Made by a program: the position numbers and the translations under genes | DNA from: an uncultured Prevotellaceae bacterium | Lineage (GTDB): Bacteria > Bacteroidota > Bacteroidia > Bacteroidales > Muribaculaceae | NCBI GenBank assembly: GCA_900316835.1 | Contig: ONEL01000002.1 | Location: 37,976-101,975 of the forward strand | Reading direction: 5' to 3' | Length of the DNA stretch: 64,000 bases | Shown here: positions 1 to 64,000 of the stretch, piece by piece | Position numbering within the stretch: the stretch's first letter is position 1 | How the letters are laid out: each line of letters opens with the position of its first letter | The notes under the pieces: model-generated | The model's input: only the letters and a program-made list of their open reading frames with translations | What the model was told of the DNA's origin: nothing | The model's database searches: none

Positions 1-283
1 CATTGCATGTCTTGATATAGTCGACAGCGGCGCTATAGAGTGGGTCAAGTCCCTCGAGAGCAGCCTGATGCTCATAGTATTCGACACCCTTGAACTCTGG
101 CGGTTGCTGACTTAGAGGCTTGAGTTGCTCCAGCGGAGCCTTATCGTTGGGAATATAAGCTATGCCGTCAACGATTTTCAGCATCGACATGCAGCTTGGG
201 CAGGTGATGGTGTAGTCGAGCATCGCGAGTTCTTCCTCACTTTGCTGCGTGATGTGACCACACTTGGGACATTCGATTTTCAT
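1..283 (-). CDS. zinc-ribbon protein, N-terminal part only (gene runs off the left edge)
   Basis: Hand translation of the minus strand from ATG at 283..281 stays open to position 1: MKIECPKCGHITQQSEEELAMLDYTITCPSCMSMLKIV...EGLDPLYSAAVDYIKTCN. It has a CPKCG...CPSC zinc ribbon. The last residues weakly resemble the start of an FtsK-gamma-type winged helix. It is absent from the ORF track because it is truncated. Confidence 0.5.
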   Translation of the reverse strand, partial: MKIECPKCGHITQQSEEELAMLDYTITCPSCMSMLKIVDGIAYIPNDKAPLEQLKPLSQQPPEFKGVEYYEHQAALEGLDPLYSAAVDYIKTCN

Positions 284-332
284 CTTTCAGTTAAAAAATA
301 TATAAAATCTTCATTAGCACTCACAATCGCAT

Positions 333-992
333 TTATCCCTCAAGGTTGATTCCCATGATGACATAAGCGATGAAGAAGAGTGCCACAGCAATGAGTGTGA
401 TGATGAAGCATCCGCTAGTGCTGTGAATGCTGAACTTGCTGTCGCTATTGTTGTTCTTGCGGTTCTTACCCGTGATTTTGCGTGAGTTTGTGGCCATGTG
501 ATGAGGTGTAGATGATTGGGGAATAGTAGTGCGAGATGGGATTGTGGTGGTGCGATAGGGTGGTGGAGAAGATGCTGTGCGACGTGGGGGTGGCACCACT
601 TTAACAAAGTTGCCGCACTTGGGACAGAAATTTGCCCCTTCACGCAAGAACGCCCCGCACTGCTTGCAATAGCGCATCACGGCATCGGTGTGATGTGGCA
701 ATGCCGGTGGCGCAGCGGGAGGTGGCGGGGCTGAAGGGGGAGGCGGTACCTGTGCGGGCTCGCTAGAGGGTTGCACAGTGGTGCTTGTGGCATCATGCGA
801 TGGTGGCACAATGTCATCGCCGCTAGCGGTGTCACTGTCCTGCTGGGTAGAGTCGAGGTTAGAGTTCCTTGAAGGCACGTCAACGTCGATTGCCTCTAGG
901 CACTGCGGGCACACCAGGTGTCCTTGCAAGTTCTCAATTTCCTCGATAGAGACGTCGATATGTTTCCCACACTCGGGGCAGAATAGATGCAT
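333..992 (-). CDS. double zinc-ribbon protein with a Pro-rich linker and a C-terminal TM anchor
   Basis: 219-aa ORF. It has CPECG...CPQC at the N-terminus and a second ribbon, CKQCG...CPKCG, mid-protein. Low-complexity PPPPSAPPPPAAPP stretches are present. The hydrophobic tail is CFIITLIAVALFFIAYVIMGI. Confidence 0.6.
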   Translation of the reverse strand: MHLFCPECGKHIDVSIEEIENLQGHLVCPQCLEAIDVDVPSRNSNLDSTQQDSDTASGDDIVPPSHDATSTTVQPSSEPAQVPPPPSAPPPPAAPPALPHHTDAVMRYCKQCGAFLREGANFCPKCGNFVKVVPPPRRTASSPPPYRTTTIPSRTTIPQSSTPHHMATNSRKITGKNRKNNNSDSKFSIHSTSGCFIITLIAVALFFIAYVIMGINLEG

Positions 993-1012
993 TAACTACT
1001 ATAAGTGTAAAG

Positions 1013-1069
1013 TTTTCTAGATATTCCGGAAAATCTTGGATAGCAAGAAACTCTAGAATATCTAGAAAA
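1013..1069. repeat. 9-bp-period TCTAGA-core array that also forms a long hairpin
   Basis: The units are TCTAGATAT TCCGGAAAA TCTTGGATA GCAAGAAAC TCTAGAATA TCTAGAAAA (1016..1069). 1013..1026 (ttttctagatattc) is the perfect reverse complement of 1056..1069 (gaatatctagaaaa). There is an inner TCTTG/CAAGA dyad. It lies just downstream of the stop of 1082..2356. Confidence 0.75.
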
Positions 1070-1081
1070 CTGAATGATTTT

Positions 1082-2356
1082 TTAAGCGTAGTGAACTGTG
1101 GCTTTTACCACAATGTGCCACTTGCCGTTTTCGAGCTGTGCGCGACCAGCGCGGTCGGTAACGATGCGTGACTTGCCGGCAGTTGACTGAATGTCGTTGC
1201 CCGAGCAAGCGCGAGTGAGGGCATCGCCAGGCATGAGCAGTGCCAGTTTGTGCACTTCTTCCTTGTTGATGACAGTGAACGAGCCACTCTTGCCGTCCAT
1301 GGTGGTGAGCTCAAAAATTGAGTTGCCAGGCTCGTAGGTAGCTGCCGAGCGAGAGAAATTGTCATCCTCGTCGGGCTTTGCCATGAACAGGATGCGTGGC
1401 TCTCCAAAGGTGTTCTTTGGCTCTTCCTTAACTGCCACGGGCTGCTCTTTCTTGGGCTCTTCGCGTTTGGGTTCTTGTCTCTTGGGCTCGGCAGGACGCT
1501 CATTGTGCTTCTCTTCACGAGCATTCTTCTCGCCAAAGTCAATCTTCTTGGTAGCAACTGCGGCACCAGCGTCGCTCAGCTTGTTATCGTGCTTGCCGGC
1601 AGGCTTGTGTGGGCGGTGCTCAGCCTCACCCTGACCCTTGAGAGTAGAACGCATCTTGTCGAGTTGCTTTTGCATGTTCTTGATGTCGTCGTTGAGGTCG
1701 TGCATGATAGCCTGATTCTCCTTGCGGGCCTGCATTGCCAGGAAGGTGCCAATGGCGCCCAGCGCAAGCCCCAGGATAGTAAGCAAATACAGGAATCCGT
1801 GACCGCTGTGGCCACCATCTTCCTTCTTCTCCTCGGCATTATTCTCCTGAGCGTTTTGAGCGGTGGCGGCAGTGCTGTCGGCATTGTTTACTACTGTAGC
1901 ATTACCTGCTTGAGCAGTAGCAGGAGCGGGCTCTCCGGCAGGAGTAGCACCCACTTCGTCGCCAGTGTGAGAAGCGTTATATTTCTCCACATCACGCTTC
2001 ACTCCATTCTTGAGCACGGCACCTTTCTCATACTCACCCGCGATGGTAGCGAGCAACTTGTCCATGTCGCCACCTTCGTTTTCATGAGCTTTGAGCTTGT
2101 CGTAATAGGTTACCCATTTAGCCTTGCTACCGTAGAGCACGCGCAAGTCGTCGAGAGTGTAGTTTTCGTTGGTGCGAGAAATCACCTTGTCCTCGGCCTG
2201 GGCAAATCCCAGGTCGGTAGCAATCCACTGGGCTCCCACAGCCAGACCGTGGTTCCATTGTCCTTGCGATAAAGGTTTAGCGCCATCTTGGGCTTTGAGC
2301 CCCATTGTGGTCATGCTAGCCATGACACACACAAGTAGTAAAAGAACTTTTTTCAT
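1082..2356 (-). CDS. hypothetical bitopic membrane protein (signal peptide, mid-protein TM, K/E-rich charged linker, C-terminal globular domain)
   Basis: 424-aa ORF. The signal peptide is MKKVLLLLVCVMASMTTMGLKAQ and the TM helix is FLYLLTILGLALGAIGTFLAM. A long EEKHNERPAEPKRQEPKREEPKKEQP charged tract follows. It sits 59 nt downstream of the ASKHA gene on the same strand. Confidence 0.6.
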   Translation of the reverse strand: MKKVLLLLVCVMASMTTMGLKAQDGAKPLSQGQWNHGLAVGAQWIATDLGFAQAEDKVISRTNENYTLDDLRVLYGSKAKWVTYYDKLKAHENEGGDMDKLLATIAGEYEKGAVLKNGVKRDVEKYNASHTGDEVGATPAGEPAPATAQAGNATVVNNADSTAATAQNAQENNAEEKKEDGGHSGHGFLYLLTILGLALGAIGTFLAMQARKENQAIMHDLNDDIKNMQKQLDKMRSTLKGQGEAEHRPHKPAGKHDNKLSDAGAAVATKKIDFGEKNAREEKHNERPAEPKRQEPKREEPKKEQPVAVKEEPKNTFGEPRILFMAKPDEDDNFSRSAATYEPGNSIFELTTMDGKSGSFTVINKEEVHKLALLMPGDALTRACSGNDIQSTAGKSRIVTDRAGRAQLENGKWHIVVKATVHYA

Positions 2357-2415
2357 TTCGATAATTGTTGTTTTGTGTTGTTATAGTGTTTTTTATTTTT
2401 TGTCAATAGGGTTAT

Positions 2416-5400
2416 TCACACTGTTCTTGAGATTACCTCATTGCACAGGTTTTTCAAGAGGTTGTGGCGTATGATGCCGATGATGGGGTAGAAGAATGGC
2501 ACGTCCTCGATGGGTTCGTCGCCCTCGTAGCGCCCCTTGAGGTAGTTCCCAATGCCAGCGGTGAGATAGTTTCCAATGTCGTCACCTAGCACACTGGTAA
2601 AGATTTTGAACACCTTGTTGTCGATGCCAAACTCGTCCTTGGTAACATTGTCGCACAGCCCTATGAAGAACTCGTTGAACTTGTTGACTTGCTCAATGAG
2701 CTGGTCACGTGTCTCAATTTCGTATACACTCTTGATGGTCAATGGCTTGTCGCCAATCATCGAGTAACAGTATTTCATGGCGTTGACATTGCGTGGTGTG
2801 AGCTGTCGCACGTCCACGTTGCCGTCCATGCGCAGAGTCTCGAGCCTGATGCCACCGCGACATGTGATTTGCTTCGGGCTCTTGTGCTCAATCTTGATGG
2901 AGAACCGCTCGGTGTATTGCTTGCCGAAGACGCGTTCCAGAATGAGCTGTGTGAATTCCTCCACCTGATCCTTGCTGCCCAAGATGTTGAGAATCTTGGA
3001 ACCAGTACCGCTGAAGTAGATTTGCTTGGGCATCTCGTAGTCGCGTGCTCGCATCGACTGGGCAATGTAGTAGATGATAGCGGCGTAGAAGTACATAAAG
3101 ATGAGCTTGCGTTGCTGGTCGTTGCGCAATAGCGTGTTGTAGCTGTAGATGTTGCGGTCTACCTCGCGCAGATTGCGCAACTGCTCCACGTTCTCTATTG
3201 AGAAGAGGAAGGCGTTGACATCTTGCGAACGCTTGCGCTTGAGCACGTCTTGCAGAATGCTGTTGAGGTAGGAGATGTCGCTGTTCTTGGAAATCAACCG
3301 CTTGAAATACTCGCCGTAGTGGCGGATGAGAGGGTTGTTGTCGGCATCACGCTCGGTGAATGCGTCGCCAAAGATGGCATCGCCGGCAAAGCGGAACGAC
3401 GATAGTGCCACAGGCACAGTGTCGAGGCGATTCTCGGTGGGTTGATAGATAACAGTGTCGGTGGTGCCGCCACCAATGTCGATCGACACAAAACTGCCAC
3501 CGCTCACGTCATCGCCCTTGTAGAAATAGGCTGGCGCGATGCTCTCGGGGAGGGCTTGCAAGTGGCTGGTGTCGTCGCCGAAATAGGTGTGGTAAAGCTC
3601 GTTCCACGTGTCGTCGAGCTTGCGACGGTCGCTGCCGCCCATGCTCACGGGGAAGAAGTAGACGATGTTGGTGCGGTTGAGGTCGCCGTTCTCGAGTAGC
3701 ACTTTGGCTTTGATTAGCAATACCAGCTCGCGCAGGAACTCGCGTGAGAGTGTGATGTCGCCCATCCACTTGAGGTTGGTGGTGATGTCGTAGCCGTCGA
3801 AGTACTGGCGTTCGTAGAGGAACGGAATATTGATATCGCCAAAGAGTTTGTGCCCGCCTGTGCTGACAGCATTGCGTGCCAAGGCACTGCGCAATGGGAA
3901 TCCGTACACGTTGTCTATGTCGCTGGGCAGGAATTCCACGCGTTGTAGCTGGTCGGCAAAGAGTAGCGTGCCGCGCTTGAGCAGCGATGCTATGAGCACC
4001 TGATGCTCGCCATGGGCAAACTCGAGGGTTTGCGCGTCGTTACCACGCTCGCTCCACTCTACATGGCTATTAGTAGTACCAAAGTCGACGGCGAATATCA
4101 GTTCCTTGCTACTTGCCACATAGGGTTTCCACAATGGCACGATGTAGCCCGTGAAGGCACCCGACGGAGTTTCAATGTTGGCTTGCACAAAGTCGAACGA
4201 GCCTTCCAGGTCATAATAGGCAGTGGTGTAACTGCTTTGTGAGCGCACCTTGTCGCTGCACTTAATCCTCTCTTGTGTGAGCCCGTCGTTAAAGAACTCG
4301 AGCGTAGCTTTGCCTCCATCAATCATGGTGAAGAGCTGCACTGTGTAGTCGTCTTTATAGTCGGTGCGCACAAAGGGGAAGATGGCGGTGGAGAGCACCA
4401 CATTAGTGATAATGCGCCCGGTGCCACGCTTCTCGTCGAAGTGCCACGAGGGGTCGTCGATGGGATAGTAGTTGCGAGTGAGCTCAATAAATCGCTTCTT
4501 GAGCGGTATGCGCAAGGTTACATTAACTGAGCCATCGCTCAGCTCTTCCATCTCCATCATGTTGCGACCATGCACCTGGCGTGTGACATCGGCAGCGTTA
4601 AAGTATTTAAAAAACTCCTGCGTCAATGGCAACAAGTAGCCATTGCGGCTCACCATAGCCTTGTTGATGATATTGCCATTGAAGAAATGGGCATCGTCGA
4701 CAGGGCCTGAGAGGCGTATGAGTGTGTCTTGCAAGAAGTCGCCAGTGGTGAGGAACGGGTACTCGATGCTTGTGTCGGGCAACTTGCGCTTGGCTACGGG
4801 GATGCCGCTAGTGTAAACCTGCGTTGAGCTGTCCCATTCCTTGTCGATGTAGATATAGTGGTCCACACTGCCATTGAAATTGTTGCGTAGCACAAGTGGC
4901 AGTGTCTCGCCCACCTCGCGAGTGGGAGCGATGACAAAGTCGCTGGTGGCGGCTGCGGTGCGTATGTCGCGAGCGCGCTTGTGGTAGAAGCGTGCTCCTA
5001 GCACTGTCACCTCGTCGTCGCCCACAAAGGGGTCAAACTCCAGGTCAAGCCTCTCAACCAGTCGTGGCGCAAGCTCTTGGCTCAGAGCCTCGAGGTTGGG
5101 AACAACCTGGGTGAGACGGTTGTAGAGAGCCGGTTTCTCCTGCATGATGATGTCCTTGTTCTTGAGCATGTAGTCGTAGACTCCCTTGATGGTCATGCGC
5201 AAGGTGGGGAACGCGTTGAAGAGCATGAACATGTAGTAGACAAAGTCCTCGTCGCGTTGCCACAGGTCGCGAGTCTCGCTGTCGAAGAGCGAGATGCCCT
5301 GCTCTACCTTGATGCCCTGGATGGGTTGCTCGCTCTCGCGGGGCACGGCAATGGTGAGCGATGATGGTGATGTGGCGCCTATCACCTGGCTGTTCCACAG

Positions 5401-5847
5401 CAGGATATACCAGTCGGTGAGCATGTTGAAGTTATACTTGGTGTCGCTGGCGAGGAAGAGTTCCAGTGTCTCGCCGTAGAGACGATGCTCGGGCTCGCTC
5501 TTGAGGCGCGCTATTTGTTCCTCGCGATTCCAGCGCACGATGTGGAGATAGTCCTTGTGGTTCTCAAAGTCGAAGAAGAGCTGAGCCACGTCGAGCGCAT
5601 TCGACACCAGTCGCTTGTCCATCATGGTTCCTGCCAGGCGTGCGTTGCTTGCCAGGTGCTCAAAGGCATTTTTCACCAGGTCGAGTTGTGCAAACGGACT
5701 TGGAATGGCGGTGCGTGGATTCTCGCTCAGGCCACCATTTGGGTCCTTGATTTGCTTGATATCATCGTCGACATAGGGCGCTACTGGAATCCAGTCCTGC
5801 GCACTAGTCTTGGTGGTTTTGTTATTATAGGATAGTACTTGACTCAT
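2416..5847 (-). CDS. 1143-aa protein with a C-terminal actin/Hsp70-fold (ASKHA) ATPase-like domain; the N-terminal ~580 aa are of unknown fold
   Basis: Phosphate-1-like motif IFAVDFGTTNSHVEW (~aa 584-598). Phosphate-2-like motif FVSIDIGGGTTDTVIY (~aa 786-801). Adenosine-like motif IYFSGTGSKILNIL (~aa 943-956). Compare Hsp70 DLGTTNS / DLGGGTFD / GGSTRIP. Confidence 0.65.
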   Translation of the reverse strand: MSQVLSYNNKTTKTSAQDWIPVAPYVDDDIKQIKDPNGGLSENPRTAIPSPFAQLDLVKNAFEHLASNARLAGTMMDKRLVSNALDVAQLFFDFENHKDYLHIVRWNREEQIARLKSEPEHRLYGETLELFLASDTKYNFNMLTDWYILLWNSQVIGATSPSSLTIAVPRESEQPIQGIKVEQGISLFDSETRDLWQRDEDFVYYMFMLFNAFPTLRMTIKGVYDYMLKNKDIIMQEKPALYNRLTQVVPNLEALSQELAPRLVERLDLEFDPFVGDDEVTVLGARFYHKRARDIRTAAATSDFVIAPTREVGETLPLVLRNNFNGSVDHYIYIDKEWDSSTQVYTSGIPVAKRKLPDTSIEYPFLTTGDFLQDTLIRLSGPVDDAHFFNGNIINKAMVSRNGYLLPLTQEFFKYFNAADVTRQVHGRNMMEMEELSDGSVNVTLRIPLKKRFIELTRNYYPIDDPSWHFDEKRGTGRIITNVVLSTAIFPFVRTDYKDDYTVQLFTMIDGGKATLEFFNDGLTQERIKCSDKVRSQSSYTTAYYDLEGSFDFVQANIETPSGAFTGYIVPLWKPYVASSKELIFAVDFGTTNSHVEWSERGNDAQTLEFAHGEHQVLIASLLKRGTLLFADQLQRVEFLPSDIDNVYGFPLRSALARNAVSTGGHKLFGDINIPFLYERQYFDGYDITTNLKWMGDITLSREFLRELVLLIKAKVLLENGDLNRTNIVYFFPVSMGGSDRRKLDDTWNELYHTYFGDDTSHLQALPESIAPAYFYKGDDVSGGSFVSIDIGGGTTDTVIYQPTENRLDTVPVALSSFRFAGDAIFGDAFTERDADNNPLIRHYGEYFKRLISKNSDISYLNSILQDVLKRKRSQDVNAFLFSIENVEQLRNLREVDRNIYSYNTLLRNDQQRKLIFMYFYAAIIYYIAQSMRARDYEMPKQIYFSGTGSKILNILGSKDQVEEFTQLILERVFGKQYTERFSIKIEHKSPKQITCRGGIRLETLRMDGNVDVRQLTPRNVNAMKYCYSMIGDKPLTIKSVYEIETRDQLIEQVNKFNEFFIGLCDNVTKDEFGIDNKVFKIFTSVLGDDIGNYLTAGIGNYLKGRYEGDEPIEDVPFFYPIIGIIRHNLLKNLCNEVISRTV

Positions 5848-5908
5848 AGTTAGTTGTCAGTTGTCAGTTATGAGTTGTCAGTTGTTGTCAGTTATGAGTT
5901 ATTCGTTA

Positions 5909-7438
5909 TCAGTTGATATTGTCGTATCGCTCGGTGATGATTTTCTCGGCGGCAGTGTAGAAGAGGTCCATGAGCTTAAGCTCGGCATTACTGCCATAGC
6001 GGTTGTTGTCACGGCTCAGGCGGTTCATCTCGGCCTTAAACACGTCGTTGTCCACCTTCTTGTAGCCGAAGAGCGACTTCTTGGTGACAACCTTGTGGAT
6101 GGCTTTAGCCATTTCCATCTCACCCTCGTTGAAGAGGGTGACGTGGCGGCGATTGTGCAGCAACTCGGTGAGCCACTCGATGTAGCTGTCGAAGAACTGC
6201 TGTGTGAGCACGCGGTAGAATTGTGTTCCTGTGAACTCGCGTGTAATCTTGGGGGCATCTTCGGTAAATCCCTGGCCTATCATGCCGTTGAGGCCTGTGC
6301 GCAGGAAGATGTAGAGCAGGTGAAGCTTCACTAGTGGGCGGTACACGAGTTGGCGTGTCTCCTGCCCAAAGCTTGAGAAATCAACAAAGTCGGTGTCTTT
6401 CTCCAGACCATACTCAAACGCCTTGGTAGCCAGAGGTTCGCCGGTAACGGGGTCGGAGAGTTCGCTATCGCTCAAGCTCAAGAACTTGAACGGAGCCATT
6501 GCTCCCACCAGCTCAATGAGGTGGGCGGGGTCGTGCTGGTCGCGCTTGTCGCCAGGGTCGTAGGCATAGGGTGCGTTGTGTCCGTGGTCTCCAAGATAGA
6601 AGATGGCGTTCACAGCGTTGCGTCCGTTGCCAGTGAGGGTGTTATTATAGTATTCCAGCGCGCTCTGGGTTTTTACCACAAAGTCGGCATTGTCGATGCG
6701 CTTGTCTTTCTTGTCCTCGCTTTCCATGAGCGAGAAGTAGGGAAGCACCGTCAAGCCACCTATTGGTGCTCGCTGCAGGAAAGCCTTGTTCTTGGCATCG
6801 ATGTTGCGTGCTTGGCGAATGTTCTTCACGATAATGGGAAATCCCGCGGCGCCAGTGCCACCAAAGATACTGCTGATGAAGAAAATGCGGTCACCGTCGG
6901 CAAAGACATTGGCAAAGGCTTTGAATTCGTTGCTGTCCTTCACGCCGTTGAGCGCCACGCTGCCTATGTTGGGCGAGCCCACAAAGCCAATGCTCATCTT
7001 GTTCTCCAGCTGATAGTCGGCAAAGAGTAGCGATGTCAAAGCCTGGTTAGGCTCGTTCATGGTGTTGTAGCTGATGAAGTCGCGAAACTTGTAGTTCTCG
7101 ACTGCCGCCAGGTTAAAGATGAATGAGTCGTCGAGGGGCACTTGGCTGCTCGACACCACCTCCTTGAGGCTCGAAATCTTGGTGGCGAAGAAACCGTTAG
7201 CGTTGGCGTTCTTGCCATAGAGTTTTTCACGCAAGGTGCTATAGGCACTCAGCAGTCGCTCAGTGCGCTTGAGGTCGGCATTCGACTTGTGCGGGTCAAT
7301 GATGATGGGCACAATTTCCACATCTTGCAGTGGTTTTCCATTGGCGTCGACCGGGCGCACGCCTGCGGCACATAGCATGATCATCGACTTGAGCACTCGC
7401 GAGCCAGTTCCTCCTATAGCAAATACAAATAGTTTCAT
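5909..7438 (-). CDS. tubulin/FtsZ-superfamily-like GTPase (Tubulin_2-like)
   Basis: 509-aa ORF. N-terminal Gly loop VFAIGGTGSRVLKS (aa 5-18). Signature-like loop FFISSIFGGTGAAGFPIIV (aa ~185-203). Compare FtsZ GGGTGTGAAPV and tubulin GGGTGSG. No signal peptide or TM helix. Confidence 0.55.
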   Translation of the reverse strand: MKLFVFAIGGTGSRVLKSMIMLCAAGVRPVDANGKPLQDVEIVPIIIDPHKSNADLKRTERLLSAYSTLREKLYGKNANANGFFATKISSLKEVVSSSQVPLDDSFIFNLAAVENYKFRDFISYNTMNEPNQALTSLLFADYQLENKMSIGFVGSPNIGSVALNGVKDSNEFKAFANVFADGDRIFFISSIFGGTGAAGFPIIVKNIRQARNIDAKNKAFLQRAPIGGLTVLPYFSLMESEDKKDKRIDNADFVVKTQSALEYYNNTLTGNGRNAVNAIFYLGDHGHNAPYAYDPGDKRDQHDPAHLIELVGAMAPFKFLSLSDSELSDPVTGEPLATKAFEYGLEKDTDFVDFSSFGQETRQLVYRPLVKLHLLYIFLRTGLNGMIGQGFTEDAPKITREFTGTQFYRVLTQQFFDSYIEWLTELLHNRRHVTLFNEGEMEMAKAIHKVVTKKSLFGYKKVDNDVFKAEMNRLSRDNNRYGSNAELKLMDLFYTAAEKIITERYDNIN

Positions 7439-7513
7439 CTTTCTTATAAGTAAAGTAAGTTGAATAGTGAGTAGAAAGTAACTATCACCGTTTTTTTTAT
7501 GCTACTTTTCAAA

Positions 7514-7521
7514 CAAAGGTA
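7514..7521 (-). promoter_or_regulatory. Bacteroidota -7 box (TACCTTTG on the minus strand) for the tubulin-like/ASKHA operon
   Basis: Plus strand reads caaaggta, the reverse complement of TAnnTTTG. It lies ~76 nt upstream of the ATG at 7438, within a 313-nt AT-rich intergenic region. Confidence 0.4.
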
Positions 7522-7751
7522 ATAAAAATCAACAATACCAACAATAAATTAAGTTTTTTTGTAAAACTTGGTTGATTTTGTGACTGTTCAGCGAACTTTG
7601 AATTCTAAGCTTTTTATCAAACAAACTTGGGTGGAGTTTAACAATTTTTGGAAAGCCATGTGTTCCCTATAACATTATTGTTTTTTTGTTTGATGAAGGC
7701 TATCTTGCTGAATAGTACTTGATTATTATCGCCTGAAGTTAAGAATACACG

Positions 7752-8192
7752 TTACTGCGGAATGGGGGTGTGGCGACAGTTGCTGCTCCACCAGCGCATC
7801 GAGAACGACGCGATAGTGAAAAGAAGGGCCGACACTATCACGTTGTAGACGGCAAATGTGACCGATGCCGTGGGGTAGTCCATGCCCTCGAGCAGGTTGC
7901 CCACTACCACGAAGCACACCACTGGCGTGAGCACGCTCGCCACGCCAAGCATCGACATCCAGTGATACCAGCGGTCGAACTTCACCGAGTTTATCACATA
8001 GTAGTAGAGCGCTGCGATGCCCCACGTCATGGCAATGGCGATGATGGCGACAATGCCGTAGGCGTCGTTGTTGTGCATCGCCTCACTAAAGCCACTGCTG
8101 TAGTACAATGCCTCATACACCGGCTCACTAAAGAACCCAAAGAGCACACTAATAACGGCTCCAATCACTAGAAATATTACTTTATCTCTCAT
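7752..8192 (-). CDS. small integral membrane protein (about 4 TM helices)
   Basis: 146-aa ORF that is almost entirely hydrophobic segments (VIFLVIGAVISVLFGFF, IVAIIAIAMTWGIAALYYYVI, LGVASVLTPVVCFVVVG, VIVSALLFTIASF). It sits 24 nt downstream of the lipoprotein gene. Confidence 0.65.
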   Translation of the reverse strand: MRDKVIFLVIGAVISVLFGFFSEPVYEALYYSSGFSEAMHNNDAYGIVAIIAIAMTWGIAALYYYVINSVKFDRWYHWMSMLGVASVLTPVVCFVVVGNLLEGMDYPTASVTFAVYNVIVSALLFTIASFSMRWWSSNCRHTPIPQ

Positions 8193-8216
8193 TTTGCTTA
8201 TATATATGTTTCAGAG

Positions 8217-9686
8217 TTAATCTTCAAGTTTGACTACAATATTTGCGTATGAATTGTTGCCTGCCGAGAAGGCGTCGTAGATGCCTTGCAGGAAGCGGTT
8301 GAGACCGAAGGTTGTGGTGGAGAATGTGGGGTCGGAAGGATTGGTGTCGGTTGTTGCCGACGACTCGTTAATCCACTGTGGGAAGTGGTTGTTGAGGGTG
8401 ATAGAGAGCTGGTCGCGCGAGATGTTAAACTTGCCCTTGGCGGTGATGAGGTGAGTCATGCCGTCGAGGTAGGTGCGGTTGTTGTTGGTGACGTCGGCTG
8501 GCACAATGGGGCGGATAGAGATCTCAAAACCGCATTGTGACTGCACGGCATAGTTGGCAGTGTTGGTAAGGAAGGCATCGTCCTTGTTGAGAGCCTTGAG
8601 GTTGGCTGCCAGGGTGAAGCACAATACCCCCGTCTCGCGGTCGCCCTCACAGTGAGTGAGGCTGCTGGCGTCGCCATGGTCGGGGCGGAAACGTCCCACG
8701 TTGTCCTTCCAGTCGGGCACGAGCTTGAAGTTGATATTAGCTTGCGCCTGGTTGAAGCGGTAGCTGTTGACGGCGCCACTGGGGTGGAGGAACTTGGCGT
8801 AGTTGTCGTCGGCTGCCATGCGGTCGATGGTAGCGGCGTCGGCAACGATAATGAGATAGAACGGCCGCTTGCCATTATAGCTGAAAGGCGCTCCGTTGTA
8901 GGGGTAATACTGTCCGTTATAGTCGCCCATGAGCTTGTTGACGATGATGGATTTTCCCTTGTAGGTCTTGAAAATAGAGGTTGCCACGCTGTTCTCCTCG
9001 TTGAGTATTTTCTCCACGCTCACGTCGGCAGTGTTTTGTGGCGAGTAGATGAGGTCGGTTACCAGTACACTCACGTTGCCTGGCTTTTGTGCTTGTATAA
9101 TTTTCTCGAAGATGAGCTTGAAATCGGTGTAGCTGGCATTGCCGGTGCCGCTTGTGCTCTGGTAGATGTTTCGGTCCTGCAGGAACGAGTCTACGGTGCC
9201 ACTGTAGGGGTAGATGTTGTCGTTCACGATGTTGATCTTTGTACCCTCCTTGCTTGGGAAGAAGTTGATGAGGTCGTTCACCGCCTTCTTGAGTTGCCCG
9301 CCACCTCCGGGGGTGTCGTAAGGTATCATTGAGCCACTGCGCTCAAAGTAGACGGTAAGCGTGAGCTCTTTCACGCCATATCCCTTGATGTTCCACGACA
9401 TGGGCGGACGCAGGTTGCTACCCACCTCGTTGATGAACTTGCTCAGTGCATCAACATTGATTTCGCCAGCCTTGGTGAGGAACTCGCCATAGCTCTCGGG
9501 ATTGCTCTTGATAATGGAGCAAATGGAGTCGTAGCGCGCCTGAGTGGTGTCGCCCTCGATTAGTGCTCGCTTGATTGCTTTCTCCAGTCCTCCGCCCCCG
9601 CAAGCCACGAGGGTGAGGCATGTGGCAACGGTTACAACTATTGCCATCAGTTGTGAATATACTCGTCTCATTGTGTTCATAGTCAA
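8217..9686 (-). CDS. lipoprotein with a vWA-like domain (variant MIDAS ERSGS)
   Basis: Lipobox LTLVAC with Cys at ~aa 29. The beta-strand plus metal-site-like motif is LTVYFERSGSM (aa ~110-120), compared with vWA DxSxS. A later hydrophobic strand is VSVLVTDLIYS (aa ~205-215), compared with vWA vvllTDG. Confidence 0.5.
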   Translation of the reverse strand: MTMNTMRRVYSQLMAIVVTVATCLTLVACGGGGLEKAIKRALIEGDTTQARYDSICSIIKSNPESYGEFLTKAGEINVDALSKFINEVGSNLRPPMSWNIKGYGVKELTLTVYFERSGSMIPYDTPGGGGQLKKAVNDLINFFPSKEGTKINIVNDNIYPYSGTVDSFLQDRNIYQSTSGTGNASYTDFKLIFEKIIQAQKPGNVSVLVTDLIYSPQNTADVSVEKILNEENSVATSIFKTYKGKSIIVNKLMGDYNGQYYPYNGAPFSYNGKRPFYLIIVADAATIDRMAADDNYAKFLHPSGAVNSYRFNQAQANINFKLVPDWKDNVGRFRPDHGDASSLTHCEGDRETGVLCFTLAANLKALNKDDAFLTNTANYAVQSQCGFEISIRPIVPADVTNNNRTYLDGMTHLITAKGKFNISRDQLSITLNNHFPQWINESSATTDTNPSDPTFSTTTFGLNRFLQGIYDAFSAGNNSYANIVVKLED

Positions 9687-9753
9687 TGTGTTTAAAAACC
9701 CTGTTTTTAATAAACTCGTTTAGCGATGAGGTGCTACTTCACCTTATAACTTG

Positions 9754-9761
9754 CAAAACTA
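9754..9761 (-). promoter_or_regulatory. candidate -7 box (TAGTTTTG on the minus strand) for the lipoprotein/4-TM pair
   Basis: Plus strand reads caaaacta, the reverse complement of TAnnTTTG. It lies ~68 nt upstream of the ATG at 9686. Confidence 0.35.
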
Positions 9762-9996
9762 CAAAAAAATATTCACTTGCACCTTATTTAAACAACAATT
9801 AAGAAAATAATTAATCGTGAAGAGGTAAAATGCAATTTCAGTGCCAAGATTTTTTTTAGATGACTGAAAGCCTAGAACTGAAGATTGTGTGATAAATAAA
9901 TAAAAATAACTACAAATTTTGTTAAATTTTTCAATCTCTGTAGCGGTTTGCTTGTGGGACTAGGTTCAAGAGTTTGCGCATGTAGAGTTTTTTTTC

Positions 9997-10004
9997 TACC
10001 TTTG
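9997..10004 (+). promoter_or_regulatory. candidate -7 box TACCTTTG for rimP-nusA-infB
   Basis: Matches TAnnTTTG, ~72 nt upstream of the rimP ATG. It is followed by a small GAGGA...TCCTC hairpin. Confidence 0.45.
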
Positions 10005-10075
10005 CAACGCAATTCCACGAGGAGGGGGCTCTGAAGCTTCCTCTATTTTGTTATAATTTTGACAAGAAAAAAGTT

Positions 10076-10540
10076 ATGATTGACAAGAAAGAACTCACAG
10101 CAGTGATTGAGAAGGCGCTTGAGGGTAGCAAGATGTTTCTTGTTGACCTCAAAGTGAGTGGCGACAATGTGATTGACGTTCAGCTCGACAGCCTCGAGAG
10201 TATTACCATCGACGACTGCATTGCCGTTAACGATGCGGTGCACGAGGCATTTGACCAGGACGTTGAGGACTATGAGCTCACAGTGGGTTCCTACAGCTTG
10301 ACCGACCCATTCAAGGTGCTCAAGCAATATGAGAAAAACCTGGGTGGCGAGGTGGAAGTGCTCACTACCGACGGTCGCAAGCTTCATGGCACGCTCACTG
10401 CCGTTGACACAGAGCAATTTACCATCACCATTCCCACCAAGGTGAAGGTCGAAGGCAAGAAGCGCCCCGAGGTGCAAGACGTGGAGCACACCTTCAAATA
10501 TGACGAAATCAAATACACTAAAAATATCATTCAGTTTTAA
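10076..10540 (+). CDS. rimP: ribosome maturation factor RimP
   Basis: 154-aa ORF immediately upstream of nusA-infB (the conserved operon order). The size and N-terminal pattern are RimP-like (LTAVIEKALEGSKMFLVDLKVSG). Confidence 0.85.
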   Translation: MIDKKELTAVIEKALEGSKMFLVDLKVSGDNVIDVQLDSLESITIDDCIAVNDAVHEAFDQDVEDYELTVGSYSLTDPFKVLKQYEKNLGGEVEVLTTDGRKLHGTLTAVDTEQFTITIPTKVKVEGKKRPEVQDVEHTFKYDEIKYTKNIIQF

Positions 10541-10548
10541 AAAGACCT

Positions 10549-11811
10549 ATGGCTAAGAAAGTAGAAATGGTCGATATGGCCGACCAGTTTGCGGAGTTTA
10601 AAGAATTGAAAAACATCGACAAGACCACTATGATTAGTGTCTTGGAAGAGTCGTTCCGTAGCGTGATTGCCAAGATGTTTGGCAGCGACGAGAATTTCGA
10701 CGTTATCATGAACCCCGACAAGGGCGATTGCGAGATTTACCAAAATCTTGAGGTTGTCCCCGATGGCGAAGTGCAAAACCCCAACCAGGAAATTGGTCTG
10801 ACCGATGCCCGAAATGATGCCGAGAGTCCTGACCCTGATTGCGAAATAGGCGAGGAACACACTCGCAAAATCGACTTCGCAAAGTTTGGACGCCGCGCCA
10901 TCCTGAACTTGCGCCAAACTCTTGCCAGTAAAATCCTTGACTTGCAGAAGGACGCCATCTACAATAAGTTTAAGGACTTGGAAGGCGAACTCGTGAGCGG
11001 CGAGGTTTATCAAACCTGGAAGCGTGAGGTGCTGCTACTTGATGATGATAAGAACGAGCTCATCCTGCCCAAGGATCAGCAAATTCCCACCGACATCTAT
11101 CACAAGGGCGACACCGTGAGAGCCGTCATCCACAAGGTTGATAACCAGAATAATAACCCCAAGATTATAGTTTCGCGCACTAGTGAGCAGTTCCTGCGCC
11201 GACTATTTGAACTGGAGGTTCCCGAAATTCACGACGGACTCATCGTCATCCGTGCCGTGGCTCGCAAGCCAGGTGAGCGCGCTAAGATTGCCGTTGAGAG
11301 CTACGACGACCGCATCGACCCTGTGGGTGCTTGTGTGGGCGTGAAGGGTGGTCGCATTCATGGCATCGTGCGTGAGTTGCGCAACGAGAACATTGATGTT
11401 ATCAACTACACAGCCGACCCCGTGCTCTTCATCCAGCGTGCTCTTAGCCCAGCCAAGATTACAACCATCCGCATCGATGAGGAAACCAAGCGTGCCGAGG
11501 TGTTCCTGCGTCCTGAGGAGGTGTCACTTGCCATTGGTCGTGGTGGCTTGAACATCAAGCTCGCTTCAATGCTCTCGGGCTACACAATCGATGTGTATCG
11601 TGACCTCGACAACGATGAGGACGACGTGTACCTGGATCGCTTCAATGATGAAATTGACCAGTGGGTTATTGACGCTCTCAAGTCGATAGGTTGCGCAACC
11701 GCCAAGGCTGTTCTCAACACTCCCCGCCAGGAGCTTATCGACCGTGCCGACCTTGAGGAAGACACCGTCGACGAGGTTCTTGACATCCTGCGTGCCGAGT
11801 TTGAGGACTAA
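10549..11811 (+). CDS. nusA: transcription termination/antitermination factor NusA
   Basis: 420 aa. It has an S1-like region (GELVSGEVYQTWKREVLL), KH-domain GxxG motifs (GACVGVKGGRIHGIVRELRNENIDVI; AIGRGGLNIKLA) and the rimP-nusA-infB context. Confidence 0.95.
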   Translation: MAKKVEMVDMADQFAEFKELKNIDKTTMISVLEESFRSVIAKMFGSDENFDVIMNPDKGDCEIYQNLEVVPDGEVQNPNQEIGLTDARNDAESPDPDCEIGEEHTRKIDFAKFGRRAILNLRQTLASKILDLQKDAIYNKFKDLEGELVSGEVYQTWKREVLLLDDDKNELILPKDQQIPTDIYHKGDTVRAVIHKVDNQNNNPKIIVSRTSEQFLRRLFELEVPEIHDGLIVIRAVARKPGERAKIAVESYDDRIDPVGACVGVKGGRIHGIVRELRNENIDVINYTADPVLFIQRALSPAKITTIRIDEETKRAEVFLRPEEVSLAIGRGGLNIKLASMLSGYTIDVYRDLDNDEDDVYLDRFNDEIDQWVIDALKSIGCATAKAVLNTPRQELIDRADLEEDTVDEVLDILRAEFED

Positions 11812-11900
11812 AAATGCGCGACACCCTTTAAGAAACTATAAAAAGCACACACTCTCTACTATACATAAAATAAAGAATACAAAACTCGTTATCAACTTCT

Positions 11901-14732
11901 ATGCGTGTAAAATTAAGTAAGATTATTAAAGATTTGAATGTTGGACAACAGACTATCAAGGACTTCTTTGAAAAAAAGAAGATTGATATAGATGTTACCC
12001 CCAACACCAAGATTGGTGAGGACGTGCTGGATATCCTCATCAAGGAATTTAAACCCGACATGGAGCAGAAACTCAAGTCGGAATACCTCACTAGTGCCCG
12101 GCAAAAGGAGAAAGAAAAGACCAAGCAAGCCGAAGCCGAGGATGCTGCACCCAAGCAACCCGAGGAAGCAAAAACCGAGATCGAGCTACGCAAGCCCAAG
12201 GTGATAGGGAAAATTGACCTCGACGCTGCGGGTAAGCCAGCCAAGAAAGAAGAGGCTCCCAAGCAGGAAGGGGCTCCCAAGCAGGAGGACGTGCCCGCTG
12301 TGGAACCCGAAGAGAAACCTGCACCAGCCGCACCAGTCGAGGAACCAGTACAGGAAGTTCAACCTCAAGCTCAAGAAGAAACTCAGCCCATTGTTGAGGA
12401 AACTCCTCAAGAGCCTGAAGTAGCTGCACCTCAAGCCCCTGTGGCTCAGGAAGAACCCGCTGCTGCCCAGCCCGTTCAGAGCAGTGAGCCCGAGGAAAGT
12501 AAAGAAGAGATTTTCACCACAGGAGTGCCCTCGTTGAAGACCAGCATCAACGTGGTGGGCAAAATTGACCTCTCGGCAATCAACCAGTCAACTCGTCCCA
12601 AGAAGAAGACTAAGGAAGAGCGTCGCCAGGAACGCCTGGCAAAGGAGAAAGCCCGCCAGGGTGAGGATGGCGTGAAGAAAAAACGCCGTCGCATAGGCCG
12701 TGAGAAGGTTGATATTGAAAAAGCCGCCCAGCAAATTCAGAGCAATGGCGGTGGTGGCAAAAACGCAAAGAAAGATAACGAGTCTAGCAAGAAGAAAGAT
12801 AAGAAAGCTAAACGCCCATTGCGCCCTCAAATTAATGAGGAGGACGTTCAGCGCCAAGTGAAGGAGACACTTGCTCGTCTCACCACCAAGAAGCAGAACA
12901 TGGGTGCCAAGTGGCGTCGTGAGAAACGCGAAGCCGTGCGCGAGGAGGAGAGCAAGGAGGCTGCATTGCAAGCTGCCGAGCGCAAAATCCTCAAGCTCAC
13001 CGAGTTTGTTACCGCCAACGACCTGGCGATGATGATGAACGTGCCCATCAACAAGGTGATAGGCACATGCATGAATCTGGGTGTAATGGTTTCAATCAAC
13101 CAGCGCCTCGATGCCGAGACTATCAACATTGTAGCCGAGGAGTTTGGGTTCAAGACTGAATATGAGAGTGCCGATGTGGTAGAGGCAATACATGAGGAGG
13201 AAGACCGTCCCGAGGACTTGCAGCAGCGCCCGCCAGTGGTTACCGTGATGGGTCACGTGGACCATGGTAAGACCTCGTTGCTCGACTACATTCGCAAGAG
13301 TAATGTGATTGCCGGTGAGGCTGGTGGTATCACACAGCACATTGGTGCCTACAATGTGAAGCTGCCTAACGGTCGCCGCATCACCTTCCTCGACACTCCT
13401 GGTCACGAGGCGTTTACTGCCATGCGTGCCCGTGGTGCCAAGGTTACCGATATCGTTATCGTTATTGTCGCCGCCGATGACAATGTGATGCCTCAAACCA
13501 AGGAGGCTCTCAACCATGCCTCGGCAGCTGGAGTACCCATCGTCTTCGCTATCAACAAGATTGATAAAGATGGAGCTAACCCTGAGAAGATTAAGGAAGA
13601 GCTCGCTAACATGAACTACCTCGTCGAGGACTGGGGTGGTAAGTATCAAAGCCAGGACATCTCGGCCAAGAAGGGTATTGGCGTGGAGGAACTCATGGAG
13701 AAGGTACTCCTTGAGGCCGACATGCTGGACCTCAAAGCCAACCCCGACCGCAAGGCTACTGGCTCAATCATTGAGTCATCGCTCGACAAGGGACGTGGCT
13801 ACATTGCCACTGTGCTCGTTGATAACGGCACGCTGAGAGTGGGTGACATTGTGCTCGCCGGTACTCACTATGGTAAGGTAAAGGCTATGTTCAACGAGCG
13901 CAACCAGCGCATCAAGGAGGCAGGACCATCGTCACCGGCGCTGATACTGGGCTTGAATGGCGCTCCCACTGCTGGCGACAAGTTTAATGTGATGGACACT
14001 GACCAGGAGGCGCGTCAAATTGCCAACAAGCGCGAGCAACTGCAACGCGAGCTTGGCCTTCGCACTCAAAAACGTGTCACTCTCGAGGACATTGGTCGTC
14101 GCCGTGCCCTAGGTGACTTCCATGAGCTCAACGTCATCGTTAAGGGTGATGTGGACGGCTCGATTGAGGCCCTGGGCGACTCGCTCATCAAGCTCTCTAC
14201 TCCTGAGGTTCAGGTGAACGTTATTCACAAGGCTGTGGGTGCCATCAGCGAGAGCGATGTTACTCTGGCTGCGGCTAGCGATGCCTATATCATTGGCTTC
14301 CAGGTGCGTCCATCGGCCGACGCTAAACGTCTTGCCGCTCAAGAGGGTGTCGACATCCGCATCTATTCTATCATCTACGATGCTATTGAGGAAATCAAGA
14401 GCGCCATGGAAGGTATGCTCTCGCCCGACATCAAGGAAGAAGTTATTGGTAGTGCCGAAGTTAAAGAGGTTTACCACATCAGCAAGGTGGGTACCATTGC
14501 CGGTGCCATGGTCAAGGAAGGTAAGCTCAAGCGTGGATGCAAGGTGCGCCTCATTCGCGATGGTATCGTGCGTTTCACCGGCAACCTGGCATCGCTCAAG
14601 CGCTTCAAGGACGACGCTAAGGAGGTTGCCAGTGGCTATGAGTGCGGATTTAGCATTCAGAGCTACAACGACATCGTGGTTGGCGACATCGTCGAAGCCT
14701 TCGAGGAAATCGAGGTTCAGAAGACACTTTAA
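11901..14732 (+). CDS. infB: translation initiation factor IF-2
   Basis: 943 aa. G-domain motifs are [17 protein letters not shown] and NKIDK. The N-terminal region is low-complexity and K/E/P/Q-rich. Confidence 0.97.
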
Positions 14733-14769
14733 AAGCTCTTCTAGCAACCTTACATCAATAATAAACATT

Positions 14770-14818
14770 GGGTCTAGACAGTCTAGTAATTCTAGAGTTT
14801 CTAGACCCTTTCTTTTAA
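14770..14818 (+). terminator. intrinsic terminator of infB built from four 9-bp TCTAGA units
   Basis: GGGTCTAGA (14770..14778) pairs with TCTAGACCC (14800..14808), followed by TTTCTTTT. The internal units are TCTAGACAG TCTAGTAAT TCTAGAGTT TCTAGACCC. Confidence 0.65.
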
Positions 14819-14827
14819 GAAATAATC

Positions 14828-15325
14828 ATGATGATTTACTACCTGAACATAGGTTCTAATCTCGATGACCGCGAGGGAAACTTGTGGGCTGCCGACTTGC
14901 GTCTGTCACTCGACTTGGGGCTAGTGCTAGCACGCTCAGCTATCATTGAAACCCCGGCATGGGGCTTCGAGAGCGACAACGCTTTTCTTAACATGGGCAT
15001 TGCCGTGGAATGTGCGCTTGAACCACTTGAGGTGCTCAACGTCATTCACAACATTGAGCACGAACTCAACATGGGGCAAGGACACCGTGACAGTGAGGGC
15101 AACTACATTGACCGCCTCGTCGACATCGACATCATGGCTATCGACAACCTTGTTATCGATTTGCCACAGCTCACAGTGCCGCACCGTCACTTGCCGCACC
15201 GTGAGTTTTTCCTCCGTCCCATGGCTCAGATAGCTCCCCACTGGCTCCACCCCACTCTCCATCTCACCGCCCAGCAAATGCTTGATGAGCTCGATGTTAA
15301 TCAAGAAATGACCCCAAAGAGTTAG
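14828..15325 (+). CDS. folK: 2-amino-4-hydroxy-6-hydroxymethyldihydropteridine diphosphokinase (HPPK)
   Basis: 165 aa. The pattern is YLNIGSNL..REGNL...TPAWGFES..FLNM...IEHELN...IDIDIM...LTVPHRHLPHREFFLRPMAQIAP, typical of HPPK. Confidence 0.8.
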   Translation: MMIYYLNIGSNLDDREGNLWAADLRLSLDLGLVLARSAIIETPAWGFESDNAFLNMGIAVECALEPLEVLNVIHNIEHELNMGQGHRDSEGNYIDRLVDIDIMAIDNLVIDLPQLTVPHRHLPHREFFLRPMAQIAPHWLHPTLHLTAQQMLDELDVNQEMTPKS

Positions 15326-15381
15326 ATAGTAAACTCCGTGGGGTCATTTCGTTTTAATTGCTGCAAGTGGCAGGAAGATAG

Positions 15382-15768
15382 TTACTTCTTCTTTGCCTCT
15401 TGAGGTTGGGGTTGTTCTTGTTCGAGAACTTTTTGCTTGGCATCGAGCGCCGCGTTAATCTTGGCGCGATACTCCTTATCAAAGACGGCGCGCACCGAGT
15501 CGGTGACAATGGCTTGCTCGTCGGTAGTAGAGTCGGTCTTGTACTTGTAGGCCTCATAGAAGACGGTCTCCAACGAGTCGAGGCGCACCTTGAGTGCGTC
15601 ATAGTCTTCGCGTGTGGTTACCTGTGCCGTGTCAATAGCCGCTTCAAGGCTCTTGTTGAGCTGGGTAGCCTCTTGTTGCACATCGAAGTTGAGTTTGTTA
15701 TCCGAACCCGAGCATGACGATATAATCGTTGCTAGTGTTGCCAAAGATAAAAATAAATACTTTTTCAT
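15382..15768 (-). CDS. hypothetical lipoprotein
   Basis: 128 aa. Lipobox LATIISSC. The mature part is helical and charged. Confidence 0.55.
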   Translation of the reverse strand: MKKYLFLSLATLATIISSCSGSDNKLNFDVQQEATQLNKSLEAAIDTAQVTTREDYDALKVRLDSLETVFYEAYKYKTDSTTDEQAIVTDSVRAVFDKEYRAKINAALDAKQKVLEQEQPQPQEAKKK

Positions 15769-15793
15769 TGCTAATCAATTTATAATAAGATTA

Positions 15794-17344
15794 TTACTTA
15801 GCTACCTTCTCCAAGCGCTTGAGCATTGCAAACATGAAGATTGCCGCAATCACGCACAGGGCGATGAGGATAGCCCAGTTGTACATGAGCGGAATTTTGT
15901 TCCACAACATTGATGGAATGGAGCTCAGGTAGTTACCTATGGCGGTAGCCACAAACCAGCCTCCCATCATGAGACCCTTGTACTTGGGGGGAGCCACCTT
16001 CGACACAAAACTGATGCCCATGGGCGAGAGGAACAGCTCGGCGATAGTGAGTGTGAAGTAGGTGCCTATGAGCCACGATGGCGACAACACACTCTGCGTG
16101 CTATCTCCCAAGTCCATGGGAGAGGTGAGGCCTATAGATGCAAGGGTTATAACGCCAAATCCCACTGCCGCCAAAAGCATACCCCAGGCAATGCGAGCAG
16201 GAGCACTAATGGCATGATTGCGTGTCGCCAAAACGCCAAAGAAGAGGATACTGAACGGTGTGAGGGCCACAACAAAGAATGGATTAAACTGCTGGAAATC
16301 GCTGGGCTGTGCCATAGTGGGGTTGTCCATTCCCAGGAATAAGACTATTGCTAAAGCCACAAGCGCTACTGTAGACACACCACAAATGATGCGCGTCTTT
16401 TTCTTCTCGCTTTGGAATGTGGCAAAACCGGTGTAAATGGCAAGCGCAATTAATGCCAAAGAGAAAATGTTGAACCAGATGCGCATGCCTCCAGAGACAG
16501 AAAGATTGGTGTACTTCTTAGCAAAGAAAGTGAGTGCCGAGCCATTCTGATGGAAGGCCATCCAGAAGAAGATTACAACGGCAAACACCAGCAACAATGC
16601 AGTGATGCGCTCTTTGGTTTGGGCCGGGGTGAGTTCTTCCACAGTAGCATTGTCTTCTTTAGCTTGCTTTGCAGTCTTCATAGCGTCTTTAAACCAGCTT
16701 TTGCAAGCAAAGTAGATGACAGCACTTAACACAAGCGACACACAAGCCACACCAAAGCACAGTCCGTAACCTCCATACAGAGCTTGCAGGTAGTCGGGCG
16801 AGACATTGGCGGCATCGTAGGTGAAGCCATAGTTACTAAGGTATTGATTAGTAATCCACTTTGCCATTGATGGCGCAAACATGGCGCCAATGTTGATAGC
16901 CATGTAGAACAGTGAGAATGCGTCGTCGCGACGGTCGGCATATTTGGGATTGTCATAAAGGTTACCTATCATTACCTGCAGGTTACCTTTAAACAGACCT
17001 GTGCCAAGCGACACACAAGCCAGACCAGCATACATAGCGACAAGGCCCGTGGTATCGGCATCTGTGGGTATCGCCAGTCCCAAGTAGCCCAGGAACATTG
17101 TGAGCATACCTATGGTAACACACTTGCCATAGCCAATTTTGTCGGCCAGCATGCCACCAAAGAGCGGTGCAAAGTAAACCACAGCAAGGAATATGGCATA
17201 GACTTGTCCTGCCTGAGCCTCGCTCCATCCAAATTTTGCCTGCATAAACAGAGCAAAAATCGCAAGCATCGTGTAGTAGCCAAAGCGTTCGCCGGTGTTG
17301 GCAAGCGCCAGGGCAAACAAGCCTTTAGGTTGATTTTTAAACAT
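15794..17344 (-). CDS. POT/PTR2 family peptide:proton symporter
   Basis: PTR2 signature LANTGERFGYYTM and a multi-TM MFS profile. The start is moved to the ATG at 17344 (MFKNQPKGLF, parallel to the paralogue's MFKGHPKGLI), because the longer track ORF would read through the hairpin at 17381..17412. Confidence 0.85.
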   Translation of the reverse strand: MFKNQPKGLFALALANTGERFGYYTMLAIFALFMQAKFGWSEAQAGQVYAIFLAVVYFAPLFGGMLADKIGYGKCVTIGMLTMFLGYLGLAIPTDADTTGLVAMYAGLACVSLGTGLFKGNLQVMIGNLYDNPKYADRRDDAFSLFYMAINIGAMFAPSMAKWITNQYLSNYGFTYDAANVSPDYLQALYGGYGLCFGVACVSLVLSAVIYFACKSWFKDAMKTAKQAKEDNATVEELTPAQTKERITALLLVFAVVIFFWMAFHQNGSALTFFAKKYTNLSVSGGMRIWFNIFSLALIALAIYTGFATFQSEKKKTRIICGVSTVALVALAIVLFLGMDNPTMAQPSDFQQFNPFFVVALTPFSILFFGVLATRNHAISAPARIAWGMLLAAVGFGVITLASIGLTSPMDLGDSTQSVLSPSWLIGTYFTLTIAELFLSPMGISFVSKVAPPKYKGLMMGGWFVATAIGNYLSSIPSMLWNKIPLMYNWAILIALCVIAAIFMFAMLKRLEKVAK

Positions 17345-17380
17345 AACTCGATATTTAGTTTTAAAATTATCATTAACAAA

Positions 17381-17412
17381 GCCGAGGGAGTGATGTCGCA
17401 CAGCCCCTCGGC
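17381..17412. terminator. hairpin between the two POT genes
   Basis: GCCGAGGG (17381..17388) pairs with CCCTCGGC (17405..17412). T-rich sequence lies on both sides (TTTTTATT on plus; TTTGTT on minus). Confidence 0.4.
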
Positions 17413-17437
17413 TTTTTATTGTCTTTATAAGGTGTTA

Positions 17438-19000
17438 TTATTTAGTAACTCGCTCGAGCCATTTTACCATTCCCAGCATCACACCCATAGAGATGAGGCA
17501 AACTACCAGGAATACTGTCCAGCAAATCCACAAGGGCCAGCGGTTGTACATCCATGGACCCATCCAGATGAGCAGGTTTCCAAGAGCGGTGGCACCAAGC
17601 CACAATCCCTGGCAAAGACCTTGCAGGTTCTTAGGAGCAACCTTCGACACGAACGAAAGTCCCAGTGGTGAGATGAACAACTCGGCAACTGTGAGGAAGA
17701 AGTAGGTAACAATGAGCACCCATGCGCCAGCCTTGAGACCTTCCTTAGCGGTAACGTCCATGGCCTTGAACTCTTCGCCCGAGGGATAGCCTGCCATGTA
17801 AGAATACAGAGCAAGGAACAAGTAAGCCAAGCCTGCGATGAACATACCATAGGCAATCTTGCGAGGTGTGGAAATCTCCTTGCCACGCTTGCTGAGAGCA
17901 CCAAAAATGAACATGATGATGGGGGTGAGCACAATCACGAAGAATGGGTTCACAGCCTGCCAAATTTCAGGTGCGATAGAGTCGGTCTTCACAAAGTCGC
18001 GAGCGAATACCGAGAGCGACTGACCATTCTGGTGGAATGAGAACCAGAAGAACACTGCCACGCCCAGCACTGCAAAGAGGGCATACATGCGCTGCTTGAT
18101 TTCCTTGGCCATAGCTTTCTTCTCCTCGGCAGTGTAGTTTTCAACAACCTTAGCCTCTTTCTTGGCGGGAGTGGGGAAAATCTTTTGGTAATAGATGAAG
18201 ATGCACAGCGAGATGAGCATTGCGCAAACCGAAGCAATAAACGAGTAGTGAACACCGGTGTTGAACACTTCAAGATACTTCTGGCAGAAGGCACCCATGT
18301 CGGTGGGCAGTGAACCGCTCACTTGAGTGGCAAGTGTGTTGAGGTTGCTCATGGCTTCACCTGTCATGGCTTGAGCACCATTGATGAACTGGTGGCACAG
18401 AGCGGGAAGCTCGGCATTGTAGGTGAGGTCGTTAACACCCAGCCACCACTGGCGCAAGTAAGGCGCGATGAATGGAGCTACTAGACCACCAATATTGATA
18501 AACACGTAGAAGATTTGGAAACCGCTGTCGCGCTTGCCTTGCACAGCCTTGAGAGCTTCGGGACCCTGCTTTGCGGCCTCGGCCTCAACGTTGTCATACA
18601 TTTGGCCCACGATAGCCTGCAAGTTGCCCTTGAACAAGCCGTTACCAAAGGCGATGAGCAACAATGCCACGCAAGTGAATGGCAGCAACCAGCTGATATT
18701 ACCCTTAGTAGCAAGGATGGGGATAGAAATCAGAGCATAACCCAGCGCCATGATAATTAGACCCCAGCGGATGGTGCCCTTGTAGTTTTGAGTGCGGTCG
18801 GCAATCACACCTCCCACCAGGCTTAACACGTAAATTAAGCAATAGAACACTGAGTAAATAGCGCCACTGGTCTCATCGCTAAGACCGAATTTTGAGCACA
18901 GGAACAGCAATAGCACCGCATTCATGATGTAGTAGCCAAAGCGTTCTCCCATGTTGCTCAACGCGGCGGGGATTAACCCCTTGGGATGTCCTTTAAACAT
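17438..19000 (-). CDS. POT/PTR2 family peptide:proton symporter (tandem paralogue)
   Basis: 520 aa. It has LSNMGERFGYYIM and a multi-TM MFS profile, and shows clear similarity to 15794..17344. Confidence 0.9.
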   Translation of the reverse strand: MFKGHPKGLIPAALSNMGERFGYYIMNAVLLLFLCSKFGLSDETSGAIYSVFYCLIYVLSLVGGVIADRTQNYKGTIRWGLIIMALGYALISIPILATKGNISWLLPFTCVALLLIAFGNGLFKGNLQAIVGQMYDNVEAEAAKQGPEALKAVQGKRDSGFQIFYVFINIGGLVAPFIAPYLRQWWLGVNDLTYNAELPALCHQFINGAQAMTGEAMSNLNTLATQVSGSLPTDMGAFCQKYLEVFNTGVHYSFIASVCAMLISLCIFIYYQKIFPTPAKKEAKVVENYTAEEKKAMAKEIKQRMYALFAVLGVAVFFWFSFHQNGQSLSVFARDFVKTDSIAPEIWQAVNPFFVIVLTPIIMFIFGALSKRGKEISTPRKIAYGMFIAGLAYLFLALYSYMAGYPSGEEFKAMDVTAKEGLKAGAWVLIVTYFFLTVAELFISPLGLSFVSKVAPKNLQGLCQGLWLGATALGNLLIWMGPWMYNRWPLWICWTVFLVVCLISMGVMLGMVKWLERVTK

Positions 19001-19044
19001 AAATTGTAATAGTTTTTTAAGTTAGTATTTTGTTAAATTATTTT

Positions 19045-19099
19045 TTTAGATTTTCTAGACATTCTAGATCGTGCATTATGAATTATGCATTATGCATTG
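19045..19099. repeat. composite array: three 9-bp TCTAGA-type units abutting four 7-bp ATGCAT-type units
   Basis: TTTAGATTT TCTAGACAT TCTAGATCG (19045..19071) is followed by TGCATTA TGAATTA TGCATTA TGCATTG (19072..19099). The heptamers encode the last codons (MHNA) and the stop of sufE. Confidence 0.75.
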
Positions 19100-19520
19100 A
19101 ATAAGCCATGGCGTAGGCTCGCATGTTTTTTAGCATCGATAGCAGGCCATTACTGCGGGTGGGGGAGAGGTGGTCACGCAACCCAATGCGGTCGATGAAG
19201 TAGAGGTCGGAGTTGACGATGTCTTGTGGTTTTTGCCCCGAGAGTACTCTAATGAGCAATGCTACAATGCCCTTGACGATGATGGCGTCACTGTCGGCAC
19301 GGTAAGTTACCACGCCGTCGTGGTATTGAGCATCAAGCCACAGGCGGCTCTGGCAACCGTCAATGAGGTTGTCGGGGGTCTTTTGGCTTTCGTCAAGCGT
19401 GTCAAGGCTATTACCCAGTTCAATGATATAAGCATAACGGTCCATCCAGTCGTCCATGTCGCTGAACTCGTCGATGATTTCGTCTTGAATTTTGTTTATG
19501 TCGGTCATTATTGTTGCCAA
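19083..19520 (-). CDS. sufE: SufE-like sulfur acceptor protein
   Basis: 145 aa. It has the conserved LIDGCQSRLWL cysteine loop, ADSDAIIVKGIVALL, and LSPTRSNGLLSML. Confidence 0.8.
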   Translation of the reverse strand: MATIMTDINKIQDEIIDEFSDMDDWMDRYAYIIELGNSLDTLDESQKTPDNLIDGCQSRLWLDAQYHDGVVTYRADSDAIIVKGIVALLIRVLSGQKPQDIVNSDLYFIDRIGLRDHLSPTRSNGLLSMLKNMRAYAMAYSMHNA

Positions 19521-19575
19521 ATTTCGATAAATCGGTCAAAATTAGTGAAAATTTTGCTTTTCCACAACATTTAAG

Positions 19576-19628
19576 GCAAAAAATGAGGAGTGTGTGTCAA
19601 TCCATTTTGTCATTTTGACACACGCTCC
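19576..19628 (-). terminator. intrinsic terminator downstream of 19689..20477
   Basis: GGAGTGTGTGTCAA (19587..19600) pairs with TTGACACACGCTCC (19615..19628). On the minus strand the hairpin is followed by a T-run (the plus-strand A-run at 19578..19583). Confidence 0.55.
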
Positions 19629-19688
19629 TGTAGGGATTCACAAAGTGTGGGTGAAAAGTGCCTTATTTTGATAGAGGTACTATCATCA

Positions 19689-20477
19689 TTATTGCAAATC
19701 AAGCACTAGGTCGTCAATCACAATTTGTGTGCTTGAAATCCATCCAAAATAGTCAAGCATGGGGATTTCACCCAACACGTTCGACAACCTGTTGATTACA
19801 TTGCGATTACCATCCTCGGTTACCGAGTAGGGCACTCCATTGTCGTCGATGTGGAGAGTGCCATATTTCCCATCAAGATTCTCGGCAGGCATTATCTGCT
19901 CACCGTTGTACCAGTAGAGTTTCTCATCGTTATAGGCAACTTCAATAATCGTTTTCCCTGTTATATTAATGGTCTTGGTGGGCTTGAAATTGTCGTCAAC
20001 CTTGGTAACAAGAGTGATATAGTCACTCTTGAGACGCACAGCTCTCACTGTTGCCGATTTTACATACTCGTTGGGCTCGATGGGCTTGAAAACATATCGC
20101 TTACCTAATTCCCAGCTGGTGGGTAGCTGCGAGCTGATTTTCACCTTGCGCACCGCCTTCTTGAAGTCGGCGACGGCAATATACTCGGCAGGAACAATAT
20201 CCTGGGCGGGTGGATAATATTTATAGAACGCCCCGCTCTGGGTCTTAATAAATTCAGCCGCATCAATGATGTGGAAAGAGAAGATGTTATCTCCTGTTTT
20301 TATGGCAACTCGCCCCGGGGCGATGGTTGATTTCACTCTCGACTTGAGCGAGCGCTTGTTGTGGGATTTCAACTTAGAGGTAATCACGTAGCCTTCGTCG
20401 TCCTGCACTGGCGATAAAGCCTGAACCATGGTCCAGGACATCATGACAGCAACTAATAAAAATAGAATTCTTTTCAT
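19689..20477 (-). CDS. hypothetical secreted protein
   Basis: 262 aa with the signal peptide MKRILFLLVAVMMSWTMVQA. No motif was recognised. Confidence 0.55.
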   Translation of the reverse strand: MKRILFLLVAVMMSWTMVQALSPVQDDEGYVITSKLKSHNKRSLKSRVKSTIAPGRVAIKTGDNIFSFHIIDAAEFIKTQSGAFYKYYPPAQDIVPAEYIAVADFKKAVRKVKISSQLPTSWELGKRYVFKPIEPNEYVKSATVRAVRLKSDYITLVTKVDDNFKPTKTINITGKTIIEVAYNDEKLYWYNGEQIMPAENLDGKYGTLHIDDNGVPYSVTEDGNRNVINRLSNVLGEIPMLDYFGWISSTQIVIDDLVLDLQ

Positions 20478-20591
20478 ATCAATTTAAGATTAGTTATTAA
20501 TGAATAAGGCAAAAGTATAAAAATAATTAGAATATCACCTAATAAGTTGGCTATGTTTTTAAGATTTAGTGGAAAAAATAATAAACAACAA

Positions 20592-20619
20592 AGGGTGTGC
20601 CAAAATTATGACACACCCT
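20592..20619 (-). terminator. intrinsic terminator downstream of the ppiD-like gene
   Basis: AGGGTGTG pairs with CACACCCT. On the minus strand it is followed by TTTGTTGTTTATT. Confidence 0.5.
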
Positions 20620-20659
20620 CTTGCTTTTAATATTGTAAGGTCAAATAGTTGCTAAATTA

Positions 20660-22774
20660 TTAGCTGAACTTGACAAGGTTGTTCTTGATTTTGCGACTTC
20701 CTTGCAGAATAGCGTTAAACATCTGCTGGATGGGGAAGTGGCGCTGGCGATATTGCATTGCTACTTGCTTGTTGTCGAGCTTAGAAGAGCGCTCGGCATC
20801 AACCTTGTTTATTTGCACAGCGTAGAGAGCGTTGCGACCAGCAATCACTTGCAGCTTGCCAATACCATTCTTGCCCATAGCTGCAATGCGTCCGGCTACC
20901 ATGCCTTCAAGCATCTGCTGGCTACCCATGGTAACCTGAGCGCTGTCGACTTGAGTCTTGAACAGCTGAGCATAGCCTGCCAGGTCTTTAGCCTTGTCGT
21001 TGTATTGCTTCATTGCGATAGCAGCTTTCTTCTCGCTCTTTATCATCTCGGTGAGGAATTGCTTGATTTGTGGATCGGTAGCGGGGGTGTAGTCTTTGTA
21101 AACCTCGTCGACTGCGATGACAAACATCGACTCGTCCTCGGTGAACACTTGCGAGATGCTACCAGGCTTGTTCTCAAACGCCCACTTGATGGCCTTGCGG
21201 CTCTCGGGAATGCCAGGCATCATGCCGAATTGTGAGCTCTGAGCACCCAGCTGAGTGGTTGCGGGTGTAATAACTTCTTCAATCACGTTGAGCTTAGCTG
21301 CCTTAGCGTTCTTCTCGTTCTCAAAGCCGGCAATGTTGTTCTTGTACTTGTTCACGTACTTTTGCAAGTTGCCTTGTAGCTGGGTGATAGTGGCCTCGCT
21401 AGGATAGTCGACATATTTTGCACGAGCAATGTTGTAGAAAGTGATTGCGGGCTTCGACTCGGCAACGCGAGCAAAGGCAGCGCCCTGGTCGGTGGATTGG
21501 AACACAAAGAAGCTACCGCTGGCGTTAGCGTTAACCTTCTGGCGCAAGGTGTCGGGAAGCTGGAAGCCACGGGCATAGCTGCGACCATCAAACTTCTGCA
21601 CCATGATATTCTGGTTCTTGCTAGCGGTAAGTGAGTCGAGGGTCATGCCACCATTGAGCAGTGCAAACACTGAGTCTTGGCGAGCCTTGGGACCATTAAC
21701 CGAAACCACGTCGATACCAATGGAGTCGATGCTCTGATACTGGCTAGTGAACTTGTAGAGGAAAGTGTTGCGGTCGCGACCAGTGGGGTCTTTCTTCTCG
21801 CAAGCACCCACACCGCTAGCGATAAGGGTGTTGTAAATCTCCTCCTTGTTCTCTACCTTAGCGCCATACACTTGCTTGTCCTTGGCGGTAGTAACAACCG
21901 AGTCAACCACAACCTCGCTGTTAGAGCGAATGCCACTGATGCCGGCATTGTTCTGCAGGGCGGCATAAATTTTGCTAACCTTAGCGGCGGCGGCAGCGCG
22001 GTCCTTAGCCGAGGGGTCTACATCAATCTTGATGTAGTGCACGCGACGTTGCTCCTCGTTGAGCTTGAACAGCTCTTTATACTTGTTGTAAGCCTCTTGA
22101 ATTTCGGCATCGGTCACTTTCACGCTATTATCGTCGATAGTGCTGTAGTCGAGCTTTGCGAAGGTTACATCATAGACTGTGCTTTCCTCCTTGGTGAGCT
22201 GGATGTCGATATCGTTAGCCTGGAGGCAACCCATCAGCAATGAGGCAAGCTTGAACTGCTTGAGCTGAGTGGCCATTTTTTGTGCCTCGCTCTCATAGAG
22301 GGCTTTTACCTGCTGCAGACCGGGATCGTTGGGGTCGGCATTAGGGTTCTTGATGAAGTCAAACAAGCTCTTGGGGTCCATGCCGGTTTGCTGGCACACT
22401 TGCTGTATGCTTTGAGGTGGATTTTGAATCATGAGCTCGGTAATCTCGGCTCCGTCAACGTTTACACAAGCCTCGTCACACTCTTGGTCCAGGAGTTTCT
22501 CGTTAATAACCTCTTGCAAGATTTGCTGTTGCATCACAGCTGGGTCCACCTTGTTGTCGGGGTCCTGCTGCTGGCGTTCTTGTTGCCTGAGCTGCGACAG
22601 GTTTTGGAATTCTTGCATTTCAATTTTCTCATCGCCTACTTTGGCTGCTAGGGTGTCGGTAGTAAATGCGCCCGACGCTCTCACGGCCTCCTCGAGGATA
22701 AACGCGAGCAAGCCTGCGCCTATCACGATAGTAAGAATTGCGGCTCTTTTTCTAATTTTTTCTAGTGCTGCCAT
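20660..22774 (-). CDS. ppiD: PpiD-like periplasmic chaperone / peptidyl-prolyl isomerase family protein
   Basis: 704 aa. The N-terminal pattern MAALEKIRKRAAILTIVIGAGLLAFIL (anchor helix) is typical of PpiD/SurA-N proteins of Bacteroidota, and the periplasmic part is long and helical. I did not locate the rotamase signature by eye. Confidence 0.6.
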   Translation of the reverse strand: MAALEKIRKRAAILTIVIGAGLLAFILEEAVRASGAFTTDTLAAKVGDEKIEMQEFQNLSQLRQQERQQQDPDNKVDPAVMQQQILQEVINEKLLDQECDEACVNVDGAEITELMIQNPPQSIQQVCQQTGMDPKSLFDFIKNPNADPNDPGLQQVKALYESEAQKMATQLKQFKLASLLMGCLQANDIDIQLTKEESTVYDVTFAKLDYSTIDDNSVKVTDAEIQEAYNKYKELFKLNEEQRRVHYIKIDVDPSAKDRAAAAAKVSKIYAALQNNAGISGIRSNSEVVVDSVVTTAKDKQVYGAKVENKEEIYNTLIASGVGACEKKDPTGRDRNTFLYKFTSQYQSIDSIGIDVVSVNGPKARQDSVFALLNGGMTLDSLTASKNQNIMVQKFDGRSYARGFQLPDTLRQKVNANASGSFFVFQSTDQGAAFARVAESKPAITFYNIARAKYVDYPSEATITQLQGNLQKYVNKYKNNIAGFENEKNAKAAKLNVIEEVITPATTQLGAQSSQFGMMPGIPESRKAIKWAFENKPGSISQVFTEDESMFVIAVDEVYKDYTPATDPQIKQFLTEMIKSEKKAAIAMKQYNDKAKDLAGYAQLFKTQVDSAQVTMGSQQMLEGMVAGRIAAMGKNGIGKLQVIAGRNALYAVQINKVDAERSSKLDNKQVAMQYRQRHFPIQQMFNAILQGSRKIKNNLVKFS

Positions 22775-22831
22775 TATAAATTTATTTTATGTTTTTGTTG
22801 GTCGAAAACTAAAATTCTCAAAATAAGCACG

Positions 22832-22839
22832 CAAAGTTA
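22832..22839 (-). promoter_or_regulatory. candidate -7 box (TAACTTTG on the minus strand) for the ppiD-like gene
   Basis: Plus strand reads caaagtta, ~58 nt upstream of the ATG at 22774. Confidence 0.35.
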
Positions 22840-22976
22840 GACATTTTTTATTTAATGACAAAATGTTAGGCGATTTTGTTGCTTTTTTCAATGCAAACTC
22901 CATGTTTTTGCAATGATATAAGAGACAGGCTTAAGTGTAGTGCTAATGTTGAGTTATGGGAACGTGAATTACATTC

Positions 22977-23402
22977 CTAAGATAACATTATATATCTCGG
23001 TAATGTCGCTAGCGGTGATGTAGCCGTCGAAATTTTGTCGAGTTTCACTTCATACCCTGTGTTGTCGAAGAATAAGTGATTATAGATGGCGGTGATGTTC
23101 TCGAAGGTGTAGCGCATGTTCTCCTGCTCAATGGGTGCATCGTTGATGCTCACAATGCCGAATCCCGGGTTGCAGCGCAGTGATGCCTCGAGCGAGCCCC
23201 CAAACCTCTCTTTCTCAATCGATGCCAGCATCATTCCTGCGTGGCTGTCGACCATTACCGGGCTGGAGTTGATAAAAAAAGAAATTACATTTCCGGCAGT
23301 GGCTATGGTGGCGGAGAGCATCAAAACCGCCAGAGCGAGCATTGGACTCAAAGTGAAAATAGCTAATTTTTTATAGTGCGTTTTATTAGACGTTTTATTC
23401 AT
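22977..23402 (-). CDS. hypothetical protein with an N-terminal signal/anchor
   Basis: 141 aa with the hydrophobic segment LAIFTLSPMLALAVLMLSATIATA. No motif was recognised. Confidence 0.45.
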   Translation of the reverse strand: MNKTSNKTHYKKLAIFTLSPMLALAVLMLSATIATAGNVISFFINSSPVMVDSHAGMMLASIEKERFGGSLEASLRCNPGFGIVSINDAPIEQENMRYTFENITAIYNHLFFDNTGYEVKLDKISTATSPLATLPRYIMLS

Positions 23403-23477
23403 AAAAAAGCCTAGTTGAGTATATTACCACTTAACTAACAAACGGAACCGCTTGTTGTCCTATTGCATAGAACTCCA

Positions 23478-23520
23478 AATAAAAACCAGGAGCGACCTTG
23501 CGTCGCGCAGGGTCACTCCT
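23478..23520 (-). terminator. intrinsic terminator downstream of the capsid-like gene
   Basis: AGGAGCGACC (23488..23497) pairs with GGTCACTCCT (23511..23520). On the minus strand it is followed by GGTTTTTATTTGG. Confidence 0.5.
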
Positions 23521-23619
23521 TCAATGACATAACAACTAAATGTGGTTACAATTATATTAAGACTACCGGAAAAATGATATTGATTGAAAAACTGTTTTTT
23601 TTTAGAAGGTGGGGGAGGA

Positions 23620-25041
23620 CTACATGCGTATAATGCGCATGTGTGCCATGGGGTAGCGCAGCACTAGGCAACTGGTCTCGGTGAGCACGGTGGCATCCAC
23701 GTTGCGCACACCGCTGGCCTTGAGGTTGAGAGTCTCGGCACTAAATGGCTGGTGAACATACTTCTGCAAGTAGTCGGGGTCGATAATCATGCCGTTGTCT
23801 TCCATGCCGCACTCGTCGAAGACCTCGCTAAGCAGCACATAGAGGGTTCCGAATTTCGACCTAAGCTCAGTGAAATCTATTCCCCACTTGGTAACGGTGT
23901 CGGTAGCGGTGATAACACGGTGGTAGTCGAGCTTGTTAAGGCGCCCAATGAGCCCCGAGCCACCTATCAGGATCTTGCGCTTGCTTCCGGCATTGCCAGT
24001 GAATGCCTGGCGCATGAGGTCGACAATCGACTCCTGAGTGAGGTCGTTATTGTTACTGTAAGTGAATTCCTTGCCGGCCTGCCACCAAATGCCACCGGTG
24101 AGCATCACATTCTCCTTCTTCACGTTGTCCCAAATCCTTGCCTTGGTGCCAAAGAGGAACGATTTCTCCATGCCTAGACGCATGTCGTAGATAGCGGCTT
24201 CTTCCTGGTCGGTCATAGTCCAGTCCACTTCCTTGTTGGCAAGTTTCTGCATGGTTGATTGTTCCACTTGCATTTTAAATATTTGGCAAAATTGCTGTGC
24301 CTTCTTGGGCAATGCCTCAAACTGTGGCGACATCACATCGAGCTCGGTGGCGGCGCGACCCATGCGAATGAGTGTGGTGCCTGCCTCGATTGAGGGAATG
24401 CAGCCTTCCACGTTGCCAATCTTCTTTCCGTTGACGGCCTGCACACGCAACTCTCCATCTTGCGAGCGGGAAATGACATAGAGCACAAGCTCTTGATTAG
24501 AACGTTTAGTGCCACCGGGCTCGTAGCCGTACACCCCTTGAACGAGGATAGTGTCGGAGGGGTCGAAAATCTCGCTGTCATTCACGGGCAAAATGATGCG
24601 AGTGTCATCGCCCGACACACTGGCCTGGGTGGGTTCTTCGTAGTCCTGGGCCATCTCGGTGCTGGTGGGCTTGGTGTCGACGTTATAGTAATCCACAATC
24701 ATGCTCCCCGAGTGCTTGGCTCCGGCATGACGCGAGAGCTGGTCGATGGGGGTTGCCATGGGGCGGATTTTTACTATTTGCTGGTCGATCTCGTTCAGTA
24801 GCAGCTCGGGCGATGCTTCGCGTGTGAGGTCGGTGGTGAGAGGTTCCCCGGTGATGTGCTTGCCACCAGCCACGCCTCCAATGATGATTGAAAGCAGAGC
24901 ATCGTGTTCGCTGGCGTAACACCCTCCCAAGATTAGCATTATCACTATTGCCAGCATCAAGAGCAGTAGCTGGCGGTTGTCTTTGATCCACTGGTGTGCA
25001 GCCTTGGCACGCTTAATAATTTTCTTAAATGAGTTAATCAT
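23620..25041 (-). CDS. hypothetical protein, possibly HK97-fold major-capsid-like, with an N-terminal TM helix
   Basis: 473 aa. After the TM helix LLLLMLAIVIMLILGG, the segment ITGEPLTTDLTREASPELLLNEIDQQIVKIRPMATPIDQLSRHAGAKHSGSMIVDYYNVD resembles, from memory, N-terminal regions of tailed-phage major capsid proteins (SU10/DUF5309-like). This could not be verified here. Confidence 0.35.
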   Translation of the reverse strand: MINSFKKIIKRAKAAHQWIKDNRQLLLLMLAIVIMLILGGCYASEHDALLSIIIGGVAGGKHITGEPLTTDLTREASPELLLNEIDQQIVKIRPMATPIDQLSRHAGAKHSGSMIVDYYNVDTKPTSTEMAQDYEEPTQASVSGDDTRIILPVNDSEIFDPSDTILVQGVYGYEPGGTKRSNQELVLYVISRSQDGELRVQAVNGKKIGNVEGCIPSIEAGTTLIRMGRAATELDVMSPQFEALPKKAQQFCQIFKMQVEQSTMQKLANKEVDWTMTDQEEAAIYDMRLGMEKSFLFGTKARIWDNVKKENVMLTGGIWWQAGKEFTYSNNNDLTQESIVDLMRQAFTGNAGSKRKILIGGSGLIGRLNKLDYHRVITATDTVTKWGIDFTELRSKFGTLYVLLSEVFDECGMEDNGMIIDPDYLQKYVHQPFSAETLNLKASGVRNVDATVLTETSCLVLRYPMAHMRIIRM

Positions 25042-25107
25042 GAGGTAAAAAATTAAATGTTAATTATTAAGGTTAAGTGATTAAGTGTTGAATGGAAGAT
25101 GCGACTA

Positions 25108-25500
25108 TTATTTGTCCCAGAAACTGCGCTTGCGATAAACGGGGAATGTGATGGGTTGTGCTTCCTGCTCCTCGATGGCTCGAGTAGCGGCTTCGATGGT
25201 CTCGTTGCGCCCTCGCAGGTAGCCTGCGGCATCGGCATTTTTTACGTCTTCGTCATGGTTGAGCGCCTTCACAATCAGTTCCACGATGCTCTTGCTGGGT
25301 GCTGTCCCTTTTTCCAGTGGCTCAAGTATGGCCTTGGCAGTGGCAGCCACACTGCCTGAAATGTTCATGTCTCCAATGATGTCGTCGAGCGATGATTGCG
25401 TAGCCTCGGCTTGAGGTTCGTGTTGCTCGTTGCCTGTTGTTACAGGCGAAGTGTCGCTCTCGGTGGCCTGAGGTTGCGGGTTGTTTAAGTCTTGTTTCAT
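25108..25500 (-). CDS. small acidic protein (scaffold- or cargo-like partner of 23620..25041)
   Basis: 130 aa. The N-terminus is Q/E/T-rich and probably disordered. The helical C-terminal part is AAGYLRGRNETIEAATRAIEEQ. It sits 66 nt upstream of the capsid-like ORF on the same strand. Confidence 0.5.
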   Translation of the reverse strand: MKQDLNNPQPQATESDTSPVTTGNEQHEPQAEATQSSLDDIIGDMNISGSVAATAKAILEPLEKGTAPSKSIVELIVKALNHDEDVKNADAAGYLRGRNETIEAATRAIEEQEAQPITFPVYRKRSFWDK

Positions 25501-25568
25501 GTTGTGATTGATTTAAAGTTAATAAAGATGATTGTTGAGCATGCTTAAATGCTGTGATTGTCATGCCG

Positions 25569-25576
25569 CAAAATTA
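25569..25576 (-). promoter_or_regulatory. candidate -7 box (TAATTTTG on the minus strand) for the 25500<-23620 operon
   Basis: Plus strand reads caaaatta, ~69 nt upstream of the ATG at 25500. Confidence 0.4.
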
Positions 25577-25671
25577 GAAAAGCGCACTTGGCTAAAACTA
25601 CTTTAAAAAAACACGGTGTCGCACAATGTGAATAATTGCATGAAAAGTCGTGATTTTTTGAATATTATTAC

Positions 25672-25679
25672 TATCTTTG
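25672..25679 (+). promoter_or_regulatory. candidate -7 box TATCTTTG for the kinase/regulator pair
   Basis: Matches TAnnTTTG and ends 5 nt before the ATG at 25684. This implies a near-leaderless mRNA or a downstream start. Confidence 0.35.
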
Positions 25680-25683
25680 CGCT

Positions 25684-26763
25684 ATGGGTAAGAAAAATTT
25701 AATTAATAGAACGGTTTTAATACACTTCCTGTGCTGGGGGCTGGTGCTGGCATTCCCGCTGTTTTTCTATCACCCCACCGACCCGCTGGAAGTGACGCTA
25801 AAGCACTATGTGCGCTCGCTGAGTGGACCGCTGGGCTACATGATAGTGTTCTATGTGAACTATTTCTATCTAGTGCCTAAATTCCTTTTTGAGAACAAGC
25901 GCAATCAGTTCTTTTTATTTAATGTGATTTTAATTTTTCTCATGGTGTCGTTAATGACATGGTGGTGGCACATGTTTAGCACCATCTTTGCCGAGAGTTT
26001 TAACCGTCCACGCATGGGGTTCAATGCTCCGCCCAAGTGGGTGAGATTCATGCAGCTGGCATTAATGCTAGTGCTGGTAATAGGATTGTGTGTGGCAGTG
26101 CGCATGAGCCAGCGCATGAGCCAGCTACATGCAGCCAAGAAAGAGGCTGAGCGCACCCGCACCGAGGCCGAACTCAAGAACCTGCGCAATCAGCTTAATC
26201 CTCATTTCCTGCTCAACACCTTGAACAATATCTATGCCCTCATAGCTTTTGACCCCGACAAGGCTCAGATGGCAGTGGGTGAGCTCAGCAAGCTACTGCG
26301 GCATGCGCTCTATGATAACCAAAAGAAGTTTGTGCCACTTTACAAGGAGGTGGAATTTATAAAAAACTATATTGAGTTGATGAAAATTCGCGTAACTAAT
26401 AATGTGAAAATCAACTCCCAAATAGATATTGATAATGAGGATTCTACTCCCATCGCACCACTCATCTTTATCTCTCTCATTGAGAATGCTTTCAAGCATG
26501 GGGTGTCGCAAGCCGGGATGGGACAAATCTACATTTACCTGGCTAACCAGGACGACAAGATAACTTGTGAAATTCGCAACACTAATTATCCCAAGCGCGA
26601 CAACGACAAGAGTGGCTCGGGAATTGGGCTCGAGCAGGTGGGAAAGCGACTGGAGCTCATTTATAAAGACCACTACACCTGGGAAAAAGGCATTGATGCC
26701 GGCACTAACGAATATTACTCTAAAATAGTTCTCGACAATGATAATAAAGTGCGCCATAATTGA
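25684..26763 (+). CDS. LytS/YehU-type sensor histidine kinase
   Basis: N-terminal TM helices, then the His_kinase motif LKNLRNQLNPHFLLNTLNNIYALI, then HATPase motifs IENAFKHG and GSGIGLEQV. Confidence 0.85.
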   Translation: MGKKNLINRTVLIHFLCWGLVLAFPLFFYHPTDPLEVTLKHYVRSLSGPLGYMIVFYVNYFYLVPKFLFENKRNQFFLFNVILIFLMVSLMTWWWHMFSTIFAESFNRPRMGFNAPPKWVRFMQLALMLVLVIGLCVAVRMSQRMSQLHAAKKEAERTRTEAELKNLRNQLNPHFLLNTLNNIYALIAFDPDKAQMAVGELSKLLRHALYDNQKKFVPLYKEVEFIKNYIELMKIRVTNNVKINSQIDIDNEDSTPIAPLIFISLIENAFKHGVSQAGMGQIYIYLANQDDKITCEIRNTNYPKRDNDKSGSGIGLEQVGKRLELIYKDHYTWEKGIDAGTNEYYSKIVLDNDNKVRHN

Positions 26764-27445
26764 CGATGAGCCACTAGCGGTGGAGCTGCTGGTGAGTTAT
26801 GTGAAAAAAATTCCATTCATGCAGCTGGATGGGAAGTATTCTAACGCTGTTGATGCCATGAAGGGGATTGCCGAAAACCCTGTCGACGTGGTGTTTCTTG
26901 ATATACAGATGCCTGAGCTCAATGGGTTAGAACTATCTAGAATGCTACCCGAGGCCACGCGAGTGGTGTTTACCACGGCATTTGAGCAATACGCGCTCGA
27001 TGGCTATCGCATTAACGCGCTCGATTACTTGCTCAAGCCCATCTCCTATACCGAGTTCCTTGAGGCATGCAACAAGGCGTTGCAGTGGTTCAAGATGGTG
27101 CGACAGAGCGAGGAGGTAAAGGAACCCGAGGCAACGAGCATCTTTGTTAAGAGTGAGTATAAACTATTACAAATCAACCTCGACGACATACGCTACATTG
27201 AGGGCTTGAAGGACTATGTGAAAATCTTTACCGAGCAGTCGTCTCACCCCATTCTCTCGCTGATGAACATGAAGGCGATGGAACAGATGTTACCGGCGTC
27301 GCGTTTCATAAGGGTGCATCGCTCCTATATTGTGCAAAAGAGCAAAATTCGTGAGATAGACCGCAATCGCATCGTCTTTGGCGACGTCTATATCCCCATT
27401 GGCGACAGCTACAAGCAAGCATTCCAGGATTTCTTGGGAAGATGA
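26738..27445 (+). CDS. LytR/AlgR (LytTR) family response regulator
   Basis: Receiver domain (IKCAIIDDEPLAVELL...VVFLDIQMPELNG) plus a LytTR DNA-binding domain (IRYIEGLKDYVKIFT...FIRVHRSYIV). It overlaps the kinase gene by 26 nt. Confidence 0.9.
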   Translation: MIIKCAIIDDEPLAVELLVSYVKKIPFMQLDGKYSNAVDAMKGIAENPVDVVFLDIQMPELNGLELSRMLPEATRVVFTTAFEQYALDGYRINALDYLLKPISYTEFLEACNKALQWFKMVRQSEEVKEPEATSIFVKSEYKLLQINLDDIRYIEGLKDYVKIFTEQSSHPILSLMNMKAMEQMLPASRFIRVHRSYIVQKSKIREIDRNRIVFGDVYIPIGDSYKQAFQDFLGR

Positions 27446-27483
27446 GAGAATAAATTATCACTACTCACACATTTTTCATGCTA

Positions 27484-27527
27484 TAAAAAAAGCGGCTCTA
27501 GGGCAATTGCCTTGAGCCACTTTTTTT
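27484..27527. terminator. bidirectional intrinsic terminator
   Basis: An imperfect hairpin GCGGCTCTAGGGCA..TGCCTTGAGCCAC is flanked by an A-run (27485..27491) and a T-run (27521..27527), between convergent genes. Confidence 0.5.
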
Positions 27528-27546
27528 AACCTCTGGTCCTCAATGA

Positions 27547-27816
27547 CTACTTCTTCTTGAAATAGTCATTATGCATCTTAATTCCAAAGATGATGGCGCT
27601 CATCACGGTGGTGAGGCTGTTGGCAATGAACAATGGCCAGTTCACGGTGAGTAAGCCATTGATAGCAAATAAGATGCTTCCTAGGCCCATAAGCAGGAAA
27701 GTGCCTGTGGCAATGTCGTCGGTGCGACGTGTCTTGATGGTGTGGATAGTTTGTGGCAGATAGCCCAGAACTAGGCAAATGGTTGCGCAATAACCCACTA
27801 TTTCAGTAATACCCAT
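27547..27816 (-). CDS. SemiSWEET / PQ-loop family small transporter
   Basis: 89 aa with three TM helices and the PQ motif in LGYLPQTIHTIKTRRTDDIA. Confidence 0.65.
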   Translation of the reverse strand: MGITEIVGYCATICLVLGYLPQTIHTIKTRRTDDIATGTFLLMGLGSILFAINGLLTVNWPLFIANSLTTVMSAIIFGIKMHNDYFKKK

Positions 27817-27852
27817 AATTATTATAAATCTTATTTTAATTGATGTTTTTTA

Positions 27853-30800
27853 TTATTTAATTTCTTTCAATAGTTCGCGAGTGGCAATGATGAGCTGTTC
27901 GTCAATGCCTTTGACCACCTCGGCAGGGTCGTTGAGCACCTTGATGTCGGGCTCAAGCTGAGTGTTCTCGAGATAGGAACCATCGGGCAGGCGATAGCCA
28001 ATGATGGGCATGCCATAGATGAGCGATGGGTCTTGCAGAGTTTCCCACGACACACTGCTCATGGTTCCGGGCACGGGAGCACCCACTAGCTTGCCAATGC
28101 CAGTGTGCTGGTAGACCCATGGCGTGCCGTGAGCATTGCTGTAGCATGCCTCACATTGCACCATGATGCTGGGCTTGTTCCAGCGACGGCTGGGCATGTC
28201 GCATGCCTCGCGTCCGCGAATTACTTGTGTGAAGTACTTCTTACCACTGAAGAGCACCTCAATGTCCTCGTGCAATCGACCTCCACCGTTATATCGCACA
28301 TCGATTACGATACCGTCCTTCTTGTAGTACTTGCCCATGATCTGGCTATATACCTCGCGGTAGCTCTCGTCGTTCATCGACTGGATGTGTACGTATCCCA
28401 GTCGCCCACCCGAGATGCTGTCGACCAAGTGTGCGTTGTGCTTAACCCAGCGCTTGTAGAGAAGGTTGTTCATGGCACCGTTAGTGATGGGCAGGATTAC
28501 CTCGTCGAAGGTGTTGCCGCCCTTGTCGCGGATGGTGACTAGTGTTTTCTTGCCAGCCAGCCCGTTGAGCAACTGTGTGTAGTCGTTCTCCTGATTGATT
28601 TCGATGCCGTTGATTTTCTCAACAATCATGCCGGGGCGCACTTTGCTTGTTGAGCGTGCGAATGGACCTTTCTCAACCACCTCGTCAATCTTTAGTCCTT
28701 TACCGGTGTAGGTCCAGTCGAAGAGCAGACCCATGTTGGCTGTTGCCTCGCTACTTCCGCTGGGATAGTAGCGACCGCCCGAGTGTGAAACGTTGAGCTC
28801 GCCTAGCAGTTCGCTAAGCAGGTTGGCGTAGTCATAGTTGTTGTTGATGTGTGGCAGGAACTTGCGGTAAGCGTCGCACATCATGTCCCACTTGCAGCCG
28901 TTGAGGTCGGTGCGGAAAAAGCGCTTATTAACCTGGTGTTGCACGTGATTGAACATGTATTCACGCTCGGCTGCCAGGTCCATTTTCACCTCGGCCTTGT
29001 AAGTGATGGGAGTGAGCTTGTCGCTAGCCACGGTGAGCTTGTTCATGGCTGAGCCCAGGACGAACATTTCCTTGCCGTCCTTGCCCATCTGGATATTAGC
29101 CCATCCCGAGTTCATCTTGTTGATGAGCTTGGTGGAGTGCTTGCGCATGTCGAGTTTCCACAGGTCATATCCGCCCTCAAACTTCGACAGGTAATAGAGG
29201 TTGTCGCCATTGTTGGTTACCATGGCACTGGCGATGCTGCTCGAGTTGGGGGTGAGTCGCACCACGCGGTCCTCGATGCCGTCGAGCTCAACGACGATGT
29301 CCTTGACCTCATCTTTTTTCTCGCTGGCTTTGTCATCTTTCTTTTTATTCTTTTTTTCTTCCTCGGCTTTCTTCTTGTCGGCCTCTTTCTTAGCTTCCTT
29401 CTCGGCCTCCTTTACCAGCTCGTAGTCTTCCTTGCTCATGCGATACTTGTCGTAGGCGTCCTGATTGACAAATGCCAGCAGCACATCGTCCTGCGAGCCC
29501 CATGAGCCGTGGGCACGCATGCCGTAGCGGTTGCTGGTGAACAGGATGGCATTGCCCTCCATCACCCACTTGGGAGCCTCGCTGAAGTATCCACTGCCAG
29601 TGATGTTGGTGATTTTGCCACCATCGGCACTGACGATGCCCACATCGGTGTAGGGGTCGCGCTGGTTGGCTATATAGGTGAGTGTGAACCACTTGCTGTC
29701 GGGCGACCATGCGTAGTCAAAGCCGCCGTTGGTTTCGTACCATGTGGAGCCGTCGGTCACCTGATGCACTTTCTTGCTCTTGAGGTCCATGACCATGAGG
29801 CGGTTGCGGTCTTCGATAAAAGCCAGCTTCTTGCCGTCGGGGCTCACATCGGGAGCAGCGCGCTCAACAGTGGTTGAAGGCAACAGGATTTCCTCCTTGA
29901 TGGTGGTGGCGTTGGGGAAGTTGGGGTCTTCCTTGCGCTCAATGGTTGCCTCTACCAGTTGCCAGTTGCCATTGCGCTCGGTAGCGTAGTAGAGAGTGCG
30001 GCTGTCACTGCCCCACGACAGTCCATCCTCGGCCTCGGGGGTGTTGGTGATGCGCTTGGTAGTGGCATACTCAACCGATGTGACAAAGACCTCGCCACGG
30101 GCGATGAATGCCACCTGCTTGCCGTCGGGCGATGCTACAGCAGCTGTTGCTCCATGCGACATGGTGGTGCGCAGCACATCTTCCGAGTCATCATGGAAGA
30201 TGTCGATCTTTACCTTTGTGGGCTTGCCCGAGGGGGCTTGCGTGTAAAGAGCTCCATCGTAGGTGTAGCACAAGGTGCCGTTATTGGCTATCGACAGGAA
30301 ACGCACCGGGTGAGTCTTGAACGAGGTCACCGCCTTGATGGCACTGGGCTGGTCGATGGGGAATTGATACACGTTCATCGAGCCACCATTGCGCTCGCTC
30401 AGGATATAGACCGTGCGACCGTCGGCACTGAGCACCGGGCTTCGGTCCTCGCCGGCATGGTTGGTGAGATTGGTGTGTCGTCCTGTAGTAGCGTCATATT
30501 TCCAGATATCGCGTGTTACACTGCTGGTGTGATGCTTGCGCCAGGCATCTTCCATTCCCTTTTGGTCTTGATAGACCATAAACTTGCCTTTGCTATCCCA
30601 GTTGAGCTCCTCGGCTGGTGTGCCTAGCACTTGAGTAGAGCGTCCGCCGGTGACGGGTACCTTGTAAACCTCGGTAAGTCTAGAACTGGGAAATAGAGCA
30701 CTGCTGGCAGGGTCTTGGATTGCTGCCGAGAAGAAGATGTGCTTGCCGTCGTGGCTGAAGGCCCAGGGCAACTCGCTAGCCGAGTTGGTGGTGAGGCGTG

Positions 30801-31101
30801 TTGGCGCGCCTCCGGCCGCTGGCATTACAAAGACGTCGAAATTACCTTTTCGGTCGCTGGCGAAAGCCAGTAGTGAGCCATCGGGCGACCACACGGGGTT
30901 GAACTCATAGCTCGGCTGAGTGGTGAGTTGCACAGCTTGACCGCCAGTGGCGGGCACTTTGTAGATGTCGCCCTTGTAGCTGAAGGCTATTTCTTTGCCG
31001 TTGGGCGAAATTTTGGCATAACGCATCCACAATGGTGTCTCGGCCATTGCGGTTGTGGCTAATGCCGCAGCAAGAGCTGCCAGTAATAATCTATTTTTCA
31101 T
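27853..31101 (-). CDS. tricorn-like S41 family peptidase with N-terminal TolB-type beta-propellers
   Basis: 1082 aa with a signal peptide. Repeated propeller motifs are present (WSPDGSLLAF, SHDGKHIFF, SADGRTVY, SPDGKQVAF, SPDGKKLAF, SPDSKWF). A PDZ-like segment and the S41 core VIDVRYNGGG follow. Confidence 0.85.
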   Translation of the reverse strand: MKNRLLLAALAAALATTAMAETPLWMRYAKISPNGKEIAFSYKGDIYKVPATGGQAVQLTTQPSYEFNPVWSPDGSLLAFASDRKGNFDVFVMPAAGGAPTRLTTNSASELPWAFSHDGKHIFFSAAIQDPASSALFPSSRLTEVYKVPVTGGRSTQVLGTPAEELNWDSKGKFMVYQDQKGMEDAWRKHHTSSVTRDIWKYDATTGRHTNLTNHAGEDRSPVLSADGRTVYILSERNGGSMNVYQFPIDQPSAIKAVTSFKTHPVRFLSIANNGTLCYTYDGALYTQAPSGKPTKVKIDIFHDDSEDVLRTTMSHGATAAVASPDGKQVAFIARGEVFVTSVEYATTKRITNTPEAEDGLSWGSDSRTLYYATERNGNWQLVEATIERKEDPNFPNATTIKEEILLPSTTVERAAPDVSPDGKKLAFIEDRNRLMVMDLKSKKVHQVTDGSTWYETNGGFDYAWSPDSKWFTLTYIANQRDPYTDVGIVSADGGKITNITGSGYFSEAPKWVMEGNAILFTSNRYGMRAHGSWGSQDDVLLAFVNQDAYDKYRMSKEDYELVKEAEKEAKKEADKKKAEEEKKNKKKDDKASEKKDEVKDIVVELDGIEDRVVRLTPNSSSIASAMVTNNGDNLYYLSKFEGGYDLWKLDMRKHSTKLINKMNSGWANIQMGKDGKEMFVLGSAMNKLTVASDKLTPITYKAEVKMDLAAEREYMFNHVQHQVNKRFFRTDLNGCKWDMMCDAYRKFLPHINNNYDYANLLSELLGELNVSHSGGRYYPSGSSEATANMGLLFDWTYTGKGLKIDEVVEKGPFARSTSKVRPGMIVEKINGIEINQENDYTQLLNGLAGKKTLVTIRDKGGNTFDEVILPITNGAMNNLLYKRWVKHNAHLVDSISGGRLGYVHIQSMNDESYREVYSQIMGKYYKKDGIVIDVRYNGGGRLHEDIEVLFSGKKYFTQVIRGREACDMPSRRWNKPSIMVQCEACYSNAHGTPWVYQHTGIGKLVGAPVPGTMSSVSWETLQDPSLIYGMPIIGYRLPDGSYLENTQLEPDIKVLNDPAEVVKGIDEQLIIATRELLKEIK

Positions 31102-31156
31102 ATATAATAATGTAATTAATTAGTTTTATTAAGGTGTATAGTTCATCAAGCAAGTG

Positions 31157-31164
31157 CAAATTTA
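31157..31164 (-). promoter_or_regulatory. candidate -7 box (TAAATTTG on the minus strand) for the S41 peptidase gene
   Basis: Plus strand reads caaattta, ~56 nt upstream of the ATG at 31101. Confidence 0.35.
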
Positions 31165-31218
31165 GTGATTATTTGTCAATTTCTATTTCGCTTTTAGCAA
31201 AAAAGCTACTTTGTAGGC

Positions 31219-31256
31219 AAAAAAAAGTTGCCCCATCACACTATGGATGGAGCAAC
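31219..31256 (-). terminator. intrinsic terminator at the end of the PUL operon
   Basis: Hairpin GTTGCCCCATC..GATGGAGCAAC (31227..31256). On the minus strand it is followed by a T-run (the plus-strand A-run at 31219..31226). Confidence 0.5.
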
Positions 31257-31281
31257 CTTTTTATTTAAAAAAACCTGAAGG

Positions 31282-32616
31282 TTAATTTACTATTGGAGTC
31301 ATCACTACGTGGAAGTCGCCCTCGTAGGTGATGTAGAGCTGGATGAAGTAGTTAGCGCTTCTGTCAAGCTTGAGGTTACCACCGTCGTAGCTCAGGTTGT
31401 TCATGTCGCCACCCCAGTTGGTTCCCCAGTCGTCATTAGCACGGAACTTGAACTCAACGCCGGCGGGAATATCGCAGTAGCCTTCCCACGCACCAGTAGT
31501 GGTGTTGTAGGTGAGTTTAGCGACATCGCTACCCCAGCTGTTGCCATCGAAGCCACCAATCACACCGATGGTGGTGATGGGGGTGAGGTTATAGGTCATT
31601 TTGTCCAAGTTGGCCTCAACCATGTAGAAGCCCTCGGCAGCAGAGATGTTACCTGATTGAACGGCAAGAGTACCCTCGCTAGCGCCGATACCCCAGTCGG
31701 GAGCATCCCAGCTGTCTTTTTGGCTACGGAACTTGAACTCGCCATTGAGGTACATGAAGCCGTAGTAGTCACCATCGTTGTTGCGAGCACCCTTCCAGCC
31801 CTTGTTCTTAAGACCGGCAGCAGGATTACCCCAACCGTTGGCGTTACCGGCTTGCCAAATCATGTCGGCAAATGCTACACCCTCAATGTCGTAGGTCATG
31901 TTGTTAGTGTTAACAGTGATGATGAACTGAGTGTAGTCGGGGTCTTGCTCAAAGAAGATGATATGAGAATCGGGACCCTGTGCCAAATCACCACCAAAGG
32001 GCAAACCATCACACTCGATAGTGCTACCAAGCTTACCTTCTTCAAAGTTGTTGAGGTAGTTGAATGGCAGGAAGTAGAACGAAATCTCCTGAGAGGGAAC
32101 TGTGATGGAGTACTTGCCAGCCTCAACTAAGTCCATTGGCATGCGCTGGTCGACTTGCACGAGATACATGCCGGCAGCCATCTTCACAGCGTCCTCAATG
32201 TCGCTGTTGAAAGTGAAGGCCTGACCATTGGCGTTGAGAACAGTAACCACATTGATGGGCACGTTAATAGCCTCCTCGGGCACTCCGTAGAGGCCCTCAA
32301 GAACATCACGCAGTTCGGTAGTCTTGGCACGGCCAAACTCGTCAACATTCACATTGCCACCAGCACTCTTGTCGGCATTGAAAATGGTAACAGTGTTAGT
32401 AGCGGTAGCGCCTTCTTCAATATTATAGGTAGGGACGAAAATCTGTACACTATCGGCAGTGATAGTGGTGAAGTCGATAGCCCCAGCAGCAGCCATCACA
32501 GCATTAGCGGTCTTTGAGTCCTCGCTGTTGCTCTGTGGGTCGGCCCAGTCCTTAAAGTCCTCGGTACAGCTTGCCATGAGCAAACCAATACCTAAAATAT
32601 AAAATAACTTTTTCAT
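31282..32616 (-). CDS. SusF-like outer-membrane lipoprotein with starch-binding-type modules
   Basis: Lipobox LLMASC. Repeated CBM-like motifs are FKFRSQKDSWDAPDWG and FKFRANDDWGTNWGG. It occupies the position after SusE-like in the SusC/D operon. Confidence 0.7.
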   Translation of the reverse strand: MKKLFYILGIGLLMASCTEDFKDWADPQSNSEDSKTANAVMAAAGAIDFTTITADSVQIFVPTYNIEEGATATNTVTIFNADKSAGGNVNVDEFGRAKTTELRDVLEGLYGVPEEAINVPINVVTVLNANGQAFTFNSDIEDAVKMAAGMYLVQVDQRMPMDLVEAGKYSITVPSQEISFYFLPFNYLNNFEEGKLGSTIECDGLPFGGDLAQGPDSHIIFFEQDPDYTQFIITVNTNNMTYDIEGVAFADMIWQAGNANGWGNPAAGLKNKGWKGARNNDGDYYGFMYLNGEFKFRSQKDSWDAPDWGIGASEGTLAVQSGNISAAEGFYMVEANLDKMTYNLTPITTIGVIGGFDGNSWGSDVAKLTYNTTTGAWEGYCDIPAGVEFKFRANDDWGTNWGGDMNNLSYDGGNLKLDRSANYFIQLYITYEGDFHVVMTPIVN

Positions 32617-32714
32617 GTTGTGTTAATTTCTTCTTTTAAGATTGACTCGGGCTAGGGGAGCGGAGCGTTGCCCGCTCCCACACAGCCGTTATCAATGTTT
32701 ATTGGTTCATAAAA

Positions 32715-33917
32715 TTACTCATTAGCAATAAAGTAGTACAGACCCAGGCAGTCGTTGAAGTAGATGCGGTAAGTGCCTTCCTTCACGGGGATGTCGGCTC
32801 CACCTTGAGTGCCAATGGCGAGTGGGAACGTACCACCCCAGTTTACATCCCAGTTGCCGTTGGCGGCAAACTTAAGGGTAGTTGCCGCATCATAGGTAGC
32901 GTCGAGATACCAGTCGTGAGTTTGGGTGTTGTCGCGCTTGCCCATTGGAGTCATGGGGTTCTCAGCGGGATTCCAGCCGTTGTATGCACCTGGCATGTAG
33001 ATGGCTTCATAAACAGTAGTGTTACCTTCCCACTTCGAGATGCTTACAGTATTTGTTGCGGTGTTCATCTCAATGTAGTAGAAACCAGCCTCGGGGATAC
33101 CAATGTTGTGGTTGTCGCCATCCTCATCGGTAGCACCAGCCGTGTTGCTGCTGATGTTGGTGAAGTTCATCTGGTAGTCCCACTTGCCTGGAATCTTTAT
33201 AAACTTGAACTGACCACCCTCGGGGAAGTAGCCGGCATAAACCAGTGTGGTGTTGCCGTCGGCGTCAACGTCGGCGTCGGGTTGTGGCAACAACGGAACG
33301 AGACCGGTGCCAATCGATTTGGCATCACTGTTGGTCCAGTCACTGCTACCAATGCAGTTACCCACCATGTACCACAGCACGGGGTCGGCAGGCTTGAGCT
33401 CTACATAGTAAGGAGCCACGAGGAGTTCCACAGTGTTAGAAACCACTTCGCTGGCACCAGTAGCATTGGCTTTAACGCGAGCATAGAGTTTCTGGGTGGC
33501 GGGAACATTATTGGGAGTGTAGCCCATCATCGTGATGAGGGCTTTGTTGATAGTGGCAGCTTCGATGGCGGCCTCGCAGGTGGTGAAGCTGTTCTCTACG
33601 ATGAAGAAGGTGGGAACAGTTTCTCCACTCTCATCGGCACTGGCTTCTACGTTAGAGGTTGTCCAGTCGTTGGTTCCTGAGAACTCAACAGTGTAGCTGG
33701 TAGCAACAGGGAAACCACCATAGTCGGGTTGCGACCAGGTGAGGTTCACTGTCTCAGAGTTCTGCAAGTCAATTGCTTGACTGGCATAGGCAGGAGTGTT
33801 CAAGACAAACGAGCTTGGTGTCTTGAGCGTTGGGTTAGAGTCGCGGTCGTCGCTACAAGAAGCAAGCATCATCGTGGCAGCAACCAGCAACATTGAATAT
33901 TTAAAAATATTTTTCAT
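32715..33917 (-). CDS. SusE-like outer-membrane lipoprotein
   Basis: Lipobox MMLASC. Motifs FKFIKIPGKWDY and LKFAANGNWDVNWGG are present. It lies directly downstream of the SusD-like gene. Confidence 0.7.
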   Translation of the reverse strand: MKNIFKYSMLLVAATMMLASCSDDRDSNPTLKTPSSFVLNTPAYASQAIDLQNSETVNLTWSQPDYGGFPVATSYTVEFSGTNDWTTSNVEASADESGETVPTFFIVENSFTTCEAAIEAATINKALITMMGYTPNNVPATQKLYARVKANATGASEVVSNTVELLVAPYYVELKPADPVLWYMVGNCIGSSDWTNSDAKSIGTGLVPLLPQPDADVDADGNTTLVYAGYFPEGGQFKFIKIPGKWDYQMNFTNISSNTAGATDEDGDNHNIGIPEAGFYYIEMNTATNTVSISKWEGNTTVYEAIYMPGAYNGWNPAENPMTPMGKRDNTQTHDWYLDATYDAATTLKFAANGNWDVNWGGTFPLAIGTQGGADIPVKEGTYRIYFNDCLGLYYFIANE

Positions 33918-33941
33918 AATCTCAATTTGCTCTTTAGGAAA

Positions 33942-35567
33942 TTAATAACCAGGATTTTGCTGAATCTTCTCGTTGGCTGTGATGTCCTTGATTGGAATTG
34001 GGAAGATGTTGCGGTACTCGGGGAAGTCACGACCGTTGAAGTCGCCACCCTTCCACTGCCACTTATAGTCGGTGGTGCCACCAAACTTGCCAAAGCGAAT
34101 CAAGTCGGTGCGGCGGCGGCCCTCGAAATAGAACTCACGGCCCCACTCATCAAGGATTTCATTGAGGCTGCAGCTGTTCTTAAGAGAAGCACCAGCGCGA
34201 GCGCGCAGCACGTTGATAGCTGTCAATGCCTCGGCAGGAGCAGCGCCGCTGCCGTTGGCACGGGTAAGAGCCTCGGCATAGGTCAGGTAGGCCTCTGCCT
34301 TACGAATCAGGAATACGTCGGCATCGGGGTGTATCGAGTGGTGACCTGCCGAGCCGTCGGTCTTGAAGTTGTTGAACTTACCCACAGCATAACCATTCTG
34401 GAAGTTGTTGTTGTCAACGATGTCGATGATGCGGTCAATGGTGTTGAACAGGGCGCGGTCATCGCCAGCAGTCTTGGCTACATCGTAGGCCTCGCCAGTA
34501 GGTGCCTCAATACCATTGAAGAACAGGTTCACCAGTTGTGGACGGGCACGGTTACCTTCCCAGTTTTGACCACTCACGCCGTTGGTGGCGATGGGGTCGT
34601 TGGGGTTGCCGTGCATGTTGCCGTCGTAGGTCGAAGCTATCAAGAACAGAGAACCTCCCCAAGAGGTGGTGCGCAGTCCATCATAGAGGATGGGCAGGAT
34701 TGCCTCATAGGCAGCATCGGTCTCGCCGTTGTCGCCCATAAACAGCATCTGGTAAGCGCTCCAGGTTTCGTTGCCCTTGCTGCGATCGAGGATGCGGTAG
34801 TCTGAGTCGATAACTTTCTTGGCATACTCGGCAGCCTTGCTCCACTGTGCAGTGCCAGTGTAGACCTGGGCGTTGAGATAAAGACGTGCAAGAACCATCC
34901 AGCACGCTGCCTTGTCGGCGCGGCCATAGCCATCGTCGCTCGACTTTTTGGCCTTAGGCTGGCTCATCAATGGCTCAATAGCCAGAAGTTCCTCCTCGAT
35001 ATATTTGTAGAGGTCGGCGCGCATGATTTGGTCGGCTTTACCACCCGACACCTCGGGAGTGAATGGCACGTTTCCAAAGCAGTCCATCAAGATGTAGAAC
35101 TGGAAGGCACGCAGGAAGCGAACCTCGGCAGTCATTGTCTCGTTATAGTCGCCAAAGGCGCTCATATACTGGTTGCAGAAGGCGATACCAGTGTAAAGAC
35201 GATAGTAAAGTCCCTCAAGGAATGGGTTGCTGGCATCGTAGGCGTTCTTGTTCAGTGGCTCGATACCTGGGTCACCCCATTTACACATTGCCTCGTCGGT
35301 GGTGAGCTCATTGGCATTCCAGAGCATGCGATAGAGAACCGAGAAACCGCCATCGATACCGTCGATGTCGCAGTCGCCATCGCTACCGCCGTTACCTTGC
35401 ACGGCAAGGTTGGCATAGCACTTGTTAAACAGCTGTTCAGGTGTTACGTCGCTCTGCAGAGCAGGGTCGATGGGGGTGACGTCGAGGTCGCCCACGCATG
35501 CGCTCAATCCCACACTCAGCAAGACTGCTACAGCTGCACATTGTATATATTTAAAAAACTTATTCAT
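33942..35567 (-). CDS. susD: SusD/RagB family nutrient-binding lipoprotein
   Basis: 541 aa. Lipobox GLSAC. The helical TPR-like body and the C-terminal IFPIP...NP..QNPGY ending are typical of SusD homologues. It lies immediately downstream of susC. Confidence 0.85.
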   Translation of the reverse strand: MNKFFKYIQCAAVAVLLSVGLSACVGDLDVTPIDPALQSDVTPEQLFNKCYANLAVQGNGGSDGDCDIDGIDGGFSVLYRMLWNANELTTDEAMCKWGDPGIEPLNKNAYDASNPFLEGLYYRLYTGIAFCNQYMSAFGDYNETMTAEVRFLRAFQFYILMDCFGNVPFTPEVSGGKADQIMRADLYKYIEEELLAIEPLMSQPKAKKSSDDGYGRADKAACWMVLARLYLNAQVYTGTAQWSKAAEYAKKVIDSDYRILDRSKGNETWSAYQMLFMGDNGETDAAYEAILPILYDGLRTTSWGGSLFLIASTYDGNMHGNPNDPIATNGVSGQNWEGNRARPQLVNLFFNGIEAPTGEAYDVAKTAGDDRALFNTIDRIIDIVDNNNFQNGYAVGKFNNFKTDGSAGHHSIHPDADVFLIRKAEAYLTYAEALTRANGSGAAPAEALTAINVLRARAGASLKNSCSLNEILDEWGREFYFEGRRRTDLIRFGKFGGTTDYKWQWKGGDFNGRDFPEYRNIFPIPIKDITANEKIQQNPGY

Positions 35568-35600
35568 TTGTCTCTATATATTAAAATGTGTCGTGAATAA

Positions 35601-38600
35601 TTAGAAGTTCAAGCTAAGACCAAGGATGAACGAAATGGGTCGTGGATACATGTCGTTGTCGATACCATAAGAGATCTCGGGATCGATGCCGTCATACTTG
35701 GTGATGCAGAAGACGTTGTTAACAGTACCGTAAACACGTCCGCTAATGCCGTGGTAACTTGCACCCTTGAAGAGCTCGCTGAAGCTGTAGCCCAGGGTGA
35801 TGTTGTCACACTTGAGGAACGAAGCGTTCTTTACCCAGCGGTCGCTGAGCTGTGATGCGTCGTCGTAGGTTGCCCAGCCATACTTGATGGCGTCAACAGG
35901 ACGGTTGTTGAGGTAAGCACCACTAACGCTCTCGTATACTGCTGCGAGACCCACGTTGGCATAACCTTTCATCACGTTGTTGAACACATAGTTGCCAATG
36001 CTGGCGCGCATGTTGAAGCCAAAGTCCCAGTTCTTCCACTCCAGGCGTGAGCCCAGGCCCATGGTAACAGGAGCGAAAGGAGCCTTGTAGAAGTAGCGGT
36101 CGTCGTCGGTGATCTGGCCGTCGGCGTTGCGGTCAACAACCTGGTTCTCGATGGGCATTCCATCCTCGCCATATACCTGCTGGTATACATAGAACGAGTT
36201 GGCGGGATGACCCACTGCGTGAGCCTGGCAGTTCTTGTTGATACCCACACCACCGGTGAGCACCTTGTAATCCTCGTTGCCAATGCCACCCACGAGCTCG
36301 GTGATCTCATTCTTGTTGTAGGTGAAGTTGTAGTCGATAGTCCACAGCAGGTCGCTTGTGGAGATAGCCTTCCAGCTGATAGAGAACTCAAGACCAGTGT
36401 TCTTCAACGAACCAATGTTCTGGTTTGCCATGTTGCGGAAGTTGCCCACAGGGATAGAGGCATAGTTCAACAGGTCGGTGGTCTTGCGGTAGTACCAGTC
36501 GATGCTACCAGTGATGCGGCCGTTAAGGAATCCCCAGTCAAGACCCACGTTTGTGGTGGTAGTGGTCTCCCACTTGAGCTGTGGGTTGTAAACGTTAGGA
36601 CGAGCCATTGTACCGTCGCCCATGATGTCGTAGAACGAACCGGGAACGCCCGAGTTCATAGAGTAGTTGGTGAAGTAGTTGTAGTCACCAATGCCTTCTT
36701 GCTGACCGGTCATACCCCAGCCCAGACGCAGCTTCAACTCGCTGAGTGCGTTCACGTCGCGCAGGAAGGATTCCTCCTTAAGGCGCCATGCAATGGCAAA
36801 TGAGGGGAAAGTAGACCAGTGCTTCTTGAAGCGTGAAGAACCGTCGTGACGCACGGTGGCAGTCAGGTAGTAGCGGTTCTTGAAGATGTAGTTGGCACGA
36901 CCAAAGAACGATACCAGATAGCTCTCGGTGCGATAGCCAAGGCCGTTGTAGAGCCATGTCTCATTGTACTTCTGTCCGGCTGCGGGAATCATCGCGCCAC
37001 TGCCATCAAGGATGTAGTTTCCATCGCTGTCTTTGAGGTACTCCTTGCTTGTTGATGGATAGTAGCCCCAGTAGTTGTTGTGCTCTTTGCGCCAGAAGTG
37101 CTGCCACTCATAACCACCCATGATGTCGAAGTGGTGGTCAGCGTTGAAGTCCTTGTAGTACTGGGCATAGGCACTAAGGGTGCGGTTCTCTTTGGTCTGC
37201 TCGCTCCAGCCGTGGCTGCCATAGTAGGCTGCAAGGGGGCTGGCGGGATCAACGTCGGTAGTTTGCTTGCCCTTCGAGAAGTCACCACCCAGAGTGAGGT
37301 GGAGGCGCAGGTCCTCAAATCCGTGAATCTTATAGTCGACGTCGATGTTGCCCACAAAGGCGTGGCTGTTGGCACGGTCGTTCTTGAGCTCGAGGATTGC
37401 AACAGGGTTGCGAGGAGCGTTGGTGTTGACGGTGTAGGGCCATGAGTCGTCGTTCAGGGCAGCTGCCGAGAGCCAGTTGAAGTAGCCACCAAAGTTTTTA
37501 TACAGCGGGTCGCTGCTGGTGATGGGCTGGGTGGGGTCCATGCGCACGGCGTTGCCAATGGCCGAGCCGTCGGCATAGCGCGACTTGGCGTACATGTACT
37601 TGGCGTTGATGTTGAAGGTCAAGTGGTCGTTCAGCAGCGATGGGTTCAAGTTTCCAGCCACTGTGTAGCGCTTGAAGTCGGAGGTCTTGAGGATACCCTG
37701 CTGGTCGGTGTAACCTACCGAAACACGGAAGGGGAGGAAGTCCTTCACTGAACCGGTAACGGTGAGGTTGTGGTCATGGCTCAGGGCGGTGCGGTAAATC
37801 TCGTCCTGCCAGTTGGTGTTGGCATTGCCAAGGGCGGCGATTGCGTCGGCCTCGCGGCTGTTGCCAGCATAGATTTTCTTCACGTAGTCACGATACTCGT
37901 CACCGTTAAGAACCTCGATGTTCTTCTTCTTCTTGCTCACGGTGAAACTGCCGTTATACAGCACGTTCACGTCCTGGCCACGGCGGCCTTTCTTGGTGGT
38001 GATGATGATAACACCGTTAGAGCCGCGCGAACCGTAGATGGCGGTTGCCGATGCGTCTTTGAGAACGTTGAAGGTCTCAATGTCGGCGGGGTTAACAAGT
38101 GAGAGGCCGTTGGCAACACCTCTAATGCCGTTGTTGTCCATGGGCACTCCGTCAATTACGATAAGTGGGTCGTTGCTGGCGTTCAGCGACGAGCCACCAC
38201 GAATGCGGATTGTGGCGCCACCACCAGGTGTACCGCCACCGTCGGTAACGTTCACACCGGCGATTTTACCACCGAGCATGTCTTGAGCGCTCACTACCAC
38301 ACCTTTGTTCTTGGTGTCGGGCTTGAGAGCGGGTTACGCTACCAGTAAGGTCGTTCTTCTTGACAGTACCGTAACCAATCACCACCACGTTCTCGAGAAT
38401 TTGAGAGTCGTCGAGAAGCTCAATCACGAGGTTGGGAGCGGCGGTAACGGTCTGTGACTGAAGACCGATAGAAGAAACTTGGAGCTGGGCGCCCTTGGGT
38501 GCAGTGATTGTGAAGTTACCGTCAAAGTCGGTCGCCACAGTGTTGGTGGTACCCACAACGGTAACAGTTGCACCAATAACAGGTTCGCCGGTAGCATCCT

Positions 38601-38706
38601 TGACATGTCCCTGCACAGTAATCTGTGCGTAGGCTCCGATGGATAGGAAAAGTCCCATCATCAGGGCTAGAATCCTTTGGGGAATTCTAATGTTTACCTG
38701 CTTCAT
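35601..38706 (-). pseudogene. susC: SusC/RagA TonB-dependent receptor interrupted by a 1-nt frameshift (or an assembly error)
   Basis: ORF 38266..38706 holds the signal peptide, the CarboxypepD_reg-like ITVQGHVKDATGEPVIGATV and the plug start VVVIGYGTVKKNDLTGSV. ORF 35601..38300 continues SAQDMLGGKIAGV... to the terminal LNF. Deleting one G from the GGG at 38331..38333 restores ...TGSVTALKPDTKNKGVVVSAQDMLGG. Confidence 0.8.
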
Positions 38707-38852
38707 CTTGTTTTTAGTTAAATTGTTATTAGTTATTAAATTTTAAATTTGTTTATTTTATCTTCAATATATAATGAAATTCTCGTTTTGACTTTTTGTT
38801 TTAAATGGTCTAATTTTTTGAAAAAATGGGTATGTGCGAAACATCGCAACTA

Positions 38853-38860
38853 CAAAATTA
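38853..38860 (-). promoter_or_regulatory. candidate -7 box (TAATTTTG on the minus strand) for the susC operon
   Basis: Plus strand reads caaaatta, ~147 nt upstream of the ATG at 38706. Confidence 0.35.
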
Positions 38861-38916
38861 GTGCTTTTTAGCAAAACAGGACATCAAATTCTTATTTAAT
38901 TATGTATATAATGGAG

Positions 38917-38930
38917 CGCAAACGTTTGCA
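38917..38930. promoter_or_regulatory. LacI-family operator-like palindrome CGCAAACGTTTGCA
   Basis: A 14-bp near-perfect dyad centred on CG. It matches the generic LacI/GalR half-site pattern TGnAAnCGnTTnCA and lies between the divergent susC and lacI-family genes. Confidence 0.5.
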
Positions 38931-38978
38931 TTAAGATATTTTAATACAATACTATGTAAAAAATTGCAAAGAAACCAC

Positions 38979-38986
38979 TAATTTTG
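38979..38986 (+). promoter_or_regulatory. candidate -7 box TAATTTTG for the LacI-family gene
   Basis: Matches TAnnTTTG, ~50 nt upstream of the ATG at 39036. Confidence 0.35.
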
Positions 38987-39035
38987 AAGTCCAATTATGT
39001 TATGTCCTGCCATAAAATGCATTTAGTTGACCATT

Positions 39036-40061
39036 ATGAACGAGAAGCAACCATTGACGATGAAAGACATAGCCATGCAGCTGGGAGTGAGCGTGGCAAC
39101 TGTTTCGAGAGCGCTGAAAAATAGCCCTAACATTAGTAAGCAACGCAGGGAAATGATACAGCGTTATGCTCGTGAGCACGATTATTATCCTAACGTGATT
39201 GCCGAGCAGTTGCGTCACAGCCGTCAAAAACCATCGCAAATAATTGGCGTGATACTGCCCGAGATAGTGCATTACTATTTCGCTTCTATCCTGAGTGGCA
39301 TTGAGGAAAAGGCTAAAGAGCGCGGATATCGCATCATGGTGGCGCAAAGCGATGAGCGCTATGAGCGGGAAGTGGAGATTTGCGAGTCGTTTATGAAAAA
39401 CAAGGTGTGTGGCATTATTGTTTCGCAAGCTAAAGATACCGAGCGTTATGACCACTTCAAGAAGCTGGTTACCAATGGTATTCCGCTGGTGTTCTATGAC
39501 CGCATTTGCCCCGCGCTAAACGCTAGCCGAGTGGTGGTCGATGACTACCAGGGGGCTTATAAAGCGGTGAGCTACCTCATCGAGACGGGATGCAAGCGGA
39601 TAGCTTTCTTTGGAGCAAACATGAACATGCAGATTTCTAAAAACCGCTTTAATGGCTACAAGGACGCACTCTATCATCATGGTATGCAACCACACGACGA
39701 CCTTATTCTCCAGTGCGACAACCGCGACGATGCCGAGCACATTACTCCAGCATTGCTCAGGAGAAAAGACCGTCCCGACGGCTTCTTTGCCATCAACGAC
39801 GAGACAGCGATTGGCATTCTCTACACCGCCAAGCGCATGGGGTTCAGAGTCCCCGACGATGTGGCGGTGTGTGGCTTTACAGATAGCGAGCGGGCAGTCT
39901 CATGCGACCCCATGCTCACTACCGTCAAGCAGGATGGACGCGAAGTGGGCTCCCAAGCCACCGACGTGCTCATCGACACCGTGGAGGGAAAGCTTCCCAT
40001 CGACCGCGCTGAGAAGCGCGTGGTGCGAACCCGCCTTGTGGTGCGTGGCACCACAAAGTGA
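39036..40061 (+). CDS. LacI family transcriptional regulator
   Basis: The HTH is MKDIAMQLGVSVATVSRALKNSPNIS, followed by a periplasmic-binding-protein-like sugar-binding core. The start is placed at the first ATG (39036), because the track start at 39027 is TTG. Confidence 0.9.
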   Translation: MNEKQPLTMKDIAMQLGVSVATVSRALKNSPNISKQRREMIQRYAREHDYYPNVIAEQLRHSRQKPSQIIGVILPEIVHYYFASILSGIEEKAKERGYRIMVAQSDERYEREVEICESFMKNKVCGIIVSQAKDTERYDHFKKLVTNGIPLVFYDRICPALNASRVVVDDYQGAYKAVSYLIETGCKRIAFFGANMNMQISKNRFNGYKDALYHHGMQPHDDLILQCDNRDDAEHITPALLRRKDRPDGFFAINDETAIGILYTAKRMGFRVPDDVAVCGFTDSERAVSCDPMLTTVKQDGREVGSQATDVLIDTVEGKLPIDRAEKRVVRTRLVVRGTTK

Positions 40062-40077
40062 GTTCTATTTTTCTTAA

Positions 40078-40140
40078 CTAGAAGATCTAGAAAATCTAGA
40101 ATGTCTAGAAAATCTAGAATTTATAGAACCTCTAGAACCT
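40078..40140. repeat. tandem array of seven 9-bp units with CTAGAA core
   Basis: CTAGAAGAT CTAGAAAAT CTAGAATGT CTAGAAAAT CTAGAATTT ATAGAACCT CTAGAACCT. It fills the gap between convergent stops (40061 and 40141). Confidence 0.85.
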
Positions 40141-40656
40141 TTATTCTTCGTACCAAGTGCTATACATCAAGTAGTTCTTGGCAATCTTGACGTTTATCTC
40201 GCGGGCTTGGGCGGGATCGACCATTTTCTTGAACTTGGCAGGTGAGCCAGCCCACAGTTCGTGCGCTCCCACCTTGGTGCCCTTGAGCACCACGCTGCCG
40301 GCGGCGATGATGGCGCCCTCGCCAATCTCGGCGTCGTCGAGCACCACACTACCCATGCCTATGAGCGCCATGTCGTGAATCTTAGCACCATGGATAGTGA
40401 CATTGTGACCAATTGACACGTCGTTGCCAATCTCGATGGTTGACTTTTGGTACAAGGTGTGCAACACGCTGCCGTCCTGTACATTAACTCGGTTACCCAG
40501 GGTGATGGTGTTTACATCGCCACGCAGCACAGCACCAAACCAGATGCTGCACTCGTCGCCTATTGTCACATCGCCCACTACCACTGCATTGTCGGCAAGG
40601 AAACACCCCTCGCCAATTTTGGGCTCAAAGCCCCTTACTTTTCTTATTATTGCCAT
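40141..40656 (-). CDS. gamma-carbonic-anhydrase-like / hexapeptide-repeat (LbH) protein
   Basis: 171 aa. The pattern is IGEGCFLADNAVVVGDVTIGDECSIWFGAVLRGDVNTITLGNRVNVQDGSVLH, typical of YrdA/PaaY-like proteins. Confidence 0.85.
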   Translation of the reverse strand: MAIIRKVRGFEPKIGEGCFLADNAVVVGDVTIGDECSIWFGAVLRGDVNTITLGNRVNVQDGSVLHTLYQKSTIEIGNDVSIGHNVTIHGAKIHDMALIGMGSVVLDDAEIGEGAIIAAGSVVLKGTKVGAHELWAGSPAKFKKMVDPAQAREINVKIAKNYLMYSTWYEE

Positions 40657-40664
40657 TGTTATTT

Positions 40665-40692
40665 AATGCATAATTCATAATGCATAATGCAC
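40665..40692. repeat. heptamer array AATGCAT x4 (left flank of the four-helix-bundle gene)
   Basis: AATGCAT AATTCAT AATGCAT AATGCAC. It is the reverse complement of the unit in the array at 41120..41154. Confidence 0.8.
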
Positions 40693-40721
40693 AATTATTA
40701 ATACATCATGAATATAATTGA

Positions 40722-41078
40722 TTATTTATCAAAAGTTGTTTTTACAATTGACATGAGAATTCTTATTAGCTCTCTACAATCATTTAGAATATGTTCTTCT
40801 TTCTCAGTAGTATATTCACCTTCTTGTAATAACTCGAGCCAGTATTCTGTTTCGCTTGCCTCTTTTAACGCTATATTCATCTTTGCGCCAAAATCAGCAT
40901 TACTCTGACCTCTAATTGCCTCTTTCACATTAGCACCAATGCTTGTTGCCGAACGTAGGAACTGCCTTGAAAGCACATACTCACGTTTCTCATCCACTAA
41001 ATAACGATAGAGTTTTATTGCTTTAAGAGCAAAAGCCTTACTCTTTACAACAATTATATTATCAGTATCGGGCTTCAT
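40722..41078 (-). CDS. four-helix-bundle protein (23S rRNA intervening-sequence protein family)
   Basis: 118 aa. The pattern is KSKAFALKAIKLYRYL...EYVLSRQFLRSATSIGANVKEAIRGQSNADFGAKMNIALKEASETEYWLELL, the classic pattern of this family. Confidence 0.85.
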   Translation of the reverse strand: MKPDTDNIIVVKSKAFALKAIKLYRYLVDEKREYVLSRQFLRSATSIGANVKEAIRGQSNADFGAKMNIALKEASETEYWLELLQEGEYTTEKEEHILNDCRELIRILMSIVKTTFDK

Positions 41079-41119
41079 TAATTAATCGATTATTAACTGT
41101 TTAAAATGGGTGCTATGAA

Positions 41120-41154
41120 GTGCATTATGCATTATGCATTGTGCATTGTGCATT
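41120..41154. repeat. heptamer array ATGCATT x5 (right flank of the four-helix-bundle gene)
   Basis: GTGCATT ATGCATT ATGCATT GTGCATT GTGCATT. It ends 2 nt before the stop codon of the aminopeptidase gene. Confidence 0.8.
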
Positions 41155-41156
41155 AA

Positions 41157-42926
41157 TCAAATGCTTGAGCATTTGATTTGGAGCCAGGTTACCTCTTGCT
41201 CGTTGAGATAGGGAGTTAGGCGCGCGAGTACCATGGCGTGGTAATCGTTAATTTGCTTTACTTCCTCGGGGGTGAGCATCGAGAGGTCGATGAGGCGAGT
41301 GTCGTAGGGGAACAGGGTTAATGTCTCAAACTCCAGGAAGTCGCCAAAGTCCTTGGTCTTGGGACCCTCGACCACTAGCAGGATGTTCTCGGTGCGAATG
41401 CCATATTCACCGGCCTTGTAAAGTCCAGGCTCGTTGCTTGTTACCATACCGGGCTCCAGGGCAACAGGGTTGAGATTGGTGCGGATGCTGTGAGGTCCCT
41501 CGTGGCAACCCAGGAAGTGCCCCAGCCCATGACCGGTGCCGTGCAGGAAGGTCATGGCTTCTTGCCACAGTGGCATGCGGGCAAAGGCATCGAGTTGCAC
41601 ACCGGTAGTGCCCACGGGGAATTTAGCGCGACTCAGTGCCAAGTGTCCTTTTAGCACTAGGGTGAAGTCGTGCTTCTCCTGTGCGGTGGGATTTCCCAGG
41701 GTGACGGTACGGGTGATGTCGGTAGTGCCATCGAGATATTGCGCTCCGCTGTCGACGAGTAATAGTCCCTCGCCCTGCAAGGTGCTGGCACTCTCGGCAC
41801 TGGCGGTGTAGTGCACTATGGCACCATGCTCGCGGTAGCCGGCTATCATCTCAAAGCTGTCGCCACGGTACAGGTCGCTCTTGGCACGCTCCAGCTTGCC
41901 ACGTTCCCACACATCAACCTCGTTGATAGTGCCCGTAGCTGCGTTCTGTTCTATCCACATGAACAAGCGCACGAGTGCGGCGCCGTCGCGCTCCATAGCA
42001 TGGCGGAAACCGTCAATTTGTACCTCGTTCTTGATGGCTTTGAGCGCTGCTACCGGCGACGCGCCGTACACCTTGTCGCACATCAGCGCTTGTCCCAGTG
42101 TGTCGCTCACCTTGTTGGGGTCGAGAAGGATGGTGTCATTCACGTTGCGTTTCTCAAGGAATTTCTCCACGTCGTCGTAGTTCTTTATTCTCACCTTGTA
42201 GCTCTTGAGATGGTCGCGCACCTCGCTTGTGACTTTTGCATCATCAATGAATATCACGCGGTCCTTGTCGCTAAGGTAGAAGAATGCTATAGCGACAGGG
42301 GTGAATTCCACGTCGCTACCACGCAGGTTTAAGAGCCATGCTATCTCGTCGAGGGCAGTGATGAGGATGCTCTCGGCACCCATCTGCTCCACTTGCTCCA
42401 TGGTGCGGGTGAGCTTGCTCTCCACGTCTTCGCCGGCATATTCCACATCATGCACAAAGGCTGGTGCCATGGGGCGCTCGGGGCGATCTTCCCACAGCTC
42501 ATCGGCAGGGTAGAAATCGGTGGCAAAGAGGAATCCATTCTCACCGCAGAACTGCTCCAGGCGGTTAGCTTCCATGAGCGAGAATAAGCGACCGTCAACT
42601 GCCAGCGTGTCGTCCTCGTGTAGCTGTTGAGCCAGCCACTGCTGGATGGTGGGTTCGCCAGGAATCTGCTCCTTTTTCAGTTCAAAACCGCTTCCCTCAA
42701 GTTCGATGCCTGCTTGCAGGAAGTATCGAGAGTCGGTCCACAGGCATGCTTTGTCGAGAGTTACCACTGCTGTGCCATTGCTGCCGGTGAATCCACTCAC
42801 CCAGTCGCGCAGCTTCCAGTAGTTGCTCACATATTCGCTTTGATGTGGGTCGGTGCCTGGAATTATCACGGCATCCACCCCCTTGTTGCGCATCAGCTCG
42901 CGCAACGCTTCAAGATTGTTGTTCAT
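41157..42926 (-). CDS. pepP: Xaa-Pro aminopeptidase (M24B, aminopeptidase P family)
   Basis: 589 aa. It has creatinase-like N-domains and the M24 core with HGTGHGLGHFLGCHEGP and SNEPGLY. Confidence 0.9.
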   Translation of the reverse strand: MNNNLEALRELMRNKGVDAVIIPGTDPHQSEYVSNYWKLRDWVSGFTGSNGTAVVTLDKACLWTDSRYFLQAGIELEGSGFELKKEQIPGEPTIQQWLAQQLHEDDTLAVDGRLFSLMEANRLEQFCGENGFLFATDFYPADELWEDRPERPMAPAFVHDVEYAGEDVESKLTRTMEQVEQMGAESILITALDEIAWLLNLRGSDVEFTPVAIAFFYLSDKDRVIFIDDAKVTSEVRDHLKSYKVRIKNYDDVEKFLEKRNVNDTILLDPNKVSDTLGQALMCDKVYGASPVAALKAIKNEVQIDGFRHAMERDGAALVRLFMWIEQNAATGTINEVDVWERGKLERAKSDLYRGDSFEMIAGYREHGAIVHYTASAESASTLQGEGLLLVDSGAQYLDGTTDITRTVTLGNPTAQEKHDFTLVLKGHLALSRAKFPVGTTGVQLDAFARMPLWQEAMTFLHGTGHGLGHFLGCHEGPHSIRTNLNPVALEPGMVTSNEPGLYKAGEYGIRTENILLVVEGPKTKDFGDFLEFETLTLFPYDTRLIDLSMLTPEEVKQINDYHAMVLARLTPYLNEQEVTWLQIKCSSI

Positions 42927-43071
42927 TGTGTATTATAATTATGTTTTTTTCTAATTTGCAAAGTTAAGAAAAGTTGCCCAATGGTGAGTTACTTGGTAAG
43001 AACTTTTTTTGAACCCCAATTGGTCATTAGGGTGTGAAACAGTTTTTTATTGGCATTTAGAAACAAATAAT

Positions 43072-43079
43072 TACCTTTG
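43072..43079 (+). promoter_or_regulatory. candidate -7 box TACCTTTG for the acyltransferase gene
   Basis: Matches TAnnTTTG. It overlaps the TTG start in the ORF track, which argues for the ATG at 43134. Confidence 0.4.
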
Positions 43080-43133
43080 CAGGTGAGAAATAAATATTTG
43101 ATAGCGCTACACGTGATAACTAGTGACCAATAC

Positions 43134-44168
43134 ATGGCGGTGAATGGCAAGAAGTTTGACATTGTCAAGCTAGTGCTTGCTGTGCTCATTGTAGCTATTC
43201 ACTCCTCCATGCCCGGGATGTGGTTTAGACCCATCTTGCGACTGGCGGTGCCATTGTTTTTTATTATCTCGTCCTATTTGTTTTTCTCTAAACAGCGGTT
43301 AATGACCAGCTTGGAGGAGCGTCGTCGCGGACTTCGGAAATATGCGATACGTATTTTGAAGCTATATTTCTTTTGGTTTGTGCTATTGTTGCCACTCACA
43401 ATATATTTCAGGAAATGGTATGTCGATTTCAGCCCCGAGACCCTCCTCACGGTTGTGAGAAGTTTCCTTTTCGGTAGCACTTTCATGGCGTCGTGGTTCT
43501 TGATGGCATCGCTGCTTGGAGTGGTGGTTGTGTGGTTCTTGTCGCGATATCGCGTGGGCGACAAGTGGATAGTAGCGCTAGGTGTCGTGGCCTATGCTGC
43601 ATGCTGCATGTTTTCCACCTATTATAGTACTGTGGAGTGGAATGAAGCGGTAGTTAATGGCTATGAAAGCTATACCACCATCTTTGCCTCGCCATTTAAT
43701 AGTTTCCCATGCTCAATACTCTTTGTCGCGATAGGTAAAATCCTAGCCGAACGCAAGCTGTCGTTTTCTAACGTGTGGTTGATTATTATTTTGGTGATTT
43801 CGATGATAGTTCTGTATGTTGAGTTTCTTCTGACCAATAGTTGTTGTCGTGTTATCAATGACGATTGCTATTTTGTGTTGCCTGTAGCTTGCGCTTGTTT
43901 GTTCATCTTGATTGGTCAGAGCCAGCCCTGTGAAATAGGTATTGATACTAAGAAGTTGCGAGCCACATCAACGATAATTTATTGTAGCCATGCAACAATC
44001 TTGAGCTACATGGGATTAGTGCTTAAAAATAATGGAATTGAGAGACCTAATGATGCTTGGCTAATGTTGATGTTCCTCACAGCCTTAGCAATCTCCCTGG
44101 GCTTGAGCTTGTTGTTGCTGAAACTTGAAAAATACCCGTCGCTCAGCTGGTTGAGATATTCTCATTAA
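43134..44168 (+). CDS. acyltransferase family 3 integral membrane protein
   Basis: ~10 TM helices. The N-terminal KFDIVKLVLAVLIVAIHS pattern is typical of Acyl_transf_3. The region looks more AT-rich than its neighbours. Confidence 0.65.
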   Translation: MAVNGKKFDIVKLVLAVLIVAIHSSMPGMWFRPILRLAVPLFFIISSYLFFSKQRLMTSLEERRRGLRKYAIRILKLYFFWFVLLLPLTIYFRKWYVDFSPETLLTVVRSFLFGSTFMASWFLMASLLGVVVVWFLSRYRVGDKWIVALGVVAYAACCMFSTYYSTVEWNEAVVNGYESYTTIFASPFNSFPCSILFVAIGKILAERKLSFSNVWLIIILVISMIVLYVEFLLTNSCCRVINDDCYFVLPVACACLFILIGQSQPCEIGIDTKKLRATSTIIYCSHATILSYMGLVLKNNGIERPNDAWLMLMFLTALAISLGLSLLLLKLEKYPSLSWLRYSH

Positions 44169-44303
44169 TAAAAAAGGAATGTGACTTAAATGTCATTATC
44201 GCGCAACACCATCTCTGCAAGAAAGAATGTGTGGAATGGGCTTATTAATTAAAAAAAGTTAAAGATTGACGCAAAGTGGCTCCCTGTGCGTCTATAAAGT
44301 GAG

Positions 44304-44810
44304 ATGAATGAGAGGGAGTTTGAATCGAAAGTAGTTCAGCTACGCAAGAAAGCCGTTGCCACTTGTCAGGCATGTGGGGCTAGCTTGACGCAAGCCGAGG
44401 ACGTGGCCCAAGACGTGATGCTGCGGCTGTGGCAGTTGCGCGAGAGCTTAGACCGCTACCGCTCTCTTGAGGCACTCGTGGTGGTGATGGCACGGCACAA
44501 TCTCTCCTCGATGCGTCGCAACGACCGCAGTAGCGTGTCCATAATGACGGTTAACTCGCGTGAGCTACCATCACAGCCCATCACTGCCGACGCCTCGCTC
44601 ATCTCCTCGCAAGAGGTAGCATGGCTCAATGAGGCCATGCGACGGTTGCCCGGCACTCAGTATGCGGTGCTTCACATGCGCCAGGTGGAATGCCTCAGTT
44701 ACGACGAGATAGCGCTGCGCTTGGGTATAGAAAATAGCACGGCGCGCAGCTTGCTCTCTAAAGCACGTGTTAAATTGCTCAATGAAATAAAAAAACGAAA
44801 CCAGCGATGA
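44304..44810 (+). CDS. ECF-type RNA polymerase sigma-70 factor
   Basis: Region 2 (AEDVAQDVMLRLWQ) and the region 4 HTH (LSYDEIALRLGIENSTARSLLSKARVKL). GCGTCTA lies 10 nt upstream of the ATG. Confidence 0.85.
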   Translation: MNEREFESKVVQLRKKAVATCQACGASLTQAEDVAQDVMLRLWQLRESLDRYRSLEALVVVMARHNLSSMRRNDRSSVSIMTVNSRELPSQPITADASLISSQEVAWLNEAMRRLPGTQYAVLHMRQVECLSYDEIALRLGIENSTARSLLSKARVKLLNEIKKRNQR

Positions 44811-45499
44811 ATGACCAGCAATACATAGAATCATTACTCGACTTGTTCATGCAAGGCTCTACCACTCTTGAGCAAGAAAGGGAGTTGAGCAATTATTTTG
44901 CTCATGCGCAGTCAATCCCACCGGAATGGGAACCTTACAAGGAAATGATGGCCTACTTCGACGACGGAATGCCAGTAATTACCGAGCCTGTCAAGCGACG
45001 TCATTTCGCTCCGGTGTGGTGGACAGCGATTGCCACGGCGGCAGTCGTCACTATAATTATTGCGGTAGTACCACAGTTGAGTCGAGACCCCATTCAGCGA
45101 GTGGCGCCCCAGGCTAGTGTCATCACAGCTGACACTGATGAGACAGTGCCAAGCGACACTGTGGCGCCGACAACTGTTTCTCCCAGCGGCCCCATTATAG
45201 CTAAGGTTGAAAAAGAGACCTCCAGCATTGCGCCACAGGGCATCAAGCACTCACACAAATCTAGAAAACGTAGCAGCAATAATGAAGCTCGCAAAACAAA
45301 GCTCAATGTTGCCGATGTGGAGCGTGCGCAAGGGGATATTGAACAGGCTCAGCAAGAACTCATGGCCGACATTCTCATTATCGAGCAAGAGCAGCAAGAG
45401 GTGATTCGTGAGCAATATGCCAGTCGTGCACAGGTATATCAGGCACAGCAAGCTGTGGCTAACGAGGCTCCACAATTCATTCAAGTAGTATTTAAGTAG
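44807..45499 (+). CDS. putative anti-sigma factor (single-pass membrane protein)
   Basis: 4-nt overlap (ATGA) with the sigma gene. There is one TM helix (WWTAIATAAVVTIIIAVV) after a ~65-aa cytoplasmic N-domain. Confidence 0.5.
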   Translation: MNDQQYIESLLDLFMQGSTTLEQERELSNYFAHAQSIPPEWEPYKEMMAYFDDGMPVITEPVKRRHFAPVWWTAIATAAVVTIIIAVVPQLSRDPIQRVAPQASVITADTDETVPSDTVAPTTVSPSGPIIAKVEKETSSIAPQGIKHSHKSRKRSSNNEARKTKLNVADVERAQGDIEQAQQELMADILIIEQEQQEVIREQYASRAQVYQAQQAVANEAPQFIQVVFK

Positions 45500-45528
45500 T
45501 TGTTAAATCAAAAAAATATAGAACACTT

Positions 45529-46500
45529 ATGAGACAGTTGTTTATAACAATCGCTTTAGCGGCAATAATGGCAATACTTGCCGCAGTGGGATGTGCCGCA
45601 CAAGACAATGTGGCAAGTGCCTACAATAAATTTTCACAATGCGTCGATGGCGAGTTCACGACAATGAGCAAAGCTATTAACTATCGAGACATCGACTCGG
45701 GTGAAATAATTGGAGAGTGCGAGGTTAAGCAATTCAAGTTGCCTGCCGGTAAGGGTAATTATATTAAAAACTTGACTCGAGCCATGGCTCATGATAGCGA
45801 CAATGCCTATCACAGCGCTTCGGGCAAGGCAGGGAATAAGGGTGTGACCTATGCCATCGCCTACGGCACCGGAAAGAATGACTTTGAACTAATAGGTGCC
45901 GACAACGATATGGACTTCATGGTGGTGTGCTTCAAGGACAAGCTGCATAGCGACAATCGCATCAGTTATGCGGTTGAATGGAGACAGGACGAGGATAATT
46001 GCTACACGGGCAAGATTTATAAAATCTATGGTAAGAAACCCGATGAATATCAGTCGAGAAAGACAATGATATTTAAAGGAATAGGCAAGAATGGTTTCAC
46101 CCTCAGTGCTGACAGCCTCATGGACCTGAGCAGCCTAAAAAAATTAAAGAGTGTGTCTCCACAACTGGAGATGCTGGGGGAACAGCTGGGAAATGGCATG
46201 GCTTCGAAAGTTCTCACTCAGGTAAACGATGAGATAAATAATAATACGACTTGGCTAACTACATTCGCAATGTACTGCAACAAGTTCAAGGACAAAGTGA
46301 AACAATCTCCCACTAAAGGGGCAACTTATGCCACCGAAATCCTTGAGATGTGCAAGCAGGCCAATGGCGTGATAACCGATAGCGAGAAGAAATTGTGTGT
46401 CAAGAGCCTCAAGGAGTGCCAGCGGTGCAGCGACGACACCTTTGTCACAGGTTTGCTCGACGAGGCTATCAACTGGCTCAGTGGCAAGTACAAGAATTAG
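45529..46500 (+). CDS. hypothetical lipoprotein/secreted protein of the ECF module
   Basis: 323 aa with signal/lipobox ILAAVGC. It is on the same strand, 29 nt after the anti-sigma-like gene. Confidence 0.5.
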   Translation: MRQLFITIALAAIMAILAAVGCAAQDNVASAYNKFSQCVDGEFTTMSKAINYRDIDSGEIIGECEVKQFKLPAGKGNYIKNLTRAMAHDSDNAYHSASGKAGNKGVTYAIAYGTGKNDFELIGADNDMDFMVVCFKDKLHSDNRISYAVEWRQDEDNCYTGKIYKIYGKKPDEYQSRKTMIFKGIGKNGFTLSADSLMDLSSLKKLKSVSPQLEMLGEQLGNGMASKVLTQVNDEINNNTTWLTTFAMYCNKFKDKVKQSPTKGATYATEILEMCKQANGVITDSEKKLCVKSLKECQRCSDDTFVTGLLDEAINWLSGKYKN

Positions 46501-46720
46501 TGACGTTTTTCCCTTCATTTCTTGCAACAAAAAGGTGCCCGATTGCGTCTAATAATTAAGTGGCAGGCTGAGCGCGTTGCAACCACTAAAAAGCGCACCG
46601 GCACTAAAGATAAAACAAAGACTGTAAACCACTATAAACCTGACGATAAACCCGTGATGGGCACACCCTGAAGCAGTGAGCAGTTTTTGTGATTAAACTT
46701 CAAAACAAATAAACAAAGAA

Positions 46721-46753
46721 AGATAGCGTCCTCGTAATACAAGGGCGCTATCT
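46721..46753. terminator. bidirectional intrinsic terminator
   Basis: AGATAGCG..CGCTATCT hairpin flanked by an A-rich (46701..46720) and a T-rich (46754..46762) tract. It lies downstream of the M16 gene stop (46804) on the minus strand. Confidence 0.5.
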
Positions 46754-46803
46754 TAATTTTCTTAGTGGTCTATAAAGCTAGTGAGCTTAGACGCTAATTA
46801 ATA

Positions 46804-49725
46804 TTATTTGCGTTTTTTGCCTTTAGCTTTTTTTGCACCTTTTTTTGCGGTTGCCTTTTGAGTTGTGGCTTTCTTAGCGGGTTGTGCCTTGGCAGGCTCT
46901 TGAGCAACGCCCTCGGGGTTCATAGTAACCTCGATGCAGTTGTTGCTCTTAACGAGAGTTTCCTTGACAAACTTGCTAACGTCGGCAGCAGTAACCTTGT
47001 TGACTGCCTCTTTGTAGCCATTCTGGGTGTCGACGTTGAAGGCTTTATACATGTTCAGCACGTTAACCCAGTGAGCGTTGCTCTTGGCATTGGTGTCATA
47101 GTCCTTGAGCATTTTCTCTTTAATCTTTTGCAGAGCGTCGGCCTCGATTTGACCATTGGCAACATCGTTGATTGACTCACGCATGATGTTGATAACGAGG
47201 TCTTTCTTCTCGGGCTTCATCGACACGTAGGTCAGAGCCTGGGTGAAAGGCTTGTCACCCTTTATTGTCATGCCAGCGCTTCCATGAGGAGAGTAGGCGG
47301 CACCTTCGTCCTCGCGAACCTTCTTGAGAAGGATTACGTCAAGCACTTGACCGGCAATGTCGGCCTTGATGTCGTTCTCCATAGTGTAAGGAGCGTCATA
47401 GCTGTGCCACATCACGAGCGAAGTGGTTTGAGGTGTTTCCATAGCGCGTGAGAACACGTTCTTAACGTTACCTGCCGCAACTTTGGCTCCTTCTTTGAAG
47501 TTCTCCTTCACGCCAGGCTGTGCTGGCAGCGAAGCGATGTATTGCTCGATGAGAGGCTTAATGACGTCCTCGTCGAAGCTACCCACGAAGTAGAAGGTAA
47601 AGTCGGCAGCATTGGCTGTGCGCTCTTTAGCGATCTCAATCACGCGGTCGTAGTTCACGTTCTTGATGTCTTCAAGGTTGAAAGGCTTCTCGCGCCAGTC
47701 GTGGTTGTAGGTTGTTGTTTGGATACTGTCGCTCAGGGCAGCGTCGGGATTGCCGCTCTTGTTCTTGAGCTGAGTCTCAACAAACGACATGTAGGTTGAT
47801 GTGGCCTTCTCGTCCTTGGTGAGGGCGGTGAAGTAGAGGTAGTTGAGCTGGAACATAGTTTCCAGATCCTTCTTGGTAGAGTTACCGTTGAGGCGCTCAT
47901 AGTTGGTCGTGAGGCTAAGGTCTACGTTGGCGTTCTTACCGGCGAGAGCTTTCTCGAGCTCATTGCTTGAGAAGTTTCCTAAGCCTGAAGCGGCAACTAC
48001 GAGGTCAAACATCTTGCAGTTGGCCCAGTCCTTAGGACCATAGAGAGAGCTACCGCCCTTAGACTCGGCATAGTAGCGAATCTCGTCGTCCTTGAAATCG
48101 GTCTTCTTGAGGATAACAGTGGCACCATTGCTCAGGGTTAGCTCCTTGAAGCCAAGCTTGGTGTTCTCGGTCTCGCTAACAATCTTGCCAGGGGTGGGCA
48201 ACTCGGCGATGAGTGGCTCGTTCTTAACATTGTCAACATAAGCCTCGAGCTTGGCGGCCTGTGCTGCGTCGATAGCGCCCTTGAGAGCTTCCTTAGTGGG
48301 CAGAACCACACCTTCCTTGTCGGGGTTGAAGTTCATTACCACCAGGTTTGAGTCATTGGTAGGCATCATCTGTTCCATGAGCTGGTTGATCATTTCAACC
48401 TGGATGTTGGGGGCAATCATGCTCATCATTTGGTGTTCCCACTCAATAGAAGGATAAGGCTCTTTCTCGAGGAAGTTAGAGCAATATTCACGGCCAAAGC
48501 GGTCGTTATTGATTTGATTGCGGTTGTTGAACTGCTTCTCAAGGCTGCTCATGTACTCATCTTTCGCGCGAACGTACTCAGTGGCGGTGAAGCCGTGTTG
48601 CGAAGCGCGCAGAGCCTCTTGAGTGACAACTTGTACAGCATCGGTACTCTTGCCGTCTTTGGGCAGAACGATAAGGTTGAAAGCGTCTTTAGTCTTGGCA
48701 AAGATGTAATTGCCATAGTTGGCACCAGCCTGCAGATAAGGACAGTCGGGCTCCAAGGCTTTCTCTTCGAGGCGCTTGTTGAGCATGTCGCAAGCCATGT
48801 TGATGGCATATTTCATTACCATGTAGCTGATGTCGCCTTTTATCTCATCGGGGATTGGGTCATTCTTGTACATAACTTGAATGATGTTGTACTGCTGTTC
48901 CTTGTCCTTGTCGATGACAAAGATGGGCTCGGCATTGTCGGGCACTTCGATGTCAACCACCTGGGCTGCATCGGCGGCGGGACCTGGGATAGAGCTGAAC
49001 ATCTCCTTAATCTTGGCCTCGGTGCGGTCAACGTCGATGTCACCAACTACCACGATAGCCTGATTGTCGGGGCGATACCACTTGTGGTAGTAGTTGCGAA
49101 TCTCGTCATACTTGAAGTTGTCGACAACGCTCATCAAGCCGATGGGCATGCGCTTGCCATATTTCGAGCCTGGATACAGGGTCTCGAGGTTGCGCTCAAA
49201 CATGCGCTGGCTAGCGCTAGAGCGAACGCGCCATTCCTCGTGAATCACGCCACGCTCCTTGTCGATCTCGTCGCCCTCAAGTAATAGACCGTTTGACCAG
49301 TCCTTGAGGATGAGCAAGCACGAGTCGATGGCGCTCAGGCGAGTGCTGGGCACGTCGTTGATGTTGTAAACGGTTTGGTCCACGCCAGTGTAGGCATTCA
49401 GGTCACGACCAAACTCCACTCCCAGTGAGCGGGTGTAGTCAATAACGCCGTTGCCGGGATAGTTCACAGTGCCGTTAAAGGCCATGTGCTCCAGGAAGTG
49501 GGCAAGACCACGCTGGCTTTCCTCCTCCTGCAGTGAACCCACACGCTGAGCGATGTAGAAGTTCACGCGGTGCTCTGGCCAGTTGTTTTGCTTGATGTAA
49601 TAGGTTAACCCATTGTCGAGCTTACCTTTACGCACTGACGGGTCGTTCTCGATAGGCATTGATTGTGCCATTGAGCCAAGTGCTACCAGCATCATGGCTG
49701 CCATAAAGAATTTTCTCAATGTCAT
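46804..49725 (-). CDS. M16 (pitrilysin/insulinase) family zinc peptidase, two-domain, secreted
   Basis: 973 aa with a signal peptide and the inverted zincin motif HFLEHMAFNGT. The C-terminal tail AKKATTQKATAKKGAKKAKGKKRK is lysine-rich. Confidence 0.9.
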   Translation of the reverse strand: MTLRKFFMAAMMLVALGSMAQSMPIENDPSVRKGKLDNGLTYYIKQNNWPEHRVNFYIAQRVGSLQEEESQRGLAHFLEHMAFNGTVNYPGNGVIDYTRSLGVEFGRDLNAYTGVDQTVYNINDVPSTRLSAIDSCLLILKDWSNGLLLEGDEIDKERGVIHEEWRVRSSASQRMFERNLETLYPGSKYGKRMPIGLMSVVDNFKYDEIRNYYHKWYRPDNQAIVVVGDIDVDRTEAKIKEMFSSIPGPAADAAQVVDIEVPDNAEPIFVIDKDKEQQYNIIQVMYKNDPIPDEIKGDISYMVMKYAINMACDMLNKRLEEKALEPDCPYLQAGANYGNYIFAKTKDAFNLIVLPKDGKSTDAVQVVTQEALRASQHGFTATEYVRAKDEYMSSLEKQFNNRNQINNDRFGREYCSNFLEKEPYPSIEWEHQMMSMIAPNIQVEMINQLMEQMMPTNDSNLVVMNFNPDKEGVVLPTKEALKGAIDAAQAAKLEAYVDNVKNEPLIAELPTPGKIVSETENTKLGFKELTLSNGATVILKKTDFKDDEIRYYAESKGGSSLYGPKDWANCKMFDLVVAASGLGNFSSNELEKALAGKNANVDLSLTTNYERLNGNSTKKDLETMFQLNYLYFTALTKDEKATSTYMSFVETQLKNKSGNPDAALSDSIQTTTYNHDWREKPFNLEDIKNVNYDRVIEIAKERTANAADFTFYFVGSFDEDVIKPLIEQYIASLPAQPGVKENFKEGAKVAAGNVKNVFSRAMETPQTTSLVMWHSYDAPYTMENDIKADIAGQVLDVILLKKVREDEGAAYSPHGSAGMTIKGDKPFTQALTYVSMKPEKKDLVINIMRESINDVANGQIEADALQKIKEKMLKDYDTNAKSNAHWVNVLNMYKAFNVDTQNGYKEAVNKVTAADVSKFVKETLVKSNNCIEVTMNPEGVAQEPAKAQPAKKATTQKATAKKGAKKAKGKKRK

Positions 49726-49882
49726 AGTTTTTGAAATGGTTACAAATGATAGTTATATTGTATTATATTTTTTGATTTTCATCAATTAAACCCACAAAGA
49801 TAGTGAATTGTTGTTAAATACAAGGTGTTTACTTTATTATTTATTGTTAATTTGTGATTATATGGTGTGACATGCGTCATAA

Positions 49883-50506
49883 TTACTTCTCGTTGGTGCT
49901 GGTGATTTGCTTCAGTTGGTCAATAATGTCATTATTGGTGCGTTGCATCTTGCGGAAGATGAACCATGAGACGATTCCGCCTATCACGCCTCCCACGGCA
50001 ACTGCTATTGCCATGATGGCGATGACCAGGTTGTGGTCGGGGAGCGCGCAGCCAGGGTCGGTTTTAAGCACGAGTTCGACGATGAACCACGCCAGCCAGA
50101 TGGTAACAAATATCAGCCCTATAATGAACCACGAAGTGCGCTGTTTTTTCATCTTCACCAGTCGCTTGCTGGTCTCCACCAGGTCTCCACTCAGCAGCTG
50201 GCCCTTGGGGATGCGGTTGATGATGAAGTCGCCAGTGGCGTCGGCGATGAGCCCTATAGCCAGGAAACCGTAGAGCCACCACGATAGCCCTGTGCCGGCA
50301 TGAAACACAGCCATGCCAAGTAGCATGATGGGTATTATTATAATCTCGCCCCACACAAAGCTCTTTATCCACGAGAGCTTGCTTTTCATGGTATTGCGCA
50401 CCAGCTGGTCGTTGATGATTTGTTGCTTATTGAGCTTGTCCTTGAAGATGGACATTTGCTCGCGCAGCTGCTCAAGTTCGTTGATGTTATTATTGTTTGT
50501 TTCCAT
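49883..50506 (-). CDS. hypothetical membrane protein downstream of the ECF sigma gene (possible anti-sigma/partner)
   Basis: 207 aa. A coiled N-terminus (NINELEQLREQMSIFKDKLNKQ) is followed by about four TM helices. It sits 18 nt after the sigma gene. Confidence 0.5.
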   Translation of the reverse strand: METNNNNINELEQLREQMSIFKDKLNKQQIINDQLVRNTMKSKLSWIKSFVWGEIIIIPIMLLGMAVFHAGTGLSWWLYGFLAIGLIADATGDFIINRIPKGQLLSGDLVETSKRLVKMKKQRTSWFIIGLIFVTIWLAWFIVELVLKTDPGCALPDHNLVIAIMAIAVAVGGVIGGIVSWFIFRKMQRTNNDIIDQLKQITSTNEK

Positions 50507-50524
50507 GTTCTACTATTATCTAGA

Positions 50525-51007
50525 TTAATTGTCGTTCATTTGTTTTAATTGTTCACGTATGCGCACCAGTCTCACTCCCACAGCCTTGGCGGTGATGCCC
50601 ACCACGGCAGCGATGTCGTCGTAGCTCATGTTCTCGAGCCATAGAAGCACGATGGCGCGGTCGAAGGGCTGCAAGCGGCTGATGCGCTGGTGCAGCAGCT
50701 TCACCTGTCGACTTTGCTGGTCGTTCTCGTCAAGGAAGTCGCGATCGATTGTCAGTGGCACGGTGTCCACTCGGCGTTTCTTCTTGCGATCGCTGCTGAT
50801 GCAAGTATTCAGTGCGATGCGCCACACCCACGTGCCTGTGGCGCTGCGCTGCTCAAAGCTTTCCATGCCGTTCCACAAGTTGATGAGCGTTTCCTGAAAC
50901 AGGTCGTTCACCTCGTCTTGGTCATTGGAGAACATGTAGCACACCGAGTAGATGGTGCTCTTGTGCTCCTGCAGCAGTTGCCTGAAATTAGATTCGTTTT
51001 TTTCCAT
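50525..51007 (-). CDS. ECF-type RNA polymerase sigma-70 factor
   Basis: Region 2 (DEVNDLFQETLINLW) and the region 4 HTH (MSYDDIAAVVGITAKAVGVRLVRIREQL). GCGTCTAA lies on the minus strand at 51031..51038, upstream of the ATG. Confidence 0.85.
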   Translation of the reverse strand: MEKNESNFRQLLQEHKSTIYSVCYMFSNDQDEVNDLFQETLINLWNGMESFEQRSATGTWVWRIALNTCISSDRKKKRRVDTVPLTIDRDFLDENDQQSRQVKLLHQRISRLQPFDRAIVLLWLENMSYDDIAAVVGITAKAVGVRLVRIREQLKQMNDN

Positions 51008-51090
51008 TTTTATCTCTTGTGTTACACCTGTTAGACGCAGTAAAGTTACAAAAACTACATTAATATCAATTTTTTTTCAGAAAAATTGTT

Positions 51091-51098
51091 TATCTTTG
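51091..51098 (+). promoter_or_regulatory. candidate -7 box TATCTTTG for the Ldt-SH3-Ldt genes
   Basis: Matches TAnnTTTG, ~32 nt upstream of the ATG at 51130. Confidence 0.4.
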
Positions 51099-51129
51099 TA
51101 AGCAATAAAATAATCAATTATAATAAGAT

Positions 51130-51756
51130 ATGAAAAAAATATTCACCTTACTGTTGCTTGGATGTCTTGTGGTGGGTGTCAAGGCGCAAATTGTTGATGC
51201 CAGCCACGCCACACATGCCACCGACAAGGCTGTCTATTACCAAGCTCCTCAAGTGGACAAGAAGAATACCTTTATTGTGATTTCTAAAAAAGAGCAACGT
51301 CTCTATGTCTACGGCACAGTGGCAGGCGATACCTTGTTGCTGGCTAAGTATCCAGCGTGCCTGAGTCTCAACAAGGGGCAAAAACAGCGCCGGGGCGACA
51401 TGAAGACTCCATCATGCCCTGCAAGCAAGCCTTTCTATATCAAGGCAATCAAGCCAGCTTCATCGTGGTATCACGATTTTAAGGATGGCCGTGGCAGCAT
51501 TAAGGCCTATGGCGCGTGGTTCTTGAGCCTGCACACACCGGGGCATTCGGGAATTGGCATTCATGGTAGCACTAACAACGAGAAGTCGGTGCCAGGACGC
51601 GCTAGCGAGGGATGCATACGCCTGCGCGACCCCGATATTATCCAGCTCAAGGAGCGCTATGCTCACCTCAACATGCCAGTCATTATCAAGGACGAGGACG
51701 AGGACGCATGGCGCTGGGAACTCAAGGCTCACAAGAAAGCCGTGCCTGTGAAATAA
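51130..51756 (+). CDS. L,D-transpeptidase (YkuD domain)
   Basis: Signal peptide, then the catalytic motif GIGIHGSTNNEKSVPGRASEGCIRL. Confidence 0.85.
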   Translation: MKKIFTLLLLGCLVVGVKAQIVDASHATHATDKAVYYQAPQVDKKNTFIVISKKEQRLYVYGTVAGDTLLLAKYPACLSLNKGQKQRRGDMKTPSCPASKPFYIKAIKPASSWYHDFKDGRGSIKAYGAWFLSLHTPGHSGIGIHGSTNNEKSVPGRASEGCIRLRDPDIIQLKERYAHLNMPVIIKDEDEDAWRWELKAHKKAVPVK

Positions 51757-51788
51757 TTGAATAGTAACCTCAATAAATTTTTAATGTT

Positions 51789-52313
51789 ATGAAAAGAACA
51801 AAATTTTATCGCATTGCCATGCTAGCCGTCATGCTAGTGGCATGGGTGGGAGCTTCGGCTCAAACGGTGGTGTGTACAGCTTCTAATGTGCGCTTGCGCA
51901 CAGGTCCATCAACTAGCTATCCCATGCTGGTGTGGACAGCTTCTAACAAGCCGGTGTATATCAACAAGGGGCAGTCGCTCACCTATCTGGGTAACGACAG
52001 CCAAGACTTCTATAACGTGCAGTTTGATGGTAAGAGCGTCTACATTGCCAAGAAATATGCCCGTCTTGTTTATCCCGACAAGGATGTGGCATCGCCAAGT
52101 GGCAAGAAAGTAGTCGTGGTCAATGGCGACAATGTGCGCTTGCGCTGGGGAGCTTCGCTCAATGCGACTATCTATAGCGACAATCGCGGCAAAGCGATCT
52201 ATCCGAGCAAGGGTGATCGCCTCAACTACCTGGGGCAGACGGGCGACTGGTACAAGGTGAGCTACAATGGCAACACCCTCTACATCAGCAAGAAACACTG
52301 CTATTTACAATAA
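51789..52313 (+). CDS. secreted protein with two bacterial SH3-like repeats
   Basis: Signal peptide. There are two similar halves (ASNVRLRTGPSTSY...YNVQFDGKSVYIAKKY and GDNVRLRWGASLNA...YKVSYNGNTLYISKKH). Confidence 0.65.
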   Translation: MKRTKFYRIAMLAVMLVAWVGASAQTVVCTASNVRLRTGPSTSYPMLVWTASNKPVYINKGQSLTYLGNDSQDFYNVQFDGKSVYIAKKYARLVYPDKDVASPSGKKVVVVNGDNVRLRWGASLNATIYSDNRGKAIYPSKGDRLNYLGQTGDWYKVSYNGNTLYISKKHCYLQ

Positions 52314-52328
52314 ATCGGGGAGACGAGA

Positions 52329-52964
52329 ATGAAGCTTTCATGCATTTCTCTTGCGCTTGTCGCACTGGCGGCAATAATGCTTCAAGCCACGGCTTGCTCG
52401 GGTAAGCAGGAGGGCTCTGGCAAGAGTGTGGATTCAACCACGACAGCCGTCGCCGATCAATACAAGGACATCTATCACGGCAGTTACGACAAGGACAAGT
52501 CGTTTATTGTAGTTTCTAAGAAAGACCTCAAGCTCACCGTCTATGCTCAGGTGAATGGTGACACTGTGCCTGTGGCGCAGTTCCCTGTGTGCCTGAGTCT
52601 TAACAAGGGACAAAAGGAGAAGGAAGGTGACATGCGCACTCCCGAGAGCGAGCCAGGCTCGCCGTTCGTTATCGATGCCATCAAGCCTGCCAGCGACTGG
52701 ACTCATGACTTTGGCGACGGACGCGGTGCTATCCTCGCCTACGGCGCTTGGTTCTTGCGACTGGTCACCCCCGGGCATCATGGCATTGGCATCCATGGCA
52801 GCACTAACAACGAGAACTCTGTGCCAGGGCGCGCCAGCGAGGGATGCATACGCCTGCGCGACCAGGACATCATCACTCTCAAGGAGCAGTATGCCTGGGT
52901 GGGCATGCCTGTCATCATCAAGCAAGAAGAACAGGGGCTGAAATCTTTTGAAATAAAACACTGA
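52329..52964 (+). CDS. L,D-transpeptidase lipoprotein (paralogue of 51130..51756)
   Basis: Lipobox LQATAC. It carries the same core GIGIHGSTNNENSVPGRASEGCIRL and long blocks identical to the first copy. Confidence 0.85.
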   Translation: MKLSCISLALVALAAIMLQATACSGKQEGSGKSVDSTTTAVADQYKDIYHGSYDKDKSFIVVSKKDLKLTVYAQVNGDTVPVAQFPVCLSLNKGQKEKEGDMRTPESEPGSPFVIDAIKPASDWTHDFGDGRGAILAYGAWFLRLVTPGHHGIGIHGSTNNENSVPGRASEGCIRLRDQDIITLKEQYAWVGMPVIIKQEEQGLKSFEIKH

Positions 52965-53071
52965 TTGCACATCGACATGCTGCCGCATGTGATTTTATAA
53001 GCATTTTTTATTGTTATCATGGTGGGCCAAGCTACCAGGAATAATAAAAAATGCTTATCTTTGCACTTGTG

Positions 53072-53722
53072 ATGGAAACCAGGCGTAAAGGATATATAGA
53101 ACAACTTATCACACAAGGTGAGCACGTGCATCAGGATTTTAAGTATCAAATTACCGATGCGCGCAAGATAGCACGCTCTATAAGCGCGTTTGCCAACAAC
53201 AGTGGCGGACACCTGCTGGTGGGCGTCAAGGACAATGGCAGCATTGTGGGAGTGAGTAGTGATGAGGAGATTTACATGATTGAGCAGGCGGCGCAAATGT
53301 ACTGTCAGCCTGAGCAGCAGGTGAAATTTGAGGTGTTTCGTGTGGCAGGGAAAAATGTGCTCAAGGTCGATATTGATGAGGCAAAAACCAAGCCCGTAAA
53401 AGCCCCCGACGACAATGGTCACTGGCGTACCTACTACCGCGTTGCCGATGAGAACGTACTCGCCAGCTCCACTCATGTGAAGGTCATGAAAAGTACTACC
53501 ACTGCGGTGCCACAAGACGTGGTGATAAATCTCACCGAGAAGGAAGAACTGCTACTTGACTACTTGCAAAGCCACGGTGGCATTACCATGAGCGGATATG
53601 AGCGACTTGCTCACATCTCATTTTTTATAGCCCAGCGCACTGTGGTCAAGCTGTGCGAGATGGGTATAGTGGAACTTCAGTATCACAACGGGCAGTGTGT
53701 AATTACATCTACTAAGGAATAA
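53072..53722 (+). CDS. AlbA_2 (Schlafen-type) putative DNA-binding domain protein with a C-terminal wHTH-like region
   Basis: The pattern EHVHQDFKYQITDARKIARSISAFANNSGGHLLVGVKDNGSIVGV is typical of AlbA_2 domains. The start is moved to the ATG at 53072 because a TATCTTTG box (53056..53063) lies inside the longer track ORF. Confidence 0.55.
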   Translation: METRRKGYIEQLITQGEHVHQDFKYQITDARKIARSISAFANNSGGHLLVGVKDNGSIVGVSSDEEIYMIEQAAQMYCQPEQQVKFEVFRVAGKNVLKVDIDEAKTKPVKAPDDNGHWRTYYRVADENVLASSTHVKVMKSTTTAVPQDVVINLTEKEELLLDYLQSHGGITMSGYERLAHISFFIAQRTVVKLCEMGIVELQYHNGQCVITSTKE

Positions 53723-53751
53723 TTTCATCGAGCTCACGTTAAGTGTGCTTC

Positions 53752-53805
53752 TTAAAAAAACTATCCCCCCTTCTCTTTTAACAGTAAAGTAAATAGAGAA
53801 GGGGG
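53752..53805 (-). terminator. intrinsic terminator of metK
   Basis: CCCCCTTCTC (53766..53775) pairs with GAGAAGGGGG (53796..53805). On the minus strand it is followed by a T-run (the plus-strand A-run at 53754..53760). Confidence 0.55.
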
Positions 53806-53826
53806 AATATTAGGTTTGCGCGTTTC

Positions 53827-55110
53827 TTATTTTCCAAAGGCATCGCGAAGCACTTGCACATAGTCAAGCTTTTCCCATGTGAAGAGCTCTACCTCGATGG
53901 TGCGGTCACCCTCGTAGAGCGACTTGAAATGCTTCTTTACAACCTGAGGCTCACGACCCATGTGGCCATAGGCGGCAGTCTCTTGATAGATGGGGTTGCG
54001 AAGCTTCAAGCGGGTCTCTATGGCATGAGGAGTCATTGCAAAAATACGTTGCAATATTTGCGCAATCTGAGCATCGCTCATGGCAACATGGCTCGTGCCG
54101 TAGGTGTTAACATACAGGTTTACTGGCTCGGCAACGCCAATAGCGTAAGATACCTGTACTAGCATCTCGTCGGCTATGCCGGCAGCTACGGCGTTCTTGG
54201 CAATGTGGCGAGCGGCATAGGCGGCACTGCGGTCTACCTTGCTGGGGTCCTTACCACTGAATGCGCCACCTCCATGTGCTCCACGACCACCGTAGGTGTC
54301 GACGATAATCTTGCGGCCAGTGAGACCTGTGTCGCCATGAGGACCGCCAATCACGAACTTTCCTGTGGGATTTACCTTCAAGTCGAGATTTTCATCAAAG
54401 AGTTGCTGCACTTTTTCGGGCAACTTGGCGATAACACGTGGCAACAAGATGTCGTTGATGTCCTGCTTGATGCGGGCGAGCATTTGCTCGTCGGCTTGCT
54501 CTTGGCTCAAGCTGTCACTAGCTTTGATGAAATCGTCGTGCTGGGTGCTGATGACGATGGTGTTAATGCGCACGGGCTTGTGGCTTTGGTCATCATATTC
54601 CACTGTCACTTGGCTCTTAGCGTCGGGGCGAAGATAAGCAATCTCACCACTCTTGCGCAATGCTGTCAGTTCGCGCAGCAGCATGTGGGCAAGGTCGAGT
54701 GTCAACGGCATGTAGTTAGGAGTCTCGTTGCATGCGTAACCAAACATCATTCCCTGGTCGCCAGCGCCTTGCTCCTCGCTAGTGGCACGGTCCACGCCAC
54801 GGTTGATGTCGTCGCTTTGCTCATGTATGGCCGAGAGCACGCCACACGACTCGGCGTCAAATTTATACTCGCTTTTAGTGTAGCCAATCTTGCTAATCAC
54901 TTGGCGAGTAACTTCCATCAGGTCGATGTAGGTTTTACTCTTTACCTCGCCAGCTATTATCACCTGGCCAGTGGTAACGAGGGTCTCACATGCTACTTTG
55001 CTCTGAGGGTCAAAGGCCAGGAAGTGGTCAAGCAGAGCATCACTAATTTGATCGGCAACCTTGTCGGGATGACCTTCCGACACCGATTCGCTTGTAAACA
55101 AATAGTTCAT
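53827..55110 (-). CDS. metK: S-adenosylmethionine synthetase
   Basis: 427 aa with signatures [26 protein letters not shown] and [16 protein letters not shown]. Confidence 0.97.
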
Positions 55111-55130
55111 TTTTCCAAATTGTTTTTAAT

Positions 55131-55288
55131 GTGGAAAAACGCTAAAGGGGCTGTGAAAGATTTGAGGGATAATTCGCAGTTTTAGCATTTTTTTTAAGTG
55201 GTTGCAAGCAGCCAAATTTTTCCACTGAGTTAATACTTGTTTATTTAGCACCTAGGGATCCTTTGCCCCAAATGCGGCTGCAAAGATA
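55131..55288 (-). promoter_or_regulatory. long structured metK leader with a candidate -7 box; possible SAM-responsive riboswitch (class not assignable by eye)
   Basis: TATCTTTG is on the minus strand at 55281..55288. A 9-bp long-range pairing (GTGGAAAAA at 55217..55225 with TTTTTCCAC at 55131..55139, minus-strand sense) encloses ~77 nt. A GGUGCUAA segment is reminiscent of S-box elements. Confidence 0.3.
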
Positions 55289-55354
55289 ATGCTTTTATCT
55301 TGATAAAGAAAATTTTCAGTACTAATTTTTTTCAATTACATTTTTCTGTCATTT

Positions 55355-55408
55355 TTTGCTGACCAACTTGTGCAATATTGACACAGGCTGGCTCTTTTCA
55401 ACATGTGC
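55355..55408. repeat. 54-bp direct repeat, copy 1 (downstream flank of the R-M operon)
   Basis: tttgctgaccaacttgtgcaatattgacacaggctggctcttttcaacatgtgc. It matches 62316..62369 at 51 of 54 positions (hand alignment) and ends 2 nt from the hsdR stop. Confidence 0.9.
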
Positions 55409-55410
55409 AT

Positions 55411-58400
55411 TTATGCAGTCTGTGGGATGATGACGGTGTGGATGGTGTCGATGTACTTGGCGAGTGGCAGCATATAGGGGGTGAATACTGACAGCCTCTC
55501 GTCGAATGGTGCTTCGTTCACTACTATCTCTTTGGTAATGTCTCCGTTCTCGCAAACATAGGAGATAATCGTCATTAAGAAATCTTCTTGCTCAGCGTTC
55601 AACTCGTTTCCTGATATGAACTCAGAGAAACGACGTACAGCGTTCTTGCGGTCAACTCCTAATATCGAGCGAATGAAGATTGCAACATTGCTACCACAAG
55701 GCATACCGTTGGTGAACTTGTTGTAATCATCTTTGCTTCCAAGTTCTTGCCACAGGATGCGTTCAAGTTCGTCAACATCAGCCTTCGTCAATTGCTCCAT
55801 GTCGTAAATCTTTTGCAGCACAGGAAGGTTGCGGTTCTGAGACAAGAAGTCAAGAACGTTCTGCTTGTACGACACACGAGGTGTGATACCATCGATTGTT
55901 CCCTCGTCGCTGATTGTGTCCTCAATGTCAACCGAGAACCATTTATTGTCGCCACCCATCAAGAACTTAACCAAGTCTCGAAGGTCTTTCCTCACCTTTT
56001 CGAGCCAATTGAGGGAGACATTCTGCCAAGCGACTTCACTCAACACTTCTTTAATGGTGGCCATCTTGGATTGCACTTGTGGCAGCGTAGCTTTCTCTTG
56101 CAGTTTCTCGGCTATGGTCTGAACGTTTTGAACTGCCTTGACACAGTTGGTCTCGCCATCGAGCAACGACAATTCGATTAGCATTGTCAGCACGTCAAAC
56201 TTCTTGGCACTCTCGTCAAGGGTGTTCTTGGGCAGCAATGGTGCTATCTCATTACTGAGGGTGTTAACGTCAACCTCTGAGATATATGCCCAATTATCAT
56301 CATTCTTGAAATGGCTGACATCAGCCCACTTCTCTCTAACTGAGATATGGCTGTCGCTGAGAGCTGCCACTTGCTCTTTAAGCACTGCCTTAGTCTCGTC
56401 GTGCAGTTGCTTGGCAAATTCATCCTCTTGCCACTTTTGGTGCTGCAATTGGAACGCTATCCTTGAACGCAATGAGAATATCTTTTCGGTGAGCGATGGA
56501 ACAGTCTTAGCCTTATTGCCATCGGGATTCTTGTCAAAAAACTCAAAGTTTCTGCACCAATCGAAGATATAGAAGAACTCTTTATCTTGCCCCGGTCCGT
56601 ATATATCCTTTGACAGTCGTGTACCTCGACCTATCATCTGCATAAACTTGATTTTGCTCTTTACTATCTTGAAGAACACAAGGTTCAGCACGTCGGGAAC
56701 GTCGATACCTGTGTCGAGCATATCTACACTCACGGCTATCTGTGGATTACCATCTCTAATCTCGAACTTGTCGATAAGGTCTTTGGAGTAGGTAACATAG
56801 TTGTCGATAAGGGCACAGAATTCGCTGCTCTCGCTTGCATACTCGGGATATAAGGCATAGAAACGCTCAACTATCATTTCAGCGTGGCGATGGTTGTAGG
56901 CAAAGATAATGGTCTTGCCTATACGCTCTCCACTCTGCACCTTCAAGCCGTTCTCCATTAAGTCTTGCAGTACCTTGTCGATAGTGTCCTCATTGAAGAT
57001 ATAACTGAAAATCTCGTCGCTGCGAATATCACGCTTGGCACTATACTCTCCACCGCCATCAATAGCCTTTTTCGCTTGCTCATATTCCCACACCTTTTCA
57101 AGTTGTTCTTGTTCCTTTGGGCTGAGGTCTTTGTACTTGATGCCGTCTTTCAATATCAGTGAGCCACGTTTGAAGCCACGATAGTTCACAAGATAGCCCT
57201 CTGACACAGCATCCTCAAGCTCATAGGCATAGTTTGGTACACCCTGTTCCATTTGGAATGTCTCGTAGGTGCTGCGGTCAACTTCATCTCTCGGTGTCGC
57301 TGTCAAGCCCACGAGCAGAGCATTAAAGTAGTTGATTATTGCCGTGTATTTTCCGAAGATTGAACGGTGAGCCTCGTCGATGATAATCAAGTCGAAACGA
57401 CCAACCGAGAACGCTTTCTCGTCACGGTCAATGTAGTTAATCATCGTTTGATAGGTCGAGAATGTTATTCGTGCAGTGGTGTCGGGGTCTTTATCCTCGC
57501 TCAGCACCGATGTTGTCATGTGTGGCAACAGCTTCACAAAGTTCTTGTGTGCTTGGCTTACCAACGGGATCCTGTCGGCAAGGAACAGCACGTTCTTTAC
57601 CCATCCGTTGCGTGCAAGCACATCGACGAGTGAGATTGATACCCTCGTCTTTCCTGTTCCCGTCGCCATCACAAGCAGCCCACGACGATGCTTTGTGTTG
57701 AAATGCTCACACACGCTCTTAATTGCCATCTTTTGATAATGGCGGTCGGTGATATTGTCTTTAACGCTGAAATCGGTTATGTCGTGTCGCTGACGTTTCT
57801 GTATCAGCAACTCTAAATCGCTCTCGGTGTGGAACGCATAGAGGCGACGAGGTGGATAGCCTAAACCGTCGATGATATAGGTCTCAAAGCCGTTGGTATA
57901 ATATATTACAGGTCTAATGCCATAACGCTTTTCGAGGCAGTCGGCATAGAGTTCGGCTTGGTGCTTACCCTTGATGGGTGATACGCTTGTGCGTTTGGCT
58001 TCAACAACGGCAAGTGGCAGACCATTGGCAGCAAACAGCACATAGTCGCAGTAGCCCACACCCTCATTGTTTGGCATACCTTCAACCTCGACTTCAATGC
58101 AAGCCTTTGAAGGCTGTATCGCACCTTCGGTATCGAGAACTTCCCACCCTGCTTCTTTGAGCATTAGGTCGATATAGAGTTTGCGAGTTTCAGCTTCGCT
58201 GATGTCAAGTGCAATTTCTTGCACAGGAGTCTTATCCACGACAGCCTCTTTACTGGCAGCCTTGACGACAGTAGACTCAGCAGTCACCTCAACAACCTTA
58301 GGTGCCGTAACGATTGGTGCTTGTGGACTCTTGGGGATTAAGGTGTCGTCGAATGGTGCTATTGAGTCGATGACTCTCAACTTGAGCAAGATTGCAGCAA

Positions 58401-58746
58401 CGACATTATAGATATTGAGGAGGCAGAAGAAAGACTCTCGCTTAGTCACTGGCGTGTTGTGAGCAGCGTTATTGCCCACTTTGCGCACATAGTGGACTGA
58501 CATCATCACTCGCTCATCACCTATAAACTCACGGAACGTTTCACCATCTACAAGTTCAAAGAGCGATGCCCTCTCGGGAATCTCCACGTTCTTCATTAGG
58601 TACAGCGCACGGACAATGTACTCCAATGCCTTTCTCGCACTGACAGCACTGAGCTCGGGATTGCTAACTTGCAATTCTTCGGCCGACGAACAAAACTTGT
58701 GAAGGTCGGTCAAGCCTAATTCTTGTAGATAGTCGAAGTTACGCAT
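55411..58746 (-). CDS. hsdR: type I restriction enzyme R subunit
   Basis: 1111 aa. It has an N-terminal helical DUF4145-like module (VRKVGNNAAHN), a PD-(D/E)xK nuclease region (CDYVLF...VVEAKR), and SF2 motifs MATGTGKT, IIIDEAHR and QMIGRGTR. Confidence 0.92.
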   Translation of the reverse strand: MRNFDYLQELGLTDLHKFCSSAEELQVSNPELSAVSARKALEYIVRALYLMKNVEIPERASLFELVDGETFREFIGDERVMMSVHYVRKVGNNAAHNTPVTKRESFFCLLNIYNVVAAILLKLRVIDSIAPFDDTLIPKSPQAPIVTAPKVVEVTAESTVVKAASKEAVVDKTPVQEIALDISEAETRKLYIDLMLKEAGWEVLDTEGAIQPSKACIEVEVEGMPNNEGVGYCDYVLFAANGLPLAVVEAKRTSVSPIKGKHQAELYADCLEKRYGIRPVIYYTNGFETYIIDGLGYPPRRLYAFHTESDLELLIQKRQRHDITDFSVKDNITDRHYQKMAIKSVCEHFNTKHRRGLLVMATGTGKTRVSISLVDVLARNGWVKNVLFLADRIPLVSQAHKNFVKLLPHMTTSVLSEDKDPDTTARITFSTYQTMINYIDRDEKAFSVGRFDLIIIDEAHRSIFGKYTAIINYFNALLVGLTATPRDEVDRSTYETFQMEQGVPNYAYELEDAVSEGYLVNYRGFKRGSLILKDGIKYKDLSPKEQEQLEKVWEYEQAKKAIDGGGEYSAKRDIRSDEIFSYIFNEDTIDKVLQDLMENGLKVQSGERIGKTIIFAYNHRHAEMIVERFYALYPEYASESSEFCALIDNYVTYSKDLIDKFEIRDGNPQIAVSVDMLDTGIDVPDVLNLVFFKIVKSKIKFMQMIGRGTRLSKDIYGPGQDKEFFYIFDWCRNFEFFDKNPDGNKAKTVPSLTEKIFSLRSRIAFQLQHQKWQEDEFAKQLHDETKAVLKEQVAALSDSHISVREKWADVSHFKNDDNWAYISEVDVNTLSNEIAPLLPKNTLDESAKKFDVLTMLIELSLLDGETNCVKAVQNVQTIAEKLQEKATLPQVQSKMATIKEVLSEVAWQNVSLNWLEKVRKDLRDLVKFLMGGDNKWFSVDIEDTISDEGTIDGITPRVSYKQNVLDFLSQNRNLPVLQKIYDMEQLTKADVDELERILWQELGSKDDYNKFTNGMPCGSNVAIFIRSILGVDRKNAVRRFSEFISGNELNAEQEDFLMTIISYVCENGDITKEIVVNEAPFDERLSVFTPYMLPLAKYIDTIHTVIIPQTA

Positions 58747-58765
58747 AGTGTTTCTTTTTTATTTT

Positions 58766-58828
58766 TCTAGATTTTATAGAACTACTAGCCATTCTAGAAT
58801 TTCTAGATTAGCTAGATTTTCTAGATAT
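58766..58828. repeat. tandem array of seven 9-bp TCTAGA-core units (downstream flank of the 4HB-suffix gene)
   Basis: TCTAGATTT TATAGAACT ACTAGCCAT TCTAGAATT TCTAGATTA GCTAGATTT TCTAGATAT. The last units encode the C-terminal EISRKSS and the stop of 58808..59488. Confidence 0.85.
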
Positions 58829-59488
58829 TTCTTCTTTCAGTTGAGCTATTATAGTGTTGAGCCTTTGTATCTCGGCTTTTAGAGTGGCAATTTCTTTGTT
58901 GGCGGCGGCAAGTTCTTCTTTTTTGTCGGCGCGGTATCCAAGTCTTGCCGCTGTCATTCGTTCCTTGATGCCTCCTTCGGTGACGAAGTCGCTTTCAAGG
59001 TTTGTGATATAGGTCATCATCATCTTGTCGGTCATGCGGCACAGTGTGTAACCGATATTTGCCATTTCCTCATCGCTCCAGGAGTCGAAATAGGGCTCAT
59101 AATCTTCAACATCGTTGTGCTCACGGCAAAACTCCAGCATGCCATCGAAGCGGTTATGTCTTGAGTGCCATAGTGGGAGTTTGTGGCTGAGAAGATAGTC
59201 GCTGTAGTCCTCCTGTAGCTCTTTGATACTGGCGCGGGCAACATTGAGGAGTTTGATTTCCATCTCGGCAGAGGTTACGCCGTCGGCGGAACCCTCAACG
59301 ATGTTCTGCTTTCCCGAGCGTGCGGCTTGTACCATCTGATCGACGGTGCGGTCTCCATGCTGAGGCAAGAAACGCTTGGTGAAAACCGTCGTGAGCTGAA
59401 ACACCGTCAATGCCTTGCGGTAAAACCACAAGTTGTTCCAGTTGACCTGCTTGCGAAGGATTTTATATTTATTATCTTTATTGTCCAT
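58808..59488 (-). CDS. four-helix-bundle protein with a C-terminal suffix domain and coiled coil
   Basis: The start is moved to the ATG at 59488 (MDNKDNKYKIL). The core WFYRKALTVFQLTTVF...DQMVQAARSGKQNIVEGSADGVTSAEMEIKLLNVARASIKELQEDYSDYL resembles the 23S-IVS four-helix-bundle family plus the suffix-domain type. It sits between hsdS and hsdR. Confidence 0.7.
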   Translation of the reverse strand: MDNKDNKYKILRKQVNWNNLWFYRKALTVFQLTTVFTKRFLPQHGDRTVDQMVQAARSGKQNIVEGSADGVTSAEMEIKLLNVARASIKELQEDYSDYLLSHKLPLWHSRHNRFDGMLEFCREHNDVEDYEPYFDSWSDEEMANIGYTLCRMTDKMMMTYITNLESDFVTEGGIKERMTAARLGYRADKKEELAAANKEIATLKAEIQRLNTIIAQLKEEISRKSS

Positions 59489-59503
59489 TTTCTTTATTAT
59501 TAC

Positions 59504-59584
59504 TCTAGTTAATCTAGTATATCTAGTTTTTCTAGTATATCTAGTTTTTCTAGTATTTCTAGTGCTTATAGTTCTCCTAGTCAA
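59504..59584. repeat. tandem array of nine 9-bp TCTAGT-core units (upstream flank of the 4HB-suffix gene)
   Basis: TCTAGTTAA TCTAGTATA TCTAGTTTT TCTAGTATA TCTAGTTTT TCTAGTATT TCTAGTGCT TATAGTTCT CCTAGTCAA. The reverse complement reads ACTAGAnnn, so it is inverted relative to 58766..58828. The array contains the hsdS stop codon. Confidence 0.85.
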
Positions 59585-60728
59585 ACCAATAATCCATGCG
59601 GCTGTCGAAAAGCGTCTGCACCTCGTCAATGGATTGTTGAATAAGTGTCTTCTGTCGCTCTATTGACTCTAACCTTTCAACAAATGATTCTTGAAGATTT
59701 TTAGGAGGAAGAATCTGACTGAAAGATTTCATAATATTTGTGTTTAAGTTTGGTTGTGTTCCGTCGGGTGCTAAATCTCTAAAATACATTGTACAATGGT
59801 TCAGAGATTTCAGCAAAAACACTTTGTTTAATTCTTTCTCATTGATATTCATAAAGGCTAACCAACCATCATGAATACATCCATCAAAATTGATAATACG
59901 TGCAAACCCCAAAGACACACCACAATTTGCAAAGATTAAACTCCCCTTTGGGATATACCTTGTTTTATTTAAACCTTCTTTAATAATATGCTCTTTGGTG
60001 GAATAAAGATATATGTCATCGCCTTTAGTTGCGTCTCCTATCTTAATCCATGGAATATCTCCACCTAAGTACTTATTAATTGGTCTTGGGGAACCACCTC
60101 TGACTATCTCACATACTTCACCCATTTTTTTTACATCCCAGCCTTTTTCATTGGTGATGGGGTCGCCAAACATATCATAGAAGATGGATTGAGCGAGTTG
60201 GTCAAGTTCTTTGAGTTGTGCCTTTTTCTTCTCTATAATGCTGCTCAACAAGTCCAATTCAGCAACTATACGCTCCTGCTCAGCAAGAGGGGGAATTGCT
60301 ATTTTTTGTTTAGAAATTGTAGCCTTATTCAATGTTAGACCCATTACTGCCTTATTGGTACCACTCCATTGATAGCCCTGCAAATAGTAGTATAGGAATA
60401 ATGAATCTAAAATAAAGCCCTCGTTAACATTGAATGCCATTATGGCTTCATTAGTGTATAAATCTTTTCTCACAATAGCACATTTTCCTACAGTGAGTTT
60501 AAAACTCATTATGACTGTTCCTTTTTTAACTAACTTAATACCTGATTTAACAACTGCTTCATTTGTGATGTGTTCTTTTGAATCATCTATATATTTTCCA
60601 TCTATATCTCGAATTGATACCCAAATGTTGTCACCACCAAATAGAGAAGGATTCTTTCTATCAGGTGTCCTGCCCATTTGTAAGTCAAAGACTTCGCCAA
60701 ATGTTTTATATGTCCATCCCTCTTTCAT
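59577..60728 (-). CDS. hsdS: type I R-M specificity subunit
   Basis: 383 aa. Two target-recognition domains are separated by conserved helices (LAEQERIVAELDLLSSIIEKKKAQLKELDQL; LQESFVERLESIERQKTLIQQSIDEVQ). It overlaps hsdM by 4 nt and is AT-rich. Confidence 0.9.
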   Translation of the reverse strand: MKEGWTYKTFGEVFDLQMGRTPDRKNPSLFGGDNIWVSIRDIDGKYIDDSKEHITNEAVVKSGIKLVKKGTVIMSFKLTVGKCAIVRKDLYTNEAIMAFNVNEGFILDSLFLYYYLQGYQWSGTNKAVMGLTLNKATISKQKIAIPPLAEQERIVAELDLLSSIIEKKKAQLKELDQLAQSIFYDMFGDPITNEKGWDVKKMGEVCEIVRGGSPRPINKYLGGDIPWIKIGDATKGDDIYLYSTKEHIIKEGLNKTRYIPKGSLIFANCGVSLGFARIINFDGCIHDGWLAFMNINEKELNKVFLLKSLNHCTMYFRDLAPDGTQPNLNTNIMKSFSQILPPKNLQESFVERLESIERQKTLIQQSIDEVQTLFDSRMDYWFD

Positions 60729-62218
60729 AGATACTTCTCTTTAAACTCGGCCATTGCGTTGTTTATTTCTTCTTGCAGTGAGGCGATTTTGTTATAAATG
60801 ACGTCGGGTGCTTCGTATTCGACCTTTACTCGCTCAACTTCCTTGTACTTGTTAATGCTGAGGTCGTAGTCGTTGTCTTGAATGTCCTTGACGGGAACGA
60901 GGAACGATTGGTCTTTGCGAGTTCTTGATTCTTCTGCCTTCAAATCCTTGAAACGAGCAATCACGTCGGGTATGTCGTTCTCGGCACACTCGGTGCGTTT
61001 TTGGTCGAGGGTATAGCCATCGGCTTTCATGTCATAGAACCACACCTTGTCGGTTCCACCAGCGTTGGTCTTGGTGAAAATCAAGATAGCAGTTGAGACT
61101 CCCGAATAGGGTTGGAACACTCCACTTGGCATTGAGATTACCGCTTGCAGACGTTGATTGTCGACAAGTTCTTTCCTCAATGCTTTATGGGCTGAACTGT
61201 TGCCAAACAACACACCGTCGGGAACAATCGAGGCACAGCGACCACCCATTTGCAGCATACGGATGAACAGACTCACAAACAGCAACTCGGTCTTCTTGGT
61301 CTTGGTGATAGCAAGTAGCGATTTGCTCACAGCGTCGTAGTCCAAACTTCCTGTGAATGGTGGGTTGGCAAGACACAAAGTGTAGCGGTTCTCGTCGGTG
61401 TTGTCGGTTGAGAGGCTATCACGATACTGAATGTCGGGGTTGTCAACTCCATGAAGCATTAAGTTCATAGCACCGATGCGCAACATGGTGAAATCGGTGT
61501 CGAAGCCGTGGAGCATGTGGTTCTTGTAGTTGTCGGCATTCTCTCGCTTGAGCAGTTCGCTCTTGTAATGCTCTTGCACATACTTGGCACTCTCAACGAT
61601 GAACCCTGCGCTGCCCATAGCGGGGTCGCAAATGGTGTCTTTCAATGTGGGCTGCATCAACTCGACCATCATGCGGATAATGTGACGAGGTGTACGGAAC
61701 TGACCATTGTTGCCAGAGGCTGCCATCTTGCCAAGAATATATTCATAGGTATCGCCCATCGTATCACGGTTGTTCATGTCGAGGTGGTCTATACCCTCGA
61801 CAATTTTGGTCAACGTGCGAGGGCTCTGGATAAGGAAGGTGGCATTCTCCATAAAACGGCTGTAGGCACTCTCCTTGCCCTCATTGAGCGTCTTGATATA
61901 GACAAACACGTCCTTGCTCACGAGACGGAACATCGTTTCGGGGTCCTTGTTCTTGAACACACTCCAGCGCAAGTCGTTGAAGGGCACGTCACGGTCGGTC
62001 TCAGGATTGTGCCACGAGCCATACTTGAAAGTGGGTTCGCTCACCGCAACACCAAAGGCATTAGCGTTAGCCTCACGAGTGCGCTGAGCATCGTCGAGCA
62101 TCTTCATGAAGAACAGATAAGTCATCTGCTCGAGGATGGTTATTGAGTTAGTTATACCGCCAGTCCAAAAGGTATCCCAAATGCTATCGATACGGTTTTT
62201 GATTTCGCCTGTTATCAT
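60725..62218 (-). CDS. hsdM: type I R-M N6-adenine DNA methyltransferase subunit
   Basis: 497 aa. It has an HsdM N-domain, the SAM-binding motif DPAMGSAGF and the catalytic motif LANPPFTGS. Confidence 0.95.
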   Translation of the reverse strand: MITGEIKNRIDSIWDTFWTGGITNSITILEQMTYLFFMKMLDDAQRTREANANAFGVAVSEPTFKYGSWHNPETDRDVPFNDLRWSVFKNKDPETMFRLVSKDVFVYIKTLNEGKESAYSRFMENATFLIQSPRTLTKIVEGIDHLDMNNRDTMGDTYEYILGKMAASGNNGQFRTPRHIIRMMVELMQPTLKDTICDPAMGSAGFIVESAKYVQEHYKSELLKRENADNYKNHMLHGFDTDFTMLRIGAMNLMLHGVDNPDIQYRDSLSTDNTDENRYTLCLANPPFTGSLDYDAVSKSLLAITKTKKTELLFVSLFIRMLQMGGRCASIVPDGVLFGNSSAHKALRKELVDNQRLQAVISMPSGVFQPYSGVSTAILIFTKTNAGGTDKVWFYDMKADGYTLDQKRTECAENDIPDVIARFKDLKAEESRTRKDQSFLVPVKDIQDNDYDLSINKYKEVERVKVEYEAPDVIYNKIASLQEEINNAMAEFKEKYL

Positions 62219-62315
62219 GGGTGGTCTTTTTAGTTTAACTTACAAAGATACACATTTTTTGAATACATTTGGACAAGATGATAATAAATCAACCAAAATG
62301 AAATCATAATTGAGC

Positions 62316-62369
62316 TTTGCTGACCAACTTGTGCAATATTGGCACAGGTTGGTTCTTTTCAACATGTGC
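62316..62369. repeat. 54-bp direct repeat, copy 2 (upstream flank of the R-M operon); the better hairpin of the two
   Basis: tttgctgaccaacttgtgcaatattggcacaggttggttcttttcaacatgtgc. ACCAACTTGTG pairs with CACAGGTTGGT (11 bp, one G-U pair) around the loop CAATATTGG, followed by TCTTTTC. In copy 1, two stem positions are mismatched. Confidence 0.9.
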
Positions 62370-62381
62370 TCAAATAAAACA

Positions 62382-62420
62382 CCAGCGAGATAAACTGATT
62401 ACTCTTGTTTATCTCGCTGG
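62382..62420 (-). terminator. perfect 14-bp-stem hairpin, probable terminator of the upstream minus-strand gene
   Basis: CCAGCGAGATAAAC (62382..62395) pairs with GTTTATCTCGCTGG (62407..62420). On the minus strand it is followed by TGTTTTATTTG. Confidence 0.55.
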
Positions 62421-62754
62421 CGTTAAGCGGTTTTGACCTAAATACAAGCCTTAATACTCCTCCTCGTTGAAAACTTGGCCTTCTATTGATTATCAGCAAC
62501 TTACGCTCAAATTAACTATTTTTAGCCAAGCAAACCGCACTATCTGAGGCGATGTAGGGCGATTATAAGGCAAATTGGACAAACAAACTCATTAGATTCT
62601 TGTCCCTTAACAATATCACCTAATTTGCAGCGATTTACAAAATTTACATCCAAAAATGTAAAGTTGGGTGTTTTCTATTTGGATAGTCACAAGCACAGTT
62701 CAATTGTAAAAAGGAGTGGTGGACCATATTCCTTCTCTGAGCGAGTCTCACTCA

Positions 62755-64000
62755 TCACAGCCCTTTCCTATCCATTATCTGCAAATTCTCAAAGACTTCA
62801 TCAAACCAACGCGTCTTTTTCAATTCATACCCAACCTTTCTTGCTTCCTGAAATATGTATTTATTGAAAGGAAACACTTGATTTAACTCAAACTCCTCCT
62901 TATAGTCAATATAGCAATTAATCAGATAAGCCAAATCCAACTTCTCGTCAGCAAAGAAATTTTCCAGTCTCATCAACTGTTCAATATTCACCATCACTAC
63001 ATCCTTCACTTCGTAATCTACTGTAACTTTCTTTTCACGTATGATTCGTTGAAATTCTTTATTCAGCAAATAGTTCGGGCCTTCCACATCAAAACAATCA
63101 TCGAAGTACACTATCACGGGGTAGACAAATAACACACTATCGGGAGCCGACTTATCAACTTCGCTCAATATACTTGGTAACTTTTCGACTATCACATTTA
63201 CCAACTGCCCAATCCCTTTCGCATGCCCCTTGGAATTTGCAACATACTTTTCAAAAATTGCGTTTTTAATTGTCTCATAATCACCGCTTAATTTCTTTTT
63301 CGCAGCCATTTGAACATCCTTACATTCAAACACGAATATCCTATTTCGACGTCTCAGATAATAGTCTGGCATTCCCTTCCCCAGAGCCTTTTCCAATTCT
63401 TCTCCACTATAATTCACATAATTCAAACCAAAACATTTTTTCATCAAGGAATAAAAGAAGAAGTGTTCCGAGAACTCCTCACCTAAAAACGACCGAAGAT
63501 TAGCATACCCCATTGTGCCATCCAACACTCCCCTCTTAACTAAAGCGTCCTTCATATCAAAAAGAAGTCCGGTATATGCTTTATCCAAAAACATCTTCAT
63601 AAACATGAAGATGTAGATATTGGAACCCGTCTTAATTAGAGGCTTTTCCTTCATCATCAGAAAATCCATATCATGTTGATAATGCGATGGATTTAGTGTC
63701 AACGAATCATAGAAACGACAAGCATCCTTCTGATTCTCACCAATGGCCATTCTGCAATTAGATAAATCCTCTTTTCCCATTTCCAGAAAAGTCAGAAAGA
63801 TCTCATCCAAATAATACTTGGCACTGGGTATATCTTTTTCCTTGCAGAATTCATCAACATATTGTGCAAACTTAGTGTTATACTTTGGGAATTCTATCAA
63901 GAGCATATAACACTTTATCATCAACAGCCTATAATCTCTTGGTGCTTCAATGTTATCACTCTTCAAGCAATCTGGCATATAAGACTCGACAAACTCTTCT
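62755..64000 (-). CDS. hypothetical protein with a PD-(D/E)xK-like nuclease motif; may extend beyond the right edge
   Basis: The track ORF is 62755..63978 (407 aa). The frame stays open upstream of the ATG to the window end (EEFVESY-M...). The motif is GMPDYYLRRRNRIFVFECKD (PD...ExK). The region is visibly AT-rich relative to the rest of the window. Confidence 0.5.
   Translation of the reverse strand, partial: EEFVESYMPDCLKSDNIEAPRDYRLLMIKCYMLLIEFPKYNTKFAQYVDEFCKEKDIPSAKYYLDEIFLTFLEMGKEDLSNCRMAIGENQKDACRFYDSLTLNPSHYQHDMDFLMMKEKPLIKTGSNIYIFMFMKMFLDKAYTGLLFDMKDALVKRGVLDGTMGYANLRSFLGEEFSEHFFFYSLMKKCFGLNYVNYSGEELEKALGKGMPDYYLRRRNRIFVFECKDVQMAAKKKLSGDYETIKNAIFEKYVANSKGHAKGIGQLVNVIVEKLPSILSEVDKSAPDSVLFVYPVIVYFDDCFDVEGPNYLLNKEFQRIIREKKVTVDYEVKDVVMVNIEQLMRLENFFADEKLDLAYLINCYIDYKEEFELNQVFPFNKYIFQEARKVGYELKKTRWFDEVFENLQIMDRKGL

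Follow-up and report, generated by a model that had tools for sequence, protein, structure and literature searches.

The 64,000-nucleotide stretch of DNA analysed here (the window) harbors a gene that resembles those for tubulin/FtsZ-like GTPases, directly upstream of a gene for a 1143-aa protein with actin/Hsp70-type motifs. An earlier reading of the sequence alone (the sequence-only reading) proposed that the two constitute an independent two-gene module. This raises the question of whether the two folds are real, whether the pair stands alone, and which function it might perform.

A Divergent Tubulin-Like Protein and a Giant Actin/Hsp70-Fold ATPase

Both ORFs are present exactly as the sequence-only reading had described them, and so is the 61-nt gap that separates them:

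5909..7438, minus strand: gene C (TubL), 509 aa; divergent tubulin/FtsZ-type GTP-binding domain, then helical C-terminal domain
5848..5908, minus strand: TubL–BigA spacer, 61 nt; about eight copies of the 7-nt unit GACAACT/GATAACT
2416..5847, minus strand: gene D (BigA), 1143 aa; N-terminal region, ASKHA ATPase domain, and helical C-terminus

The two glycine loops reported for TubL are found at their sites, i.e., AIGGTGSRV at aa 7–15 and SSIFGGTGAAGFP at aa 189–201. The T1, T3, and T4 loops are IGGTGSR, GFVGSPNIG, and FGGTGAAG, respectively, T1 being of the GGTG type that is typical of FtsZl1. Since all 68 relatives (about 35% identity) retain G9, G10, G12, R14, G193–G196, G199, and P201, these motifs are not the outcome of chance. 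The Pfam matches of the window protein itself are sub-threshold, below the Tubulin_2 gathering threshold; among the relatives, 61/68 match Tubulin_2 and 60/68 match Tubulin. The best Foldseek matches of the AF2 model (pLDDT 77) are TubZ (top), FtsZ, CetZ, and tubulins, with a probability of 1.0, although weak by score (E 2e-3, TM 0.2–0.4). Profile matches to CetZ/FtsZ land on the T4 loop, and hhalign aligns the T3–T4 portion with E. coli FtsZ. On the basis of Foldseek, family-wide Pfam, profile, and hhalign matches, TubL is a very divergent member of the tubulin/FtsZ superfamily, nearest to the FtsZl1/Tubulin_2 branch. Its tubulin portion corresponds to the GTP-binding half only and is followed by the helical C-terminal domain (aa ~359–504); neither a conserved T7-type acidic loop nor a tubulin C-terminal domain is recognisable in the AF2 model or in the alignment of the relatives, so that FtsZ-like polymerisation is not assured.

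In BigA, the motifs AVDFGTTNS (aa 586–594), IDIGGGTTD (aa 789–797), and YFSGTGS (aa 944–950) also stand where they had been located. Residues D588, G590, T591, D790, G792–794, D797, G947, and G949 are invariant in 15 relatives, down to 17% identity, which argues against a chance occurrence. The ASKHA ATPase domain spans aa ~580–1010, with the helical C-terminus beyond it; the conserved N-terminal region is helical at aa ~50–300 and beta-rich at aa ~430–570. Using the AF2 model (pLDDT 82), Foldseek yielded 282 matches at E<=1e-3, with the Hsp70 NBD as the best structural match (E 8e-8), together with MreB3; viral Hsp70s are also among the structure-search matches. A PDB profile search retrieved FtsA (2.3e-4, the best), MreB (8e-4), and Hsp70 (6.6e-3). 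These searches and the invariant nucleotide-binding motifs bear out the ASKHA fold, and BigA is thus a giant actin/Hsp70-fold ATPase, in which no Hsp70 substrate-binding domain was found by Pfam or in the AF2 model. Both TubL and BigA are predicted to be soluble by a hydropathy scan.

It might be objected that the glycine motifs are a chance resemblance and that the two proteins fall outside both superfamilies, given that, for the window TubL and BigA alone, every Pfam, NCBIfam, and PDB sequence match is below threshold. This is extremely improbable in view of the family-wide Pfam matches, two independent structure searches, the profile matches, and the invariance of the motifs over deep divergence; for BigA, the structure searches, profile matches, and motif invariance refute it.

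Organization and Conservation of the Cassette

The pair is not an independent module; rather, TubL and BigA are the middle (genes C and D) of a five-to-six-gene cassette, whose order is A (lipoprotein), B (4-TM protein), C, D, and E (coiled-coil protein), plus F (tail-anchored zinc-ribbon protein) in Muribaculaceae. The remaining genes and elements are as follows:

9754..9761, minus strand: TAgtTTTG box, intergenic, 68 nt upstream of gene A
8217..9686, minus strand: gene A, 489-aa lipoprotein, lipobox Cys29
7752..8192, minus strand: gene B, 146-aa integral membrane protein with four predicted TM helices (hydropathy scan)
7439..7751, minus strand: B–TubL spacer, 313 bp, AT-rich, specific to the window genome
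7514..7521, minus strand: TAccTTTG box, inside the B–TubL spacer
1082..2356, minus strand: gene E, 424 aa; signal peptide, low-complexity segment, TM helix (aa 188–206), and coiled coil
333..992, minus strand: gene F, 219 aa; two zinc ribbons, proline-rich linker, and C-terminal TM anchor

The co-conservation of TubL and BigA is borne out by a neighbourhood census, in which they are adjacent in 78 of the 79 informative Bacteroidales genomes; the adjacency is also kept in 10 mobile-element contigs and 5 cyanobacterial replicons. The order A-B-TubL-BigA-E stays intact over a range that extends from gut Bacteroidales to cyanobacteria, being common to Muribaculaceae, Prevotellaceae, IMG/VR contigs (where TubL shows 32–44% identity), and cyanobacterial plasmids and chromosomes, with gaps between genes usually of 0–120 bp and often of 0–10 nt or overlapping. 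The identity of TubL follows taxonomy, and inheritance of the cassette looks vertical throughout entire families.

Gene A bears a MIDAS-like ERSGSM (aa 115–120), T187, and the strand LVTDLIYS (D211), and its cyanobacterial orthologues carry the canonical DGSGSM in the alignments. A PDB profile search retrieved integrin alpha-M I-domains only, with the MIDAS in register and non-significant E-values (0.13–0.8); hhalign paired it with a cyanobacterial 467-aa protein (83% probability, E 8.8e-6), and there was no match to Pfam VWA. Judging from the motifs and these non-significant E-values, its product is probably periplasmic with a vWA-like domain. With such a gene lying upstream, the pointer, in the sequence-only reading, to FtsZ-like families whose operons include vWA and membrane proteins proved to be the right lead. 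Gene B adjoins TubL in all Bacteroidales loci and is kept in the mobile-element loci too (E 4e-15). The conserved C-terminal domain of gene E (~105 aa, aa ~320–423) is also present in Prevotella proteins of ~186 aa and, in the mobile-element locus, in a protein of 331 aa (hhalign 97.5%, E 5e-12). Gene F, which matches Pfam Zn_ribbon_3, DZR, and Zn_Ribbon_1 and has its TM helix at aa 195–213, follows E in Muribaculaceae loci and is missing from Prevotella, being a cassette member only in the former. A Walker A motif is absent from every protein of the cassette.

TubL and BigA had also been credited with a promoter of their own. The box at 7514..7521 does exist; the claim built on it is weak, since TAnnTTTG occurs 45 times in the window vs. 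35 expected (5/100 shuffles reach 45), and the box is not statistically distinctive. The B–TubL spacer, 40 bp long in a 98%-identical relative and 24–120 bp in other loci, may act as an internal promoter. For the cassette as a whole, the box at 9754..9761 is a candidate promoter element of the Bacteroidota -7 type, the motif not being enriched over chance.

Most copies are chromosomal, and the flanks of the Muribaculaceae cassettes are housekeeping genes, as in the window genome, or polysaccharide-utilisation genes. In the locus L084, a tyrosine integrase and a relaxase immediately precede the cassette, and OmpA and MotB_plug/OmpA genes follow it; another copy is located on a cyanobacterial plasmid that is mobilizable. 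In two relatives, TubL and BigA are separated by inserted type II restriction-modification systems, which differ between the two, and a third genome has an RHS toxin locus at the same junction. The TubL family has no match among 50,697 phage genomes, PADLOC-DB has none for TubL, BigA, A, or B, and the cassette shows no recognisable domain of the effector type (nuclease, TIR, protease, pore former).

Comparison with Known Systems

The closest published kin are the predicted vWA–FtsZl1 systems (Makarova & Koonin 2010, PMC2875224; Kaur et al. 2020, PMC7159879), of which kind the cassette is a real, widespread, and previously undescribed variant. The GTP-binding domain of FtsZl1 (Pfam Tubulin_2, PF13809) is, like that of TubL, tubulin-like but divergent, and its T1 is of the GGTG type (PMC2875224); in both, the T6-H7/T7 elements and the tubulin C-terminal domain are unrecognisable. 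Both are found in operons that also encode membrane proteins and an extracytoplasmic protein bearing a MIDAS, in some loci with OmpA/MotB-type genes, and both occur in cyanobacteria and Bacteroidota beside a normal FtsZ; the Cyanothece vWA-FtsZl1-B7-MotB operon is mirrored by the L084 cassette and its OmpA and MotB_plug/OmpA genes. However, TubL is ~500 aa long and devoid of a long coiled coil, whereas FtsZl1 has ~900–1100 aa, and the cassette contains neither a P-loop GTPase nor a coiled-coil tubulin. Its constant partners are instead the ~1100-aa ASKHA protein and the 4-TM protein, neither of which is included in the FtsZl1-associated families A1-A2 and B1-B9 (PMC2875224).

The DO-GTPase/GAP1-N2 conflict systems share with the cassette a tubulin-family protein, a vWA domain, an Hsp70-fold protein, membrane proximity, and zinc ribbons (PMC7159879), and NTP-dependent assembly is predicted for both. 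Their tubulin + vWA and HSP70 + GrpE themes are described as non-overlapping and are reported mostly from Firmicutes and Actinobacteria, to which the tubulin theme is confined (PMC7159879). Moreover, they are defined by DO-GTPase and GAP1, whereas the cassette has no Walker A motif; BigA does not qualify as a true Hsp70, and GrpE is missing.

As in FtsZ-FtsA, a tubulin-superfamily gene lies beside one for an actin-fold ATPase, accompanied by bitopic coiled-coil membrane proteins, and FtsA is the best sequence-profile match of BigA. The gene order is nevertheless reversed, TubL has no FtsZ C-terminal domain or T7 loop, BigA, with its 580-aa N-terminal region without an assigned fold, is three times as large as FtsA, and both proteins are below the Pfam/NCBIfam thresholds. 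As for TubZ/TubR and PhuZ, TubZ is the top structural match of TubL, whose relatives are found on plasmids; the cassette, however, has no DNA-binding adaptor, its context is membrane and periplasmic, and the phage genomes searched lack the family.

Possible Roles of the Cassette

The sequence-only reading had favored a polymer-forming or membrane-remodelling pair. As a housekeeping, cytoskeleton-like machine, TubL/BigA filaments or an FtsZ/FtsA-like membrane-tethered polymer, anchored by A, B, and E, would shape or remodel the envelope, for instance in an accessory process akin to division, in the formation of vesicles, or in the upkeep of the envelope. Such a role is possible, albeit doubtful. 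The tubulin-like/actin-fold pairing mirrors FtsZ-FtsA, with FtsA and MreB as best profile matches of BigA; conservation is broad and largely congruent with taxonomy, with stable synteny in Muribaculaceae, Prevotellaceae, and many cyanobacterial chromosomes; the window cassette is flanked by housekeeping genes and has no toxin-like effector; weak, non-significant F-BAR matches lie over the TubL C-terminal helices (profile search); and membrane remodelling has been proposed for the related FtsZl1 systems (Makarova & Koonin 2010, PMC2875224). This role is at odds with the missing T7 loop and C-terminal tubulin domain, the patchy distribution across phyla, the presence of copies on plasmids and on an element with an integrase and a relaxase, the restriction-modification genes tolerated inside the operon, and a fast evolution (45% identity for TubL and 38% for BigA between two families of one order).

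It is unlikely that the cassette is an alignment complex for secretion or a surface structure. Here, a lipoprotein, bitopic coiled-coil proteins, and OmpA/MotB anchors would build a scaffold across the envelope; BigA would work at its cytoplasmic face, either in the manner of PilM/FtsA or as a chaperone of the Hsp70 type, and TubL would not polymerise but act as a GTP switch. The parts do resemble the PilM-N-O-P type (cytoplasmic ASKHA protein, bitopic coiled-coil proteins, lipoprotein), L084 has OmpA and MotB-like genes, and the best structural match of BigA is the Hsp70 NBD; but no secretin, PilB-type ATPase, pilin, or recognisable cargo is present in the loci examined, and BigA lacks the Hsp70 substrate-binding domain. 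Very unlikely is a TubZ-like segregation/maintenance system of the carrier mobile elements, whose chromosomal copies would be relics: TubZ tops the Foldseek list, and relatives reside on cyanobacterial plasmids, those of Gloeothece and Picosynechococcus among them, and on an integrative mobilizable element, yet most copies are chromosomal, neither a TubR-like DNA-binding gene nor centromere-like repeats accompany them, DNA partition would not require membrane or periplasmic proteins, to which three to four members of the cassette belong, and the phage genomes gave no match.

The reading that we prefer, tentatively and with somewhat less than even confidence, is that TubL and BigA serve as the two cytoplasmic NTPases in an A-B-C-D-E(-F) cassette that is conserved, horizontally mobile, and anchored in the envelope, and that this cassette is a variant of the vWA-associated FtsZl1/Tubulin_2 type leaning toward conflict/defence. 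Carriage by mobile elements and the restriction-modification insertions make a conflict system at least as likely as a cytoskeleton. The lean is due to the L084 integrase/relaxase, the mobilizable plasmid, the restriction-modification and RHS loci at the TubL–BigA junction, and the prediction that related tubulin-vWA systems are conflict systems (Kaur, Burroughs, Iyer & Aravind 2020, PMC7159879). The lack of a recognisable effector domain and of PADLOC-DB matches, the housekeeping or polysaccharide-utilisation flanks in Muribaculaceae, and the apparent vertical inheritance, with TubL identity following taxonomy, which is unusual for defence systems, all count against it. So do, for the reading as a whole, the unrecognisable T7 loop and tubulin C-terminal domain of TubL, its weak Foldseek scores, and the non-significant E-values behind the vWA assignment of A.

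Our inferences on the interactions within the cassette, on polymerisation, on the direction in which signals pass, and on the biological role are as follows. The MIDAS-like site of the periplasmic lipoprotein A would bind a ligand or partner, and the membrane proteins B, E, and F would connect A with the cytoplasm. TubL would bind GTP and self-associate at the inner face of the membrane, while BigA, through ATP and its large N-terminal region, would bind, tether, or remodel the TubL assembly, following the logic of the FtsZ-FtsA pair. The output would be an envelope-located, nucleotide-gated assembly, which might be deployed as a conflict/defence device (containment of, or an envelope response to, invaders) rather than as a housekeeping cytoskeleton.

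Gene organization of the TubL-BigA locus

The two open reading frames that the sequence-only reading had singled out were both found on the minus strand, at 5909..7438 (TubL, 509 aa) and 2416..5847 (BigA, 1143 aa), and the residue numbers given for their motifs, as well as the 61-nt spacer separating them, proved exact on re-checking. That reading had also regarded them as a free-standing pair with its own promoter; in relatives, the pair sits inside a larger cassette with the order A-B-TubL-BigA-E, followed in some genomes by gene F. The genes of the window are:

gene A, 8217..9686, minus strand, vWA-like lipoprotein (probable)
gene B, 7752..8192, minus strand, membrane protein with four predicted TM helices
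TubL, 5909..7438, minus strand, tubulin/FtsZ-like protein
BigA, 2416..5847, minus strand, protein with an ASKHA domain
gene E, 1082..2356, minus strand, protein with a predicted signal peptide and one TM helix
gene F, 333..992, minus strand, tail-anchored zinc-ribbon protein

The TAccTTTG box invoked as the promoter of the pair is present at 7514..7521, but it is a weak promoter candidate, the window containing 45 copies of the TAnnTTTG pattern where 35 would be expected. The box lies within a 313-bp AT-rich spacer between gene B and TubL, the equivalent gap being just 40 bp in the 98%-identical locus L001. A stretch of about 270 bp (within window 7439-7751), AT-rich and carrying the promoter-like box, is missing from L001; it might be either a small insertion or a promoter-bearing element. 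A further TAnnTTTG-type box is located at 9754..9761, ahead of the first gene of the cassette. The TubL-BigA spacer (window 5848-5915) consists of about eight tandem 7-nt units (AGTTGTC/AGTTATC on the plus strand) that are kept in the close relatives L001, L004 and L005; these repeats might explain an insertion hotspot at the junction, or may act in translation control.

TubL belongs to the tubulin/FtsZ superfamily

The nucleotide-binding motifs of the two proteins are reported in the table below. In TubL, residues G9, G10, G12, R14, G151, G154, G159, G193-G196, G199 and P201 are invariant across 68 relatives sharing a mean identity of about 35%, and in BigA the same is true of D588, G590, T591, E768, S769, A771, D790, G792-794, D797, G947 and G949 across 15 relatives, cyanobacterial ones included, whose identity goes down to 17%. 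With the key residues invariant in both sets, the motifs are not due to chance.

Table. Nucleotide-binding motifs of TubL and BigA.
Motif; position; sequence; remarks
T1 loop; TubL aa 8-14; IGGTGSR; invariant in 68 relatives
T4 signature; TubL aa 192-199; FGGTGAAG; invariant in 68 relatives, tubulin-superfamily pattern GGGTG(S/T)G
ASKHA phosphate-1; BigA 588-593; DFGTTN
ASKHA connect-1; BigA 767-772; PESIAP
ASKHA phosphate-2; BigA 790-797; DIGGGTTD
ASKHA adenosine motif; BigA 946-950; SGTGS

Searches of Pfam, NCBIfam and the PDB with the single window proteins gave sub-threshold matches only and profiles of close homologues performed no better, so that diverse alignments were needed. With the window TubL, the Pfam family Tubulin (PF00091) scored 16.6 bits (E 0.01; cut-off 33) and Tubulin_2 (PF13809) 14.9 bits (E 0.016; gathering score 27). 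At the level of the family, Tubulin was matched by 60 of the 68 relatives at E<=0.01 (best 5e-7), and Tubulin_2 by 61 of the 68 diverse relatives (best 8.5e-8). The precomputed PF13809 matches are full-strength in the relative P0024 and weak or faint in the cyanobacterial orthologues, one of which bears the RefSeq name 'tubulin-like doman-containing protein'. The best PDB matches of the TubL family profile were CetZ and FtsZ, aligned on the T4 loop, and the segment from T3 through T4 was aligned by hhalign to Escherichia coli FtsZ. Among the 50 best PDB matches that Foldseek gave for the AF2 model of TubL (pLDDT 77, pTM 0.82), about 45 were TubZ, FtsZ, CetZ or tubulin, at a probability of about 1.0, although the match is weak (E 2e-3, TM 0.2-0.43). 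The family-level matches and the T1 and T4 loops support the assignment of TubL to the tubulin/FtsZ superfamily, as the sequence-only reading had suggested. An exhaustive TubL profile search recovered 1,923 clusters (at the 50% identity level) at E<=1e-3, 547 of them at E<=1e-30. Their length is almost always 460-520 aa, and among the 150 best representatives there are few outside 460-528 aa; one distant representative is named as Cytophagaceae by taxonomy.

The T1 loop of TubL (IGGTG) is of the type found in FtsZl1 (xGLGGTG), the vWA-linked FtsZ-like family that corresponds to Tubulin_2, and is unlike that of FtsZ (GGGGxN) or tubulin (GQCGNQ). Judging by sequence and secondary structure, no conserved T7-type acidic loop (an NxDxxD/E-like motif after the H7 equivalent) was found in the 68 relatives, and the predicted secondary structure of TubL revealed no tubulin C-terminal (GTPase-activating) domain; beyond aa ~345, the model consists of a helical bundle. 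The same peculiarity has been reported for FtsZl1 (Makarova & Koonin, PMC2875224). No long coiled coil is present in the 509-aa model. In the C-terminal helices (aa ~358-483, window ~5990-6367), five non-significant profile matches to the PACSIN F-BAR, a membrane-curvature module, were obtained (E 2.6-3.2), which represent a lead only.

BigA carries an actin/Hsp70-type domain

The four ASKHA motifs occur in the expected order in BigA and their key residues are conserved throughout the 15 relatives. Foldseek searches with the AF2 model (pLDDT 82) retrieved the Hsp70 nucleotide-binding domain (E 8.4e-8, probability 1.0) and MreB3 (E 4e-7) among 282 matches at E<=1e-3, and viral Hsp70 homologues (BFVD) as well. 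The diverse BigA profile matched FtsA (2.3e-4), MreB (8e-4), an actin and Hsp70 in the PDB. Ordered motifs, structural matches and profile matches concur in placing BigA in the ASKHA superfamily, in agreement with what had been anticipated from its motifs, the domain spanning aa ~580-1010. BigA differs from the Hsp70, FtsA and MreB families proper in that it remains below the family thresholds (Pfam FtsA 11.9 bits, threshold 31.8; NCBIfam HscA 11 bits, threshold 743; no HSP70 or MreB match in the Pfam scan) and lacks the family-specific domains tested for, namely the FtsA 1C domain and the Hsp70 substrate-binding domain, which is absent after the ASKHA domain of the model. The SrfB-like families that the sequence-only reading had proposed to check found no support, none of them appearing at E<=1 when Pfam was scanned. 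Conservation of the N-terminal 580 aa extends to cyanobacteria (e.g., IPSPFA and TSPS); this region gave only weak Ig-like beta-sandwich matches in BFVD and was assigned to no family.

The other genes of the cassette

Gene A encodes a lipoprotein with an invariant Cys and the motifs ERSGSM...T...LVTD, the cyanobacterial orthologues exhibiting the canonical DGSGSM MIDAS motif. Its family profile matched only integrin alpha-M I-domains in the PDB, in register, with E values of 0.13-0.8, and the Pfam VWA family gave no match; since the Pfam and PDB profile searches were non-significant, gene A is referred to as vWA-like rather than as a member of the vWA family, a probable assignment based on its motifs. 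Gene B has four predicted TM helices. The predicted product of gene E starts with a signal peptide and combines a single TM helix with a coiled coil and a C-terminal domain that is conserved, whereas that of gene F is a tail-anchored protein with two zinc ribbons; no TM segments were predicted in TubL or BigA. None of the six cassette proteins contains a Walker A motif, no GTPase family was detected among them in the Pfam or NCBIfam scans, and none of them matched a DNA-binding family. Only gene E was matched by a defence model of PADLOC-DB 2.0, with A, B, TubL, BigA and F giving nothing; this match, of PD-T4-6 to aa 129-321 (E 1.9e-6), covers the low-complexity, TM and coiled-coil part of the protein and is probably compositional.

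Conservation and genomic context of the cassette

To survey the gene neighbourhood, 80 loci taken from species-representative genomes were searched by tblastn with six proteins of the window. Of the 79 loci with enough sequence, 78 have BigA after TubL, so that the co-conservation of the two genes, a check proposed in the sequence-only reading, is borne out. In Muribaculaceae and in Prevotellaceae, cultured Hoylesella, Leyella and Prevotella among them, the order lipoprotein A, B, TubL, BigA, E is fixed; in these 80 loci, the zinc-ribbon protein F belongs to the cassette only in Muribaculaceae. Across the loci, intergenic gaps are commonly of 0-10 nt, or the genes overlap. At least 581 loci were found among the 185,579 species-representative genomes scanned, and about 1,900 clusters were counted at 50% identity. 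Ordinary chromosomal genes flank the cassette in the window genome and in a second genome of the Muribaculaceae.

The A-B-TubL-BigA arrangement recurs in cyanobacteria, with copies on plasmids of Gloeothece and Picosynechococcus and on chromosomes of Calothrix and Cylindrospermopsis, and with BigA-type proteins widespread in Nostocales and Chroococcales. The homology to the cyanobacterial copies is documented by BigA (E 5e-11) and gene A (hhalign 83%, E 8.8e-6), the latter being transcribed divergently in most of the cyanobacterial loci examined; the Gloeothece copy resides on a 47.5-kb MOBP-type mobilizable plasmid. Two proteins labelled Cylindrospermopsis raciborskii, P0524 (1086 aa) and P0530 (1097 aa), are clearly different BigA variants, which suggests allelic diversity or two paralogous cassettes in one species. 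The order A-B-TubL-BigA was also observed in 10 of 11 IMG/VR contigs (TubL identity 32-44%), the eleventh ending at the contig edge. A distant copy, L084, is related to the window cassette through gene B (E 4e-15) and, in gene E, through the C-terminal domain (hhalign 97.5%); it belongs to a mobile element, a Bacteroidota-type relaxase and a tyrosine integrase lying immediately 5' of the cassette (L084:2710-5865), and a 560-aa coiled-coil protein, an OmpA-family protein and a MotB_plug/OmpA protein 3' of it (L084:13861-16955).

In two Muribaculaceae-type genomes, unrelated type II restriction-modification pairs are inserted exactly at the TubL-BigA junction (L003:7028-9146 and L045:9283-11914), both in the orientation of the cassette; one is composed of a C5 methylase and a HaeIII-type endonuclease, the other of a D12 methylase and an AlwI-type endonuclease. 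In a metagenome-assembled genome (L038:11527-20306), TubL is followed by a 1014-aa protein and an RHS-repeat/DUF6443 toxin locus, and no BigA is found within 10 kb. A comparison by hhalign (E 0.52) showed that the 1014-aa protein is no divergent BigA. The TubL-BigA junction might here have received a third insertion, BigA might have been replaced, or the contig might be mis-assembled.

In one Muribaculaceae lineage, a retropepsin-like aspartyl protease gene (Asp_protease_2), missing from the window, lies between E and F (L099:14604-15140, also L037). In an assembly with a 100%-identical BigA (L098:3-2148), gene A is split into three or four ORFs of 251, 196, 184 and 100 aa, owing either to assembly frameshift errors or to pseudogenisation. 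Beyond the window start, 3' of gene F and on the same strand, the source genome harbors a gene for a 206-aa FtsK gamma (DNA-binding) protein (L098:10069-10689), followed by a C10 peptidase with a dockerin domain.

Comparison with known systems and possible role

Operons of the type vWA-FtsZl1-(GTPase)-OmpA were predicted to be membrane-remodelling systems (Makarova & Koonin 2010, PMC2875224) and were later reinterpreted as DO-GTPase/GAP1-N2 conflict systems comprising tubulin and vWA or HSP70 and GrpE modules (Kaur et al. 2020, PMC7159879). In common with them, the cassette appears to have the subtype of tubulin and a probable vWA-like partner, and some relatives also carry OmpA/MotB anchors; it differs in having no DO-GTPase and a tubulin without coiled coil, with TubL below the Tubulin_2 threshold, and in possessing, as constant parts, a giant ASKHA protein, a 4-TM protein and E, which are listed in neither paper. 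Moreover, Kaur et al. (PMC7159879) state explicitly that their tubulin and HSP70 themes do not overlap, whereas the tubulin fold and the Hsp70-type fold always occur together here. No description of this cassette, nor any experiment on it, was found in the searched literature, and its genes are named 'hypothetical protein' in the databases, the exceptions being the cyanobacterial TubL mentioned above and a few cyanobacterial BigA relatives that UniRef has labelled automatically ('Molecular chaperone', 'Ppx/GppA phosphatase'). The cassette is real and widespread, and is best filed under the vWA-linked FtsZ-like systems as a variant. On a bolder reading, A-B-TubL-BigA-E would be a distinct and still unnamed class, common to gut Bacteroidales and cyanobacteria, in which a tubulin-superfamily GTPase and an actin-superfamily ATPase, obligately paired at the membrane, would be controlled by a periplasmic MIDAS lipoprotein and would form either a new type of mobile anti-invader immunity, made of the two cytoskeletal folds, or an accessory divisome-like remodelling machine; such a far-reaching proposal is rather doubtful.

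As regards the earlier interpretation of the pair, the observation itself was confirmed, and so were the folds and the co-conservation, while the independence of the pair was not, and the polymer or cytoskeleton character proposed for it is conjectural. Two of the encoded proteins are soluble and bind NTP through motifs that are intact; they are accompanied by a periplasmic lipoprotein whose motif resembles a metal site and by two to three membrane proteins. The five genes of the cassette are strictly linked over a very deep divergence and mobile in some lineages. All these parts might join in one envelope-anchored complex, where TubL would assemble on GTP at the membrane and BigA might bind or remodel this assembly with ATP, following the logic of FtsZ-FtsA, the gene A product acting as an extracytoplasmic input or anchor. 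The cassette does not match a type III (TubZ/TubR) partition system, as it has neither a TubR-like DNA-binding gene nor centromere repeats beside it and its neighbouring genes code for membrane or periplasmic proteins. A search of 50,697 phage genomes for relatives of TubL came back empty, and a PhuZ-like phage role was accordingly dropped. The carriage on mobile elements, the restriction-modification and RHS genes nested in some copies, and a relationship to systems that are predicted to act in conflicts incline this picture slightly towards a role in conflict or defence, and the proposal as a whole, this inclination included, is put forward tentatively, with somewhat less than even confidence. 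The conservation across the family, apparently vertical, and the lack of a recognisable effector favour instead a housekeeping remodelling of the envelope, an explanation considered somewhat less probable.

No bacterial system other than FtsZ-FtsA is known to have obligately linked tubulin-fold and actin-fold NTPases, and no other such linkage in bacteria emerged from the searched literature; the cassette is a possible second, independent and deeply conserved tubulin-actin pairing. The searched literature likewise contains no experimental function for the FtsZl1-vWA systems predicted in 2010. The carriers of the cassette include abundant gut Bacteroidales (Prevotella, Muribaculaceae) and model-adjacent cyanobacteria. 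Since this shorter and better-defined variant is borne by small plasmids of cyanobacteria as well as by cultured Prevotella, the role of vWA-linked FtsZ-like proteins becomes directly testable. Either outcome would be informative: should the cassette serve in defence, cytoskeletal folds would be its building blocks, and should its role be a housekeeping one, major gut taxa would possess a hitherto unknown machine of the envelope.
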